The translations under genes and the position numbers were made by a program. Of a DNA stretch of 64,000 bases, positions 1 through 64,000 are shown one piece after another. The notes under the pieces were generated by a model that did not search any database, was not told the DNA's origin, and saw only the letters and a list, made by a program, of their open reading frames with translations. The DNA comes from Thermodesulfobacteriota bacterium (lineage in GTDB: Bacteria; Desulfobacterota; Desulfobulbia; Desulfobulbales; SURF-16), in the NCBI GenBank assembly GCA_039715015.1, contig JBDLIE010000010.1:1-64000 (forward strand), given 5' to 3'. How positions within the stretch are numbered: the stretch's first letter is position 1; each line of letters opens with the position of its first letter.

Positions 1-70
1 ACTCAGGATCGGTGCCACGAATAAGGCCGTGGATGCTGAAAAGCTGAAGATATAATCCTTTTTCGCTCAT
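1..70 (-). CDS. 5' end of a probable sucrose-phosphate synthase (GT4); runs off the window edge
   Basis: ATG at 70 gives MSEKGLYLQLFSIHGLIRGTDPE, matching the SPS N-terminal (S)xHGLIRG..E motif; not in the ORF track. Confidence 0.7.
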   Translation of the reverse strand, partial: MSEKGLYLQLFSIHGLIRGTDPE

Positions 71-422
71 GTTATCTCATGAATGGAAGGCAAGAGGGGT
101 TTCTTGCCCTCAAGATGTACGGCATGGGTTTTTATTGTAGCAAAACAGTGAAGTAAAACGGAAGGAAGAAAAAAAGAAGTTGAGGAGTAAGAAGTTGAAA
201 AATAAGGAGAAGGAAGATTGTGACTTAAAAAATATGATTACCATCGAATTTCAGCCTGACCCAGCGAGTCTCAAATAAAAGAAGGGTAATTCAACATGTT
301 ACCATGTTTACAGTTCGTGGATGTTGACTTTGTCTGATGAGTTTTACCTGAACTGGCAACCGTTAACCTTATGTTCGAATTTTGCCAGCAAGAATAACAT
401 TGGCTGAGTTTCAGTGCACGAA

Positions 423-560
423 CCGTAGGGTGCGCACTGCGCACCGATTGTTGCTACGGTCCTGGGAGTGTTTTTGGGGATCGTGAGCGTAATGCAGGTG
501 GGGGTCTTTAAGGTTCTTTGCCCTTATTGGCCCTGGCGGTGCGCACTGCGCACCCTACGG
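423..560. repeat. Inverted pair of GTAG-family REP elements (REPIN-like doublet)
   Basis: CCGTAGGGTGCGCACTGCGCACCG (423-446) and its inverted copy (537-560) differ only at the loop base; each is GTAG plus a GC-rich palindrome. Confidence 0.85.
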
Positions 561-605
561 AAAACAACGGGTCGCCTTCTTCTCAACTTCTTATTTCACA
601 AATTC

Positions 606-1670
606 TCAAATGGTTTCCACCCAGCCATAGGGATCTTCCTTGTAGCCATACTGGATGGCCTGCAGGTCATCAAAGAGACGCTGGGCAAGCTCACCGGTAT
701 TACCGCTATTGATCTGACACTCCTTCCCTTTATAGTGGAGGGAACCAACCGGCGAAATAATGGCAGCAGTGCCGCTCCCAAAAACCTCTTTCAGCCGACC
801 CTGCTCGTTAGCTGCAAAAACCTCATCAATGGTGATGGAACGCTCCACAACCTTCAGACCCCAGTCGCGGGTAAGGGTCAGAACAGACTCCCTGGTGATG
901 CCGGGCAGGATGGAGCCCCCCAAGGGTGGGGTAATCAACTCGTCACCAATGACAAAGAAGATATTCATGGTACCCACCTCTTCGATGGACTGACGGTCGC
1001 AGGCATCGAGCCAGAGAACCTGGGTGAATCCCTGTTCCTGGGCCTCAATGGCCGCCATGATCGAGGCGGCGTAATTACCGGCGGTCTTGGCCTCACCAAC
1101 GCCGCCGCGCACCGCCCGTACGTATTTATCGGTGACAAAAATCTTTACCGGATTAAAGCCCTCTGGATAATAGGCGCCGACCGGGCTCAAAATAGTAAAA
1201 AAGATGTAGCGGTTGGATGGACGAACTCCCAGGGCTGCCTCAGTGGCGATCATGGTGGGCCGTATATAGAGTGTGGCGCCCTGGGCTGAAGGAACCCACT
1301 CCTGATCAACCTCAAGGAGTTTCTTGATCCCCTCATAAACAAGATCAATATCCATCTCAGGCATGCACATGCGGCGGGCCGAGCGGTTAAAACGGGCCAG
1401 ATTATCCTTGGGGCGGAAGAGGTAAATTTTACCGTCCTTACCCCGGTAGGCCTTCAAGCCTTCAAAGATAGCCTGGCCGTAATGAAGGGACATGGCCGCC
1501 GGATCGATTGAAAAATCACCATACTTCTTGACCACCCCGTTTTGCCAGGAGCCATCCACATAATCCATGACGAACATGTGGTCGGTAAAATATTGGCCAA
1601 AACCAAGGTTATTCTCGTCCGGTTTTGCCTTAAGCTCTGAGGAATCTGCTGTATTGATTGTGATTTTCAT
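606..1670 (-). CDS. ilvE: Branched-chain amino acid aminotransferase
   Basis: LHYGQAIFEGLKAY, LYIRP, AKTAGNYA (PLP Lys), EVGTMN, ILPGITR, GSGTAA motifs. Confidence 0.95.
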   Translation of the reverse strand: MKITINTADSSELKAKPDENNLGFGQYFTDHMFVMDYVDGSWQNGVVKKYGDFSIDPAAMSLHYGQAIFEGLKAYRGKDGKIYLFRPKDNLARFNRSARRMCMPEMDIDLVYEGIKKLLEVDQEWVPSAQGATLYIRPTMIATEAALGVRPSNRYIFFTILSPVGAYYPEGFNPVKIFVTDKYVRAVRGGVGEAKTAGNYAASIMAAIEAQEQGFTQVLWLDACDRQSIEEVGTMNIFFVIGDELITPPLGGSILPGITRESVLTLTRDWGLKVVERSITIDEVFAANEQGRLKEVFGSGTAAIISPVGSLHYKGKECQINSGNTGELAQRLFDDLQAIQYGYKEDPYGWVETI

Positions 1671-1851
1671 TTTGTTTACGCGCTAAAATTCGTTATTTTT
1701 ACCTAAAGAGCAGAAAATATAGCGGATTATTTTCGCCATTGAAACAACTTATTTCTCCGCTCCTTGCTCTTTTCAAGGTATAGTTAGAGTTTTAGAGGGC
1801 TGGCAAGGCGGCGCCCTGGTAATAACGCTATAATTTCGGACACTTTTGGTC

Positions 1852-2934
1852 ATGACCCAACGCAGACCGAGCAATCTGGTGCTCACCTACTTTATTCTGC
1901 TCTTTATCCTCTCCATGCTTCTGCTGATGAGGTTGTTGTGGCCCTTTGCCTCCATGCTGATCCTTTCCTATTTTCTGACCTCCATTTCCAAACCGGTCTA
2001 CGACTTCTTAGACAACAGAATGCCCTCGTCTGTTGCCTCGCTTATTACCTGCTCCCTTATTGTCTTACTTGTTTTTTTGCCGCTTATTTTTTTCGTGGTT
2101 GCTCTTTCTTCAGAGGCCTACCACCTGCTCCAGGTTACCAAGGGGACCAATATTGCCGAGACCTTTACCTCCTACGTCCAGAACAACCCCATCTACATCC
2201 GTCTTGAGGGCCTGCTGGAAGGTTACGGGTTCCAGGTGGAGATGGGGCAGATAACCAGCGCCCTGTCAGAGTTCGGCACCACAGCCGCTAAGTTCATTTA
2301 CACCCAGGCCTCTATCTGGGCCGGCAACATCCTCAACTTTATCCTTAACTTTATGATGATGATTCTCATCATCTTCTTTCTCCTCATTGAAAGGGAAAAG
2401 CTGGTCAATTTTCTCCTTCACCTTTCCCCCCTGCCCAACAACCATGACCAGCTCCTGATGGATAAGTTTGAGCGCATTGCCGGGGCCATCCTGGTGGGCA
2501 ATGGTATCTGCGGGGTGATCCAAGGTCTTTTGGGGGGCTTCGCCTTTGCCTTCCTTGGCTTTTCCTCCCCCATCCTTTGGGGCTGTATCATGGGGATTAT
2601 GGCCTTTCTGCCCATTGTTGGTATCGGCGCCGTCCTCGGGCCTGCCGCCCTCTACCTTATTTTCCAGGGCCACCTCATCCAGGGTATTGGCATGGCCTTT
2701 TTTTACATCATTCTTTCCATGGGCGTGGAGTATCTGCTTAAACCGAAACTTGTGGGGGACCAGGTCCAGATGCATACCATCCTGGTCTTTCTTTCCATCA
2801 TCGGCGGTCTTGCCGTATTCGGTATCCTGGGAATCATATACGGCCCCCTGATTATCACCGCCTTTCTTACCCTCTCTGATATCTATATCGACAATTACGA
2901 ACGTTATATTACCTGCGAAAACGAGGAGTGCTAA
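1852..2934 (+). CDS. AI-2E family (PerM-like) transporter
   Basis: Multi-TM protein with FLPIVG..G and the C-terminal H..LVFLSIIGGLAVFGILGIIYGP signature; ATG at 1852 preferred over TTG at 1846. Confidence 0.85.
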   Translation: MTQRRPSNLVLTYFILLFILSMLLLMRLLWPFASMLILSYFLTSISKPVYDFLDNRMPSSVASLITCSLIVLLVFLPLIFFVVALSSEAYHLLQVTKGTNIAETFTSYVQNNPIYIRLEGLLEGYGFQVEMGQITSALSEFGTTAAKFIYTQASIWAGNILNFILNFMMMILIIFFLLIEREKLVNFLLHLSPLPNNHDQLLMDKFERIAGAILVGNGICGVIQGLLGGFAFAFLGFSSPILWGCIMGIMAFLPIVGIGAVLGPAALYLIFQGHLIQGIGMAFFYIILSMGVEYLLKPKLVGDQVQMHTILVFLSIIGGLAVFGILGIIYGPLIITAFLTLSDIYIDNYERYITCENEEC

Positions 2935-3033
2935 AACACCTCTCCTTTATCTTTTCGCTACTTATTACGAAGAGATGAGAGGACCTTGATTACTTAGGAG
3001 CTGGTCTTTACCGCCTGAGTTCTCGCCCCCATG

Positions 3034-3141
3034 TTAAAATTTGCCAAAATCCTTATCATCAAGACTGATGGCCTGGTTGGCATTTTCAACATTGGTCTTG
3101 GTCTGTGAAGCCAACCCATTCATAGAGCTGCTTATCTGCTC
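3034..3141 (-). pseudogene. Remnant of a methyl-accepting chemotaxis protein signalling domain
   Basis: Minus frame reads EQISSSMNGLASQTKTNVENANQA then stops; no start or full-length ORF. Confidence 0.55.
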
Positions 3142-3180
3142 AGGTGGTTTACCCTATGGTTTGCGGCAATGGGGTGGGGC

Positions 3181-4482
3181 CTAGAAAAAATAACGCGCCC
3201 GCAGCTCCAGCTTATTCTCGCTTAGCTTTTCGCCGAACTCGCTGTTCCTGGAACCGCCAAGCACGGAGAAACGCAGGCGCAGTTCCCAGTTAGTAAAAGC
3301 GCTGTACACCGCTTCCGGACTTAACGAAAAACTTTCGTCATCCAGGTTGAGAATGGCTGTGATACCGGGGGTGAAGTAGAGCAGGTCAAAGGGCTCTTTC
3401 TGGGTCACCCTGGCGTAAAGATAGTTGCGGCCGCTCTGGGGCTGGCCGTAGGCCCCTTGGCTCACCGTGGCTGCTTTTTGAAACAGGGTATCATCGCCCC
3501 TGGAGCTAAACAGAAGATCGGCCTTATCCACCAGCTGGAAAAAACGCTCCTGCTGCCGCTCCGTATAGCCGTCATCATTATGGTAATACTCAACAATGGC
3601 CGTGATGTCATTTTCGCTGAGATAACGCAGGCCCAGGAGATAACTGGTATCGGCAAATTCCCTGATTTCCACATTGCCAAGTTCATTTAAGACCCTCTGG
3701 GACTGCCTGGGAACATGGGCAATCTCGCCGTGGATCTCAAAATTGGTGGCCAGGTTGGTGGAAAAATCAAGGCCGTACCTGGTGGTGCGGCTGTTGCCGG
3801 TGTAGCAGAGAAGATCAATATCCACATCATGGTAAAGCAGGTAAAGCTTAGCAGCCACATTGACGTTGCCGCGCTCACCAAAATCCTCATTGACGTCGCG
3901 CCATACCGGCAGGGCCACTGTGGTCAGGGCCACGGTCTGCAGGGGACCGGAAAGGCTCTTAATCAGGTCCAGCCCGGCGCCCACATACCCCTCCAAGGCC
4001 TCCTCCGGATTATTAGGGTCCTTGGGACGATCGATAAACCCTACAGGGTTCCAGGCATACCCCTTGCCCCATTTGAAGACCTTTTTACCCAGATCAACAG
4101 TGGCCAGCGGCGTTGGTTTGACGCTGGCATAGGCCTCAAAAATATCGGCGTTATCTCCCCACTGTTCTTGGTCCTGGCGGCCAAAAGCTTGGACCAGCCA
4201 GTTGAAATCCACCATCCCCTTATTGAAATTAGCGCCGAGCTGCAGGGTGGCGGTGAGACGGTCCAGGGTGGAACGGGGGTCAAGATAGGAATCGACCAGG
4301 GCAAAGGCACCCTTCTCGTTGATATCCAGATGCTCGCCCTTGAGCTCCAGATAACCGCCCCATTCCAGACTCTTTTTCTCGAACTCGTCAAGATCGAATG
4401 AGAAGTCCTCCTCACCAGAAGCTGGACCAGCGCCGAGCAAAACAGAGAGAAAAATGATGCAAACTACTGGCCGGTGCAGCAC
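3181..4482 (-). CDS. Predicted outer-membrane beta-barrel protein
   Basis: Signal peptide, alternating beta-strand pattern, C-terminal ..RYFF; last gene of the ABC/LolA-like operon. Confidence 0.7.
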   Translation of the reverse strand: MLHRPVVCIIFLSVLLGAGPASGEEDFSFDLDEFEKKSLEWGGYLELKGEHLDINEKGAFALVDSYLDPRSTLDRLTATLQLGANFNKGMVDFNWLVQAFGRQDQEQWGDNADIFEAYASVKPTPLATVDLGKKVFKWGKGYAWNPVGFIDRPKDPNNPEEALEGYVGAGLDLIKSLSGPLQTVALTTVALPVWRDVNEDFGERGNVNVAAKLYLLYHDVDIDLLCYTGNSRTTRYGLDFSTNLATNFEIHGEIAHVPRQSQRVLNELGNVEIREFADTSYLLGLRYLSENDITAIVEYYHNDDGYTERQQERFFQLVDKADLLFSSRGDDTLFQKAATVSQGAYGQPQSGRNYLYARVTQKEPFDLLYFTPGITAILNLDDESFSLSPEAVYSAFTNWELRLRFSVLGGSRNSEFGEKLSENKLELRARYFF

Positions 4483-5663
4483 GTGCCCTTTACCTTTAAA
4501 AATTGCCGGCTGAGCATGGAAAGGAGAATCACCACATCAAGCAGCATAAAGAGCAGGGTAACGCCCTGGGTCAACGGGTAAGAGAGGCCATGCTTGAAGA
4601 CAAAAGTACAGAGCACGGCGTAGGCCACCATGGGGCAAATCAGGCCCCATTGCGACTCGTCAAAATATTCGATGCTGAAAAGATACTTTCTGAAATAGTC
4701 GCGCAGCATAAAAAGCCCTAAGGCCAAATACCAGGTCATCAGTCCAAAACCGGCAACCGCCACCAAGGCAAAGACGGCGGCAGGCAGCTGAACATGGAAC
4801 TTATGCTGAAAATAATAACCGTAGCGCAGCAAGGAGATGGTGAGCAGGGTAATGATGGGCACCACCACGAAGAAGGAGGGCAAAAACTCGATTTTCTCCG
4901 GCAAGCCTTTGGCGTAATGGGACTTAAAGAGGCTAAACAGCTTCACCAGCAGGAGAAAAAAAGCCATGGTGAAGGAGGTGATGGACAGGAAAAAGACTAT
5001 ATCAGCCAAACCGCCGTGGGCTAAGTATGAGATACCGGTGCCTGTGACCGTGGTCATAGCCAGGGCAAAGGGGATGAGGAGCCAGCCAAAATGCATCTTT
5101 TCCACATCAAAACCCTTTACCAGGGCAATAGCCTGCAACCTGATAGCTGTGGCCATGGTCCACAACCAGAGCAGAGCATAAACCGCAGCAGCATAGGGCA
5201 GCAGAAGCTGAACATTGACCCGCATCCAGTCGATAAAGACGTACCCCAAAACCAAAAAAACATTGAAGGCCATGCCGTAGGCCAACACGGGGGAAATCAA
5301 AACCGAATTTCGCTGGGTGTCTGCAAGCAGTTCCTGAAAGTGAGCCGGATGGCGGCGGCGCCAGGTTATGTAGAGCAGGGTAACGGCAAAAAGGGCGGTG
5401 AGATGCAAAAGACCGAAGACCACCATGTGGATCTTCATATAACCTGCCAGAAAGGGATAGATACCGCCTGCACTCGAAGCAAACTCATTAATCTTGGCAA
5501 AATAGAGCATGCCCTTCATGGGTGGGGTGCGGGGCAGGGTATTATTCAAAAAGGCGAAACCGGCCACCGAGGTGCCGCCAAAACCAAGAGCCATAATGAA
5601 CCAAAGCATATTAAACTGCTCAATGAGTTTCTCAAAAAAAGATTCGCTTTTTGCTGCTGCCAT
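4464..5663 (-). CDS. Polytopic membrane protein, TDT/SLAC1-like; Cys paralog of the Sec protein at 13031-14155
   Basis: About 10 TM segments; WFIMALGFGG, HFGWLLIP, SQWGLICP (C343); C-terminal CC. Confidence 0.75.
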   Translation of the reverse strand: MAAAKSESFFEKLIEQFNMLWFIMALGFGGTSVAGFAFLNNTLPRTPPMKGMLYFAKINEFASSAGGIYPFLAGYMKIHMVVFGLLHLTALFAVTLLYITWRRRHPAHFQELLADTQRNSVLISPVLAYGMAFNVFLVLGYVFIDWMRVNVQLLLPYAAAVYALLWLWTMATAIRLQAIALVKGFDVEKMHFGWLLIPFALAMTTVTGTGISYLAHGGLADIVFFLSITSFTMAFFLLLVKLFSLFKSHYAKGLPEKIEFLPSFFVVVPIITLLTISLLRYGYYFQHKFHVQLPAAVFALVAVAGFGLMTWYLALGLFMLRDYFRKYLFSIEYFDESQWGLICPMVAYAVLCTFVFKHGLSYPLTQGVTLLFMLLDVVILLSMLSRQFLKVKGTCCTGQ

Positions 5664-5710
5664 GATTCTATCCCTTCAAGGTCCTTATTTGATAAAGCGC
5701 TCTCGCTTTC

Positions 5711-6460
5711 TTAGCGCAGCTCTTCGACCCTTGATAAGTAATTCAAGGAAAACACCTCATCAGCCAATTCCCGCTTCTTGACCTTGGCGTAGATCATCAC
5801 TGACTTATAGCCCTTATAGAGGGGGCTGTCTGTTTCAAGCACCGAGGGGCGGACCAGGCCATCCCCGAAATCCTTGCTGTTTTTATAATACAAGGTCTTG
5901 ATAAGCATGCCACTTGCGGCATAACATTCGATGGTGGTTGGGACCACAGCCTTTTTATCCACCCACATTTTCAGGAGATCATAGGCAACGGCGCCCGTTT
6001 TGGCCTTGAGCTCCAGAAGATAGGCTGCGCCCTCATCGACCACCCTGATCGCATCATATTCGGCACTGTAGTCAAGACGGAGAATATCGGAGTTGTTAAA
6101 GACGCCGCCCACCACTGACTGCAGGCTGGTGATGCGGATGGGCTTACCAACATTAGGGATGTAAAGCCACATATTGTCGCCCAGGCGCAGGGTAGAACGC
6201 CCCTTTTCACTGGCTGGCGACAGGAAAAGGGCCACCATCTTGTCCTGGCCCTTTTTCACCGAGTAGAGGACAAACTCCTTTTTGCTGCCGTCCGGTTCGA
6301 TATTGATGAGCTTGCGATACATCTCATAAGAGTCGGGCTGCAAATTTTTATCCACCTGATGGAGAAGGGCGGTGCCGTCCAGCTCATCAGCATAAACTGG
6401 ACCAGTGCCGGCAAAGGCGGTGAGGAGCACCAAAAGCATAGAGATAAATTTTGTTTTCAT
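5711..6460 (-). CDS. LolA-like outer-membrane lipoprotein-sorting protein
   Basis: Signal peptide; FLSPASEKGRSTL..DNMWLYIP..RI motif; follows an FtsX-type permease. Confidence 0.85.
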   Translation of the reverse strand: MKTKFISMLLVLLTAFAGTGPVYADELDGTALLHQVDKNLQPDSYEMYRKLINIEPDGSKKEFVLYSVKKGQDKMVALFLSPASEKGRSTLRLGDNMWLYIPNVGKPIRITSLQSVVGGVFNNSDILRLDYSAEYDAIRVVDEGAAYLLELKAKTGAVAYDLLKMWVDKKAVVPTTIECYAASGMLIKTLYYKNSKDFGDGLVRPSVLETDSPLYKGYKSVMIYAKVKKRELADEVFSLNYLSRVEELR

Positions 6461-6469
6461 GTCTTTCTC

Positions 6470-7720
6470 CTACACATGTCTGAGGGCGGTTATAGGGTCC
6501 ATCCGGGCGGCCTTCCAGGCTGGCTGCAGGCTGGCCAACACCGATATTGCCACGACAATAAGGCCGATTATGACAACATCGGAAGTGGCGATGGCGGGGG
6601 AGAGCAGAAGGCCGGTCTGGCGCCCGAAATCAAAACTGATCTGGGAGATATTCATGGCATAGATGCTGGCCAGGCTGAGCACCGTACCAATTGCCGTACC
6701 CAGGATTCCCATCAGGAATCCCTCCACCACAAAGAGGCCCATAATCTTAGCGGGCGCCGTGCCGATGGCGGCAATGGTGCCGATCTCGTTAATGCGCTCA
6801 AAAACCGCCATGATCATGACGTTCATAATGCTCACCAAAACAATGGCCACCAGCATGATCTTGATAAAGAGGGTCATCAGGTCAATCATCTTGGCGATGT
6901 TAAAAAAGGGCGAGAGCTTCTCCCAGGTATGGACCTCGAACAGCGGCTTATCCATCTTGTTTCTGATCGAGCCCAGCTCCTGCTTGAAGGCGGCAAAGAC
7001 CGGGGCCAAATCGTCGATGTCCTTGAGGCGGATGGCGATCTCGCTGACCTCAGGCCCCTGGATACGCAGCAGGGACCTGGCATCATTAATATGGATCATT
7101 CCGTCCCGGCCGCCGGGCCCGGAAATGCCTTCAAGGATGCCGCGGACCATAAAGTTCTGGCCGTTCACCGAACCATCCTTATTGTTGGCCACCAGGACAA
7201 TGGCATCGCCCACCTTGACCTTCATGCCCTTGGCAACCAGTTCGGGGATGAGGATCTCACCCGGCTTGATGAGGCCGTCCTTCTCACCATCGATGATGCG
7301 CTCGGTCAAGAGCGGTGCCGTGGCCATCTCCGCCAAAGGGCTAACGGCGTTCAGTCTGATATTGGTGGTCTCGGTAAAATTGCTGAACATGGCGCCGAGC
7401 TTGATGCGCATGGAAAAGGCCTCCACTGCCTCGCTTTCCTCCAGCAGTTGTTTGACCTTGTTGACCTGCTTGCCGGTGAGATTACGGTTCAAGGGCAGGC
7501 TGTCCACCGAGGCCACATAGCCCTTCTTGTGAACCTGGAGATGACCGAGCATGGAATCGGTTATTTGGCCGACCATCATGGCCTTGAAAGAACCTGATAC
7601 GGAGATAAAGAGAAGCACCGCCACCACCCCCAGGGTGATGAGCATGGAGGTCAATAGGGTGCGGCGTTTATAACGCAGGAGGTTACGGGCCGCTAGTTTG
7701 AATATATTAAGCATGACCAC
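6470..7720 (-). CDS. ABC transporter permease, FtsX/MacB/LolE type
   Basis: LAARNLLRYKRRT, ERINEIGTIAAIG, PAWKAARMDPITALR. Confidence 0.92.
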   Translation of the reverse strand: MVMLNIFKLAARNLLRYKRRTLLTSMLITLGVVAVLLFISVSGSFKAMMVGQITDSMLGHLQVHKKGYVASVDSLPLNRNLTGKQVNKVKQLLEESEAVEAFSMRIKLGAMFSNFTETTNIRLNAVSPLAEMATAPLLTERIIDGEKDGLIKPGEILIPELVAKGMKVKVGDAIVLVANNKDGSVNGQNFMVRGILEGISGPGGRDGMIHINDARSLLRIQGPEVSEIAIRLKDIDDLAPVFAAFKQELGSIRNKMDKPLFEVHTWEKLSPFFNIAKMIDLMTLFIKIMLVAIVLVSIMNVMIMAVFERINEIGTIAAIGTAPAKIMGLFVVEGFLMGILGTAIGTVLSLASIYAMNISQISFDFGRQTGLLLSPAIATSDVVIIGLIVVAISVLASLQPAWKAARMDPITALRHV

Positions 7721-8411
7721 CTCCCGCTGCTATCTCGTTTCTCATGAGCTTACCGTCTTCAATGGCAAAGGTTATCTCGACATTATCAACAATGCGGGGG
7801 TCATGGGTGGAAAAGACAAAGGTGGTGGCAAACTCGTCACGCATCTTTTTCATCAAATCGATTATGCGGCCTGCTGTCTCCCGGTCCAGGTTGGCGGTGG
7901 GCTCATCAGCAAGGACGAGCTTGGCGTTGGTAACCAAGGCCCGGGCCACGGCAACGCGCTGCTTCTGACCACCGGAGATCTGGCTTGGATATTTATGAGC
8001 CTGGTCGGCCATGCCCACGGCATCAAGCATCTCAAGAACCCGGCTCCGGCGCTTGGCCTTGGGCCAGTTCTGGACCATCTGCAGGGGATATTCAACGTTT
8101 TCAAAAACGGTGAGCACCGGTATCAAGTTAAAATCCTGGAAGACAAAACCGATATGCTCACCGCGGAAGCGGGCCGCCTCTTGGCGGTTTAAACCCGTAA
8201 TTTCTTGACCGGCCACCACAAGATTTCCACTGGTCGGCGGATCAAGGCAACCAATCATATTGAGCAGGGTGGACTTGCCGCTGCCGGAAGGACCGATAAA
8301 CGAGACAAAGGAAGCGGCCTCAATGGTGAAATCAACCCCCCTTATCGCCTCAACCTTAATGTCACCGGCCACATAGGTTTTTTCTAATTCATTCGCCACA
8401 ATGAGTGACAT
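7707..8411 (-). CDS. ABC transporter ATP-binding protein, LolD/MacB type
   Basis: GPSGSGKST, SGGQKQRV, LADEPTANLD, FSTHD; ATG at 8411 with GGAGG RBS. Confidence 0.93.
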   Translation of the reverse strand: MSLIVANELEKTYVAGDIKVEAIRGVDFTIEAASFVSFIGPSGSGKSTLLNMIGCLDPPTSGNLVVAGQEITGLNRQEAARFRGEHIGFVFQDFNLIPVLTVFENVEYPLQMVQNWPKAKRRSRVLEMLDAVGMADQAHKYPSQISGGQKQRVAVARALVTNAKLVLADEPTANLDRETAGRIIDLMKKMRDEFATTFVFSTHDPRIVDNVEITFAIEDGKLMRNEIAAGGGHA

Positions 8412-8499
8412 AAGCGTTTCCTCCCTGCATGTTTTCAAACAGCCTGCAAACAACCACACCATCTATTTAAGACAAACATTAAACACCGGACAACACAAG

Positions 8500-9666
8500 T
8501 TATTTGTTAACTTCATCTATAAACACCTGAAACGGTTCTATTTTTTTGCTGTGGATATCAGCAAGGAGGCTTTCCGGTTTATTAAGAAACTCCTCGGCAA
8601 GAAGCTGAGGGTCGAAAAACTCCTCATTAAAGGGATTTATCAGATTGAGCTGTTCCCACCTTGTCAAATAATACTGAATAAGATCGGGAAGTTGACTGTA
8701 TACAGTTTGTTCTGGATGGGGGTCAATAAAGCTTGAACTGCGGAGCTTCTCCGAAGAGAGAACCTGGGTCTGGTAAAACTGGTTGAGAAACATCAACTCC
8801 TGGGGCAGGCGGGCGTCAATCCCCAGCTTCACCAATAATCTCAGGAATTGCTCAACACATTTTGCCCCGAAACGGGCAACAGGCAGCGGCAGATAAATGG
8901 CCTTGGGTCTTTTGAGCTGGAGTATGTCGCGGATGGTCAGAATCAGCCGGTCCAGGGCCACCGGTTCCGGGTCAACAAAATGGTAGGCCTGGCCGCTGAA
9001 CTCCTGCCTTTTTGCTAAAACATGGCGGATAAAATAAGGCAGCTTCTTGGCATTACTGTACGAGTGATAGACTTCTTTCTTGGTAAAGAGGAGCGGCATG
9101 GATTGTTCGGCAATGGAGAAAAGCAGACGGTGAAAGCCCTGGATTTTATGATCGTGTTTACCGTAAACAATGGCCAGGCGAATAATAGTGTAATCCAGCC
9201 CCTCTGTTTCCCTAAGATGCTGGAGGGTCAGTTCGCTCATCAACTTGGATTTGGCATAGTTGCCAAGATCGGCAGACAGGGGCCGCTGGTCATCCTCGTG
9301 CAGCTTATTGCCGTCCGGAAGCACCGCTGCAGAGCTTATAAAGATATATGGTATACCGAGGGCTGCAGCCACCTTGGCCAGATTAATGGCACCTATATAG
9401 TTAATCTCAAAGGATATTTTTGGATCACTGTCCAGGGCAGCAATGGCACAATTAACAATAAAATCAGGCGGATGATCCCTAAAATATTCCTCGATATCTT
9501 TAGGATCACGGATGCTGAGCTTCTTGCTGTTGGGGGCGAGGATATCGTAACCCCATTTTTTCTTGAAATAATAATCGATACCACCGCCCACCAAGCCTGA
9601 GCCACCGATGATAACGCCAAATTTTTTCTCTCTATTTTTCTTCTCTGTCACAGCTCCGCTCTCCAC
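8500..9666 (-). CDS. NAD-dependent epimerase/dehydratase (extended SDR)
   Basis: GGSGLVG Rossmann motif, ISS, YAKSK catalytic motif. Confidence 0.85.
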   Translation of the reverse strand: MESGAVTEKKNREKKFGVIIGGSGLVGGGIDYYFKKKWGYDILAPNSKKLSIRDPKDIEEYFRDHPPDFIVNCAIAALDSDPKISFEINYIGAINLAKVAAALGIPYIFISSAAVLPDGNKLHEDDQRPLSADLGNYAKSKLMSELTLQHLRETEGLDYTIIRLAIVYGKHDHKIQGFHRLLFSIAEQSMPLLFTKKEVYHSYSNAKKLPYFIRHVLAKRQEFSGQAYHFVDPEPVALDRLILTIRDILQLKRPKAIYLPLPVARFGAKCVEQFLRLLVKLGIDARLPQELMFLNQFYQTQVLSSEKLRSSSFIDPHPEQTVYSQLPDLIQYYLTRWEQLNLINPFNEEFFDPQLLAEEFLNKPESLLADIHSKKIEPFQVFIDEVNK

Positions 9667-9980
9667 TCCAGCCTTATCATGTCCCCTATTTTTTTGCTTT
9701 TACATCTCTATCCTTAACCCCACAGGAGGCGATTTCTCCACCCATGTTCAATGTACCGCCTCCATGATGACAAACTCAACAGCAAGTTGAAAAAAATGGT
9801 CACAGAAGGCCGCTAAACTGGAGGATGAAAAGGATTGTTATTCGCCAGGCCCTTTTGCAAAGCAATTCTGAATTTGACCGTTTTGATGATAAAAAACGGC
9901 ATGCAAAAATAGCCGGCCTTAATAAAAGATGGCTGGAAGCAGGTGAGCTCCTCTCACCTTTTATCCAAGGGTATTTAGGA

Positions 9981-10378
9981 GTGGAAAGGGCCAATCGCAT
10001 GATACTCCCCTCTGCCTGCTGATGTTTGATATCGACTATTTTAAATACCTATGGCCACGAGGTGGCTGATTTTGTTCTCAGCGGGCCCGCCTTTCCAACA
10101 ACACCCTGCGCGACCAGGATGTTGTTGCCCGCTGGGGAGGCGAAGAGTTCATGGTCATCCTGCCGCACACCAAAGAGGCTGGCGGCCTGAAGATCGCCGA
10201 GCGCTTACGCGCTGCGATTGGCGGCTATGATTTTGTAGAGCCGAAACAGGTTACCTTAAGCATCGGGGTCACTGAGCGCCAGACTGGCGACAGCTGCGAT
10301 TCGCTGATCAACCGCCTTGATCTTGCCCTGTATGAGGCCAAGAGTGGCGGCCGAAACAGGGTGCAGGTCTCTCGATAA
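9981..10378 (+). pseudogene. Degraded GGDEF diguanylate cyclase
   Basis: Segments LCLLMFDIDYFK / TYGHEVADFVL / LRDQDVVARWGGEEFMVILP ... ALYEAKSGGRN are joined by frameshifts; the xVND stretch is deleted. Confidence 0.85.
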
Positions 10379-10398
10379 CCCCTGTTTGGCTATCCACC

Positions 10399-10436
10399 AA
10401 AAAAGACCTGCCGGACTTATCCAGGCAGGTCTTTTA
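10399..10436. terminator. Bidirectional intrinsic terminator
   Basis: AAAAGACCTGC...GCAGGTCTTTT hairpin between convergent genes. Confidence 0.7.
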
Positions 10437-10464
10437 TTACATGGTGCTTGCTGGAAAGGCTGCT

Positions 10465-11796
10465 CTAGTTCTCCTCAACCTCCAACTCGCCCTCTTCAAC
10501 ACTCATTGTTCCATCCAGATACCGAGCCTTGCGCCCTTTTCCCTTAAGGACATTATGGCCCATCTCTGCCCTAATGCCGGTGTTGCAGTAGAGGATAAGC
10601 TCCTTATGGGGATCTAACTCTGCCTGACGCTTACCAAGCTGATCAACAGGGATGTTGACAGCACCGGCAATGGCGCCTTTGGCAAACTCATCAGGGTTTC
10701 TCACATCAACCAGCTGCATTGAACCCGGGGTTTTGCCGGCAACCTTTTCAAACTCAGCCACGGCAATGGTACCGGGTTTTGGCCTGGGCACATAGGTGAT
10801 GGTGGTTTTGGCAGCCCCTGTAGCCACAGGGTTGCCGGCCTTCTTCCAGGCCTTAAAGTCCATGGGCAGAATGCGGACAGCTTTGTAGCCCCAGGACACG
10901 GCTTGACTGGCAGCATCTTTACTGTTTGGCCCATAAAAAATGATCGGCGCCTTTTTCCGTTCGGGGAATTTTTCCTTGCTGGCAGCAAGCTTAGCGTATT
11001 CAATGCCAACAGCCCCTTTGATATGACCCTTTTTCACCGTGGCTGCACTGCGCAGATCAATAAGGACATGGGGAATATCCTTGCCAATGGCCATCTTCAG
11101 CCAGGCCGGTACCACCGTGCCATATTCGTTTTTGCTCCAATCAGGAAAACCACCGGTATAGATGCGGACATTCTCATAACCAAGACTCTTGGTCTTCATG
11201 GAGGCGGTGGGACTCAGACAGCCGCCCACGCCGTAGAAAACAATGGGGGTGGACTTATCTTTTGGCAGTTTGCCGATGAATTTATCAAAGGCCGGTGCCG
11301 GCATCATTCCAGCGCCGGGGATATGGCCCATCTTATACTTCATGGGTGGCCGGACATCATAGACCTTAACCTTAGGGTCCTTCTGCAACATCTTAAAGGC
11401 AGCGCGGTTAAGTTTCTCATCGTCACTGATGGCGCGCATGATATCAAAGCGGATGATCTCGGTGGCAACCCTCTCGCCCCCCTGTTTCGTATAGTTGATC
11501 TGAAAACCCTTCTTCTTATAATTACGGATATCTTTGAAGTCTTGAACGTACTTGACCCTGGTCTTGTCCGTGAACTTAACCACCTCTTTATGGGTCATAA
11601 AATCCATCTGGATGGTTTTTGATTTAATGGCGATGTTCTCCAAAAAACCCATCATCACACCTGGTTCCGGCTCATGACACATGCCGCATAGTTTGGCCAT
11701 GGGCACCTTAGCTGCTGTTGGTCCCTGGGCAAATACGGCAGGGGCGCATACCATGGCGGCGGCCAGATATGCACTAAAAAATAGCGAGCTCCTCAT
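10465..11796 (-). CDS. Secreted multi-domain rhodanese (sulfurtransferase) with one c-type heme motif
   Basis: Signal peptide; CGMCH; three rhodanese repeats (GHIPGA, GHIKGA, GAIAGA); loops FYGVGGCLS, FYG (no Cys) and LYCNTGIRA. Confidence 0.85.
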   Translation of the reverse strand: MRSSLFFSAYLAAAMVCAPAVFAQGPTAAKVPMAKLCGMCHEPEPGVMMGFLENIAIKSKTIQMDFMTHKEVVKFTDKTRVKYVQDFKDIRNYKKKGFQINYTKQGGERVATEIIRFDIMRAISDDEKLNRAAFKMLQKDPKVKVYDVRPPMKYKMGHIPGAGMMPAPAFDKFIGKLPKDKSTPIVFYGVGGCLSPTASMKTKSLGYENVRIYTGGFPDWSKNEYGTVVPAWLKMAIGKDIPHVLIDLRSAATVKKGHIKGAVGIEYAKLAASKEKFPERKKAPIIFYGPNSKDAASQAVSWGYKAVRILPMDFKAWKKAGNPVATGAAKTTITYVPRPKPGTIAVAEFEKVAGKTPGSMQLVDVRNPDEFAKGAIAGAVNIPVDQLGKRQAELDPHKELILYCNTGIRAEMGHNVLKGKGRKARYLDGTMSVEEGELEVEEN

Positions 11797-12215
11797 TTGC
11801 TTCCTCCTCTTGAATGTTCAGGCAGTCCACCCAAAAGGGCACTGCCGGTGTTGTCACAAGGCGACGTCAAGTCGCAGGACATGCGCTGTTGTACCAAGGC
11901 CCTAGGGCCAAAACAGAGAGGGTAAAAACGAAATGTATATTGAAAAAAGAGGTGTGTATAAAATTTTGCAGCCGTAAGGAAGGTTGTTTCTCAAGGCCGT
12001 TGAATGCCTGAATACGACTTTTTTAGCCTAACAATGGCTTATATTTTTTGCAACACCAATATATCATAGTTCAGGCAACGTATCGGTATGCCAGTGGTTG
12101 TACAATTTTCTGCTTCTGTGTATTTTTATTTTGGCACCCATCCTTAAATCGGGCCCTCAAACAACCACGGCTGGAAAGGGGTTACATATGAAAAACAAAT
12201 CAACAAATTGCGAGC

Positions 12216-12902
12216 ATGATGATGTTTCCAGATAGAAAATTAGTTATCTGCGACCTGGACGGCACCTTGGTTGACAGTGTGCCAGATCTGGCCTTTTGCG
12301 TGGATGAGATGCTGGACCAAATCGACCTATCGCCTGCCGGAGAGGCAAAGGTACGGCAATGGGTGGGTAACGGCGTCGAGCGCCTGGTACAACGGGCCTT
12401 GCTCGGTGAGATGGAGGGTGAACCGGATGCAAATTTATTTAGCCGGGCCTTGCCAGTTTTTTTGGAGCTCTATGCCGACAATATCAGCCAGCGCAGCCGC
12501 CTTTTTCCAGGGGTGGAGCAGGGCCTTAACTGGTTGGCGGAGCGGAAAATAAATCTTGCCTGTGTAACTAATAAGGCGGAGCGTTATACCACTCCTCTTT
12601 TAAAAAATCTTGGGATATGCCATCGCTTCGGAATAGTGTTGAGCGGCGATAGTTTGAGCGAGAAAAAACCAAGCGGTCTGCCCCTGCTCCATGCAGCAAA
12701 GCATTTTGGCCTCCAGCCTGAAAATTGCCTGATGGTTGGCGATTCGATCAGCGATGTCAAGGCCGCCAGGGCAGCAGGCATTGCCGTTGTTTGCCTGAGC
12801 TACGGCTATAACCACGGCATGGATATCCGTACCGCCGAGCCGGACGCAGTGATCGATAGCCTGGCCGAGCTGCCTGCACTTCTTGCTGAAAATTTGAAAT
12901 AA
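12216..12902 (+). CDS. gph: Phosphoglycolate phosphatase (HAD)
   Basis: DLDGTLVDSVPDL, WVGNG, VTNK, KKP, MVGDS..D, YGYNHG. Confidence 0.9.
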   Translation: MMMFPDRKLVICDLDGTLVDSVPDLAFCVDEMLDQIDLSPAGEAKVRQWVGNGVERLVQRALLGEMEGEPDANLFSRALPVFLELYADNISQRSRLFPGVEQGLNWLAERKINLACVTNKAERYTTPLLKNLGICHRFGIVLSGDSLSEKKPSGLPLLHAAKHFGLQPENCLMVGDSISDVKAARAAGIAVVCLSYGYNHGMDIRTAEPDAVIDSLAELPALLAENLK

Positions 12903-12970
12903 AAAAAGGAGTTACCGGCTAAACCGATAACTCCTTTGAAAATACAAAAATGGTCGGGGCGAGAGGATTC
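12901..12970. repeat. att-like direct repeat, copy 1: last 20 nt of tRNA-Pro plus 50 nt of downstream hairpin
   Basis: 69/70 identical to 15787-15856. Confidence 0.92.
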
Positions 12971-13030
12971 CCTCTTTTCAGTACCCCCTTGAGGGGTAAC
13001 CCTCCGATCTCCTGTTCCCATCCACCGCCT

Positions 13031-14155
13031 TTACGCAGGTTGTCTTGAGGCGGCAATAAATTTTTTGAATATTAGAAAAAACACGACAGTGACAAAGATG
13101 ATGCTGAAAAAATTCACAGCACCGAGAAAGGCACTGGCAAAGTAGAGCTTGTAAACCATTGTACCCAAAACTTGGGTACCGACAAAGCCTCAGACCATCC
13201 CCCATTGAGCAGGAGAAAACTCGGCAGACAAAAACTCCTTTCGCAAATATTCCCTCAACCAGTATACCGCAAAAACAAACCACACCATTGCCCCTGTGTA
13301 AGAGAAGGTCATGGTCAGAAATGAGGCTGTAGACAGATCAACCCCATAACTCTTGCCGGTAAACATCATGAGCTTAAAAGAGCTGAAACCAAGCAGACAC
13401 ATGGGTGGTACGAATAAAAAATAGGCCGGCAGGATATTAACCGTGGGCCTCGCCGCCGATTTCACCTGTTGGTAAACAAGGACAGACATTTTAAAGGCAA
13501 AGACAACCAGCCCCAAAGCCAAAGTGATGGAAACCATAATTGCTGCAGTGCTGGAAATCAGATGATTTTCTGATGCGTTGACCAGGCTCGAACCAAACAA
13601 CGACACTGCTCCCAAGGCCAGCACATCAAGCAACCAGCCAAAATTCATGCTCGTATAATCAACCTGGTTTGTTAGAAAAACCTGGATAGTTTTTATTTCC
13701 AAGGCCAGCAAAGGCAGCCACAAAAGGCAAAACATCGTAAATGCCGGGGCCATCAGGGCCTGCATGTTTGCCGTTATCTGCGGCATAAAAAAGCTCAGCG
13801 GCCCAAAGAGGACAATCATGGTCATCGGCAAGGAGATGAGCGGTGAAAACAGCGATGCACAGGTCAAAGGGTTGTGCAGTATCTCTTTAAAAGAGCTGGG
13901 ACTGGCCAGCCACCTTATGAGCTGGTTACAAAAGATGGCCGTCAGGCTGAGATGAATAACAATAAAGCTCGCCATGACAGCAATCAGCAACCAGGCAATG
14001 GCGTACTCCACACTCGGGCCGGTCAAGAACGATAGGTCAGACAGGGAAATCTGTCCATCGCTTTTAAAAATATTAACCTTCAGAAAAATATAGGGCATCA
14101 GGGCAACACCGGCTGCTGCCAGTGTTCCTTGAAATTTCAAGGGCGTAAATTTCAT
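13031..14155 (-). CDS. Predicted selenoprotein, TDT/SLAC1-like membrane protein (374 aa, U322)
   Basis: TGA at 13190-13192 is followed by 52 in-frame hydrophobic codons to TAA; QWGMV-U-GFV aligns with QWGLI-C-PMV of the paralog; SECIS-like hairpin follows. Confidence 0.88.
13161..13189 (-). promoter_or_regulatory. SECIS-like hairpin
   Basis: UGA-N10-GUACCCAA GUU UUGGGUAC; perfect 8-bp stem, apical G at +19. Confidence 0.75.
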
Positions 14156-14181
14156 TTGGCGGTACCTCCTTGCATTGGGGT

Positions 14182-14488
14182 TTACGTTAAAACCTTATCA
14201 GCCTCCTTTGCTATTTCATACAAATCATCCATCCAACCTATGGAGCATGGCTTGATCCCTCCAGACCGTGGGATTTCATACACACGCCTCAGACGTAAAA
14301 ATCTCCCTCAAATTTGTTGACCTGCTCCATGACATCAAACTCTGCGCTGCCAACCTGGAAAAAGAGTACGCCTTTACCAAGCATGAAGACGCTGATGTCA
14401 TCCTCCTTTTTACGCCAACATTGGCCAGGCGCATGGCATTGAAGATCGACTCACCATCACTTGTGCTGATGATAATAAGCATATTCAT
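14182..14488 (-). pseudogene. DsrE-family selenoprotein (UxxC) broken by two 1-nt deletions
   Basis: Restored reading MNMLIIIST..NAMRLA..ISVFMLGKGV..FYV-U-GVCMKSHGL..PCSIGWMDDLYEIAKEADKVLT; TGA at 14289-14291; shifts at the runs 14407-14411 and 14257-14259. Confidence 0.8.
14255..14288 (-). promoter_or_regulatory. SECIS-like hairpin
   Basis: UGA-N14-AUCCCA CGGUC UGGAGGGAU; loop G at +22. Confidence 0.6.
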
Positions 14489-14506
14489 CGACTCTCCTCC
14501 CTGTTG

Positions 14507-14749
14507 TTAAATATTCTCTGAAAGAAACGTTTCCAGCTTTTCCTTATCCGTTGCCACGTCCAGCGCTATAAATTCACCGTTTAGGAGTACATTGGTTGCC
14601 CTCGCTTTGGCCTCCTCTGGATCCGTGGTCAGGATCTTTACTTCAAGGCTCTTGCCATATTTATCCTTCATCTCCTGGGCTGCATCCATAGCCCTCTTGC
14701 AGGTTACTCATGCCGGGTTGCCGATGTGAAAAACCGTTAATGTGACCAT
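14507..14749 (-). CDS. Predicted thioredoxin-like selenoprotein (80 aa, U14-V-T-C17)
   Basis: AGGAG RBS and ATG at 14749 give MVTLTVFHIGNPA-U-VTCKRAMDAAQEMKDKY...; TGA at 14708-14710 is in frame with the 60-aa ORF. Confidence 0.88.
14674..14707 (-). promoter_or_regulatory. SECIS-like hairpin
   Basis: UGA..CCU..GGGCU AUGGAUGC AGCCC AGG; loop GG at +21/22. Confidence 0.6.
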
Positions 14750-14759
14750 ACCTTCTCCT

Positions 14760-15206
14760 TTACGTGTTTTCTTTGGTGAGCTTTGCCAGCAGGAAAGCGG
14801 CGCCGCTTACTGAGATACCCAGGACTGCTGCAAGGTCCTGGGGGCTGGCATCCATGTTTGATTTCAGGAAGGATTGCACCTCTTCTTCAAGCTCGTCGAG
14901 CCAGCTTTCAAAGAGAATGAGAATGTCCGGGTCGGCAACGGCCATGAGCTGTTTTGACTGGGCAACCTTATGGACCAAACTCTGACACATGCTTGTTGGA
15001 TCGACACCTTCGTCCATGCATTCGGAAAGTCAGAGATTAACCATGCTTGAAACCTTATCGGCCCCGGCATCGCCAACCAGTGACACGACAAAATCAAGGC
15101 GGGCCTCGTCACTTATCTGCGAAAGCAGGCTGTTGGCAGCCTTGGCAATTGCCGCTAAGGCCTGCTCTGGCTCCATCCGAGCTATTACCTCTTCAAGTTC
15201 AACCAT
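14760..15206 (-). CDS. Predicted selenoprotein of unknown family (148 aa, U59-L-S-E-C63, HTH-like C-terminus)
   Basis: GGAGG RBS and ATG at 15206; 58 codons to TGA at 15030-15032, then in frame into the 85-aa ORF, which has no obvious RBS of its own. Confidence 0.8.
14989..15029 (-). promoter_or_regulatory. SECIS-like hairpin
   Basis: UGA-N13-UGGACGA AGGUG UCG(A)UCCA with outer AUGC/GCAU; loop G at +22. Confidence 0.65.
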
Positions 15207-15224
15207 TTTAAAAATCCTCCAGCG

Positions 15225-15539
15225 TCAAAAAGTCGTCCGGCACCGTAACAGATCTTCCCCCAACTCGTTTAGCTGTTCGAGTATGGTGAGGATACGGTCA
15301 TCGGTTAGCTCATAGTATACGAAAGGCCCTCGGCGCTCGACGCTTACCAGCAGAGACCTTTTCAGCTCTTTTAGATGGTGGGAGACAAGGGGCTGGGAAA
15401 GGTTGAGTTCCTCCACAATGGTGGAGACAGACTTCTTCTCTTTGACACTAAGCAGTATGCGCAACCTATTTTCATCGGCCAGGCATTTAGCCAAAAAAGC
15501 CTGGATATGCAGATTAACCCCATCTCTGTTTTTTGCCAT
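15225..15539 (-). CDS. ArsR/SmtB family transcriptional regulator
   Basis: LADENRLRIL, LSQPLVSHHLKELK, RRGPFVYYEL. Confidence 0.93.
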   Translation of the reverse strand: MAKNRDGVNLHIQAFLAKCLADENRLRILLSVKEKKSVSTIVEELNLSQPLVSHHLKELKRSLLVSVERRGPFVYYELTDDRILTILEQLNELGEDLLRCRTTF

Positions 15540-15606
15540 AATGACTTGTTTTTACATTTATTACTGAACCACTTTTCAGCGTGTTTCTAAAAAATTTCCT
15601 CGCCGC

Positions 15607-15640
15607 CATAACCACATAAATATCCATTTATATGGTTATG
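15607..15640. promoter_or_regulatory. Palindromic operator overlapping a TTGACA -35 element; probable ArsR site
   Basis: CATAACCACATAAAT-ATCC-ATTTATATGGTTATG (14/15 inverted); TTGACA on the minus strand at 15639-15644. Confidence 0.75.
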
Positions 15641-15786
15641 TCAACACACTTTCTTGTTGAGCCTAAAATGTTATGTTTGTCAGGAGGGATTTGGACTGAA
15701 GATACTTTGAGCTGCTACGAGGTAGCAGATTGAGCGATCAAAAAAGGGTTAAGCATTTTCGGTATAAAAAACTTTCATCAAAAACA

Positions 15787-15914
<128 letters not shown>

Positions 15915-16069
15915 ACTTCAATTGGGAAGAAAACCATGTATCATCCCCTGCCGGTCCAGTCAAGGAAAATATAGTTTGCTGCTTCCGGTGTCATGCTTCC
16001 TTTTTAGCTATTTTTACACCTGTAGTTTGTAAGTGGGGACAATTATTTTCTGTGGACATTCGACAGCTG

Positions 16070-16810
16070 CTATTTATTAACTACCATGGCCAGAGTCGCC
16101 ACCTCCACCGAGGCTGCCCCTGCCTTTTTCAAGGTCTTAGCACATTCATTCACCGTGGTGCCGGTGGTAAAGACGTCATCCACCAGGCAGATTTTTTTAC
16201 CCGCCACCGTCTCTGGTTTGGGTAAGGCAAAGGCGCCAACAACATTTTTGCGACGCTCATCACCCTTGAGACCGGTCTGAGGTTGGGTGGGGCGGCTGCG
16301 GATAAGGTAATTACCTATCTTTTCTTTTTGTTCCGGAAAGAGAACCTTGGCCAGCAACAACGATTGGTTGAAGCCGCGGCTTCGCAGCTTATCAAGGTGA
16401 AGAGGGACAGGAACGATGATATCCGGGGTGTTAAGTCCGTTTAGGGACGAGTTGCCGGCCAGTGTTGCCATGGTGCGCAGCCCTGTTTTTTTACCAGCAA
16501 ATTTGAGGCTGTGAATAAGGGTGCCAATCTCCTCATTATAACAAAAGACGGAGCGGGCCCGATCAAAGGCATATTTCTTCTCCAGACAAAGACCGCAGAT
16601 ATGGGAACCGCCGCCGCTTTTGGCATACATAACACCGCAGACCGGGCAATGGGGTGTTGTCATCGAATCTAATTTAGGCAGGCAGGTGGGGCAGATTTCT
16701 ATTTTGCCAGCCCAGGGAAGCGGGGTGGCACAACAGAGGCAATGGGGAGGGAAGCAGAGATCGGCCAGGGCTTGGAACCAGTTTTTCAGGGGCATAACCG
16801 TTGTTGGCAA
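16070..16810 (-). CDS. comF: ComF family protein (double zinc ribbon plus PRTase domain)
   Basis: CxxC pairs, VPVPLH, RGFNQS, LVDDVFTTGTT; start uncertain. Confidence 0.88.
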   Translation of the reverse strand: MPTTVMPLKNWFQALADLCFPPHCLCCATPLPWAGKIEICPTCLPKLDSMTTPHCPVCGVMYAKSGGGSHICGLCLEKKYAFDRARSVFCYNEEIGTLIHSLKFAGKKTGLRTMATLAGNSSLNGLNTPDIIVPVPLHLDKLRSRGFNQSLLLAKVLFPEQKEKIGNYLIRSRPTQPQTGLKGDERRKNVVGAFALPKPETVAGKKICLVDDVFTTGTTVNECAKTLKKAGAASVEVATLAMVVNK

Positions 16811-17091
16811 AATAGATTAAGAGCTGTATCTTAGATACTCTTTAGATCAACGTCATCCAAGTGGAAAAAGGGTGGCCCAATTACTCTCTTTAAAACCGTT
16901 TTCCATGAAATCAATTATTTTTCTCTTTATATCAGTCCTGGTAGGCATTGTTACCTTTGTGGTTATCCAAAAAAAATCAGAGGACGGCTGCATTCCCTGA
17001 CTGCTTATCTATGGTTCCCTCGGTGCGGGAGCAATCACCTACTACCTGCTGACCCTGTTCTTTTAACCTTCTAACACGCCAAACAACCATT

Positions 17092-18195
17092 ATGCTTGTC
17101 CAGTCAAAACCATATAGAACCATCTGGCCCCATCCCGACACCATTGGTGTGGTGCAGATCATTGACCAGCGCCTTCTTCCCCATCAGTTTGTCATTGTTG
17201 ATTTACTTAGTGTGGCAGACTTTGCCATGGCAATCAAGGACATGTACGTGCGCGGCGCCGGACTCATCGGCGCCACGGCCGGTTTTGGCATGTACGCCGC
17301 TGCCCTTCATAGCCGTGATGACCATTTTGACCAGGATATGCAGGGTTTTGCCGACACCCTGGTAGCCACCAGGCCCACGGCCAAAAACCTGGTCTGGGCT
17401 GTGGAACGGCAGCTTGCCGCCATTAAAGATCTGCCGACTCCTGCCGCAAAAAGGGAAAAAACATTTGAGGTGGCCTGCCAGATCGCTGATGAGGATGCCC
17501 AGTTCTGTAAACAGATCGGCGAGCATGGCGTCGAGATCATCCGCGAGATCAGCAAACGCAAAAACGGCGCACCGGTGAACATCCTCACCCATTGCAATGC
17601 CGGCTGGCTGGCCTTTGTTGATTACGGCTCTGCCACCGCCCCCATCTACGAGGCCCAGGCCCAGGGTATTGATGTCCATGTCTGGGTGGATGAGACCAGG
17701 CCCTGGCTCCAGGGAGCACGACTCACCACCTGGGAGCTCAAAGAGCAGGGCGTCTCCCATACCCTGATTGCTGATAATACCGGCGGCCATCTCATGCAGC
17801 ATGGCATGGTGGATCTTGTCATTGTCGGTACGGACCGCACCACCTATTGCGGTGATGTGGCTAATAAGATCGGTACCTATCTCAAGGCCCTGGCTGCCCA
17901 TGATAACGATGTGCCCTTTTATGTGGCCCTGCCCTCATCCACCTTTGACTGGCAGATCTGTGACGGTGTGGACGGCATTCCCATTGAGGAGCGCTCCGGC
18001 GATGAGGTTAACCTGGTGAGCGGCCAAAGCGAATCGGGCCTGACTACCGTGGCCATCACCCCGGCAGATACCAAGGCAGCCAACTATAGCTTTGATGTCA
18101 CCCCGGCCCGCCTGGTAAGCGGCCTTATCACCGAGCGTGGTATCACCAAGGCCGATAAGGAGAGTATTCTCGCTCTCTATCCAGAAAAGAAATAA
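17092..18195 (+). CDS. mtnA: S-methyl-5-thioribose-1-phosphate isomerase
   Basis: DQRLLP, VRGAGLIG, TRPTA, THCNAG, ETRP..QG, NKIGTY. Confidence 0.95.
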   Translation: MLVQSKPYRTIWPHPDTIGVVQIIDQRLLPHQFVIVDLLSVADFAMAIKDMYVRGAGLIGATAGFGMYAAALHSRDDHFDQDMQGFADTLVATRPTAKNLVWAVERQLAAIKDLPTPAAKREKTFEVACQIADEDAQFCKQIGEHGVEIIREISKRKNGAPVNILTHCNAGWLAFVDYGSATAPIYEAQAQGIDVHVWVDETRPWLQGARLTTWELKEQGVSHTLIADNTGGHLMQHGMVDLVIVGTDRTTYCGDVANKIGTYLKALAAHDNDVPFYVALPSSTFDWQICDGVDGIPIEERSGDEVNLVSGQSESGLTTVAITPADTKAANYSFDVTPARLVSGLITERGITKADKESILALYPEKK

Positions 18196-18203
18196 ACTCT
18201 AGG

Positions 18204-18269
18204 GGCCACGGAATCCACTGAAAAAATTAAACATAAATATTCAGTGTTTTTTCCGTGGATTCCGTGGCC
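18204..18269. repeat. 23-bp inverted repeat between convergent genes
   Basis: GGCCACGGAATCCAC(T/G)GAAAAAA, 22/23 match. Confidence 0.8.
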
Positions 18270-18278
18270 TAAAAAAAA

Positions 18279-19406
18279 CTATGCCAAGGTCCCAAAAACC
18301 AGGTCGTGAAACCTGGGCCTAAAGGCCTTGATCTTGTCGTTGTCGGCGCTTGGGTGGATGCGGTTGGTAAGCATAACCACTGTGATATCCCTATCAAAAT
18401 CATGCCAGAACGAGGTGCCGGTAAAACCTAGATGGCCACAGCTCCTTGGCGAAATAAACTGGCCGGCTGATGAACCAGTCTCAGAAGGGGTATCAAAACC
18501 GAGTCCCCAACTGCTGCCCTTAATTTCGCCCTGACGGCTCATCGCCTTCTTCAAAAGACCTTGGTCTATAAAGGGATGTTTTTTTGCCCCTGAGGCTATT
18601 TCTATAAGATTTCTGACCATATTCAGAACATCTCTCCCCCTGCCAAAGAGCCCGGCCTGGCCACTTACTCCACCTACCACCCAGGTGTTTTGATCATCCA
18701 CCTCACCCCTAAGAACCCTTTGCCGCCAGGGGCATTCTTCGGTGGCGGCAAAATTCGTAACATCTTTTTCCAAAGGATTATAGAGAATTTTGTCAGCCGT
18801 ACCCAAAGGTTGATAGATATATTTTTTCACCGCACCATCAAGGGCCAGACCAGTCTGTTTTTCAACAATCAGCCCGAGAAGGATGAAACCGAGATCGCTG
18901 TAGATGTCCTTCTTTCCTGGGGCAAACTCTAAGGGGCCGTCAAGGATAAGACGAAGTATCTCCGCTTTTCTCTGCTCTTTGGCAATTTTCTCGACAATTT
19001 TATAAAAATGGCGATGGGCAGCCAGACCAGAGCAATGGTTCAGCAGTTGAAAAAGAGTTATCTCCTCTTTGTCTTTTGGTATTTTCTGCTGGAGGAGATG
19101 GCCTAATCGATCATCAAGGCCTATCTTTTTTTGAGAAAGAAGGGCAAATACAGCCAGGCTGGTGGCTAGAGGTTTGCTAAGAGAGGCCAGGTCAAAAAAG
19201 GTTTCCTCCGTTACCTGTTCACTATCATCCCAACTCAGCGTGCCAAAATTTTTTAAGAAAGACTCTTTTCCTTGACTAACAGCAAGAGAACAGCCGGAAA
19301 AAACGCGCTCATGGATGGCTTGGTCTATGAAAGAGGATACTCTGTTTTCTAGGTTCTCGAATGGAGCCATAATGGGTGGGCTGATGAAGTTCTCCTTTGG
19401 GATCAC
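18279..19406 (-). CDS. Serine hydrolase, class C beta-lactamase family
   Basis: FDLASLSK (SxxK), YSDLGF, GHLGFTGT. Confidence 0.88.
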   Translation of the reverse strand: MIPKENFISPPIMAPFENLENRVSSFIDQAIHERVFSGCSLAVSQGKESFLKNFGTLSWDDSEQVTEETFFDLASLSKPLATSLAVFALLSQKKIGLDDRLGHLLQQKIPKDKEEITLFQLLNHCSGLAAHRHFYKIVEKIAKEQRKAEILRLILDGPLEFAPGKKDIYSDLGFILLGLIVEKQTGLALDGAVKKYIYQPLGTADKILYNPLEKDVTNFAATEECPWRQRVLRGEVDDQNTWVVGGVSGQAGLFGRGRDVLNMVRNLIEIASGAKKHPFIDQGLLKKAMSRQGEIKGSSWGLGFDTPSETGSSAGQFISPRSCGHLGFTGTSFWHDFDRDITVVMLTNRIHPSADNDKIKAFRPRFHDLVFGTLA

Positions 19407-20408
19407 CTATTTTATAAATATTTTTCTATACTTGTACTTTCTATCAATGGCTATTCCACCTCCCTTGACCACCGTAACAAGAGGTTCTTTATCCTGTACT
19501 ACAGGAATGCCAAGCTTATCAGTCAAAAAGGTCTTTAGGCCTGAAAGAAGAGAACCACCCCCCACGAGTAAGACACCGTCTTCCATGGCATCTTTCATGT
19601 GTTGAGCGCCTATTTTAGTAAAGGAGTCTTTTATAAAATTTTCAAGAACCTCCAAAGGTTCGCTGATCGCCTGCCCTAATCCAACACTATCAACCTCAAT
19701 GGGGCGAGGGGCATTTGTTTGTATATCTTTACCGGTGAGGGAAAAAGATTTGCCGGCCTCCGGAAGTGCAGAGCCGATGTTTTCCTTACATTTTTCTGCC
19801 GTATATTCGCCAATATGAACACCATATTCATCCCTCAGATGTCTAATAACGGCATCATCAATGGCGTCACCGGCAAAACTTGTTACCCTGCTAAAACTAA
19901 CGGTTGAATTTATAATAACGGCAACCTCACAGGTACTGCCGCCAATATTAATTATAAGCCTTCCCCTGTTTTCGCTGATATCAAGACCTGCTCCCAGGGC
20001 TGCTGCCATAGCTTCGGAGAGAAAAAAAACTTTCGAACAACCAACCTCTTTGGCAGCTCCTCTTATGGCTTTTTTTTCTTCATCTGTAATGGCTGTGGGC
20101 ACAACAAAGACAGCCTTTGATTTCATTTTTTTATTACTTGAAATCTTCTTATAAAATTCTGCCAACATTACCTTGGTAGAAGTAAAATCAACCATGAGAC
20201 CATCTTTTAAAGGCCTGAAGGATTTTATATGCTGGGGGGTTCTCCCCATAAAACCTTTAGCCTCGTGGCCGATGGCTATGGCTTTTTTTTCCAAATAATT
20301 AATAGCAACAACTGACGGTTCATTAAGGATAATTCCTGTGCCTTTCATATAGACAAGGGTATTTGCCGTGCCCAAATCTATGGCCAATTTTTTCTTAAAA
20401 ATGGGCAT
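19407..20408 (-). CDS. MreB/Mbl-like actin homolog (divergent)
   Basis: AIDLGTANT, NEPSVVA, RPLKDG, NIGGSTCEVA, GGGSLL; no mreCD nearby. Confidence 0.85.
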   Translation of the reverse strand: MPIFKKKLAIDLGTANTLVYMKGTGIILNEPSVVAINYLEKKAIAIGHEAKGFMGRTPQHIKSFRPLKDGLMVDFTSTKVMLAEFYKKISSNKKMKSKAVFVVPTAITDEEKKAIRGAAKEVGCSKVFFLSEAMAAALGAGLDISENRGRLIINIGGSTCEVAVIINSTVSFSRVTSFAGDAIDDAVIRHLRDEYGVHIGEYTAEKCKENIGSALPEAGKSFSLTGKDIQTNAPRPIEVDSVGLGQAISEPLEVLENFIKDSFTKIGAQHMKDAMEDGVLLVGGGSLLSGLKTFLTDKLGIPVVQDKEPLVTVVKGGGIAIDRKYKYRKIFIK

Positions 20409-21087
20409 AGTTATATATCTCTATTTTTTTTAATTTTTTCATTCTTTAAGGATTTTTTAAGCCTTCTTAAAAATTACTTTCCCAGCCATGCAAAAAGTAA
20501 GAAATGGGATCATACCATCTCCCTTTCTTCAGACAATATTTTTTAAAAATTAAGGTTTTTTTCGGTCCTTCTTTTCTTCCTTTTTTCACCCCCTAAAAAA
20601 AGGGTCTGCAAAGCCTTATTTTAAAGGGGTTTCCAGAGGGGGTATGGAATTCAAAAAAATGTCGTATTTTTAAGTATTTTTTACACTATAACTTATTGAA
20701 TTTTTTTTAATTTTCGGCTAATATTTCTAACATTTCCACCAGACCTTTTACTTTAAAAAAGAGTTATCTTATCTGTTTGATTTATCGTTATTTTTTGTTC
20801 GTTTAAATTTTTTTTAATTTTAGTGGTGTTTTTTCTCTTTGTTTAAAATCTTTTTATAACCTGTTGATAAGTTTTTCATCCCTTTTTTTAGAAAATTCGC
20901 CAAATATTAAATCTTTATATTTTTTTAAACAATTTTAGATAGTTAGAGTAGATATAAACATATCAACACCCTTAATAATTATAATCTTTTTATTTTAAAT
21001 ATATTTACTACTTAAAACCTCTTGGTAAGTCGTCCTTTTGCCAGAAAAGGATTTAACTGAAAATGTTTTCTATGAGGAGCTGATCAC
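20409..21087. other. Candidate replication origin (oriC)
   Basis: 679-bp very AT-rich gap before dnaN; TGTTGATAA (20862-20870) and ATATCAACA (20960-20968) DnaA-box-like sites, the latter followed by CCC and TAA-type trios; gene orientation flips here. Confidence 0.65.
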
Positions 21088-22218
21088 ATGTCCATCGTTG
21101 TCAATATTGCCAGGGATGATTTGTTAAACGGCCTTGCATCTTTACAAAATATAACGGCCAAGAAAGGAACCATCGCTATTCTTTCCAATGTCCTTATTAG
21201 TACGGGCAATGACCTTGTCGAGCTTACTTGTACAGATCTCGAAATAGGACTCCGTTGCAGCCTACCAGCGGAAGTAATGTCACCAGGAAACATCACCCTT
21301 CCCTGTAAGAAACTTTTTGAGATAGTCAGGGAGGCCGATTGCGACCATATTCATATAGAAGAAAAAGAAAACAGCTGGGTCCAAGTCTCTGTGGAAACCG
21401 GCGACTATAATATTGCCGGTATGGAAAGTGATGAATTCCCTAATTTTCCTGAGTATGACCAGGAAAATCTCATCACAGTAGAAGCAGAGAAACTTCAGGA
21501 ACTTATTGATAAAACGTATTTTTCAATGGCAAACGAGGGAGAGAGTCAATTCACCCTCACCGGCGTTTTGGTTGAAAGAAAAGAGCGTGATAACCAAAAA
21601 TTTCTCCGCTTTGTATCTTCAGACGGCCATAGATTATCCCTTATGCAGGTCCCCATGGAAGCGGATGTGGATTCTTTGACTATCAACAAAACCACCCTCA
21701 TTCCTAAAAAAGGCATCCAGGAGATGCGTAAATTCTGTGAAGGAATGGATGAGGTGTCTTTTGCCATTGAGGAAAAACAGGCAGTTTTAAAAACAGAGAG
21801 CAATATTCTTATTATCCGTCTGATAAATGGTGATTTTCCAGACTATAAGCCCCTTGTCAACGTCATTGACCGGGAAAAATATATTGAGATAGCAAAAGAA
21901 CCTCTTATCCACGCCTTTCGCAGGATGAACCTCTTTGCCGAGGATAAGTTCAATATAGTTCAATTTTCCCTGGTGGAAGGCAAGATAGTCCTTTCATCCC
22001 AGTCCATGGACATTGGTAATGCCAGGGAAGAGATAGACGTAACGTACCATGGTGATGAATTAAAACTGGGCTTTAACGGGAAATATTTCATTGAAACCCT
22101 GTCAGCCATGAAGAGCGATACGGTTCGGGTTTATCTTTCATCCAATGAAAGCCCCTGTATGGTTCTTTCAGCAAATGATCCTGAGTTTATTTCAATCATT
22201 ATGCCCATGCATTTATAA
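21088..22218 (+). CDS. dnaN: DNA polymerase III beta clamp
   Basis: ILSNVL, TDLEIG, SDGHRL, FPDY, GFNGKY, IIMPM. Confidence 0.96.
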   Translation: MSIVVNIARDDLLNGLASLQNITAKKGTIAILSNVLISTGNDLVELTCTDLEIGLRCSLPAEVMSPGNITLPCKKLFEIVREADCDHIHIEEKENSWVQVSVETGDYNIAGMESDEFPNFPEYDQENLITVEAEKLQELIDKTYFSMANEGESQFTLTGVLVERKERDNQKFLRFVSSDGHRLSLMQVPMEADVDSLTINKTTLIPKKGIQEMRKFCEGMDEVSFAIEEKQAVLKTESNILIIRLINGDFPDYKPLVNVIDREKYIEIAKEPLIHAFRRMNLFAEDKFNIVQFSLVEGKIVLSSQSMDIGNAREEIDVTYHGDELKLGFNGKYFIETLSAMKSDTVRVYLSSNESPCMVLSANDPEFISIIMPMHL

Positions 22219-22309
22219 GAGAGATTTTAAGAAATTAAAAAAATATGAGAGGAGGCTATGTAGCTTCCTTTCATAACTTTATTTCTTTTATCTCCTATTA
22301 CTTCTTTAA

Positions 22310-24727
<2,418 letters not shown>

Positions 24728-24795
24728 CTGAAAGAATTAAAGAATGTTGTTTGATTCACACCTCTTTAAACACTTTAGGATACTAAAAAAATAAT

Positions 24796-27294
24796 ATGAC
24801 AACCGAAGAGCAAATATCCCAACCCACCATCAGTATCGAGAAGGAGTTAAAAAAATCCTATCTTGACTATGCCATGAGTGTCATCATTGGCCGGGCCCTA
24901 CCAGATGTCCGCGACGGTCTGAAGCCGGTGCATCGCCGCGCCCTCTTTGCCATGCGGGAGTTGGGTAATTACCACAACCGGCCCTACCTGAAATCAGCCC
25001 GTATTGTCGGTGATATCATTGGTAAGTATCATCCCCATGGTGACAGCGCCGCCTATGACACCATTGTCAGGATGGCCCAGGATTTCTCCATGCGCTACCA
25101 GCTGGTGGACGGCCAGGGTAACTTCGGTTCAGTGGATGGCGACTCCCCTGCTGCCATGCGTTATACCGAGGCGCGGATGACCAAGCTTGACCAGGAGATC
25201 ATCGCCGACCTGGAAAAGGACACCGTTGATTTTGTCCCCACCTACGACAACTCGATGACCGAGCCTTCGGTGATGCCCACCAAGGTTCCCAATCTGCTGA
25301 TCAACGGCTCTTCCGGTATTGCCGTTGGTATGGCCACCAATATCCCGCCCCATAATATCACCGAGGTGGTAAACGGCCTGATCGCCATGATTGACAACCC
25401 CAATATCACGGTCAATCAGCTCATGGAGCATGTCACCGGTCCTGATTTTCCGACGGGCGCTTTTATCTGCGGCCGGGCCGGTATCCGCGAGGCCTATGAA
25501 ACCGGGCGCGGTTCGGTGCTCATGCGGGCCAAGACCCATATCGAAAAGAGTAAAAAGGCCAATAGGGAGTCCATCGTCATCACCGAGATTCCCTATATGC
25601 AGAACAAGGCCAAGCTTGTTGAGAAGATCGCCCTTCTCATCAAAGACAAGCGCATCGAATCGATTTCTGCCCTGCGCGACGAGTCTGATCGCCATGGTAT
25701 GCGCATCGTCCTTGATCTCAAGAAGGATGAGATTGCCGATGTGGTCATTAACCAGCTTTACAAGATGACACCGCTGCAGAAGAGCTTTGGTATCATCATG
25801 CTTTCCATCGTCAACCAGAAGCCGGAGATTCTCAACCTTAAGCAGGTCCTTGAGCATTTCCTCCTCCATCGTAAGACCGTGGTCTACCGCCGCACCGCCT
25901 TTGAACTGAAAAAGGCCGAGGCCCGGGCCCATATCCTTAAGGGTCTGAAGGTTGCTCTGGACAATATCGACGAGGTAGTAGAGCTGATCAAGAAATCAGC
26001 CAATGCCAGGGAGGCCAAGGACGGCCTCATAGAACGCTTTGAGCTCACCGAGATCCAGGCCCAATCCATCCTTGATATGCGTCTCCAGAAACTCACCGGT
26101 CTGGAGCAGGATAAGATCCTTAACGAACTCAAAGAGCTTCTTGAAAAAATCGAATGGTATAACAAGGTGCTCAGTGATGAGGCACTGGTCATGCAGATCA
26201 TCCGCGATGAGTTCAGTGAGATCATCGAGCAATACGGCGATGATCGCCGCTCTGAAATCATTGATGCCCCGGACGAGATCCTGCCCGAAGATATGATCCA
26301 GCAGCAGGACATGGTGGTCACCGTCACCCATGCCGGCTATATCAAGCGTAACCCCATTGATCTCTATCGTTCCCAGCGCCGGGGCGGTAAGGGTGTCAAG
26401 GGTATCAACGCCGTGGAGGACGATTTTGTAAACGCCCTCTATCTGGCCTCCACCCACGACGCCTTCCTGTTTTTCACCAACCACGGCAAGGTATTCTGGC
26501 GTAAGGTCTATGAAATTCCCCAGGCCAGCCGCATTGCCCGCGGTAAGGCCATTGTTAATTTCCTCGAGTTAGCAGAGGATGAGAAACTGGCAGCCATCCT
26601 GCCCATTAAGTCCTTTGCCATGGAAGAGGGTGAGGAGTATGTCCTGATGGTGACCAAGAAGGGCGTGGTCAAGAAGACCATCCTTTCCGAGTTTGCCCGC
26701 CCCATGCGTAAGGGTAAAATCGCCCTGAAGATCCGTGAGGATGACGAGATTATCACCGCCGCACTCACCAACGGCGATAACGAGATCTTCCTGCTCAGTA
26801 GAAATGGTATGTCGGTCCGCTTTAAGGAGCATGACGTGCGGGCCATGGGTCGTACTGCCAGCGGCGTCCGCGGTATTCGACTGGCTGAGGATGATGTGGT
26901 TGTAGCCGCTGAAGTTCTTAACCGTGAGGAATCGATCCTGGTGGTCACTGAAAACGGCTACGGTAAACGGAGCCCGGTTGATCAGTATCGGATTACCAAG
27001 CGTGGCGGCAAGGGTGTGCGGGCCATTAAACCCAGTGTTCGTAATGGTTTAGTAGTCAAGGCCTGCCAGATCACCGATGATGATGAGATCATGCTTATCA
27101 CCGATGGTGGTAAGATTATTCGGATGAATATGGCCCAGATGCGCGTTATAGGCCGGAATACCAAGGGTGTAAGGATGTTCAAGCTTGGTGATAAGGAGAA
27201 GGTGGTGGCCATGGATAAGGTACCGCCTGATAGTGGCAGTGATGAGGAGGAGGGTGAAGAAGCTGATGTGATAGAAGGAGGGGGCGAAGAGTAG
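24796..27294 (+). CDS. gyrA: DNA gyrase subunit A
   Basis: YHPHGD, AAMRYTE, GyrA box QRRGGKG, acidic tail. Confidence 0.98.
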
Positions 27295-27334
27295 GCCTAC
27301 TAGTTTTATCCTCTTCTTTAAAATAGAGAGGTTG

Positions 27335-27370
27335 AAGCCTCGGTCCTTTTTGGATCGGGGCTTTTTTATT
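27335..27370 (+). terminator. Intrinsic terminator after gyrA
   Basis: AAGCCTCGGTCC..GGATCGGGGCTTTTTT. Confidence 0.75.
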
Positions 27371-27692
27371 GCCTGCAAACAATAAAAGAGGTGGTTGGAT
27401 ATTGGCAGACCTATTTGTCAGAGTTGCTAAGAGTTGTTTTATTCCTTTTCGCCGCTTAGCTGCTACGTGTCAAAGGGCCGATTGTTCAGGGCTGGATGGG
27501 GAAAAAGAACTAACAAAAAAATGGGTAAAATGGTTGACAGCGGACTTGATATCGAGGAACATCCGGACTGATTTTTTTGACAAAACGAAGTTATATCATG
27601 GCGATAAGCATCAATAGGTTTGGGATTTTTTTCACCCAGAGGTCTTGAAGCCTGGTCACGGGTTGCAGTTAAAAAGACAAGGAGGATTATCA

Positions 27693-28079
27693 ATGAATAG
27701 GAATGAAATTTCGCGATATGCCGTAATAGTGCTGGCTGTTTTGGCCATATGCATGACAAGCGGCTGCGCAACAAAGGATACGGTCAGTTCACGTTTCCCA
27801 GCACTGCAAGACAATATCAACGCCGCCAAAAAAGCTGACGCCGAAGTATATGCCCCGGCTCCTCTCAAGTCGGCTGAGGCCAAGCTTGCTGCAGCCAAAC
27901 TTGCTGTCCAGGCCCAGGATATGGTTTCCGCCAACAAGCTTGTGGATGAGGCCATGGCAGATGCTGATTATGCCCGCGCCATGGCCCCCACCGAAAAGGC
28001 CAAGAGCGATGCCATGAAACTGCGAGAATCCATCCAGGCCGTGCGTGAGGAAATCTATCAGCTGCCAGCCGGGAAATAA
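27693..28079 (+). CDS. DUF4398-like helical lipoprotein
   Basis: GGAGG plus ATG at 27693; lipobox TSGC; A..YAP..L..AE.KL..A pattern; paired with an OmpA protein. Confidence 0.75.
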   Translation: MNRNEISRYAVIVLAVLAICMTSGCATKDTVSSRFPALQDNINAAKKADAEVYAPAPLKSAEAKLAAAKLAVQAQDMVSANKLVDEAMADADYARAMAPTEKAKSDAMKLRESIQAVREEIYQLPAGK

Positions 28080-28109
28080 CCACCTGCCCATTCAAAGTGA
28101 GGAATTAAT

Positions 28110-29222
28110 ATGAGTTACCGATGTTTTTTTAGTCAGTTGAAAATCGCAGCCATTGCAATTTCCGCCGGAGCTGTTTTGGCAGGGTGCGCAGGAGTGGCTG
28201 ATAACAGTGAACAGATCGCCAATGAGCGCCTGGAAAGTGCGCGTACGGCATATACCCAAGCAAAGGACAATCCCTTTGTAGAATCGTACTCCCTGAAAAC
28301 ACTTCTTGGCGCAGAAAAGTTATTGAAAGATGCTGAGCAGAAGAAAGAGAAGGTTGATTCTTCCAGTTCCTCGGGCAGTTCCAAAGAGTATAATTATAGC
28401 GAGAAGAAGCGCATTTTTAATGAGATTTCCCGTCTTGCCTATCTGGCAGAGCGTAAATCGCAGACCTCCGTAGCACTGGCAGAGGGAGTCGTGGCGCGCA
28501 ACGAGGTTGTCAAACTGGGCATGGAAAAGGCTGAGATAGAGTTAAAGAAAAGCCAGTTAGAGAAAAAATTGCTCAAGATCGATTTGGATGAAAAAGCCTC
28601 TGATCTTGCGAGTGCAAAGCAGCAGCTAGAAACGGCGAGCAGCGAGGCTGAAAGGGCGAGAATTTTAGCAGATATTCAGGCTAAAGAGGCAGTACTCGCC
28701 AATGCACTGGCTCAGGCAAAAGCCCAGGAGGCAGAAAAGGCCAGGGCTGAGGCTGAGGAGATGGCCAGAGAGGCGCAAAAGGCAAAGGATGAGCTTGCCA
28801 TGCTGATGAAGGAAATGTCGGAGTTGCAGGGGCAATTGACCGACCGCGGTATCGTGCTGACTATCGGTGATGTACTTTTTGCCACTGGTAAGTCTGAGTT
28901 AAATGCCAGCGCCCAGCGCAGTATGGAGAAAATAGCAGAGTTCCTGGAGAAAAAACAGAACCGTAATCTGCTGGTGGAAGGGCATACCGACAACGTTGGC
29001 AGCGATATGTACAACCAGAAACTTTCCGAGCAGCGCGCCGCGTCGGTTAAAATCGCCTTGGAAAAAATCGGCGTTGCCAGTGAACGGATTGTCACTGTCG
29101 GCTACGGGAAAAAATATCCTTTGGCCAGTAATGATACTGCAAGAGGCAAGCAGCAGAACAGAAGGGTTGAGGCCATTATTCTTAATGAGGGTGTCCAGCC
29201 GGAGAGTCAGTTTCGGAAATAG
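28110..29222 (+). CDS. OmpA-family peptidoglycan-binding lipoprotein with coiled coil
   Basis: LAGC lipobox; DVLFATGK, EGHTD, N..LSEQRA, GYG, NRRVE. Confidence 0.9.
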   Translation: MSYRCFFSQLKIAAIAISAGAVLAGCAGVADNSEQIANERLESARTAYTQAKDNPFVESYSLKTLLGAEKLLKDAEQKKEKVDSSSSSGSSKEYNYSEKKRIFNEISRLAYLAERKSQTSVALAEGVVARNEVVKLGMEKAEIELKKSQLEKKLLKIDLDEKASDLASAKQQLETASSEAERARILADIQAKEAVLANALAQAKAQEAEKARAEAEEMAREAQKAKDELAMLMKEMSELQGQLTDRGIVLTIGDVLFATGKSELNASAQRSMEKIAEFLEKKQNRNLLVEGHTDNVGSDMYNQKLSEQRAASVKIALEKIGVASERIVTVGYGKKYPLASNDTARGKQQNRRVEAIILNEGVQPESQFRK

Positions 29223-29319
29223 CTTTAGAACATGACTTGATTACTCTGCTTAATAAGAGGACAGGCCTTTTTTAGGGTGGTCTGACCTTTGTGTTCTGGT
29301 CTTTAGAATAGCGTAGTTG

Positions 29320-29356
29320 GAGCCCCGGTCCTTCTGGTCCCGGGGCTTTTTTTATT
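29320..29356 (+). terminator. Intrinsic terminator after the OmpA gene
   Basis: AGCCCCGG..CCGGGGCTTTTTTT. Confidence 0.75.
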
Positions 29357-29461
29357 TTTAAAAAGGGGGAAATGTATATTGGTACGGATCTATACACTCC
29401 CAGACACCGGACCCATCATTTTTGAGGGTGCATCAACGCCATTTGCTAGGAAATAGCGGCC

Positions 29462-29785
29462 TTATTCCTGGTGACTGAGTTCGCTGGCCCGGATGATGTA
29501 TTTGATCAGGATTTTGAAGTCAGCCTTGTTGAGATGAGTACGGCCGATATGCTCCTTCATGGTCTGTTTCCACTGGCGCGGCGTATACTCGGAAGGCCAC
29601 ATATGGTAATGGCAGCCGGAGCATTGATTAATCAACGATTGGCGGCCCTGGCTGAACTGGGCAAGCTCTGCCTCTGATTGGGGATGAAGGCTCTCGGCCA
29701 GGGGCAGCATCTGCGGGGTGATGGCGGCGGTACAGCCGAGCATGAGAAAGGCGGCAAAGAGCGACAGACCGTGGTGGTTCTTCAT
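29462..29785 (-). CDS. Small monoheme c-type cytochrome lipoprotein
   Basis: MLGC lipobox, CSGCH, P..YT..QW...M pattern. Confidence 0.7.
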   Translation of the reverse strand: MKNHHGLSLFAAFLMLGCTAAITPQMLPLAESLHPQSEAELAQFSQGRQSLINQCSGCHYHMWPSEYTPRQWKQTMKEHIGRTHLNKADFKILIKYIIRASELSHQE

Positions 29786-29836
29786 TTTTTCCCTTTGTGC
29801 AGTAATGACCAGTCGTGTGCAGAGTCAGGTCAGGTT

Positions 29837-30871
29837 TTATTTGTCAAAAAGGGAAAGATAGTCGCCATAGCCCTGTTCTGCAAGCTTCTCCTTGGGGACA
29901 AAGCGCAGGGATGCGGAGTTTATGCAGTAGCGCAGGCCAGTGGGCTTGGGGCCATCGTTAAAGACATGGCCCAGGTGGCTGTTGCCCTTGATGCCGCGTA
30001 CCTCGGTGCGGACGCTCCACAGGCTGCGGTCCTCCACCTCCTTGATGGCCTCTGGTTTCAGGGGCCTGGTGAAGCTGGGCCAGCCGGTGCCCGACTTATA
30101 CTTGTCCGTGGAGCTAAAGAGCGGATCGCCGGAGACGATATCCACATAGATGCCCTCCTTCTTATTGTCCCAATACTCGTTATTAAAGGGCGGCTCCGTG
30201 CCGTTTTTGCGCACCACCTTATACTGCAGAGCGGTGAGCCGCTTTTTTAACTCAGCCTCGCCATCTCCCACCTCTTTTTTCCAGGTTTTTTCGAGAAAAT
30301 CATCACGTCCGGAGCGGTAGCGATAGTATTTATAGCGCACCGGGCTCTCCTTATAATAATCCTGATGATACTCCTCTGCGGCATAGAAGGGCTGGGCTTT
30401 TAGGATGGGGGTAACAATCTTCTTGCTATAGCGTCCGCTCTTATCCAGGGCATCCAGTGAGGCCTGGGCAAGCTGGCGCTGCTCCTCTGAATGGTAAAAG
30501 ATGGCTGTGGTGTACTGGCCGCCCCTATCGACAAACTGGCCGCCGCTATCCGTGGGATCCACCTGCCGCCAGAAGACGTCCAGAAGCTGTTCATAGCTCA
30601 CCTTTTGCGGGTCATACTCCACCTGCACCACCTCAAGATGGCCGGTTCGGCCGCTGGAAACCTCCGCATAGGTGGGATTTAACGTTTTGCCGCCGCTATA
30701 GCCGCTGATCACGGCTCCGACGCCAGGTAGCTTTTCAAAGGGGGCCTCCATGCACCAGAAGCAGCCTCCGGCAAAGGTCGCCTTCTCAAGGCGCTTGCCA
30801 GCCAGTGAGGGGACGGGAAGGGCCAAAAGAAAGAGCAGGGAGCAACATAATTTTTTAGCGAGTCCTGTCAT
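29837..30871 (-). CDS. msrAB: Exported bifunctional methionine sulfoxide reductase
   Basis: Signal peptide; GGCFWC and AEEYHQDYY (MsrA); GTGWPSF, HLGHVF, RYCINS (MsrB). Confidence 0.95.
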
Positions 30872-30928
30872 GGTGGTTAACCTCCCGATAATAAAGGTTT
30901 TTTAAATTTTTATGATTTGCTTTAAATT

Positions 30929-31061
30929 CTTAATATAATCTTAACATTTCTCTGCCATAGTTCTCAGTTCCTATGAATGAGGACTGGTTGGTCGCCTGAA
31001 TGTTCCGTTGATAAGGCATTAGCCATGCAACCGTAATGTTTTTTTAATATTTTCATAACAT
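30929..31061 (+). promoter_or_regulatory. Putative Pho-box-like 11-bp-phased direct repeats
   Basis: TTAATAT/TTAACAT at 30930 and 30941; GTAATGT/TTAATAT/ATAACAT at 31033, 31044 and 31055, upstream of pstS. Confidence 0.5.
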
Positions 31062-31155
31062 GGGCCTGGCAATATGCCCCCGTATCTATGATTACGGGCC
31101 AGAAACAGCCCGTCACAGGCATCATTCGCCGTCATATAAAACAGGAGAAACTGCC

Positions 31156-32136
31156 ATGAAGCCATTTATCCGTCCCTTAGCCTATGCAGCCCTTTTTTGC
31201 TCGGCAACCGTTATCTGTGCCCACTCTGCCCTGGCCGCTATTGAGGTCGACCCAAAAATAAAAATGTATGAGAAGACCCGGGGAGTTTCCGGCAATCTCG
31301 ATTCCATTGGCTCTGATACCCTTAATAACCTGATGACCTATTGGGCGGAAACATTCCGGAAAAAATACCCTAATGTCAGAATTCAGGTAGAGGGCAAGGG
31401 TTCTTCCACGGCTCCACCAGCGCTCATTGCCGGTACGGCCCAGCTTGGCCCCATGTCCCGCAAGATGAAGAACGTTGAGGAAGACAAGTTTGAGAAAAAA
31501 TATGGCTTTAAGCCCACCAGGATCGGCGTGGCCCTCGACTCCCTGGCTATCTATGTCAATAAGGACAATCCGCTAGATTCCATGTCCCTGCCCCAGGTTG
31601 ACGCCATTTTCTCCAAGACCAGAAAGGCCGGCATGAAGGATATCTCCACCTGGGGTCAGTTTGGATTAAGCGGTCAGTGGCAGCAGTCGCCGATCAGTGT
31701 CTATGGCCGTAATTCCGCATCCGGCACCTATGGCTATTTCAAAAAGAAGGCCCTGTTTAAGGGTGACTTTAAAGACACGGTCAAGGAGCAGCCCGGTTCC
31801 GCCTCTGTTGTTATGGGTGTTACCGAGGATATGGCAGGTATTGGTTATTCCGGCATTGGCTACCGCACCTCCGGTGTTAAGGCCCTGTCTCTTGCCAAGA
31901 AAGATGGCGGCAAGGCCTATTTTCCCAGTTACAATAATGTCCTGAGCGGCAAATATCCGCTGGCCCGGACCTTATATATCTATGTGGTCAAGGAGCCCAA
32001 TAAGCCCCTGCCCAATCTTACCAAGGAATTTCTGAAGTTTATCCTTTCCAAGGAAGGACAGGAGATTGTGGTCAAGGATGGTTATCTGCCTCTGCCTGCC
32101 AAGGTTGTCGAAAAGCAACTGGCCATTTTAAATTAA
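31156..32136 (+). CDS. pstS: Phosphate ABC transporter substrate-binding protein
   Basis: [32 protein letters not shown] before ATG at 31156. Confidence 0.93.
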
Positions 32137-32252
32137 GATCAATCCACTTTTTTCCAGGTAAGACGAGGAGGGGGTCCGCTTTGTCACTCTCCTTGTCTTA
32201 TATTTAATTGTTGTGCAAATCTGGTTGATTTAGTCAGGAGTAATTTACACGC

Positions 32253-34457
32253 ATGGACCCCCGCCTGCTTCGCAGAAATAAACAGCTTGATACCCTTGCC
32301 CGCCACGTCATCACCGTTGGCGGCATTGCTGTTATTTTCAGTGTCATCGCCATTCTCTTTCTTATTTTTAAGGTGACTATTCCTCTCTTTAAGCCAGCCT
32401 CGGTTGATGAACTCTTCCACCTTTCCTTGCAGGGTAAGGCAGCAGAAATTCTGGCTGTGGGTCTTGATGATTATCAGGAAAACATCTACACCATTAATAA
32501 GCAGGGCATGCTCCATTTTCAGCCATTATCCTCGCCTGATAAAGGCTCCTTTGTAGATTTTTCCTCTGGTACTGCCAAAACTGTTAGGCATCTTGCTCCA
32601 GCCGCCCCTGGTCGCTTTTCCCTGCTTTGGGAGGACGGCAGCCTGACCCTTGTGGCCATCAATTTTCAACCCCATTTTGATCAGGATGGCCAGCGTACCA
32701 TTGTCCCCTCTGCAGAGATCTTGTTTGAACTACCCGCTCCGCAATCATCAACGCCCATCACCTCCAGTTTCTTTCGTCAGGATGAAGAAGAAGGCCTGTT
32801 GCTTCGGGTTAATCACCATGCCGACAACAGCTTTTCCATTTGGCAGCAAATAAAGAGTGAGGACCTTTTTGGCGACGAGTCCCTTGAGCACTCAACCAGC
32901 CTGATTGAGCCTTATTTTGAGGCTATTACTGCCTTTGCCTTAAGCAGCGACGGCCGTTCTCTGTTTGCCGGAACCGCCGGCGGTACACTTTTGCGTTGGG
33001 ATATTGACGAATCAATAACGCTGACTGATACAGTTCCCGCCTTTAACGAACCGATTACTGCCATGACCATGGTGTTTGGTTCCCAGTCTTTGGCAGTGGG
33101 CACCAAGAGTGGTGCCATGAGTACCTGGATGGGGGTGCGTGACAGCGCTGTGAGCGAGACCAAGAAACTTCGCAAAATCCACAATTTAAAACAGCACGCC
33201 TATCCTGTTTTTGCCATTTTACCTTCCCAGCGCGATAAGTCCCTGGTTTCCATTGGCCGCGACGGCCCTCTTCATCTCGATCATATGACCAGCGAGCGCC
33301 ATCTTTTGCAGATGAAGGGGCCTTATCTCCAGGCTGCCCTGTCCTCCAGGGGCTCTGGAGTTATTACCCTGGACAGCAAGGGCGCCTTACGGGTCCATGC
33401 CCTGCATAACCCCCATCCTGAGGTGAGCCTTCGCACCCTCTTTGGCCAGGTCTGGTATGAGAACTACGATACACCGGATTATGTCTGGCAGTCCTCTGCC
33501 GGTAGCGATGATTTTGAGGCGAAGTTTTCCATAACCCCCCTTCTGTTCGGCACCATTAAGGGCACCCTGTACGCCATGATATTTGCCCTTCCCCTGGCCA
33601 CTTTCGGCGCCGTGTATGTCAGCCAGTTTGCCCCTCCCCATCTTCAGCGCCTTATTAAACCGCTGGTTGAGGTCATGGCCTCAGTACCTTCTGTTGTCAT
33701 CGGTTTTCTTATTGCCCTGGTGCTGGCCCCTTTTATAGAGGCGCAGATCGTGCCGCTTCTTTTAAGTTTTCTTTTCTTGCCCGCTGGTTTTCTCATATTT
33801 ATTCTCTGCTGGCAGTATGGCCAGCGCTATACAGCAGTGCGCGAGTTACGCCATGGCTATGAATTTATCCTGATTTTGCCGGTTTTGCTTGTCAGCGCCT
33901 ATCTCTCTTATCTTTTGGGGCCGGTGATAGAGAACCTTCTTTTTGACGGTAATTTCAGCCACTTTCTCTTTCAAAATACAGGCAGCCGTTACGATCAGCG
34001 CAACTGTATTATAATTGCCTTTGGCCTTGGCTTTACCGTTATTCCCATCATTTTTTCCATTGCCGAGGACTCACTTTCAAATATCCCTCCGAGCCTTACC
34101 GCAGCTTCCATGGCCCTGGGTGCCAGCCGCTGGCAGACCGTTTGGCGTGTCATTTTACCCTCTGCCAGTCCCGGTATTTTTGCCGGGGCAATGATCGGCC
34201 TTGGCCGTGCCGTTGGTGAGACCATGATCGTCCTTATGGCCACCGGAAATACGCCTATTATGGATTTTTCCATTTTTAACGGCATGCGCACCCTTTCCGC
34301 CAATATTGCCGTGGAAATTCCCGAGGCCCCGGTGGACAGCACCCTATACCGTGTTCTTTTCCTGTGCGCGGTGTTGCTTTTTGTTATGACTTTTTTGGTT
34401 AATACCGGCGCTGAGCTTATCCGTGAAAGGCTTCGCAAGAAATATGTGCAGTACTGA
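32253..34457 (+). CDS. pstC: Phosphate ABC permease with large periplasmic beta-propeller-like insert
   Basis: SVPSVVIGF, GRAVGETM, TLSANIAVE. Confidence 0.9.
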   Translation: MDPRLLRRNKQLDTLARHVITVGGIAVIFSVIAILFLIFKVTIPLFKPASVDELFHLSLQGKAAEILAVGLDDYQENIYTINKQGMLHFQPLSSPDKGSFVDFSSGTAKTVRHLAPAAPGRFSLLWEDGSLTLVAINFQPHFDQDGQRTIVPSAEILFELPAPQSSTPITSSFFRQDEEEGLLLRVNHHADNSFSIWQQIKSEDLFGDESLEHSTSLIEPYFEAITAFALSSDGRSLFAGTAGGTLLRWDIDESITLTDTVPAFNEPITAMTMVFGSQSLAVGTKSGAMSTWMGVRDSAVSETKKLRKIHNLKQHAYPVFAILPSQRDKSLVSIGRDGPLHLDHMTSERHLLQMKGPYLQAALSSRGSGVITLDSKGALRVHALHNPHPEVSLRTLFGQVWYENYDTPDYVWQSSAGSDDFEAKFSITPLLFGTIKGTLYAMIFALPLATFGAVYVSQFAPPHLQRLIKPLVEVMASVPSVVIGFLIALVLAPFIEAQIVPLLLSFLFLPAGFLIFILCWQYGQRYTAVRELRHGYEFILILPVLLVSAYLSYLLGPVIENLLFDGNFSHFLFQNTGSRYDQRNCIIIAFGLGFTVIPIIFSIAEDSLSNIPPSLTAASMALGASRWQTVWRVILPSASPGIFAGAMIGLGRAVGETMIVLMATGNTPIMDFSIFNGMRTLSANIAVEIPEAPVDSTLYRVLFLCAVLLFVMTFLVNTGAELIRERLRKKYVQY

Positions 34458-34474
34458 TCCATGCTGTTTTAAGA

Positions 34475-36073
34475 TTGAAAAAGATTATGAAAAATAAATT
34501 CTGGCAGAATGGCGAACCCTTTGTGTGGGGAACCGGGGCGGCATTGACCCTTATCCTCCTTCTTACCTTTTATCTGCTCTTTATCATTTTTAAAAATGGC
34601 ATCGCCGTTTATTGGCCTTGCCCCCTGGTTCTTTTTGATATGGAGGATGGCAGTTCCTATCTCGGCGAGGTCGTTAAGGATAACGAGTATGATAATAAAT
34701 TACGCCACCAGGTTAAAATTGCCAACCGGGACCTATACTCCTTAGATTTCAAATGGATTGACGCTTCTGCTATCTCCCAGAAAAGCACACCCAAAGATGC
34801 CACTGTTCTTGAACGTGACGAATACGGTAATTTTCATGGCTTTTTGTCCTCTTTGAACCTGCCTAATCTCTCTGTTAAAGATGGTGTGCTGTGGCCCCGT
34901 TTTACCGCCGCCCTTGCTGCCTTGGCACCTGATACTGCCAAAATTGAAGACATTCAGGATGAGTTGAAGCGCCTCAACTATCGTCTTGAACGCCTTGATT
35001 TGAAAATTGCCAAAAGGACCTATGATGGCGAGGTAGGTACCCCTGTTCTCCTTGATCTCATGAAAAAAAAGGAGTCTCTCCATCATGACTTTGATCTCTT
35101 AGTTGCCCGTCTCGCCTCCCTTGAAGCGAAATTGCTGAAAAACACAGCCCTCTTTAAAGATGCCACTGGCCAGGAACAGGTTATCCCCCTTGCCTCCATT
35201 GTCCGGGCCTACAGACCCAATGACATGTCCGTATTTGCTAAGGCTTTTATCTATCTTGACAAAGTTTGGGAGCTCTTTTTTGCTGAACCCCGTGAATCCA
35301 ACACTGAGGGGGGCCTTTTCCCGGCTATTTTCGGGACCATTATTCTCATTTTTATTATGAGTATTCTGTCCTTTCCCCTTGGCGTTCTTGCTGGGATCTA
35401 TTTGCGCGAATATGCCAAGGAAGGATTTCTTGTTCGCCTGGTTCGAATTGCCGTCAACAATCTTGCCGGTATCCCCTCCATTGTTTACGGTATTTTCGGC
35501 CTCGCTTTTTTTGTTTATGGTATTGGTTCATCAATCGACCAGCTTTTCTTCCCACAGTATCTGCCCGCTCCCACCTTTGGTACCGGAGGTATTCTGTGGG
35601 CCAGCCTTACCCTGGGCCTCCTTACTGTGCCTGTGGTCATCGTTGCAACCGAAGAGGCATTGGGTGCTATCCCCAGCGGCCTGCGGGAATCGTCCTTTGC
35701 CCTTGGCTCAACCAAGTTTCAGACCTTGACCCGCATCCTCCTCCCCATGGCTTCCCCAGGCATTATGACCGGCTTTATTCTGGCCATGGCCCGTGCCGCC
35801 GGCGAGGTTGCGCCACTCATGATTACAGGGGTCGTCAAGCTTGCCCCTTCCCTGCCCCTGGATGCTAACTTCCCGTTTTTTCACCTGGATCGCAAGTTTA
35901 TGCATCTAGGATTTCATATTTACGATATTGGTTTCCAGTCTCCCAATGTCGAGGCTGCCAAACCAATGGTCTTTGTGACCACGCTCCTTCTTCTTGGCAT
36001 TGTTATTCTGATGACCAGCTCGGCAATCGTTCTACGCAATAAGATGAAAAAGAAGTTTGCTGTAACCCATTGA
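34475..36073 (+). CDS. pstA: Phosphate ABC permease
   Basis: GGLFPAIFGT, NLAGIPSIVYGIFG, ARAAGEVAPL. Confidence 0.92.
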   Translation: MKKIMKNKFWQNGEPFVWGTGAALTLILLLTFYLLFIIFKNGIAVYWPCPLVLFDMEDGSSYLGEVVKDNEYDNKLRHQVKIANRDLYSLDFKWIDASAISQKSTPKDATVLERDEYGNFHGFLSSLNLPNLSVKDGVLWPRFTAALAALAPDTAKIEDIQDELKRLNYRLERLDLKIAKRTYDGEVGTPVLLDLMKKKESLHHDFDLLVARLASLEAKLLKNTALFKDATGQEQVIPLASIVRAYRPNDMSVFAKAFIYLDKVWELFFAEPRESNTEGGLFPAIFGTIILIFIMSILSFPLGVLAGIYLREYAKEGFLVRLVRIAVNNLAGIPSIVYGIFGLAFFVYGIGSSIDQLFFPQYLPAPTFGTGGILWASLTLGLLTVPVVIVATEEALGAIPSGLRESSFALGSTKFQTLTRILLPMASPGIMTGFILAMARAAGEVAPLMITGVVKLAPSLPLDANFPFFHLDRKFMHLGFHIYDIGFQSPNVEAAKPMVFVTTLLLLGIVILMTSSAIVLRNKMKKKFAVTH

Positions 36074-36089
36074 TTGAGAACATATAATT

Positions 36090-36884
36090 ATGACTATGAA
36101 TGATCCAGAACAGGCCATTGTTGCTATTGATGACCCCATTGTTCAGATGGAGGATCTTTGCCTCTATTATGGTCAGGCCCAGGCCCTTTTTGACCTTACC
36201 TTTGATATTCCCCGCCATCAGGTTACGGCCCTCATCGGCCCTTCCGGTTGCGGGAAGTCCACCTTTATCCGCTGCATTAACAGGATGAATGATCTTATTG
36301 ACGGTTTGAGCACAACGGGCTCTATTAATCTTGATGGCGTTAATATTTTTGATCGGGCAGTGGACGTTATTGATCTGCGGCGGCGGGTGGGTATGGTGTT
36401 TCAGAAGTCAAATCCCTTTCCTAAGTCCATCTATGAGAATGTCATATTCGGCATGCGTATTGGTGGAGTGAGTGAAAAACCCATTCTCGACGAGACTGTT
36501 GAAAAATCTCTCCGCCGGGCCGCCCTTTGGGATGAGGTAAAGGACAGGCTTCATGATTCTGCCATGGGCCTTTCCGGTGGCCAGATGCAACGACTTTGTA
36601 TTGCTCGCGCCATTGCAGTTTCACCGGAGGTTATCCTGATGGATGAACCCTGTTCTGCTTTGGACCCTCGCTCTACTGCCCATATTGAGGACCTTATTCG
36701 TGATTTAAATGGGGAATACACTATCATTATTGTTACCCATAATATGCAACAGGCTTCGCGTATTTCCGACTATACCGCCTTTCTTTACGAGGGAGAATTA
36801 ATTGAATTCGGCCACACCAAAAAGGTGTTTACCGTTCCTGTCAAAAAGGCGACTGAAGACTATATAACCGGCCGTTTCGGCTAA
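36090..36884 (+). CDS. pstB: Phosphate ABC ATP-binding protein
   Basis: [34 protein letters not shown]. Confidence 0.95.
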
Positions 36885-36894
36885 GAGGTGATCC

Positions 36895-37575
36895 GTGACT
36901 TCCGATATCCATTCATCCATCGACACCCTCAAACAACACCTTATTTATTTAGGAACTGTGGTTGAAGAGGGCATAAAAAACAGCATAAAGGCTTTTCACA
37001 CCTTTGATGCCACCCTTGCTGCTGAGATACAGAAAGCTGACTCGAAGATTAACGCCCTTGAGGTTAATGTGGAGGAGGATTGTCTTAAGATTCTTGCCCT
37101 TCATCAGCCTGTGGCCAGCGATTTACGCTTTGTGGTTACGGCCCTGAAGATGAACCGTGAGCTGGAACGTATCGGTGATCTGGCCTGCAAGGTCGCTGAT
37201 AAGGTTATCCTTCTTGATGCTGCACGGAAACATGACAAAAATCCAAGCAATATAACCATTCCTGCTGATTTTGAGCAAATGTTCTCCACCACCCTTTCCA
37301 TGTTCAGCAGCTGCCTTGATGCCTTTGTCAATGAGGACTCTGACCTTGCCTATCGCATCTGTCTTCTGGATGATGAGGTGGACGAGGCAAAGCGCACCAT
37401 TCGTAAGGAACTCGATGAGATCGTCGCTCATGACCAGAAACAGAGGGTTTATCTGCCCATGCTTCTTTCAATTGCCCGTGGCACTGAGCGTATTGCAGAC
37501 CATACTACCAATACAGCTGAAGATATTATCTATATGCTCCAGGGGCGTATAGTTAGGCACGAAGAAGCGATCTAG
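36895..37575 (+). CDS. phoU: Phosphate uptake regulator
   Basis: QPVASDLR, LERIGD, ERIADH..N.AE. Confidence 0.93.
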   Translation: MTSDIHSSIDTLKQHLIYLGTVVEEGIKNSIKAFHTFDATLAAEIQKADSKINALEVNVEEDCLKILALHQPVASDLRFVVTALKMNRELERIGDLACKVADKVILLDAARKHDKNPSNITIPADFEQMFSTTLSMFSSCLDAFVNEDSDLAYRICLLDDEVDEAKRTIRKELDEIVAHDQKQRVYLPMLLSIARGTERIADHTTNTAEDIIYMLQGRIVRHEEAI

Positions 37576-37583
37576 AGACGATC

Positions 37584-38294
37584 ATGGAAACTCAACCCGC
37601 CATACTCGTCATCGAGGACGAGGAGGATATCCAGCAGCTCGTTACCTATAACCTGGTAAAGGCTGGTTTTCAGGTCATTTGTGCCGATGATGGCGAGGTC
37701 GGCCTCCAATCCTTTGTGGGCAAGAAACCAGATCTTGTCGTTCTTGACCTTATGCTGCCAGGCATTGATGGGCTCTCTGTATGTAAGGAGTTCCGCCTTA
37801 CTCACAAGAGCGATATCCCTGTTCTCATGCTTACTGCCAAGGGCGAGGAGGAAGATATTGTCGCTGGTCTTGCCGCTGGCGCTGATGACTATCTTGCCAA
37901 GCCCTTTAGCCCCAAGGTGCTTATTGCCCGGATTAATGCTCTTTTGCGGCGCAGTCATCTTGCCAGTTCCGCGGACGAAGGTGACGAGGCAAAGCTCATT
38001 TTTTCAGCTCTGCAACTTACCATCGTTCCTCAGCGCTATGAGGTGTCAGTTGCTGACCAGAATATTCACCTTACCCACTCCGAATTTCAGATTCTTCTAC
38101 TGCTGGCCAAAAAGCCAGGCTGGGTCTACAGCCGACAGCAAATCATCAATGATATTAGGGGTTTTGATTATAGTTTGACCGAGCGCGCCATAGATGTTTT
38201 GATCTCAGGACTTCGTAAAAAGCTTCTTTCTGCCGCTTCGGCCATCAGCACAGTGCGGGGGGTCGGCTATCGCTTTTCAGAACATCCCTCATAA
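37584..38294 (+). CDS. phoB: OmpR-family response regulator, PhoB-like
   Basis: Receiver domain (LDLMLP, KPF) plus winged helix (TVRGVGY); follows phoU. Confidence 0.75.
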   Translation: METQPAILVIEDEEDIQQLVTYNLVKAGFQVICADDGEVGLQSFVGKKPDLVVLDLMLPGIDGLSVCKEFRLTHKSDIPVLMLTAKGEEEDIVAGLAAGADDYLAKPFSPKVLIARINALLRRSHLASSADEGDEAKLIFSALQLTIVPQRYEVSVADQNIHLTHSEFQILLLLAKKPGWVYSRQQIINDIRGFDYSLTERAIDVLISGLRKKLLSAASAISTVRGVGYRFSEHPS

Positions 38295-38379
38295 AAGCAA
38301 GGTTTACTCATCTGCCCTCTTTTGGTAGAGTTGTTTTTTTGTGCGAAACCTTTTTTATAACTATGCCTCTTTATATATT

Positions 38380-38811
38380 ATGAATACCAAGATATATGTC
38401 CTGCATTTCCCCAAGGAGACAGGTGATAAGCCTATCATCTGTGAACTGGTTAAGAAGTTCGATATTGATTTCAATATCCTCAAGGCCACAATCCTGCCCG
38501 GCAATGACGGCCTCATGGTCCTTGAACTCACCGGTCATAAAAAGAACGTTAAGAGTGCCCTTGAGTTTTTACAGAATTATGGTGTTAAGATAGAACCCAT
38601 CTCTACCATTATCCGCCGCGATGATGAGCTCTGCATACAGTGTGGGGCTTGTACAGGAATCTGCCCCACCAGCGCTCTCTTTGTGGAGCGCCCTGACATG
38701 GTAGTTCTTTTTGCTCCTGATAAGTGCACAGGCTGTGGACTTTGTGTTTCTGTCTGTCCGGTGAGGGCCATGGAGGTCACCATGAACCAAGACGTTCTGC
38801 CCGAAGGCTAG
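38380..38811 (+). CDS. NIL domain plus 2x[4Fe-4S] ferredoxin protein
   Basis: FNILKA; CIQCGACTGICP and CTGCGLCVSVCP. Confidence 0.88.
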   Translation: MNTKIYVLHFPKETGDKPIICELVKKFDIDFNILKATILPGNDGLMVLELTGHKKNVKSALEFLQNYGVKIEPISTIIRRDDELCIQCGACTGICPTSALFVERPDMVVLFAPDKCTGCGLCVSVCPVRAMEVTMNQDVLPEG

Positions 38812-38851
38812 GCCCGCCCGGCCCTACGCACGCCGCCGCCCCCTCCTTTTT

Positions 38852-39217
38852 TTATACCAGTATCGTATCCGCATGCCCATAGGCTGGTGCACAACAACAC
38901 ATGACCACCAGGTCTTCGTTGTTCGTATTCTCTAAACCATGCACCTGGCCTGGCATGATCACGATTGACACCCCTTTTTCTATCTCATACCTTTTATCTT
39001 CTATCCTTAACAGCCCCTTCCCTGCCATCACCACATACACCTCTTCACTTTTTTTGTGATAATGTGGTTCGGTTTTCATTCCAGGCTTAATCCTTGCCTC
39101 AGCCACACTTATTTTTTTATTGTCTTGATGTTGAGGGTGGATCATTTCTCTTATTTCAGATCCGTCTTTAGTGATATATTCTTTTATGCTACCATACCGG
39201 CTTATCTTATTAACCAT
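38852..39217 (-). CDS. Cupin domain protein
   Basis: HYH...EEVY, PGQVH, CC.PAY. Confidence 0.85.
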   Translation of the reverse strand: MVNKISRYGSIKEYITKDGSEIREMIHPQHQDNKKISVAEARIKPGMKTEPHYHKKSEEVYVVMAGKGLLRIEDKRYEIEKGVSIVIMPGQVHGLENTNNEDLVVMCCCAPAYGHADTILV

Positions 39218-39240
39218 TACGCCCTCTTTTAAAAGTTCCT

Positions 39241-40377
39241 ATGTCTTCTTTTTTTCCGATTAACCAAGAACGTCTGGCACACTATTTTATAACCCTTTGC
39301 GAGATTGATAGCCCAGGAAAAGCGGAGGCTAAGGTTGCCGCGTATCTCATAGATTTTTTTGGTGCATTTCCAGGGGTTTCAGCATTTGTTGATGACTCAG
39401 CTTCTGTCACTGGTTCTGATACAGGTAATCTGGTTGTTTCCCTTCCTGGCACTGATTTAGACAAAAAACCGCTTTTTTTTAATTGTCATATGGACGTTAT
39501 TGCCCCTTGCCTCGGGGTAAAAGTGTGCCGCCATAATAATATTTTCACTTCCCAAGGGGATACTGTTCTCGGCGGGGATGATAAGGCTGGGATCGCTATT
39601 CTTATGGAGATGACCCAGGTTCTTTTTGAGAATAATCTTTCCCATTGCCCCCTTGAGTTCCTTTTTACCACAGGAGAAGAGATTGGTCTTTTAGGCGCTA
39701 AGGCCTTCGACCCTTCACTTTTAAGCGCCAGCATGGGTTTTGCTCTCGATTCGACAGGGGTTGATAACGTTATTGTCGGCGCTCCGGCCGCTGTATATGT
39801 AAATGCCGAAATTTCCGGAAAGGCCGCCCATGCCGGCCTTAACCCACAAGACGGCATTAATGCTATCACACTTGCATCTCGCATTATATCTAGACTTCCA
39901 ATGGGCCGGCTTGATGAGCTTTCCACCGCTAATGTCGGCCTTGTTTCCGGTGGTACGGCAACCAATATTGTTCCTGACTTTGTTCAGTTTCAGGGTGAAA
40001 TACGGAGCCATTCTGCTTCACTTTTAGCCCGACACATTGCAGCCTTTCGTAAAGTTTTTACCGAAAATATCAGCTTGCAACCGAACGCAACTCTTCCTTC
40101 TTTTTCTCTTAATTTCCCAGAGCAATATCCGGCCATGGCCCTCGCAGATGATGAGCCTCTCCTGGCCACGGCCCGGTCTGCCGCCACTTTTCTACAACGA
40201 GAACTTGACTATATTGTAGCCGGGGGCGGAAGTGATGCTAATGTTTTTAACAGTCGCGGCCTGAGCACCGCAATTCTTGGGGTTGGCATGGAGAATGTGC
40301 ATTCCACCCATGAACTTATTTCCCTCGACAGCCTTGTTCGCACCTTGGAGTTGACCGTTTCGCTCGCAACTTGCTGA
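39241..40377 (+). CDS. M20 family metallopeptidase (peptidase T-like)
   Basis: HMD, GGDDKAG, EEIG, GGGSDAN, HSTHE. Confidence 0.9.
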   Translation: MSSFFPINQERLAHYFITLCEIDSPGKAEAKVAAYLIDFFGAFPGVSAFVDDSASVTGSDTGNLVVSLPGTDLDKKPLFFNCHMDVIAPCLGVKVCRHNNIFTSQGDTVLGGDDKAGIAILMEMTQVLFENNLSHCPLEFLFTTGEEIGLLGAKAFDPSLLSASMGFALDSTGVDNVIVGAPAAVYVNAEISGKAAHAGLNPQDGINAITLASRIISRLPMGRLDELSTANVGLVSGGTATNIVPDFVQFQGEIRSHSASLLARHIAAFRKVFTENISLQPNATLPSFSLNFPEQYPAMALADDEPLLATARSAATFLQRELDYIVAGGGSDANVFNSRGLSTAILGVGMENVHSTHELISLDSLVRTLELTVSLATC

Positions 40378-40398
40378 TTTTGCCTCATAAAACGTAAT

Positions 40399-40414
40399 TG
40401 TTCCACGTGGAACA
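40399..40414. other. parS centromere site
   Basis: TGTTCCACGTGGAACA, canonical 16-bp parS within a perfect 28-bp palindrome (40393-40420), upstream of parAB. Confidence 0.93.
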
Positions 40415-40679
40415 ATTACGGGAGGCCTGCAAAAAGGCAGTTGGAAAATCGAAATAAGTTGTCATTCGTTAAAAATAGCGTATTCTGTCATAAAGGTCGT
40501 CAAGGCCTGCCTTTTTCCCGACATTTTTAATGCTTTTCGGTGAGCGATGCGAGCCGAATTTTACTGGTGGTCTGTCTGGGCTGGTTGCGCATAAGGCGTA
40601 CTGGTTCTACCCAAGGGCCACCTGTCTATAGTAAGTGGGCGCCGTAGGCGGCGTATATTGATTCACAAATAAAATAGAG

Positions 40680-41498
40680 GTGAGCATGACACAGCAGAGG
40701 GAGAAGGGGGCAAAAATTATCACAATGGCCAACCAGAAAGGGGGTGTTGGCAAGACAACGTCCGCGGTGAATTTGGCGACGGCCCTGGCAACGATGGGCA
40801 AAAAAACACTTCTTGTCGACTCAGATCCGCAGGGAAATGCCTCGAGCGGTGTTGGTTCTGCGGTGTCGCCGAAAACTAAACATCTCTACCATTGTTATAT
40901 CGAACCTGAAAAAACACAAGGTGCGGTCCATCCGTCCGGCTCAATTCCAAACCTCTGGGTTCTTCCGACAGGCATCGATCTCATTGGTGTTGAGGTTGAG
41001 CTTATGTCCGAAAAAAAGAGAGAAAAATTTCTTGATCGCGTACTTGGGCAGGTTGTCGAGGATTACGACTATATTATTATTGATTGTCCTCCGTCGCTGG
41101 GATTGCTTACCTTAAATGCTCTGAGTGCGGCTGACTCGGTGATTATTCCAATGCAGTGCGAATACTTTGCCCTTGAAGGCCTTAGTCAATTGGTTCGAAC
41201 GATCAAGCTTGTCAAGAATTCATATAACCCGCGGTTGGCCATCGAGGGGCTCTTGCTAACCATGTATGACCGGCGTAACAAGCTGACATATCAAGTGGCA
41301 AAAGAGGTAAAAAAACATTTTGGCAACAAGGTGTATAGCACTGTTATTCCGAGAAATGTTCGACTGAGCGAGTGTCCGAGCCATGGGATGCCAGTTATTG
41401 AATACGATAAAGGTTCCGCCGGTGCATTGAGCTATATGAACCTGGGCAAAGAGTTTCTCAAAAAACAAGAAACAGTTGGTGCGGGGAGGGAGGCATAA
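40680..41498 (+). CDS. parA: Chromosome partitioning ATPase (Soj)
   Basis: NQKGGVGKTT, DPQGN, IDCPPSLG, QCEYFALEG, IPRNVRLSE. Confidence 0.95.
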   Translation: MSMTQQREKGAKIITMANQKGGVGKTTSAVNLATALATMGKKTLLVDSDPQGNASSGVGSAVSPKTKHLYHCYIEPEKTQGAVHPSGSIPNLWVLPTGIDLIGVEVELMSEKKREKFLDRVLGQVVEDYDYIIIDCPPSLGLLTLNALSAADSVIIPMQCEYFALEGLSQLVRTIKLVKNSYNPRLAIEGLLLTMYDRRNKLTYQVAKEVKKHFGNKVYSTVIPRNVRLSECPSHGMPVIEYDKGSAGALSYMNLGKEFLKKQETVGAGREA

Positions 41499-42382
41499 TG
41501 ATGAGTGGTGATCGCCTCGGAAGAGGGCTTGGGGCCTTGTTGGCCGATGACAATGACACCTTGGCGGCAGAAGGCAAATATATTCTTTGCGACATTGAAA
41601 CTATCGACCCCAACCCGTACCAGCCACGCAAAGAGATGGATGAAGATGCCCTTCGGGAGCTTGCTGGATCTATTGCTGAAAAGGGCGTGTTGCAGCCGCT
41701 TGTTGTAACGCCACATGACATCGCTGATAAATACATACTCATAGCTGGGGAGCGGCGGTTGCGGGCCTCTAAGCTTGCTGGCCTGACGGATGTGCCGGTC
41801 ATTGTCCGGGAAGTTGAGACGCAGGATCGCCTTGAGCTTGCTCTCATAGAAAACATCCAGAGACAAAACCTCAACCCCATTGAAGAAGCTCTCGCCTATC
41901 AGCAGTTGGTTAAAGAATTTACCTTGACGCAGGAAGAGGTTGCGAAGCGGGTGGGAAAGGAGCGCTCCACGGTTGCTAACACCATGCGTCTTCTTCAATT
42001 ACCTGATTTTGTCAAAGATGATATTGGTGCGGGCCGGTTGTCCATGGGACATGCCCGCGTCCTTTTGGCCATTAAGGATCACACGGAGACCAGAGAGGTT
42101 CGAGATAAAATAATAAAGAAGGAACTCTCTGTTCGCCAGACAGAGGCCTTGGTCCGGGCAAGCAAACAAAAAAATGGTTCGCCAGGCACACGGCGGCCTG
42201 CTGTTAAAAAACCTATTCCAACTTCCTATTGCCGGACCCTTACTAATGATTTTGTCCGCCATTTTGGAACCAAGTCGAAAATTATCCAGCAGGGTGGCCG
42301 TGGCAAAATAGAAATCGAGTACTATTCACTGGATGATCTGGAGCGTATTCATGGTCTCATCAGTAAATTGCCGGTAGAATAA
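41498..42382 (+). CDS. parB: Chromosome partitioning protein (Spo0J)
   Basis: LGRGL, NPYQPR, GERRLRA, ENIQR, GKERSTVAN. Confidence 0.95.
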   Translation: MMSGDRLGRGLGALLADDNDTLAAEGKYILCDIETIDPNPYQPRKEMDEDALRELAGSIAEKGVLQPLVVTPHDIADKYILIAGERRLRASKLAGLTDVPVIVREVETQDRLELALIENIQRQNLNPIEEALAYQQLVKEFTLTQEEVAKRVGKERSTVANTMRLLQLPDFVKDDIGAGRLSMGHARVLLAIKDHTETREVRDKIIKKELSVRQTEALVRASKQKNGSPGTRRPAVKKPIPTSYCRTLTNDFVRHFGTKSKIIQQGGRGKIEIEYYSLDDLERIHGLISKLPVE

Positions 42383-42445
42383 GGTGGATTTTGCTCTTTC
42401 TCCTTGTAATATCGTTTAAAAATCACTCTATACATACCTAAAAAG

Positions 42446-43231
42446 TTGCAATATTTAGAAAACGGTCAAATTCTAGAAAACGTGGCAGTGGGTCCTGACA
42501 GCTGGCGCATGGAAATTCATGCCCCAAAGGTTGTTGGTGCCGCTCAACCCGGTCAGTTTGTCATGGTCTCTGTGGGCCATGAAACCACCGACCCTCTGTT
42601 GCGCCGCCCCTTGTCAATCCATCAGGCTCAGAGCGATGTGCTCACCCTCCTTTATCGTATTGTCGGTAAGGGCACGAAGCTCATGTCTATCATGAAAAAG
42701 GGGGAAGAAATTTCTTTGCTCGGCCCTCTGGGTAAAGGCTTTGACGTACAGCCCACGCCACACCACTGCTTGGTTGGTGGTGGCCTTGGCGTGGCTCCCC
42801 TCCTCTTTTTGGCCTCGCAGATAAAGCAACGTTTTCCAGACAGCAAGCTTTCTATCTTATTGGGCGGCCGCAGCCGGGATGAACTGCTGGTCCTTGAAGA
42901 TTATCAACAGGTGGCCCCTGTATTTTTGGCAACAGATGATGGTTCCCAAGGTATGCATGGCCTGGTAACTGATCTTTTGGCCAAAGAGATTGATGGCCCA
43001 GCAACTATCTATTCCTGCGGCCCAACACCCATGATGAAAGGCGTCGCCGCCCTTGCCCGTCAGCGTAACTGGCCCTGTCAGGTTTCCTTGGAAACCATGA
43101 TGGCCTGCGGCATGGGGGCTTGTCTCGGCTGTACAGTCCAGCGGGCAGGAATAGCTGAAAACGAAGAACAGAAATATGTCCACGTTTGCAAGGATGGGCC
43201 GGTTTTTGAGGCAGGCGAAATATGGCTGTAG
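42446..43231 (+). CDS. pyrK: Dihydroorotate dehydrogenase electron transfer subunit
   Basis: LRRPLSI, GPLG, CGP, MACGMGACLGC, CKDGPVF. Confidence 0.92.
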   Translation: MQYLENGQILENVAVGPDSWRMEIHAPKVVGAAQPGQFVMVSVGHETTDPLLRRPLSIHQAQSDVLTLLYRIVGKGTKLMSIMKKGEEISLLGPLGKGFDVQPTPHHCLVGGGLGVAPLLFLASQIKQRFPDSKLSILLGGRSRDELLVLEDYQQVAPVFLATDDGSQGMHGLVTDLLAKEIDGPATIYSCGPTPMMKGVAALARQRNWPCQVSLETMMACGMGACLGCTVQRAGIAENEEQKYVHVCKDGPVFEAGEIWL

Positions 43232-44139
43232 ATACCAGCGTAAAAATAGGGGAGTGGCAGCTTGCCAATCCAATTATGACCGCTTCAGGTACCTTTGGAT
43301 ACGGCGAAGAATTCACGCCCTTTGTGGATCTCTCATCCTTGGGCGCCATTGTTGTCAAAGGTATTTCGCTCAATCCCCGCCCTGGAAACCCGCCACCAAG
43401 GGTGGTTGAAACTGCCAGCGGTATGCTTAATGCCATTGGCCTGCAAAATGTCGGCATAGAGCGCTTTATCGCTGAAAAAATGCCGATGATTAGAAAATTG
43501 GGCGCTCAGGTTGTGGTCAATATCTTGGGCGATTCTTTGCAAGATTACCAAGAGCTGGCAGCCAGGCTTGATGATGTCGAGGGCATTGCCGCCCTTGAGG
43601 TCAATATATCTTGTCCCAATGTCAAGAAGGGAGGCGTAGCCTTTGGTACGGACCCCAGCATGGCCGCAAAGGTCGCTGAGGTGGTGGCAAAGGAGTCCAG
43701 CCGGCCGGTTATTATCAAGCTATCCCCCAATGTTACAGATATAACCTTGATTGCAAGGGCAGTTGAAGAGGCAGGAGCCACAGCTGTCAGTTTGATAAAC
43801 ACCCTCATCGGAATGGCCATTGACATCAAAACAGGCAGACCAAAACTGGCCAATATTATTGGTGGGCTCTCTGGTCCGGCCATTAAGCCGGTTGCCCTGC
43901 GCATGGTGTATCAGGTCGCTGCTGCCGTTAAAATTCCTGTTATTGGTGTTGGCGGAATCACCACTCTGGAGGATGTCATTGAATTTATGATGGCAGGTGC
44001 CACAGCTGTACAGATCGGCACGGCAAACTTTGTTAATCCGGCCGTAAGCGGCGAATTGGTCACTGGCTTAAGGAAATATTTACAGGAAAATAACAGGAAA
44101 GCAGCAACAGAGCTTATCGGCAGCGTACAGGAGGGGTGA
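43222..44139 (+). CDS. pyrD: Dihydroorotate dehydrogenase, family 1B catalytic subunit
   Basis: ASGTFG, NISCPN, KLSPN, INT, GGLSG. Confidence 0.95.
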   Translation: MAVDTSVKIGEWQLANPIMTASGTFGYGEEFTPFVDLSSLGAIVVKGISLNPRPGNPPPRVVETASGMLNAIGLQNVGIERFIAEKMPMIRKLGAQVVVNILGDSLQDYQELAARLDDVEGIAALEVNISCPNVKKGGVAFGTDPSMAAKVAEVVAKESSRPVIIKLSPNVTDITLIARAVEEAGATAVSLINTLIGMAIDIKTGRPKLANIIGGLSGPAIKPVALRMVYQVAAAVKIPVIGVGGITTLEDVIEFMMAGATAVQIGTANFVNPAVSGELVTGLRKYLQENNRKAATELIGSVQEG

Positions 44140-44414
44140 TGGGTTTTTTTGCAAAAATAAAGCTCCTGTGGAATATTTTCCTCCATGAAGAGGCGCCCTG
44201 GAGCGTTAAGCTTCTCCTCCTCGTTGGTTTTTTCTACATTATATTTCCCATGGACATTTTCCCGGACCAGATTCTGTTGGCCGGCTGGCTTGATGATCTT
44301 GTCCTGGCCATTGTCATGTATATTCTGGCCATGAAAATTACTCCAGAGGATCTCATCAACAAGCTCCTCGGTGGCAAAAGCACCAACAAAGACAAACAGG
44401 GTGATGAGCAATGA
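44136..44414 (+). CDS. YkvA/DUF1232 family small membrane protein
   Basis: Y...P.D..PD.....GWLDD motif. Confidence 0.8.
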   Translation: MMGFFAKIKLLWNIFLHEEAPWSVKLLLLVGFFYIIFPMDIFPDQILLAGWLDDLVLAIVMYILAMKITPEDLINKLLGGKSTNKDKQGDEQ

Positions 44415-45145
44415 GCACTCTGCGTGAAAAAATTGTACAGCGCATCTACCATCAGTTTGAGCAATGGATAGGGCAGAATAAACTCCAATTTTCCTGCCAA
44501 AGGGGCTGTGCCAGCTGCTGCACCCACAATGTCACGATGACAGCTACAGAAGGGGAGCTCATCCACCGCTTTATCAATGAGAATGGCCGGAACAGCTGGT
44601 TTGCCGACAAAATTCAGTCCATAAAAAATCGACAACAGTTAACGGAAACGACAAACGAATTAGCTCAAAAATGTCTGGCGGCCGAGGAAAGTAGTACTCT
44701 TCCGCCAGAGAAAAAAGAGACTGTCTGCCCCTTTTTAGAGGATGACAGCTGCCAGATTTATGAGGTCCGGCCATTTTCCTGCCGTAGTTTCGCCTCAGTG
44801 AAGAAATGCCGCCCCGGACAAGCGGCAGAGCTGCCGCAATACTATATCAGCGCCACCACTGCTGGCCAGCAGCTCATTGAGCACGTAGGGCAGGGGGAAT
44901 ATTGGGGGAATATGCACGACGTACTTCTCGCCCTGTGTGACATTAAGGAAAATGAAGGAACCGCAGAGCTCCTTGCTTCGCAGTCCGTGGCAGACCAAGC
45001 CAGGTCTCGGTTAACAAAGGCCCAGCCTTTGCCCGGGTTTTTGATTGGCCAGGATGAGTATGAAAAAGTAAGTCCCTTTATTCTGGCGGTATTTAACGAT
45101 AAAATCGGTGAAAAAAACGTAGAAGATATCCTGAACGGCAAATAA
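44411..45145 (+). CDS. YkgJ family cysteine cluster protein
   Basis: CQRGCASCC and CPFL....C.IYEVRP..CR. Confidence 0.85.
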   Translation: MSTLREKIVQRIYHQFEQWIGQNKLQFSCQRGCASCCTHNVTMTATEGELIHRFINENGRNSWFADKIQSIKNRQQLTETTNELAQKCLAAEESSTLPPEKKETVCPFLEDDSCQIYEVRPFSCRSFASVKKCRPGQAAELPQYYISATTAGQQLIEHVGQGEYWGNMHDVLLALCDIKENEGTAELLASQSVADQARSRLTKAQPLPGFLIGQDEYEKVSPFILAVFNDKIGEKNVEDILNGK

Positions 45146-45157
45146 GCCCTGATAATT

Positions 45158-45832
45158 ATGAAAAAAAAAGCGAACATAGATTGGCAAACCATTGACACGG
45201 TGCTTTTGGACATGGATGGCACCCTGCTTGATAAACATTTTGATGATTATTTCTGGGAGGAGTATGTCCCGGAGATTTATGCCAAGCAAAATAATATTTC
45301 TATATTTACAGCTGAAGAAGAGTTGCTCGCCAAATATAAGGAACGGCAAGGTTCTTTGGAATGGACAGATTTGGATTTTTGGTCACAGGAGTTAGATTTA
45401 GATCTGGAAAAGATGAAGCTCGATGTGAATCATCTCATCAATGTCCATCCGTATGTTCTTGAATTTCTGGAGTTTTGCAGAAATTTGGGCAAAAAAATCG
45501 TCCTTGTTACCAATGCCCATCCAAAAACCTTGGCCATCAAGATGGACAAGACCAAAATGGAGGGGGAATTTGACGCTCTGATCTGTGCCGATGACATTGG
45601 CGTTGCCAAGGAAGATCCCGTCTTTTGGCAAAAGTTGGCAGAGAAAGTAGAGTTTGATAGGGCACGTACCCTGCTGGCCGATGACAATGAGGAAGTTCTG
45701 GCCAGCGGTGAGGAGTATGGCATCGCTCATATGATCTTTGTTGCCAAGTCCAGCAGCACAAAACCGACGCTTTATTCACAGAGATTTTCGTCGATAATTT
45801 TCTTCAAAGAATTGATGGATATAGAGACATAA
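45158..45832 (+). CDS. HAD hydrolase, YrfG-like GMP/IMP nucleotidase
   Basis: W..IDTVLLDMDGTLLD.HFD..FW, VTNAH, KED..FW, DD. Confidence 0.85.
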   Translation: MKKKANIDWQTIDTVLLDMDGTLLDKHFDDYFWEEYVPEIYAKQNNISIFTAEEELLAKYKERQGSLEWTDLDFWSQELDLDLEKMKLDVNHLINVHPYVLEFLEFCRNLGKKIVLVTNAHPKTLAIKMDKTKMEGEFDALICADDIGVAKEDPVFWQKLAEKVEFDRARTLLADDNEEVLASGEEYGIAHMIFVAKSSSTKPTLYSQRFSSIIFFKELMDIET

Positions 45833-46041
45833 GAGGGCAAAAAAGCAAAGGAAGGCCAAAAAAATAAGTATGTTATTACAGTGAGATACCACTGAGCACC
45901 CATTCATTGCCCTGAAAAAAATAGGGGCACACCATTGACAAAAGAAATGGGATACTGTAATTAGGATCATCTTTTTACTTATTAATAGTTTTTAGATATA
46001 GATAACCCCTATTTTAAGGAAAATTTAACGGAGGATTTGAT

Positions 46042-46362
46042 ATGGCTTCTATCGAGTACGACGGATCTAGCTTTGGTGTTGATGAGGACGGCTTCCTGAC
46101 CAATGGTATGGAAGAGTGGAACGAGTCTTGGGTTGATTATGTTAAGGCCGAAGAAGGTATTGGCGACATGACCGACGAGCACTGGAAAGTTATTAACGCT
46201 CTTCAGGATTACTACAAGAAGAATGGTATTGCTCCCATGGTACGTATTCTTTCCAAAACCACTGGTTTCCCTCTGAAGCGCATCTATGAGCTCTTCCCCT
46301 CCGGACCTGGTAAAGGCGCCTGTAAGATGGCCGGCCTGCCTAAGCCTACCGGTTGTGTATAA
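46042..46362 (+). CDS. dsrC: Dissimilatory sulfite reductase sulfur carrier DsrC
   Basis: DEDGFL, APMVRIL, LFPSGPGKGACKMAGLPKPTGCV with both C-terminal Cys. Confidence 0.93.
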   Translation: MASIEYDGSSFGVDEDGFLTNGMEEWNESWVDYVKAEEGIGDMTDEHWKVINALQDYYKKNGIAPMVRILSKTTGFPLKRIYELFPSGPGKGACKMAGLPKPTGCV

Positions 46363-46403
46363 TTAAGTTTATTGCGACTGCCTAGGCAGTCAGACATAGC
46401 TTA

Positions 46404-46448
46404 TAAAAAAGGAGATTGAATCTTTTGATTCAATCTCCTTTTTTTTTG
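46404..46448. terminator. Bidirectional terminator after dsrC
   Basis: AAAAAAGGAGATTGAATC-TTTT-GATTCAATCTCCTTTTTT. Confidence 0.85.
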
Positions 46449-46487
46449 TCCTGTACCATGGGGGACATGCTGCGTCAGGTAATGGTG

Positions 46488-47258
46488 CTAGGGTGTGATG
46501 CGGTTTTGAGCAAGAAAGCCGTCGTGAATAAGGTTAAGGGTTTCCCGGTACGTGGCACCCTTGATCCGGGCTCCCCGTAAACCGCCGCGCAGATTAATTT
46601 CGCCCAGGTAGGAGCGGCCATCAGCGGTACGTAGAATGTCGATATGGGCGTATGGGAAGGAACCCCGTTCCATGACAGCTTGGCAAAGGGCCTGCTGGTC
46701 TGGGTCAAGGGTAACGGCACGGCTTTCGCCGCCGCAATGAAGATTGTGGCGGAAATTGTCTGGGTTAATCCGTTGGTAACTCTCCTGATAGGAGCCGAGA
46801 ATAATCACACGGATATCATCTGCATCAGGGTAAAAGGGCTGAAGAACAAAGGGGTAAGGAAGGCCCCCTAGAGTAGCCTGATTAAAGACGTCTTCAACAG
46901 AACTCCATTTGTGGACGCCAAGACCACCGTTTTTGCGGTCCTCCTTGGTGACAACATCGCTAATCCCATTATGGCCATATAGATTGACAGCGGCAAGGAG
47001 ATCATGGTGGTCAAAAACAGCCTGAGTGAAAGGGGGCATGTATTCAGAAAACACACGAGCCTGGACAACTTTGGAACGGGCGACAATCTGGGAAAAAGCG
47101 CTGGGAAAAAGAAGGACGCCACGTCGTTCAAGGTCATGGAGGATGAATTCCTCTCCGGCCTTGACCCGAACGCGACCGATAAAACAATGGTCGTCGCCCA
47201 AGGTGTGAAAGAGCCTGTGCAGGGTGTTGTTGTCAGGAATGAGCTGCATTGCCTTCAA
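46488..47258 (-). CDS. ATP-grasp (RimK-like) protein
   Basis: GGLGV, LQPF, DIRV, NFRHNLHCGG, HIDI, EIN. Confidence 0.75.
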   Translation of the reverse strand: MKAMQLIPDNNTLHRLFHTLGDDHCFIGRVRVKAGEEFILHDLERRGVLLFPSAFSQIVARSKVVQARVFSEYMPPFTQAVFDHHDLLAAVNLYGHNGISDVVTKEDRKNGGLGVHKWSSVEDVFNQATLGGLPYPFVLQPFYPDADDIRVIILGSYQESYQRINPDNFRHNLHCGGESRAVTLDPDQQALCQAVMERGSFPYAHIDILRTADGRSYLGEINLRGGLRGARIKGATYRETLNLIHDGFLAQNRITP

Positions 47259-47527
47259 AAAAGCATTTCAACAAAACGCTGGTGGTGAGTGGTGAGATCT
47301 TCATTGCACTCGGCGCAAAAAAACCGAATTTCGCCTAAAATCTGTGATTCATCGCCATCCTGGCTGAAGCTGCCATCACTGTTCTGAATATATCTCGTGG
47401 TGAGAATAACACCATCGGCCACCTCGAAGAAGTCGCTGTCATTACCGCAACTGGGGCAGATAATACGCATGGTATTTTTCTTGCGAAGCTGCTGATGTAT
47501 CTTTGCTAAATCACGTTCTGTTTCCAC
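47255..47527 (-). CDS. Small zinc-ribbon-like hypothetical protein
   Basis: CPSC ... CAEC; start uncertain (possibly ATG at 47470). Confidence 0.6.
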   Translation of the reverse strand: METERDLAKIHQQLRKKNTMRIICPSCGNDSDFFEVADGVILTTRYIQNSDGSFSQDGDESQILGEIRFFCAECNEDLTTHHQRFVEMLF

Positions 47528-47600
47528 AAAGCACCTTTAAAATGAGAAAAAATTACTCTAAGAAAGAGGTCATCTTTTGTCAATGACAACAGGTGCGCGG

Positions 47601-47876
47601 TCAGTAGCGAATGGAAAAGCCAAATAAAGACTCTGCACAGGTAACCTCTTCAACCGCGACATGATCGACCCTGCTAGAGGGAGAGCCCATTGTAAGCCAT
47701 TCCACCATTTTGTCGACTTGGCCGCTGGGGCCGGAGATGAGAGCCTCCACCTCGCCAGTGGGCAGGTTGCGCACCCAGCCTGATAGATGCAGATGTTCTG
47801 CTTCTTGCTGGGTGAAGATCCGAAAGTAGACACCCTGTACCTTGCCTGAAATAACGGCCCGTACACATTTATTCAT
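47601..47876 (-). CDS. acyP: Acylphosphatase
   Basis: GKVQGVYFR, GWVRN. Confidence 0.9.
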   Translation of the reverse strand: MNKCVRAVISGKVQGVYFRIFTQQEAEHLHLSGWVRNLPTGEVEALISGPSGQVDKMVEWLTMGSPSSRVDHVAVEEVTCAESLFGFSIRY

Positions 47877-47981
47877 AGTAAAGACCTCACTTCGCAGCAT
47901 CACTTAGCCCTCCGACAGGTTGCGAGACTGGTTCTCTCTGCTAAAAAACGCACAGTGGCGGTGAAGGGGAATGATTTTTTA

Positions 47982-50194
<2,213 letters not shown>

Positions 50195-50285
50195 GGTGAA
50201 TCTCCTTTTTGAATTAAGATGGGCAAGATAGTATGATCTTTGCAATTTATATGAAACAGGTAGTGATTTCAAGGCGGCCTCGCAC

Positions 50286-51080
50286 ATGACAAAAAAAAAT
50301 AGATTCCAGGAGCTCTGTGAAGCAGGGCAGGTCGGCAACCATCCCCTGCGCCATCTGGCTGAGACGGATTCGACCAATAGAGTGGCCATGGAGCAGGGCA
50401 GAAAGGGAGGACAAACCGGCCTGATCATTGTTGCTGACCATCAAAGCCAAGGACGGGGCAGGTTGGATAAGAAATGGCTGTCCAGCGCAGGAGATGGCCT
50501 CTATTTTTCAGTAATCCTCAGACCCTTGCTGGCCCTGGATGAGCTGGCCAGGATTACCCTGGCTGCCGGGGCGGCTGTGGCTGAGGCCTTGCAGCCCTTG
50601 CTTGCAGAGATGGTGATGCTTAAATGGCCAAATGACATCATTGTCGGCAACAGGAAATGCGGCGGTATTCTCAGCGAATCAGATATCAGTAATATCGACC
50701 GTCCCCTGGTAATTTTGGGAATCGGCCTGAACCTGCAGCGCCCTGAAGAAGGTTTTCCTGCCGAGATTGCCGATAGGGCCGGTGCCCTTGCTGATTATAG
50801 CTCCGAATTTATTGAGCCTGGAGTTCTCCTGGAGGAGCTGATTGCAAAGATTGACCATGTTCTCACCGAGCTTGAACAGCAGGGCTGGCCTGCCATCCGC
50901 AAACGCTGGCAACAGCGCGACATCACCATGGCAAGAAGGATGACCTGGGTGACTGCCAAGGGCGAGGTGATCAACGGTGTTTCGCAAGGCATTGACGAAC
51001 AGGGGCTTCTTTACATCAGGGACGACAGTGGCACCCGCCATGAGGTGCTCTCCGGCGATGTACAATTGCAGCGTCACTAG
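50286..51080 (+). CDS. birA: Biotin-protein ligase (no N-terminal HTH)
   Basis: DSTN, Q..GRGR, KWPND, KCGGIL, GIGLN, SGDV. Confidence 0.93.
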   Translation: MTKKNRFQELCEAGQVGNHPLRHLAETDSTNRVAMEQGRKGGQTGLIIVADHQSQGRGRLDKKWLSSAGDGLYFSVILRPLLALDELARITLAAGAAVAEALQPLLAEMVMLKWPNDIIVGNRKCGGILSESDISNIDRPLVILGIGLNLQRPEEGFPAEIADRAGALADYSSEFIEPGVLLEELIAKIDHVLTELEQQGWPAIRKRWQQRDITMARRMTWVTAKGEVINGVSQGIDEQGLLYIRDDSGTRHEVLSGDVQLQRH

Positions 51081-51277
51081 CCAAACGTTGTCCTTATCTT
51101 CTTGCTGCATTCCAGATTTTTTTCTGAGGGACTCGAAAAAGTGTAAGAGACAGCGGCCACTTTGGCTAATTTGTGATTGCCCGGAAGAGTATGATGTGGT
51201 TAGGGTGGAGGCAAGGCGCAACCCTTTAATTTTTCAGAAGCGGAAAAGCGATTTTTTAGCACCTAGCACCATCAGCG

Positions 51278-52297
51278 ATGGATCTTATGGCCATGACCGA
51301 TAAAAATACGCCACCCATGAAACGCACCTCAGAAGAACACGTTCTGCTGACGGTCTGTGTCGTCGGCACACTTGGCATTGCGCCATTTGCTGTCTGCCGT
51401 TTCATAGGTCAGGAATGGCTGCTTGGCACCATTGACTCGTTCATTGTCACGACGATGGTTGTGCTGGGCCTGTTTGCCTGGCATAAAAAGAGGGTCCGGC
51501 TGGCCTCCATCCTCCTTTCCGTTTGCTCCATGGCCGGCTTATTTATGGTTGTCCATCTAGGGGGGCCTTCTCTGATCTATTGGGCTTACCCGGTAATGGC
51601 CACTGTTTTTTTTCTTTTGACCCAGCGTGAGGCGATAATCATTGACCTCCTTGCCATGGCAGCACTGGCCCCGGCTATACAGCCGCATATGGCAAATATG
51701 GAATTTGCTGGCATTCTGGTTAATATGGTTCTGATTATGGTGTTCGCCTACATCTTTGCGGACCGCACCAGACATCAGCGTCAGCAGCTTGCCCTCTTGG
51801 CTACGGAAGATTCCCTGACCGGCGCTGGCAATCGTCGCGCCTTCGATGCAAAGCTCAACGAGATCCTGGCGGCCAAGCCTCGTACCAGGCAACCCGTGTC
51901 CTTGCTAGCGCTGGATCTCGACCATTTTAAATCCATCAATGACACCTACGGCCATGAAACAGGGGATGAGATCCTGTGCAAGATAACCAGCATTATTCAG
52001 GAAAGAATACGCGTCAGCGACGGGTTGTACCGGATCGGAGGCGAGGAGTTTGTGGTGATAGCCGTGGGCGCGAATCTTTCGGATGGCGCCAGAAAGGCCG
52101 AACAACTCCGTCTCCTCGTTGGGCAATGCGGCCTGCTGGCCGATCGACCGGTAACCATTTCCTTAGGAGTGGCGGAGATCAATGAAGGAGAAACCGGGAC
52201 TGAGTGCCTGAGACGGGCAGACAATGCCCTCTATGAAGCCAAACGGGCCGGGCGCAACACAATTCGCACGGACCAATGGCCCGAAAGTCCCTGGTAA
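51278..52297 (+). CDS. Membrane-bound GGDEF diguanylate cyclase
   Basis: N-terminal TMs; DSLTG..NRR, DLDHFK.IND.YGH, RVSD I-site, GGEEF. Confidence 0.9.
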   Translation: MDLMAMTDKNTPPMKRTSEEHVLLTVCVVGTLGIAPFAVCRFIGQEWLLGTIDSFIVTTMVVLGLFAWHKKRVRLASILLSVCSMAGLFMVVHLGGPSLIYWAYPVMATVFFLLTQREAIIIDLLAMAALAPAIQPHMANMEFAGILVNMVLIMVFAYIFADRTRHQRQQLALLATEDSLTGAGNRRAFDAKLNEILAAKPRTRQPVSLLALDLDHFKSINDTYGHETGDEILCKITSIIQERIRVSDGLYRIGGEEFVVIAVGANLSDGARKAEQLRLLVGQCGLLADRPVTISLGVAEINEGETGTECLRRADNALYEAKRAGRNTIRTDQWPESPW

Positions 52298-52389
52298 GGC
52301 GGCAATGCGGCGTGGAGTGGTCTTTAAGTTTGGGCCAGACGAAATCTTCTTTTCCCGGCAGCAAGCCGGCGAGCAGCAATGGCCGGCAG

Positions 52390-54555
52390 TTATGTGAGAT
52401 GGCGAATTTCAAAGACGCGATGGGTCTTCTTGTTGCGGCTGAAGTCCTGGGGCAGGGTCTTTGCTGAAATATCACGGACGCTAAAATTCTTCTTCAGGCT
52501 TTCATCAATGCTGAAATTTCGTGAACTGGTGGCAAAGAGGAGGAGGCCATCACTCTCCAGCACCGACATGGACGCTTCAAGCAACGGGCCATGATCGCGC
52601 TGGATATCAAATGCCCCTCCCCCTCCCCTCTTTGTGTTGGAGAAGGTGGGCGGATCCATATAAATTAGGTCATACCTCTCCACCTTCAGCTTCTGCAGCC
52701 AGCCCAGGCAATCGGCGCGTACCAGGCCATGGCGGTCCGGATCAAAGCCGTTTAATGCCAGGTTTTTACGGGTCCAGTCAAGAAAGGTTCTGGAGGTGTC
52801 AACACTGGTGGTGGTGCGGGCCCCGCCCATGGCGGCATGGACAGTGGACGGGCCGGTATGGCAAAAGAGGTTCAAAAAGCGCCTGCCTGTTGCCAGCTTT
52901 TGGATCTGTAACCGCAGGGTACGATGGCCGAGAAAGAGACCGCCATCAGGATATTCGCTCAGGTTGACCAGAAAACGGCAACCGCCCTCCTCTACCTCCA
53001 CCAGGCGGGCCTTGACCGCCTTCTTGTCATGCGCATGCGGTTTCTTGCCCTTCTGCTTGGTCCTGCTCTTAATGAAGATTCGATTACGCTTGCAGTCCAG
53101 CAGCTCTGAGATCGTGTCGATGACCTCCTTGCGGCGGGCTCTTACCTTGTCGGCAGCAATGGTGGCTGGGGCGGCATACTCCTGGATATGGACCCAGGGA
53201 CCGTAGAGATCAATGGCAACGTTATACTCAGGGATATCTCGATCGTAGATGCGCAGGCAATTGACCTTTTGCCGGGGCGCCCATTTGAGAAGGGGTTTGA
53301 GGTTCTTTTTCAAACGGTTGGCCAGGGTGGAAGAGAGCGTGTCACTCCTGATCTGCCAGGTGGCCTGGCGTTCAGAATGGCTTGCGACCTCATAGAGGCG
53401 CAGGGTGCAGGGAATGGGGCCGTTGTAAAAGCGGTATTGACCGGCCCTCTTCTGGGCCAGGGCATCCAGGAGATCGGGATTGCTGGAAAAAACAGCAAGC
53501 TGCCAATCTTGAAAGAAGTGGGCGGCAATCCGGCCCAGGCTGCGGTAGAGATACTTCACCTCATCCTTGCCTGAAAGACGCTCTCCGTAGGGAGGATTGG
53601 TGACCAGTAGATGGCGGCCCCTGTTGAGATTGGCAGGGGGCTGCAGGCGGGCAAGATCACGGCGTTCAATATGAATTTTATCCCGTAAGCCGGCCCTGTC
53701 GATATTGGCCAGGGCAGCTTTGACGGCCGCAGGGTCGGAATCAAAACCAAGGAGCCGCGGCCAAGGCTTTTCAGAACCTTCTTCCTCGCGGCCCAGGGCC
53801 TCATCAACCAGATCCTGCCAGAGAGGTTTTTTATGGCCCCGCCAGTTCAGAAAGCCGAAATGGCTCCGGTCAAGACCGGGTGCTACATCGCCGATAATCA
53901 AGGCCGATTCAATAAGGAGGGTGCCGGAGCCGCAGAGGGGGTCAAGAACAACGTCGTGACGGGCCATGGTGGAAGTAACACCGGCTCGAGCAACAATGGC
54001 GGCAGCCAGGGATTCCTTTAACGGGGCCTGACCACCATCCTGACGATAACCGCGGCGGTGCAGACTGGCCCCGGCTAGATCCAGGCTGAGATGGGCCTCA
54101 TCCTTGCGTAAGAAAAGGTTGAGGCGGATATCAGGCTGCTTGCTGTCCACAGAGGGTCTTTCGCCCACCATGTCCCGGAAATAATCAACCACCGCGTCCT
54201 TGACCCTGAGGGCGGCAAAATGACTGTGATTGATGGTGCTGTCGCTCAAGACGCAATCCACGGCCAGGGTGTTTTCGGGGTGCATATGTTTTTTCCACTC
54301 CACACTCTTTACCCCCTCGTAAAGGGCGTCAGGGTCAGGGGCTGGAAAGTGGCTGATGGCCAGAAGTATGCGTGAGGCAAATCGGGACCAGAGACAGGCC
54401 CTGTACGCCGCTGCAAGATCCCCTTTGAAGGCCACCGCGCCGGTGAGGATGACAACATCATGGCCGCCAAAACCGGTAACCTCGTGGGCCACCAACTCTT
54501 CCAGGCCTGCAGAACAGGTCGCTGTTAATTGCAATAAATCAGCCACGTCAAACAC
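52390..54555 (-). CDS. rlmKL: Bifunctional 23S rRNA methyltransferase
   Basis: THUMP domain, LHRRGYR, DPLCGSGT, NPPYG; second domain LNLF, DPPTFS. Confidence 0.92.
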   Translation of the reverse strand: MFDVADLLQLTATCSAGLEELVAHEVTGFGGHDVVILTGAVAFKGDLAAAYRACLWSRFASRILLAISHFPAPDPDALYEGVKSVEWKKHMHPENTLAVDCVLSDSTINHSHFAALRVKDAVVDYFRDMVGERPSVDSKQPDIRLNLFLRKDEAHLSLDLAGASLHRRGYRQDGGQAPLKESLAAAIVARAGVTSTMARHDVVLDPLCGSGTLLIESALIIGDVAPGLDRSHFGFLNWRGHKKPLWQDLVDEALGREEEGSEKPWPRLLGFDSDPAAVKAALANIDRAGLRDKIHIERRDLARLQPPANLNRGRHLLVTNPPYGERLSGKDEVKYLYRSLGRIAAHFFQDWQLAVFSSNPDLLDALAQKRAGQYRFYNGPIPCTLRLYEVASHSERQATWQIRSDTLSSTLANRLKKNLKPLLKWAPRQKVNCLRIYDRDIPEYNVAIDLYGPWVHIQEYAAPATIAADKVRARRKEVIDTISELLDCKRNRIFIKSRTKQKGKKPHAHDKKAVKARLVEVEEGGCRFLVNLSEYPDGGLFLGHRTLRLQIQKLATGRRFLNLFCHTGPSTVHAAMGGARTTTSVDTSRTFLDWTRKNLALNGFDPDRHGLVRADCLGWLQKLKVERYDLIYMDPPTFSNTKRGGGGAFDIQRDHGPLLEASMSVLESDGLLLFATSSRNFSIDESLKKNFSVRDISAKTLPQDFSRNKKTHRVFEIRHLT

Positions 54556-54573
54556 TCCATAGCGGGTTCTTGG

Positions 54574-55497
54574 TCAATCGATTTTGCCGGCCGGTTTTTT
54601 CAGCGCCAACACCTGTTTGACTAATAATTCATTTTCGGAGACAGGGATAGCCAATTTCTTGGCCTCGGAGAGCAGGGCGCCGTTTATGGCCATAATCTCT
54701 GTTTTTTTGCCGTTTCTGACGTCCTGAAGCATTGAAGAGACATTACCGGCCGTGGCTTGGCACACTTCCAGAGTTCGGCCCACAGGGGCGGTGCCGACAT
54801 CAATGCCCTTGCGGTGGGCAACATGAACTCCCTCCTCGACAAGGGCAATGAGGCGTGAACGTGCCTCGGGAATTTTTAGGAGATCGCCATTTGGGCAGTC
54901 ATAGAGAACGGTGAGGCCATTTATGCCGACATTGACCAAAAGCTTTTGCCAGAGGCGGTTCTTAATGTCGTCAACAATCTCAGTGGCGAGACCTGCAGCA
55001 GACAGGGCTGTGGCCGCTTTTTTCAGCAGTGCCCCGTGGCGGTCAGGGGGAGGCTGAAGAAAGCCGATAACTGTAGGGCCGTCTCCGCCATGGCGCACAG
55101 AGCCCGCTTTGACCAGGGTTGCACCCTGAGAGGTCACCCCAAGGGCCAGACCGGAAGCAGCATCTGTGAAGAAATGGAGATGGCCTATGCCGTTTTGGAG
55201 GCCGAGAATAAGGCGTTCAGGGCCGCTAAGGCCTTGGACAACGGGCAGAAGGTCAGCAATTTGCTGGGACTTGACTGCCAGAATAACCAGTTCTGCCTGT
55301 TTCAGGCAGGCAGGATCGGCAGTTATGGATAAATCTACATCGCGTTCCTGGTCGGCAGTTATCAAGGTTAGGTGGTTGCCAAGAGCGTTGGCCCGCTGGG
55401 CATTATGGTCAAGAAGGGTGACGTTTTGGCCGGCAGCAGCGAGCCGGGCGCTAAAGAGTGAGCCCAGGGCTCCCGGGCCTATGACCACAATGTTCAT
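54574..55497 (-). CDS. panE: 2-dehydropantoate 2-reductase
   Basis: GPGALG, VKS, LQNG, WQKL.VN, SSMLQD, TE...NG. Confidence 0.92.
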   Translation of the reverse strand: MNIVVIGPGALGSLFSARLAAAGQNVTLLDHNAQRANALGNHLTLITADQERDVDLSITADPACLKQAELVILAVKSQQIADLLPVVQGLSGPERLILGLQNGIGHLHFFTDAASGLALGVTSQGATLVKAGSVRHGGDGPTVIGFLQPPPDRHGALLKKAATALSAAGLATEIVDDIKNRLWQKLLVNVGINGLTVLYDCPNGDLLKIPEARSRLIALVEEGVHVAHRKGIDVGTAPVGRTLEVCQATAGNVSSMLQDVRNGKKTEIMAINGALLSEAKKLAIPVSENELLVKQVLALKKPAGKID

Positions 55498-55520
55498 AAT
55501 ACCACCCCGTTAAACCAAAA

Positions 55521-55557
55521 GAGGAGGGGCAGGGCTTTCAAAAAGCCCTGCCCCTCC
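55521..55557. terminator. GC-rich hairpin, probable terminator
   Basis: GGAGGGGCAGGGCTTT..AAAGCCCTGCCCCTCC. Confidence 0.65.
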
Positions 55558-55590
55558 GAGACAACCATTACCTGTGCCGAAACAGGGGTA

Positions 55591-56466
55591 CTATTTAGAA
55601 ATAACGGCTTTTTCTACCATGGCCTCATAAAAATAGCCCATGCCGAAATCTTTTTTGGCAGCAACAGTGCCCTCAACCATGACGACGCTGCCCTCGTCAG
55701 CCATCTCATCGGTGGTGACAACCAGATCATGGCTGCTTTGCATGGGATTACCGGTGCCGTCCTGGATATGGAGCCAGTTAACCCCCATGATCTGGGGAGA
55801 TACCTTGACCACCTTGCCGCGTACCTTGATCTTTTTGCCGTTTAAGGCATCAGCCTCGGTAAAAACTTGTTCAACAGTTTTACCACTATCACCTTCAGCC
55901 TTGGTAACCTTGATTTCCTGGGCGGAAACAACGGCCTTTGTGCTGCCGCCGTTGGCTGCTCCTTCATCCATTGCCGGGGCTTGCGCCGGGGTGCCGGAAT
56001 TGAGGGCTGCCATGAAGTTTTCTTCAGCAGAGCCGTCGGTTTTGGTAGCCGGCGCCGCTGTCATACTGCCATGGGGGTTGGCCTGAGCAGCGCCTTTCAT
56101 CCCTGATGAAAAGATAATTTCCGGGAAGGTACGGTTAAGAGAGGGGCTGTGAAAATCTTTCATCACCGGGCCATTGGCCAGGCTGATCTCTTGACCATTT
56201 TCAACCTGGGTTTGGCCAATGGCTGCCCAGACTTTATTTTGACCATTATCAACCTGCAGGTAGGTGTAGCCGCCGCTGTTAAAGGTCTCGACAACGGTGC
56301 CTGTCAAGGCATTGTCGTTGACAGGGGCGCCAACCTGCATGGTCTGAGGGGCGCTGGTTTCGGCGTTTTCCGCCTTTTCCGGGGTGCTGTCTCCCGAACA
56401 ACCGGTCAAGGACAGGCTAAGGGCCAGAGCAGGTACCAGGTACATTTTTTTCGCTTCAATCATCAT
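55591..56466 (-). CDS. Lipoprotein with two OB-fold-like domains (NrfJ-like)
   Basis: LTGC lipobox; G.VVET..SGGYTY..V....WAA and IMGVNWLHIQDG, KDFGMGY motifs. Confidence 0.65.
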   Translation of the reverse strand: MMIEAKKMYLVPALALSLSLTGCSGDSTPEKAENAETSAPQTMQVGAPVNDNALTGTVVETFNSGGYTYLQVDNGQNKVWAAIGQTQVENGQEISLANGPVMKDFHSPSLNRTFPEIIFSSGMKGAAQANPHGSMTAAPATKTDGSAEENFMAALNSGTPAQAPAMDEGAANGGSTKAVVSAQEIKVTKAEGDSGKTVEQVFTEADALNGKKIKVRGKVVKVSPQIMGVNWLHIQDGTGNPMQSSHDLVVTTDEMADEGSVVMVEGTVAAKKDFGMGYFYEAMVEKAVISK

Positions 56467-56586
56467 TCACCTCTGTTGTGTGTGAAAAAATTAAACGTTC
56501 CAGTGTGTTAGAAGTGTTCAAGAATAGGAATATAGTTCCATATTTTTTTGAAGACTACCAGAGAGTGGAAAAAATTTCCTGGAAAA

Positions 56587-58815
56587 TCAGGAACCATAGG
56601 AAAAGCTGAAAGCATCTTTGCTGCGCCCAACCTTGACATTGCCGCCTTTCTGCAACTTGCCGAAAAGAATTTCTTCAGACAGGGCATCGCCTATCTCAGT
56701 CATCACCAGACGGCGAAGGGGACGGGCCCCGAAATCAGGGTCCAAACCGTTCTTGGCCAACCATTTGCGGGCTTCTTTGGTAAGGGAAATGGACACCTTG
56801 CGCTCAGCAAGCTGGGCGGAAAGCTCAAGGATGAGCTTGTCGACGATTTTTTCTACAGTTTCGAGATTAAGCTGGTTAAAGGAGATAATACCATCGAGGC
56901 GGTTGCGGAACTCAGGTGAGAAGAGGTCCTTAATGGCCTTTTGGTCTTTACCTTTCTGCTGGCTGACAAAGCCTATGGCCTGGCCGCTCATCTCCCGGGC
57001 TCCGGCATTGGTGGTCATGATAATAACCACATTGCGAAAATCCGCCTTGCGGCCGGAGTTGTCGGTGAGGGTGGAGTGGTCCATGACCTGGAGGAGGATG
57101 GAGAAGATATCCGGGTGGGCCTTTTCAATCTCGTCAAGAAGCAGAACACTGTAAGGATGTTTGCGGATGGCATCGGTGAGCAGGCCGCCCTGATCAAACC
57201 CTACATAGCCGGGAGGCGCACCGATAAGGCGGGCCACGGCATGCTTTTCCATATACTCAGACATGTCAAAACGTTCAAAATGAACACCCAGGGTATGGGC
57301 GAGCTGGCGAGCCACCTCTGTTTTACCAACCCCGGTGGGACCGGCAAAGAGAAAGGAACCAGTGGGCCGCAAGGGGTCGCTCAGTCCAGCCCGGCTTCGT
57401 TTTACCGAAGTGACTAAGGCGTCAATGGCGTGGTCCTGGCCAAAGATGAGAAGCTTCAGGGTGCCGTCCAGGCCCTTGAGCTGCTCGGCGTCAGAGCCGG
57501 AGATATTTTTGGCGGGGATGCGGGCGATTTTGGCAATGGCGGCCTCAATGTCACGCACCGTAATGGTTTTTTTCTTACCCTTGCCCCGGGTGAGCCTGAA
57601 GGCGGCACCCACCTCGTCAAGGACGTCGATGGCCTTGTCGGGCAGAAAGCGATCGTTTAGATAGCGGTCGGCAAGCTCGGCAGTCACCTTGATGGCTGCA
57701 TTAGAGTAACTCAGATCGTGGTGTTCCTCGTAACGGGACTTAAGGCCCTTAAGAATGGCAAAGGTCTCATCCACAGAGGGCTCTTCCACGTCGATTTTCT
57801 GAAAGCGCCGGGCCAGGGCCCGGTCTTTTTCAATATAACCCTTGTACTCCTCATAGGTGGTGGAACCAATACAGCGTAACTTGCCGTTTTGCAGGGCAGG
57901 CTTGAGGAGGTTGGAGGCGTCCATACTACCGCCGCTGGTAGCGCCAGCGCCGACAATGGTGTGGATTTCGTCAATGATGAGGATGGTTTCAGGGTCTTGC
58001 TCCACCTCGCCAATCACTGCTTTGAGGCGTTCTTCAAAATCACCGCGATACTTGGTGCCGGCAAGCAATGCCCCCATGTCAAGGAGACGGAGCTTGGAAT
58101 TGGCCAATAAATTTGGCACCTCGCCGTTGTGGATCTTAAGGGCAAGGCCTTCGGCCAGGGCGGTTTTGCCCACGCCAGGTTCGCCCACCAGAAGGGGGTT
58201 GTTTTTTTTGCGCCGACAGAGAACCTGCATAATCCGTTCAAGCTCAGGTTTGCGGCCGATCAGCGGATCTATGGAGCCTTCTGCGGCGCGCTGGCTGTAG
58301 TTGATGGTGTATGCTTCCAGGGCATTGCCGCCCTTCTGGACATCCTCGGGGCAGCAGCTCTTATTTACTATTTTAAAGGGGTCCTCCTGGTCAAGGCGAT
58401 GGGAGATATAGTCAACAACATCAAGACGGCCCAGGCCTTCAGATTCAAGATAGTAGACGGCAAAAGAGTCGGGCTCGTTAAAGATGGCGGCCAGTACATC
58501 GCCGGAATCAACCTCTTTCTTGCCGCTGCTCTGAACATGGGCAATGGCCCGTTGCAGGACCCGGTTAAAACCAATGGTCTGGATGGGGTCGGTGGGAGAT
58601 TCCTGGTCAAGAACCGGCATATTGCTGGCAAAGAAGGATTCCAGGTTCAGCTTAAGGCTGTCCACATTGCCGCCGCAGCCAATAATAATTCTACGAGTCA
58701 AGTCGTCATGGAGCAGGCCGTAGAGGATGTGCTCCACCGTGACATGTTCGTGACGCCTGGTTTTGGCCTCACGAATGGCCATAACCAGAGCTATTTCAAC
58801 TTTTTGACTTATCAT
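56587..58815 (-). CDS. clpA: ATP-dependent Clp protease ATPase subunit
   Basis: Two AAA+ modules (GEPGVGKT, GPTGVGKT), no middle coiled coil, IGF loop, follows clpS. Confidence 0.96.
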   Translation of the reverse strand: MISQKVEIALVMAIREAKTRRHEHVTVEHILYGLLHDDLTRRIIIGCGGNVDSLKLNLESFFASNMPVLDQESPTDPIQTIGFNRVLQRAIAHVQSSGKKEVDSGDVLAAIFNEPDSFAVYYLESEGLGRLDVVDYISHRLDQEDPFKIVNKSCCPEDVQKGGNALEAYTINYSQRAAEGSIDPLIGRKPELERIMQVLCRRKKNNPLLVGEPGVGKTALAEGLALKIHNGEVPNLLANSKLRLLDMGALLAGTKYRGDFEERLKAVIGEVEQDPETILIIDEIHTIVGAGATSGGSMDASNLLKPALQNGKLRCIGSTTYEEYKGYIEKDRALARRFQKIDVEEPSVDETFAILKGLKSRYEEHHDLSYSNAAIKVTAELADRYLNDRFLPDKAIDVLDEVGAAFRLTRGKGKKKTITVRDIEAAIAKIARIPAKNISGSDAEQLKGLDGTLKLLIFGQDHAIDALVTSVKRSRAGLSDPLRPTGSFLFAGPTGVGKTEVARQLAHTLGVHFERFDMSEYMEKHAVARLIGAPPGYVGFDQGGLLTDAIRKHPYSVLLLDEIEKAHPDIFSILLQVMDHSTLTDNSGRKADFRNVVIIMTTNAGAREMSGQAIGFVSQQKGKDQKAIKDLFSPEFRNRLDGIISFNQLNLETVEKIVDKLILELSAQLAERKVSISLTKEARKWLAKNGLDPDFGARPLRRLVMTEIGDALSEEILFGKLQKGGNVKVGRSKDAFSFSYGS

Positions 58816-58826
58816 CTTGCCAGGCC

Positions 58827-59141
58827 CTACATCTGCTCAAGAGAACATTTCAACGGATATTCATGTTGGCGGGCCAGATCATGAACCAGGGTTATCTTCG
58901 TTTCGGCAATATCCCTGCTGTAGACACCGGCAACGCCAACCCCCTGCTGATGGACATTCAACATAATTCTGGAGGCGTCTTCAGCTCTTTTCTGAAAGAC
59001 GGATTCCAGAACCATGATAACAAAATCCATGGTGGTGTAGTCATCGTTATGGAGCAAAACCTTGAACATGGGAGGCTCTTTAACCTCATGCCGATGTTCT
59101 GTGGCCACCCCACCTTTTACGTCATAGTCAGCTATTGCCAT
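58827..59141 (-). CDS. clpS: Clp protease adaptor
   Basis: VLLHNDDYTTMDFV, MLNVH..G, YPL. Confidence 0.96.
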   Translation of the reverse strand: MAIADYDVKGGVATEHRHEVKEPPMFKVLLHNDDYTTMDFVIMVLESVFQKRAEDASRIMLNVHQQGVGVAGVYSRDIAETKITLVHDLARQHEYPLKCSLEQM

Positions 59142-59203
59142 TGTCGCAAACTACTCCTTAATAGTCAACGCACCACGCGGTCTTTCTGGGGTAAACACTC
59201 CTT

Positions 59204-60544
59204 CTAGACAAGCATGGAAAAGAAAAAGTTCTCTAAAATCAAAGACTCTCGTATTCCAGATCCTTTTAATTTAAATTCTGCTAAAAGCAAGGCCGTAAGG
59301 CCGTTAATAAGCTCCTGCCGTGAAAAGCCTTCAGCCTGCTGAAAGCCCTTGTAGACGACAAAGGGATGCCCTTTTAAAAATTCGTTGTCACCCAGCGCCT
59401 CTTTGATGGCAGTGAGATAGCCCTTTTGAAAGACATTGTATGCCTGACCCGGACAATAGGATGGCTCGCTCTTATCCTGCAGGGCGCGAAGAAACAAAAG
59501 GCGGCGGATCAGGTTGCGCAGGGCGGAAATAAGCACCAGAGGGTGGAGCCCGGCCCGCAGCAGGCGGCCCTGGAGGTAGAGGGAGCGATTCAGGTCACGG
59601 GAGGCAAAGGCGTCGTTAAGTTCAAAGAGGGCCTCCTCCCTGGTTTGACCGGTGACGGCATTGACGTCATCACTTGTCACTACCGGCGCCTCGTCACAGT
59701 AAAGGCAGAGTTTTTCGGCCTCGCGCACCGCAGCCACCGGATGGAAACCCACCCGGTCAAGAACCATCTCCAAAACCCTGGGGCCCGGTTTTTTGCCCAT
59801 CTGGTCAAAGGTCTGGTTGACCAGGTCGCGGATCACCGCATCCTGATCCTTGCGGGCCGCCGTGGCTGCTCCAGTATCCACAGACAGGTCGACAATAACG
59901 CCGATCTCATCAATGGTTTTAAAAAGTTTTTTGCGTTTATCAACGGTTTCCGCCACCAGGACCAGATGATTTTTTTCAGGAACGCCCTTTTCCAAGGTGT
60001 TCTGAACCAGGGCAGCATTATCAGGGGCTGCAGGGCCGTCATCTCCGGGGAGCAGGGAAATTCCCTTGGTCCAGGCCACATCCTGAGGCTTGGCAAAACC
60101 AAAGAGTTTCTTCCACTGGCCGGCACTGAGTTCGTCAACCTTGTCTTCAGCATCCAGGCCGCCAAGGCCAGCCAGCTGGGCCAAATAGCGGCCCGCCTTT
60201 TCCTGGTCGTCCTTGTTGTGGGCTTTCAGGGCCTTATCCCAGATCGATTTGCCCACTGCCTTGGAATGAAAGAGGCGGGAATCAAGGACCCGGATGACCT
60301 GGCGACCTCCAAAAAGGCTGAAGGTGCGCAGCTCATTGATGGTCTGGCTCACCACCTCTTGGTCGCCGTCCACGGCCCGCATGTTTTGTTGACGGCTGGC
60401 CTGGTCAGGGAGAAGGCGGCCAATGATTTCCTGGGCGGCCTGGGCGCAGAGGTAGCGCTCGCCAAAGAGTAGATAAACCGGGCGCAGGCTGCCTTTGTCT
60501 AGCTCGGCAAGCAGGCTGGGGAGGTCGTGACGGGTGTACTTCAT
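59204..60544 (-). CDS. holA: DNA polymerase III delta subunit
   Basis: VYLLFGERYL, FSLFGG, DKRKK, EAEKL..Y, LKGS; longer than typical. Confidence 0.8.
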   Translation of the reverse strand: MKYTRHDLPSLLAELDKGSLRPVYLLFGERYLCAQAAQEIIGRLLPDQASRQQNMRAVDGDQEVVSQTINELRTFSLFGGRQVIRVLDSRLFHSKAVGKSIWDKALKAHNKDDQEKAGRYLAQLAGLGGLDAEDKVDELSAGQWKKLFGFAKPQDVAWTKGISLLPGDDGPAAPDNAALVQNTLEKGVPEKNHLVLVAETVDKRKKLFKTIDEIGVIVDLSVDTGAATAARKDQDAVIRDLVNQTFDQMGKKPGPRVLEMVLDRVGFHPVAAVREAEKLCLYCDEAPVVTSDDVNAVTGQTREEALFELNDAFASRDLNRSLYLQGRLLRAGLHPLVLISALRNLIRRLLFLRALQDKSEPSYCPGQAYNVFQKGYLTAIKEALGDNEFLKGHPFVVYKGFQQAEGFSRQELINGLTALLLAEFKLKGSGIRESLILENFFFSMLV

Positions 60545-60654
60545 TTTCTTTAATGAAAATTAAGGGCAGAAATCATGGAAAAAAGTGATAAGGAAACTTA
60601 TAAATAAATTTCGTTGTCCCGTAAACAGGCAAAAAATACCAGGAGTGGTAATTT

Positions 60655-61524
60655 ATGTTTTTAGGTGCCCATATGTCGGTGTCAGGCGGTTTGCACCTGG
60701 CCATTGAGCGGATCAGGAAGGTGCAGGGGACTGCCCTGCAGATTTTTTCAAGAAACCAGCGGCAATGGCAGGCCAAACCAATCAGTGACGAGGAGGCCCG
60801 GCTCTTTAGCGGGGCCTGGCAGGCCTGGGGCCCTTATCCCATTGCTGTTCATGCCTCCTATCTGATTAATCTGGCCACAGCCAAAGAGGAGGGGAGCCAG
60901 AAAGGTATTAAGGCCTTAGCGGCTGAATTGGCTAGAACGCAATCCTTGGCAATCCCCCATATTGTCATCCATCCCGGCTCCCATGGCGGCATGGCGGTTG
61001 AGCAGGGTGTTGAGCGGGTGGCAATGAGCCTGGATCAGGCCTTTGCTCTGGCCCCCGTGGCAGACGAGGCGAAAAAGCCCATGATTCTTCTGGAGACCAC
61101 TGCCGGCCAAGGAACGGCGCTGGGTGCCTGTTTTGAAGAGCTGGCAGCTATTAGAGCCGCCAGCAGCAATCCTGAACGGCTGGGGGTCTGCCTGGACACC
61201 TGCCATGTCTTTGCTGCAGGTTATGACATCAGTACCCCACAGGGTTTTACCAAAACCATGGACGATTTTGAGCGGATCATCGGCCTGGAACATCTTCACT
61301 TTATCCATGTCAATGACTCCAAGAAACCTTTGGCCTCAAGGGTGGATAGGCACGATCATATCGGTGCGGGTGAGATTGGCCTGGAGGCTTTTCGCCTGTT
61401 GATGACGGATAAACGCCTCCGACAAATACCTAAAACCCTGGAAACACCCAAGGCTGAGGATTTGGCTGAAGATCGGCTCAATCTAAAGCTGCTTCGGGAG
61501 CTTGCCGCTGAGAAAAACGAGTAA
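60655..61524 (+). CDS. nfo: Endonuclease IV
   Basis: GAHMS, HASYLINL, HPG, LETTAG, DTCH, H.NDS, DRH, ETP. Confidence 0.95.
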   Translation: MFLGAHMSVSGGLHLAIERIRKVQGTALQIFSRNQRQWQAKPISDEEARLFSGAWQAWGPYPIAVHASYLINLATAKEEGSQKGIKALAAELARTQSLAIPHIVIHPGSHGGMAVEQGVERVAMSLDQAFALAPVADEAKKPMILLETTAGQGTALGACFEELAAIRAASSNPERLGVCLDTCHVFAAGYDISTPQGFTKTMDDFERIIGLEHLHFIHVNDSKKPLASRVDRHDHIGAGEIGLEAFRLLMTDKRLRQIPKTLETPKAEDLAEDRLNLKLLRELAAEKNE

Positions 61525-61548
61525 TCGCCTGCCTAAAGAGTAAAAAAA

Positions 61549-62256
61549 ATGTCGAAATCAATTCCCCATAAAGAACGACAACCCGCCTGCCTGCTTATCC
61601 TGGGTATCGACGCTTCAGGTAAGAACCATGTGGCCAACGTCATAAGCGACCATCTGGCTGCTGGCGGCCGGATGGTGGAAAAGCGGCAGGGTAGCTTCAG
61701 TGCCCCGGCCTCGGCAGCCACCAGCAGTGAAGATAAGGGTTTTTTAAATCTGGCCAAAGAGGCTCTTTTCCTGAAAGCCTACCCGCTCCTTAAGCCCCTT
61801 ATTTTTCCGGTTATCAACCTTTTACTTAACAGGGACCTGCAGGCCTTTAGGCAGAGCCGCGGCGCCCTGCTGGTGATCAGTAATACCGCCCTGCGGGTCC
61901 TGGCCTTTCACCTTGGCCATGTCTTTTCTCGGCCTGAAGAGATCAGGCTGCCGGCCTATCTTGCCACCACCCTTGGGGCCATCCAACCACGGACCCAGGT
62001 CGCCAGCCTTGTCCTGGATGTTGACCACCATGTCAGGGAGGCCCGGGTGGGCCATCGTCTCGCCAATAATAAAGCGGATCATTTTGATCAATATCTGGCC
62101 GGAGATGGCCTGCTCTCAGAGCGGATTGAGGAGTTTCTTGTCTGGCTTGCCACCACCTATCTTGGCGCCCGGGTGCTTATCAATAATAATTTGAGGGATG
62201 AGGAAATTATCGCCTTTATGCAGGAGGTAGTTGCCCCTGGGGAAGCGCTGCCATGA
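61549..62256 (+). CDS. Hypothetical protein with N-terminal P-loop (nucleotide-kinase-like)
   Basis: LLILGIDASGKN Walker A; stop overlaps the dinB start. Confidence 0.55.
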   Translation: MSKSIPHKERQPACLLILGIDASGKNHVANVISDHLAAGGRMVEKRQGSFSAPASAATSSEDKGFLNLAKEALFLKAYPLLKPLIFPVINLLLNRDLQAFRQSRGALLVISNTALRVLAFHLGHVFSRPEEIRLPAYLATTLGAIQPRTQVASLVLDVDHHVREARVGHRLANNKADHFDQYLAGDGLLSERIEEFLVWLATTYLGARVLINNNLRDEEIIAFMQEVVAPGEALP

Positions 62257-63455
62257 CATGCCGGTCAATCATCCATCTCGATATGGATGCCTTCTACGCC
62301 TCGGTGGAGGTGCTGGATAACCCGGAGCTGGCAGGAAGGCCGGTTATTGTCGGCGGCAGCTCGGAGCGTGGCGTGGTGTCGGCCGCTTCCTACGAGGCCA
62401 GGGCCTTTGGGGTTCATTCTGCCCTGCCCATAGTGATGGCGCGGCGCCGTTGCCCTCAGGGCATCTTTCGCCCGGTACGTATGGCCCGCTATCAGGAAGT
62501 ATCGCGGCAGGTGATGGCCATCTTTGCTGATTTCACCCCCCTGGTCGAGCAGATTTCAGTGGATGAGGCCTTTCTTGATGTCAGCGGCTGCACCAGGCTT
62601 TTGGGAGATGCCGAAGCAATTGCCACCAGGATCAGGCAAAGGGTGCGGGATGAGGTCGGCCTCACCGTCTCCGCCGGTATCGCCAGCTCCAAGCTGGTGG
62701 CCAAGATTGCCTCGGACCAGCATAAGCCGGATGGGCTCACCCTTGTGCCGCCAGGAGCAGAGGCCGCCTTTTTAGCTCCCTTGGAGATCAAGCGACTCTG
62801 GGGGGTGGGCAAAAAGACGATCCCCAGTCTCAATATGCTGGGAGTAAAGACCATCGGTGATCTTTGTCGTTTTGACCTGGATTTTCTCGAAAAGAAATAT
62901 GGCAAGCAGGGCAGGCATATGTATTACTGCGCCCGCGGTCTGGATCTGCGGCAGGTTGAAACGGTGGAAACCGTGAAGTCCATCGGTAATGAAGAGACCT
63001 TTGCAGAGGATGTTGTCGATCTTGGAAAAATCAAAAAGGAGCTCCTTTATCTCACCACCAAGGTTGGCGAGAGGCTGCGGGGCCAAAACGTTAAGGGGCG
63101 CACGGTGACCTTGAAGATCAAATATCATGATTTCAGCACGGTGAGCAGATCCACCACCTTGGAGAGGCCAAGCAGCGATAGCCGCCTGCTCTATGAGACC
63201 ATCCTTGTTTTACTTGCCAAGACCCAGGCCGGGGTTAAAGCGGTTCGTCTGGCCGGCCTGGCGGTGGGAAAGTTAAGCGATGGGGATGGCCCCTGCCAGC
63301 TCGGCCTCTTTGCCTGCAATGAGGATGAAAATCGCCAGCAGCTCACCCAGGCCATGGATACCATTAACCGGCGCTACGGTTCTTTGACCATTAAACCTGC
63401 CCTGTTGACCGGGGAGGGCGGTGGAAAGTCTGAGGGGAAAAAGAATGTTGAATGA
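62253..63455 (+). CDS. dinB: DNA polymerase IV
   Basis: HLDMDAFYASVE, SYEAR, SVDEA, KPDG, WGVG. Confidence 0.96.
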   Translation: MTCRSIIHLDMDAFYASVEVLDNPELAGRPVIVGGSSERGVVSAASYEARAFGVHSALPIVMARRRCPQGIFRPVRMARYQEVSRQVMAIFADFTPLVEQISVDEAFLDVSGCTRLLGDAEAIATRIRQRVRDEVGLTVSAGIASSKLVAKIASDQHKPDGLTLVPPGAEAAFLAPLEIKRLWGVGKKTIPSLNMLGVKTIGDLCRFDLDFLEKKYGKQGRHMYYCARGLDLRQVETVETVKSIGNEETFAEDVVDLGKIKKELLYLTTKVGERLRGQNVKGRTVTLKIKYHDFSTVSRSTTLERPSSDSRLLYETILVLLAKTQAGVKAVRLAGLAVGKLSDGDGPCQLGLFACNEDENRQQLTQAMDTINRRYGSLTIKPALLTGEGGGKSEGKKNVE

Positions 63456-63456
63456 C

Positions 63457-63542
63457 GAATTTTAAATTTCGAATGTCGAGGGAAGGTAGTTTTCTTTTAT
63501 GTACGTCACCACCCGTTCTCCATTATTCGAAATTTAAAATTC
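63457..63542. repeat. Perfect 18-bp inverted repeat within heptamer-phased repeats
   Basis: GAATTTTAAATTTCGAAT (63457-63474) / ATTCGAAATTTAAAATTC (63525-63542). Confidence 0.8.
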
Positions 63543-63557
63543 AGAGTTCGGATATTC

Positions 63558-63902
63558 CTACGCTTCATGCTCCTCAGCGCACTGCACACACATGGTACTC
63601 TCGGGCATGAGGAGAATACGGCCGATGGGAATGGGTTCGCCGCACTCAAAGCAGACCCCGAAATCAGGATCATCCACCTGGGTCAGGGCATGCTGCAGCC
63701 TTGCCAGTTTGCGTTTGGCATTACTTAAGGCTGCCTCGTTAATCCCCTTCGTAGTGATGGCCTCCATCCGGGAGAGGCGGCCCACGGCATTGTCCGGGGC
63801 AATGGGCCTGCTCAACTCGTGGAGGGCGGCCACCTTGGCCTTGCTCTCCTCGATCTCGGCCACTATCCTCTCTTTAATTTTGGCGCGTTCAGGGCCTTCC
63901 AT
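63558..63902 (-). CDS. TraR/DksA family C4 zinc-finger protein
   Basis: GRLSRM, FGVCFECGEPI..RI..P....CVQC. Confidence 0.9.
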   Translation of the reverse strand: MEGPERAKIKERIVAEIEESKAKVAALHELSRPIAPDNAVGRLSRMEAITTKGINEAALSNAKRKLARLQHALTQVDDPDFGVCFECGEPIPIGRILLMPESTMCVQCAEEHEA

Positions 63903-64000
63903 GATTTTTCCTATTTTGTGGTGTTAAAAACGCTCAATCAGCAAGGGCTCACTCGTATCTCCCTCATAAATAAGGTAGAGTGGGGCTAAATAAGAGAGCA

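Follow-up and report, generated by a model that had tools for sequence, protein, structure and literature searches.

The window, by which we mean the whole 64-kb stretch of DNA analysed, carries five co-directional genes on its minus strand in the order tsoR-tsoA-tsoX-(DsrE-like)-tsoY. The genes and the models or alignment that identify them are:

15225..15539, minus strand: tsoR, ArsR/SmtB-type winged-helix regulator, 104 aa (NF045707, PF01022)
14760..15206, minus strand: tsoA, selenoprotein, 148 aa, U59 (NF045695)
14507..14749, minus strand: tsoX, small, putatively thioredoxin-like selenoprotein, 80 aa, U14-x-x-C17 (NF045809)
14182..14488, minus strand: DsrE-like selenoprotein gene, probable pseudogene, spread over three frames (orthologue alignment)
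13031..14155, minus strand: tsoY, SLAC1/TehA-fold membrane selenoprotein with ten helices, 374 aa, U322 (NF047643, PF03595)

An earlier note on this DNA had described a tightly packed operon with gaps of 10-26 nt in which each gene after the ArsR gene has its own Shine-Dalgarno sequence and ATG. The sequence agrees on both points: consecutive genes from tsoR to tsoY are separated by 18, 10, 18 and 26 nt, and a GGAGG-like Shine-Dalgarno sequence precedes every ATG of the five genes. The four TGA sites that it listed (15030, 14708, 14289 and 13190) are all present, as the codons 15032-15030 (tsoA), 14710-14708 (tsoX), 14291-14289 (DsrE-like) and 13192-13190 (tsoY). Three of them lie, as it had read them, in UxxxC, UxxC and UxxC motifs, namely TsoA U59-LSE-C63, TsoX U14-VT-C17 and U-GV-C of the DsrE-like gene, and standard ORF calling does break the region into fragments.

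We compared the read-through products with curated models. TsoR, TsoA, TsoX and TsoY each scored above the NCBIfam equivalog cut-off: TsoR reached 151.6 bits with NF045707 (cut-off 115; PF01022, 37 bits), TsoA 215.1 bits with NF045695 (cut-off 170; model positions 1-143 of 144), TsoX 95.6 bits with NF045809 (cut-off 52) and TsoY 470.5 bits with NF047643 (cut-off 250; positions 1-366 of 366). Three of these models cross a TGA. They span the TGAs end to end in tsoA, tsoX and tsoY, and the selenoprotein pattern lies far beyond chance. Of the checks that the earlier note had proposed, those for selenocysteine (Sec) machinery in the genome and for homologues across the TGAs came out positive. The genome holds selA (618 bits), selB (373 bits), selD (361 bits) and a tRNA-Sec. 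Relatives keep a TGA at the same column in 37/37 copies of TsoA, 6/6 of TsoX and 4/4 of TsoY, and the column of the DsrE-like gene holds Sec in 9 and Cys in 4 of 13 relatives' copies; Cys forms thus exist for the DsrE-like protein and, as described below, for TsoY. The sequence beyond the TGA column is also conserved in relatives. Sampling 401 genomes of the phylum gave 41 full-length TsoA matches, each with one TGA; no Cys form of TsoA was seen in 401 + 41 genomes, and TsoX had the Sec form in all seven copies seen. As a separate observation, the selD of the same genome itself contains one TGA.

SECIS-like hairpins with G-containing loops begin 21-24 nt from the U of the UGA:

14997..15016, minus strand: tsoA SECIS-like hairpin, 7 bp with a bulged A, apical loop AGGUG, 24 nt from the U of UGA
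14694-14677, minus strand: tsoX hairpin, with a U-A to C-G change in relative L033
about 14278-14253, minus strand: SECIS hairpin of the DsrE-like gene, loop GGUCUG
13161..13179, minus strand: tsoY SECIS-like hairpin, 8-bp stem, loop GUU, 22 nt from the U of UGA

Pairs were counted formally for the tsoA hairpin, and covariation of the other three was read by eye. In the tsoA hairpin 97.5% of cells were paired, one covarying pair was A-U in 22, G-C in 12 and unpaired in none of the 34 distinct sequences, and the covariation score was reached by 0/500 shuffles. The tsoY hairpin showed double compensatory changes against L069 (U-A/A-U to C-G/U-A) and L073 (A-U to G-C), and two mismatches in L034. 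Together with the SelA/SelB/SelD/tRNA-Sec set, the predicted hairpins, 20-25 nt downstream, would direct Sec insertion.

Were the TGAs ordinary stops, the region would be a row of short genes or decayed fragments. The fragments from standard ORF calling fit that idea, and one gene, the DsrE-like one, has truly decayed. However, the HMM alignments run through the TGAs, the TGA column and the sequence downstream of it are conserved in all relatives, non-Sec homologues have Cys at the same column, the hairpins covary and the Sec machinery is complete. The idea is already contradicted, and we consider it extremely improbable. The genes are a bona fide Sec-decoding operon of the already described Tso family, and on the comparative sequence evidence UGA is decoded as Sec at TsoA U59, TsoX U14 and TsoY U322.

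The two small genes in the middle of the operon differ in condition. In TsoX, the UxxC follows the first beta-strand, compatible with a thioredoxin fold, and the Thioredoxin_3 match is weak (E 0.036; 14.5 bits vs a cut-off of 24.8). The DsrE-like gene runs through three frames. Its frame from ATG 14488 meets a TGA at 14278-14276, three more TGAs and then a TAA, and never TGA 14291-14289. The claim of exactly one in-frame TGA per gene therefore stands for tsoA, tsoX and tsoY and fails for the DsrE-like gene; likewise, of the four consecutive selenoproteins announced, the Sec-decoding genes are real and only three of the four are intact here. Alignment with the intact single-frame orthologues of G015 and G022 showed two deletions of 1 nt each in the window, one near 14402-14412 and the other at ~14250/14249. 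Both TGA 14291-14289 (U-G-V-C) and the SECIS hairpin are retained in the gene. In run X1, a contig assembled separately (depth 56.9) was identical over all 2614 bases, with 0 mismatches and 0 gaps; run X2 had no coverage of the locus, and no RNA run was found to contain it. Since X1 may be the source sample, this identity rules out an assembler artefact and leaves room for read-level error. In the rest of the window, ORFs of at least 90 aa cover 87% of the sequence, so frameshifts are not rampant in it. Given the identical sequence in the independently built X1 contig, the DsrE-like gene is most likely a recent pseudogene. Programmed frameshifting was rejected: the orthologues are single-frame, the ribosome would have to slip twice and the sequence at the second site is not slippery.

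With PF02635 (cut-off 22.7 bits), the largest DsrE-like fragment of the window scored 21.4 bits and the orthologues 37.0 and 34.1. The intact orthologues matched no NCBIfam model at E <=1e-5, which leaves this subfamily outside the curated Tso members. The review PMC13188914 tabulates DsrE-like selenoproteins (PF02635, UxxC) among predicted prokaryotic selenoproteins. The window gene shares with them the domain, the U-x-x-C motif, the Sec/Cys pairing in relatives and a GGUC-loop SECIS hairpin, but it is frameshifted twice.

In that review, Tso denotes the 'three selenoprotein operon' neighbourhoods of Haft & Tolstoy 2025 (mSystems 10:e0141724). The NCBIfam models are NF045707 (TsoR), NF045695 (TsoA), NF045694 (TsoB), NF045708 (TsoC), NF045809 (TsoX) and NF047643/NF047644 (TsoY). 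The operon had been called hidden, which does not hold, as TsoR, TsoA, TsoX and TsoY have these curated models and the Tso operon is in print (Haft & Tolstoy 2025); the label 'TsoY (seleno)protein', which the earlier note mentioned, is correct and belongs to NF047643/NF047644. With families already curated and published, the locus has little weight as a discovery. Its value lies in annotation, because standard gene calling truncates or splits Tso genes (80 of 90 TsoY homologues end at the Sec codon). The operon resembles the described neighbourhoods in its regulator-first order, in Sec at the family motif positions and in the same kind of taxonomic home. It differs in having a pseudogene among its members, in reading LULSEC for LULAxC and HIGNPAU for HSGNPxU, and in that TsoB and TsoC, the other two eponymous selenoproteins, were not found in its genome. 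That genome is 99.99% complete; TsoB (NF045694, at least 805 bits) had no match in it, the best score being 56.7 bits, and TsoC (NF045708, at least 45 bits) had zero matches, while both models detect targets in relatives. The locus is a compact three-selenoprotein version of the Tso system. Only 3 of 36 surveyed loci, those of the window, G015 and G022, have the A-X-DsrE-Y layout, which may differ in role from the canonical A-B-C operon, since TsoB and TsoC were not found.

The operon lies between two direct repeats at a tRNA gene:

12901..12970: 70-nt direct repeat, gph side, comprising the last 20 nt of tRNA-Pro and 50 nt of downstream flank
12905..12937, minus strand: terminator-like hairpin downstream of tsoY, 15 bp and a T-run, within the gph-side repeat
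15787..15856: 70-nt direct repeat, tRNA side, overlapping the 3' end of the intact tRNA-Pro(UGG)
15837-15914, minus strand: intact tRNA-Pro(UGG) (Rfam)

Over 12800-16000, Rfam gave nothing but this tRNA-Pro above the gathering score. The repeats are 99% identical at a spacing of 2886 nt, and the congeners G003 and G004 have an empty site, with comF, tRNA-Pro and gph and nothing between them. Gph was dropped as a housekeeping yardstick because it had no match (E <=1e-20) in three other-genus genomes, and DnaN was used. DnaN is 85-88% identical to the congeners and 56-58% to G022, G015 and G017, whereas TsoA and TsoY are 76-77% and 85% identical to the copies of those other genera and TsoA is only 56% identical to that of the congener G002. 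Being closer to the cassettes of other genera than to that of a congener, the 2.9-kb cassette at the tRNA-Pro 3' end was, by these comparisons, probably acquired horizontally; the precise insertion site shows that it moves as a unit. The account as a whole, a Tso Sec operon with a DsrE-like pseudogene in a tRNA-Pro cassette, probably horizontal, is in our judgement highly probable.

We next consider the regulator. TsoR lies directly upstream of TsoA in 37 of the 38 TsoA copies surveyed. Across 35 TsoR sequences there is no conserved cysteine (C19 varies, and C100 occurs only in the window), nor does the protein have any of the conserved sets of Cys or His ligands with which ArsR/SmtB proteins sense metals. 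The ArsR-family repressors that sense persulfide or sulfite (BigR, SqrR) work through a sensing cysteine pair. Like them, TsoR is a putative ArsR-fold repressor standing first in an operon of predicted sulfur-handling genes, and rhodanese, DsrE and SQR-type partners occur at related Tso loci. It may work in the manner of those systems but is not a member of the family, as it scored 37.1 bits with the BigR model NF040642 (cut-off 155) and has no cysteine pair; a BigR/SqrR-type two-cysteine sensor was ruled out for want of a conserved Cys pair. Upstream of tsoR we located one further feature:

15608..15644, minus strand: putative tsoR promoter and operator, TTGACA and a palindrome

The TTGACA (15644-15639) overlaps a 32-nt imperfect palindrome (15639-15608) with the core ATAAA-N6-TTTAT at 15631-15616. 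Owing to a poor -10, the TTGACA at 15644 was not recognised in a simple promoter scan. The core occurs once in the 64-kb window vs 0.05 expected. Among 35 Tso loci of relatives, 19 have it in exact form, as against none of the non-Tso loci compared. The distribution points to ATAAA-N6-TTTAT as a conserved mark of Tso promoters and a candidate operator.

TsoA carries the motif L-U-L-S-E-C, in which U59 and C63 do not vary among 37 sequences. Cys74 is conserved as well, and at the C-terminus there is an HTH-like domain of three helices. Its AF2 model had a pLDDT of 71.8 (45-58 in the central region) and a pTM of 0.38. In Foldseek, only the last ~42 residues were wHTH-like, with E of 0.3 or worse (not significant); they superpose on the wHTH of Lrp/AsnC, FapR and MntR at an rmsd of ~1 Å. 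The Pfam model HTH_24 gave E 0.0097, below its cut-off. TsoA could be viewed as a regulatory sensor and not an enzyme: its Sec/Cys centre would react with the signal, transcription would then be switched by the HTH-like tail or through contact with TsoR, and the variable downstream genes would serve as effectors. In keeping with this, TsoR-TsoA is the only invariant pair (37/38 copies) while the downstream genes vary, TsoR has no conserved Cys, and the tail is wHTH-like both in the superposition and in the sub-threshold HTH_24 match. On the other hand, the fold matches are not significant (E >=0.3), the model has low confidence (pTM 0.38), adjacency by itself is weak evidence and a TsoR-TsoA contact is purely conjectural. 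A sensor role for TsoA is possible but doubtful.

TsoY, with the motif HIGNPAU, scored 39.1 bits with PF03595 (cut-off 27.9). Its AF2 model (pLDDT 93.7, pTM 0.92) has ten TM helices, with U322 on the helix 315-337, the ninth. Its best 24 Foldseek matches were all SLAC1, SLAH3 or TehA. Among 90 database homologues, 80 end exactly before the Sec column and 5 full-length ones carry Cys there; the nearest database proteins come from Desulfobulbaceae MAGs. A relative of tsoY lies elsewhere in the window:

4467..5663, minus strand: Cys-form TsoY-family paralogue, 399 aa, 235.4 bits with NF047644 (cut-off 150)

This paralogue is 28% identical to TsoY and has no adjoining Tso gene. It has Cys at the Sec column, 'QWGMVU' of TsoY (U322) aligning with 'QWGLIC' of 5663-4467, just as the fourth TGA had originally been read.

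According to PMC11050165, odd-numbered helices line the pore of HiTehA and the gating Phe262 is on TM9. MAFFT L-INS-i placed the U/C column of TsoY on F262 of E. coli TehA, which pairs with HiTehA F262, in a register common to TsoY and TehA (F-x4-W-x3-[F/U/C]-G). The Sec of TsoY thus appears to align with the pore-gating phenylalanine of TehA/SLAC1, an equivalence of modest reliability drawn from a multiple alignment at ~10% identity and helix register. Profile methods did not recover it: hhalign returned no significant alignment, either for A4 against E. coli TehA (probability 0.11%) or for TsoY against an alignment of 10 TehA-type sequences (0.75%, with the wrong helices matched), a home-made small HMM gave E of 0.15 or worse, and TehA did not appear when the TsoY profile was searched against PDB sequences. 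TsoY shares the ten-helix fold with TehA, SLAC1 and SLAH3 (PDB 3m71, 7en0, 8j1e, 9m7r; Foldseek probability 1.00, target-normalised TM-score 0.62-0.74), as well as PF03595 above cut-off and the conserved W-x3-Φ-G register where TM9 begins. It differs in a sequence identity of only 9-16%, in having Sec (Cys in paralogues) for HiTehA F262 and in lacking a tehB partner beside it.

From this alignment the locus yields a specific idea of what a membrane pore might need selenocysteine for. TsoY would be a new functional SLAC1/TehA pore type with a reactive selenol constriction, and TsoA, not TsoR, would be the Sec-based sensor of the cassette. We rate this combination as quite improbable. If true, the substrate (hydropolysulfide, selenide or a related chalcogen anion) could pass by transient Se-S/Se-Se exchange, or alternatively the pore could open and close by redox state. 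A full-text search found Tso names in that sense only in the review PMC13188914, and the passages of it that were consulted make no mention of the idea.

As to function, we tentatively favour, at low confidence, a module that handles reactive chalcogen species, with sulfane sulfur/hydropolysulfide or selenide as the substrate. TsoR would repress at the ATAAA-N6-TTTAT palindrome that overlaps the -35 box. Since TsoR has no conserved cysteine, the signal would probably be sensed elsewhere, and the best candidate is TsoA, with its U-x3-C...C centre and HTH-like tail. TsoY would be an anion pore of the TehA/SLAC1 type with Sec (Cys in paralogues) in place of the gating phenylalanine, so that the permeant species would meet a selenol at the constriction. 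On the cytoplasmic side, the species would be accepted or reduced by TsoX (thioredoxin-like UxxC) and, in loci that have it intact, by the DsrE-like carrier (UxxC); schemes that require the DsrE-like member are weakened by its being dispensable here. Across 36 loci the partners of TsoR-TsoA were TsoB in 19, DsrE-like in 11, TsoX in 7, TsoY in 5, an SQR-like flavoprotein in 4 and NapH-like in 3. TsoB is a rhodanese + DsbD + thioredoxin fusion, and the best NCBIfam match of the SQR-like flavoprotein was the type III sulfide:quinone reductase model, below cut-off. This set of partners suggests chalcogen chemistry.

The handling of tellurite, selenite or metalloids would suit the TehA homology and the ArsR-type regulator no less than that of sulfur. 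The locus could then be a resistance module against metalloids or chalcogen oxyanions (tellurite, selenite, arsenite), in which an ArsR-type metalloregulator controls a TehA-like efflux/uptake pore and the Sec thiol-disulfide proteins reduce or chelate the toxicant. TsoY does have the fold of TehA (tellurite resistance protein A), TsoR is named as an ArsR/SmtB-type metalloregulator, and the UxxC, UxxxC and extra Cys could bind soft metal(loid)s. However, the Cys/His ligand sets of metal-sensing ArsR/SmtB proteins are missing from TsoR, the recurrent partners are of sulfur-trafficking types (rhodanese, DsrE, SQR-like), and a search with nine query families found no ars, mer or teh partners (e.g. 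tehB) in the 36 loci. We therefore regard a resistance module as unlikely. For work on the chemistry of the Tso system, the locus provides testable handles: the candidate operator, a naturally DsrE-less variant, the precise insertion site and the hypothesis on Sec in the pore. The division into sensor, reductase, sulfur carrier and anion channel that the earlier note had drawn is plausible and gives TsoA no place. TsoA is the sole selenoprotein invariably paired with the regulator.

Translation of the minus strand with TGA read as Sec (U) gave five genes lying head to tail from 15539 to 13031:

15539-15225, minus strand: tsoR, ArsR-type regulator, 104 aa (NCBIfam TsoR 151.6 bits, cut-off 115)
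15206-14760, minus strand: tsoA, 148 aa, U59 in L-U-L-S-E-C (NCBIfam TsoA 215.1 bits, cut-off 170, model 1-143/144)
14749-14507, minus strand: tsoX, 80 aa, U14-V-T-C (NCBIfam TsoX 95.6 bits, cut-off 52)
14488-14182, minus strand: DsrE-like gene, translation in three frames
14155-13031, minus strand: tsoY, membrane protein, 374 aa, U322 (NCBIfam TsoY 470.5 bits, cut-off 250, model 1-366/366)

The genes are spaced by 18, 10, 18 and 26 nt and a GGAGG-type Shine-Dalgarno sequence precedes every start, in agreement with the tight packing (gaps of 10-26 nt) and the separate Shine-Dalgarno sequences described in the earlier note. That note had read the region as a Sec-based operon with exactly one in-frame TGA in each gene after the regulator. 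The reading as a Sec-based operon was right, the TGA coordinates (15030, 14708, 14289 and 13190) were correct, and the observation as a whole is real except for the fourth gene, the DsrE-like one, which is broken and has its sequence spread over three frames. The claim of novelty did not stand: the family is published and curated. An excerpt of the review PMC13188914 cites Haft & Tolstoy (2025) for Tso, and a table of that review contains DsrE-like UxxC selenoproteins. The operon is a new member, with a rarer layout, of this family. The window TsoX (14507-14749) is 4 residues shorter than its 6 orthologues ('...AKARATNVLL' versus '...AKGYNFRSSTNVLF') and has HIGNPAU in place of the motif HSGNPxU.

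The canonical Tso operon contains TsoB and TsoC, whereas neither was found in the window genome. With the TsoB model the best match reached 56.7 bits (cut-off 805), and the TsoC model gave no match; both models detected targets in the relatives. Rhodanese- or thioredoxin-like stretches at four loci of the genome (L014, L016, L017 and L018, on contigs C1, C19, C18 and C2) give partial matches to the TsoB model and, with one in-frame TGA each, are possibly further selenoproteins.

Curated NCBIfam equivalog models span the TGAs of tsoA, tsoX and tsoY. Sec decoding also presupposes its machinery, and the genome (3.01 Mb, 100 contigs, 99.99% complete) was found to hold selA (618 bits), selB (373 bits), selD (TIGR00476, 361 bits) and tRNA-Sec. 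A single in-frame TGA in the selD gene (L010, G000:C51:11990-12904) makes SelD a probable selenoprotein too. Going by the names of the nearest database proteins, the genome belongs to an uncultured lineage of the Desulfobulbaceae/Desulfobulbales. In 35 Tso loci of relatives, every copy of TsoA (37/37), TsoX (6/6) and TsoY (4/4) has TGA at the corresponding column, and at the DsrE-like column 9 of 13 copies have TGA and 4 have Cys. Homologues had been expected to carry either a conserved TGA or Cys at these columns, and they do, TGA being conserved and Cys forms occurring among the DsrE-like and TsoY homologues; the Cys of the window paralogue at 5663-4467, proposed as the counterpart of the fourth TGA, does align with U322. 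Of 401 genomes sampled evenly across the phylum, 40 had a TsoA match at E <=1e-10, 30 of them above the cut-off. Every full-length match carried one TGA (41/41), and the four TGA-less matches covered the C-terminal part of the model only, past the Sec column. Among 90 TsoY homologues in the database, 80 stop at ...QWG(M/I)(V/I), the residue preceding the Sec column, and are truncated gene calls; 5 full-length proteins (373-388 aa) have Cys at this column and 5 are fragments. Truncated homologues of the Sec type (P0063, P0064 and P0076, 45-50% identity) come from the Clostridia-type isolates Anaeromicrobium, Wukongibacter and Acidaminobacter, so the TsoY family crosses phyla.

A hairpin follows each TGA; its apical loop has G(G)U and begins at a distance of 21-24 nt from the U of UGA. 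For the tsoA hairpin, a formal count over 38 sequences (34 distinct) showed 97.5% of cells paired, and all slid registers fell to 8-43%. Its covarying pair (A-U 22, G-C 12, unpaired 0) links an Asp/Gly replacement with a synonymous GAT/GAC change, and the covariation score was reached by 0 of 500 shuffles. Read by eye, the tsoY hairpin had two adjacent pairs changed on both sides at one locus (L069), one pair at another (L073) and two mismatches at a third (L034), and the DsrE-like stem occurred as CCCAC/GAGGG, CCCGC/GCGGG, CCCGU/ACGGG and CCCAC/GUGGG with a constant GGUC loop.

Read from its own ATG, the DsrE-like gene first stops at a different TGA (14278-14276). Its orthologues in G015 and G022, genomes of other genera, encode 103 aa in a single frame with U-G-V-C, and alignment with their DNA placed two 1-nt gaps in the window gene, one near 14402-14412, in a GTAAAAA... 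stretch, and the other at 14250/14249. The window and a Logan contig (2888 nt, depth 56.9), built separately from the marine metagenome run X1, agree at every one of the 2614 bases compared. This excludes artefacts of assembly or polishing though, X1 possibly being the source sample, not a systematic read error. ORFs of at least 90 aa cover 87% of the rest of the window, making general indel noise unlikely. The gene is probably a recent pseudogene, with its TGA and SECIS hairpin still intact despite the deletions. Two short minor contigs of X1, ~90-95% like the window (stretches 14250-14282 and 14367-14402), diverge from it at 14250 (depth 22.1) and 14402 (depth 2.6), close to the deletion sites; their unmatched ends resemble intact DsrE-like orthologues, and we took them as related organisms in the sample.

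Tso loci were compared by tblastn searches, a single exemplar standing for each family (E <=1e-6), in a non-random set of 36 loci with 38 TsoA copies, made up of the window, 15 relatives and 20 chosen among the stronger of 45 phylum matches. TsoR lies immediately upstream of TsoA in 37 of the 38 copies. Across these 36 loci the partners were TsoC (21), TsoB (19), DsrE-like (11), TsoX (7), TsoY (5), an SQR-like flavoprotein (4) and a NapH-like ferredoxin-type membrane protein (3). The window shares the order R-A-X-DsrE-Y with G015 and G022 and no other locus of the set; genome G070 has R-A-X-DsrE with NapH-like, TsoY and Cys-form DsrE-like genes just upstream, and G315 has DsrE-Y upstream of R-A. 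The TsoY family is rare, being found in 4 of the 401 phylum genomes; its Sec forms lie <=2 kb from a TsoA gene in four of four cases, whereas both Cys forms do not. In the congener G002, the Tso locus (L033:3319-6689) runs TsoR-TsoA, SQR-like flavoprotein, NapH-like protein and TsoX, and the TsoA match also has one TAA. Genome G090 has four copies of TsoA, arranged as two pairs of neighbouring loci (contigs C29, which is L065, and C11); at L065 a canonical R-A-B-C-C set is joined by another R-A pair and by a DsrE-like gene of the Cys form.

TsoR shows the ArsR fold motifs DENRLRIL and SQPLVSHHLKELK. No cysteine is conserved among 35 TsoR sequences, the C19 column holding C, S, A, T, G or I and C100 being found in the window only, and the last helix has no His/Asp/Glu cluster. 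These results rule out a BigR/SqrR-type two-cysteine sensor and give no clear sign of a metal sensor. A TTGACA at 15644-15639, upstream of tsoR, overlaps a 32-nt palindrome whose core is ATAAA-N6-TTTAT; the 64-kb window has a single copy of this core, where 0.05 would be expected. Of the 35 Tso loci from relatives, 19 have the exact core, mostly no more than 250 nt ahead of tsoR or the first operon gene, and of the non-Tso loci compared none has it; further Tso loci carry it with 1-2 mismatches. We infer that the palindrome is a putative TsoR operator. In G017 and G015, both of other genera (L032:1348-1677; L034), the box lies upstream of a conserved ~109-aa ORF of no assigned family that precedes tsoR and is absent from the window.

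In an alignment of 37 TsoA sequences, U59, C63, G67, P70 and M73 are invariant and C74 is present in 36. The AF2 model is all-helical (mean pLDDT 71.8, pTM 0.38) and lowest (45-58) around the Sec centre; only the last ~42 residues superpose on wHTH domains (Lrp/AsnC, FapR, MntR), with rmsd ~1 Å but at a non-significant E >=0.3. TsoA is tentatively put forward as the likeliest sensor of the module, because it invariably accompanies the cysteine-free TsoR.

The TsoY model (AF2, pLDDT 93.7, pTM 0.92) gave Foldseek matches of which the best 24 were all SLAC1/SLAH3/TehA (probability 1.00, TM 0.62-0.74 on target). The ninth long helix, spanning 315-337, carries U322. An excerpt of PMC11050165 describes the HiTehA pore as lined by odd-numbered helices, with the gating Phe262 on TM9. 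When 11 full-length TsoY-family proteins were aligned with E. coli TehA by MAFFT L-INS-i, the Sec/Cys column fell on F262 of E. coli TehA, which pairs gap-free with HiTehA F262, and both share the register F-x4-W-x3-[F/U/C]-G at the helix start. Profile methods gave no significant alignment of TsoY with TehA, so the equivalence of U322 and F262 is moderately supported, not proven. If true, it would place a selenol at the pore constriction of TsoY.

Recurrent partners of TsoR-TsoA are a rhodanese-DsbD-thioredoxin fusion, the SQR-like flavoproteins, for which type III sulfide:quinone reductase is the best-matching NCBIfam model (below cut-off), DsrE-like carriers and small thioredoxin-like UxxC or xxU proteins. 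Judged by gene content, this set speaks for a role in sulfane-sulfur or selenium trafficking, not in that of metals. A role in tellurite, selenite or metalloid handling, which the TehA fold of TsoY and the ArsR label of TsoR would fit, is rather unlikely, as the recurrent partners are of sulfur-trafficking types.

The operon is flanked by a direct repeat:

12901-12970: 70-nt repeat copy
15787-15856: 70-nt repeat copy, 99% identical, at a spacing of 2886 nt

The repeat comprises the 3'-terminal 20 nt of tRNA-Pro(UGG) and the 50 nt that follow, among them a terminator hairpin. In the congeners G003 and G004, which are without TsoA, comF, tRNA-Pro and gph are contiguous (L049:2364-3231; L050:814-1711), and this is the empty site of the tso cassette. 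TsoA was found in 1 of 7 congeners. DnaN of the window genome is 85-88% identical to its congeners and 56-58% to G022, G015 and G017. The Tso proteins show the opposite pattern, TsoA (76-77%) and TsoY (85%) being nearer to these other genera than TsoA (56%) and TsoX (40%) are to the congener G002 with its R-A-SQR-NapH-X layout. We read the operon as a probable mobile cassette, gained by horizontal transfer. No integrase was found within the 2.9-kb cassette. About 1.2 kb past it, on the far side of gph, 10468-11796 (minus strand) encodes a 443-aa protein with three rhodanese domains.
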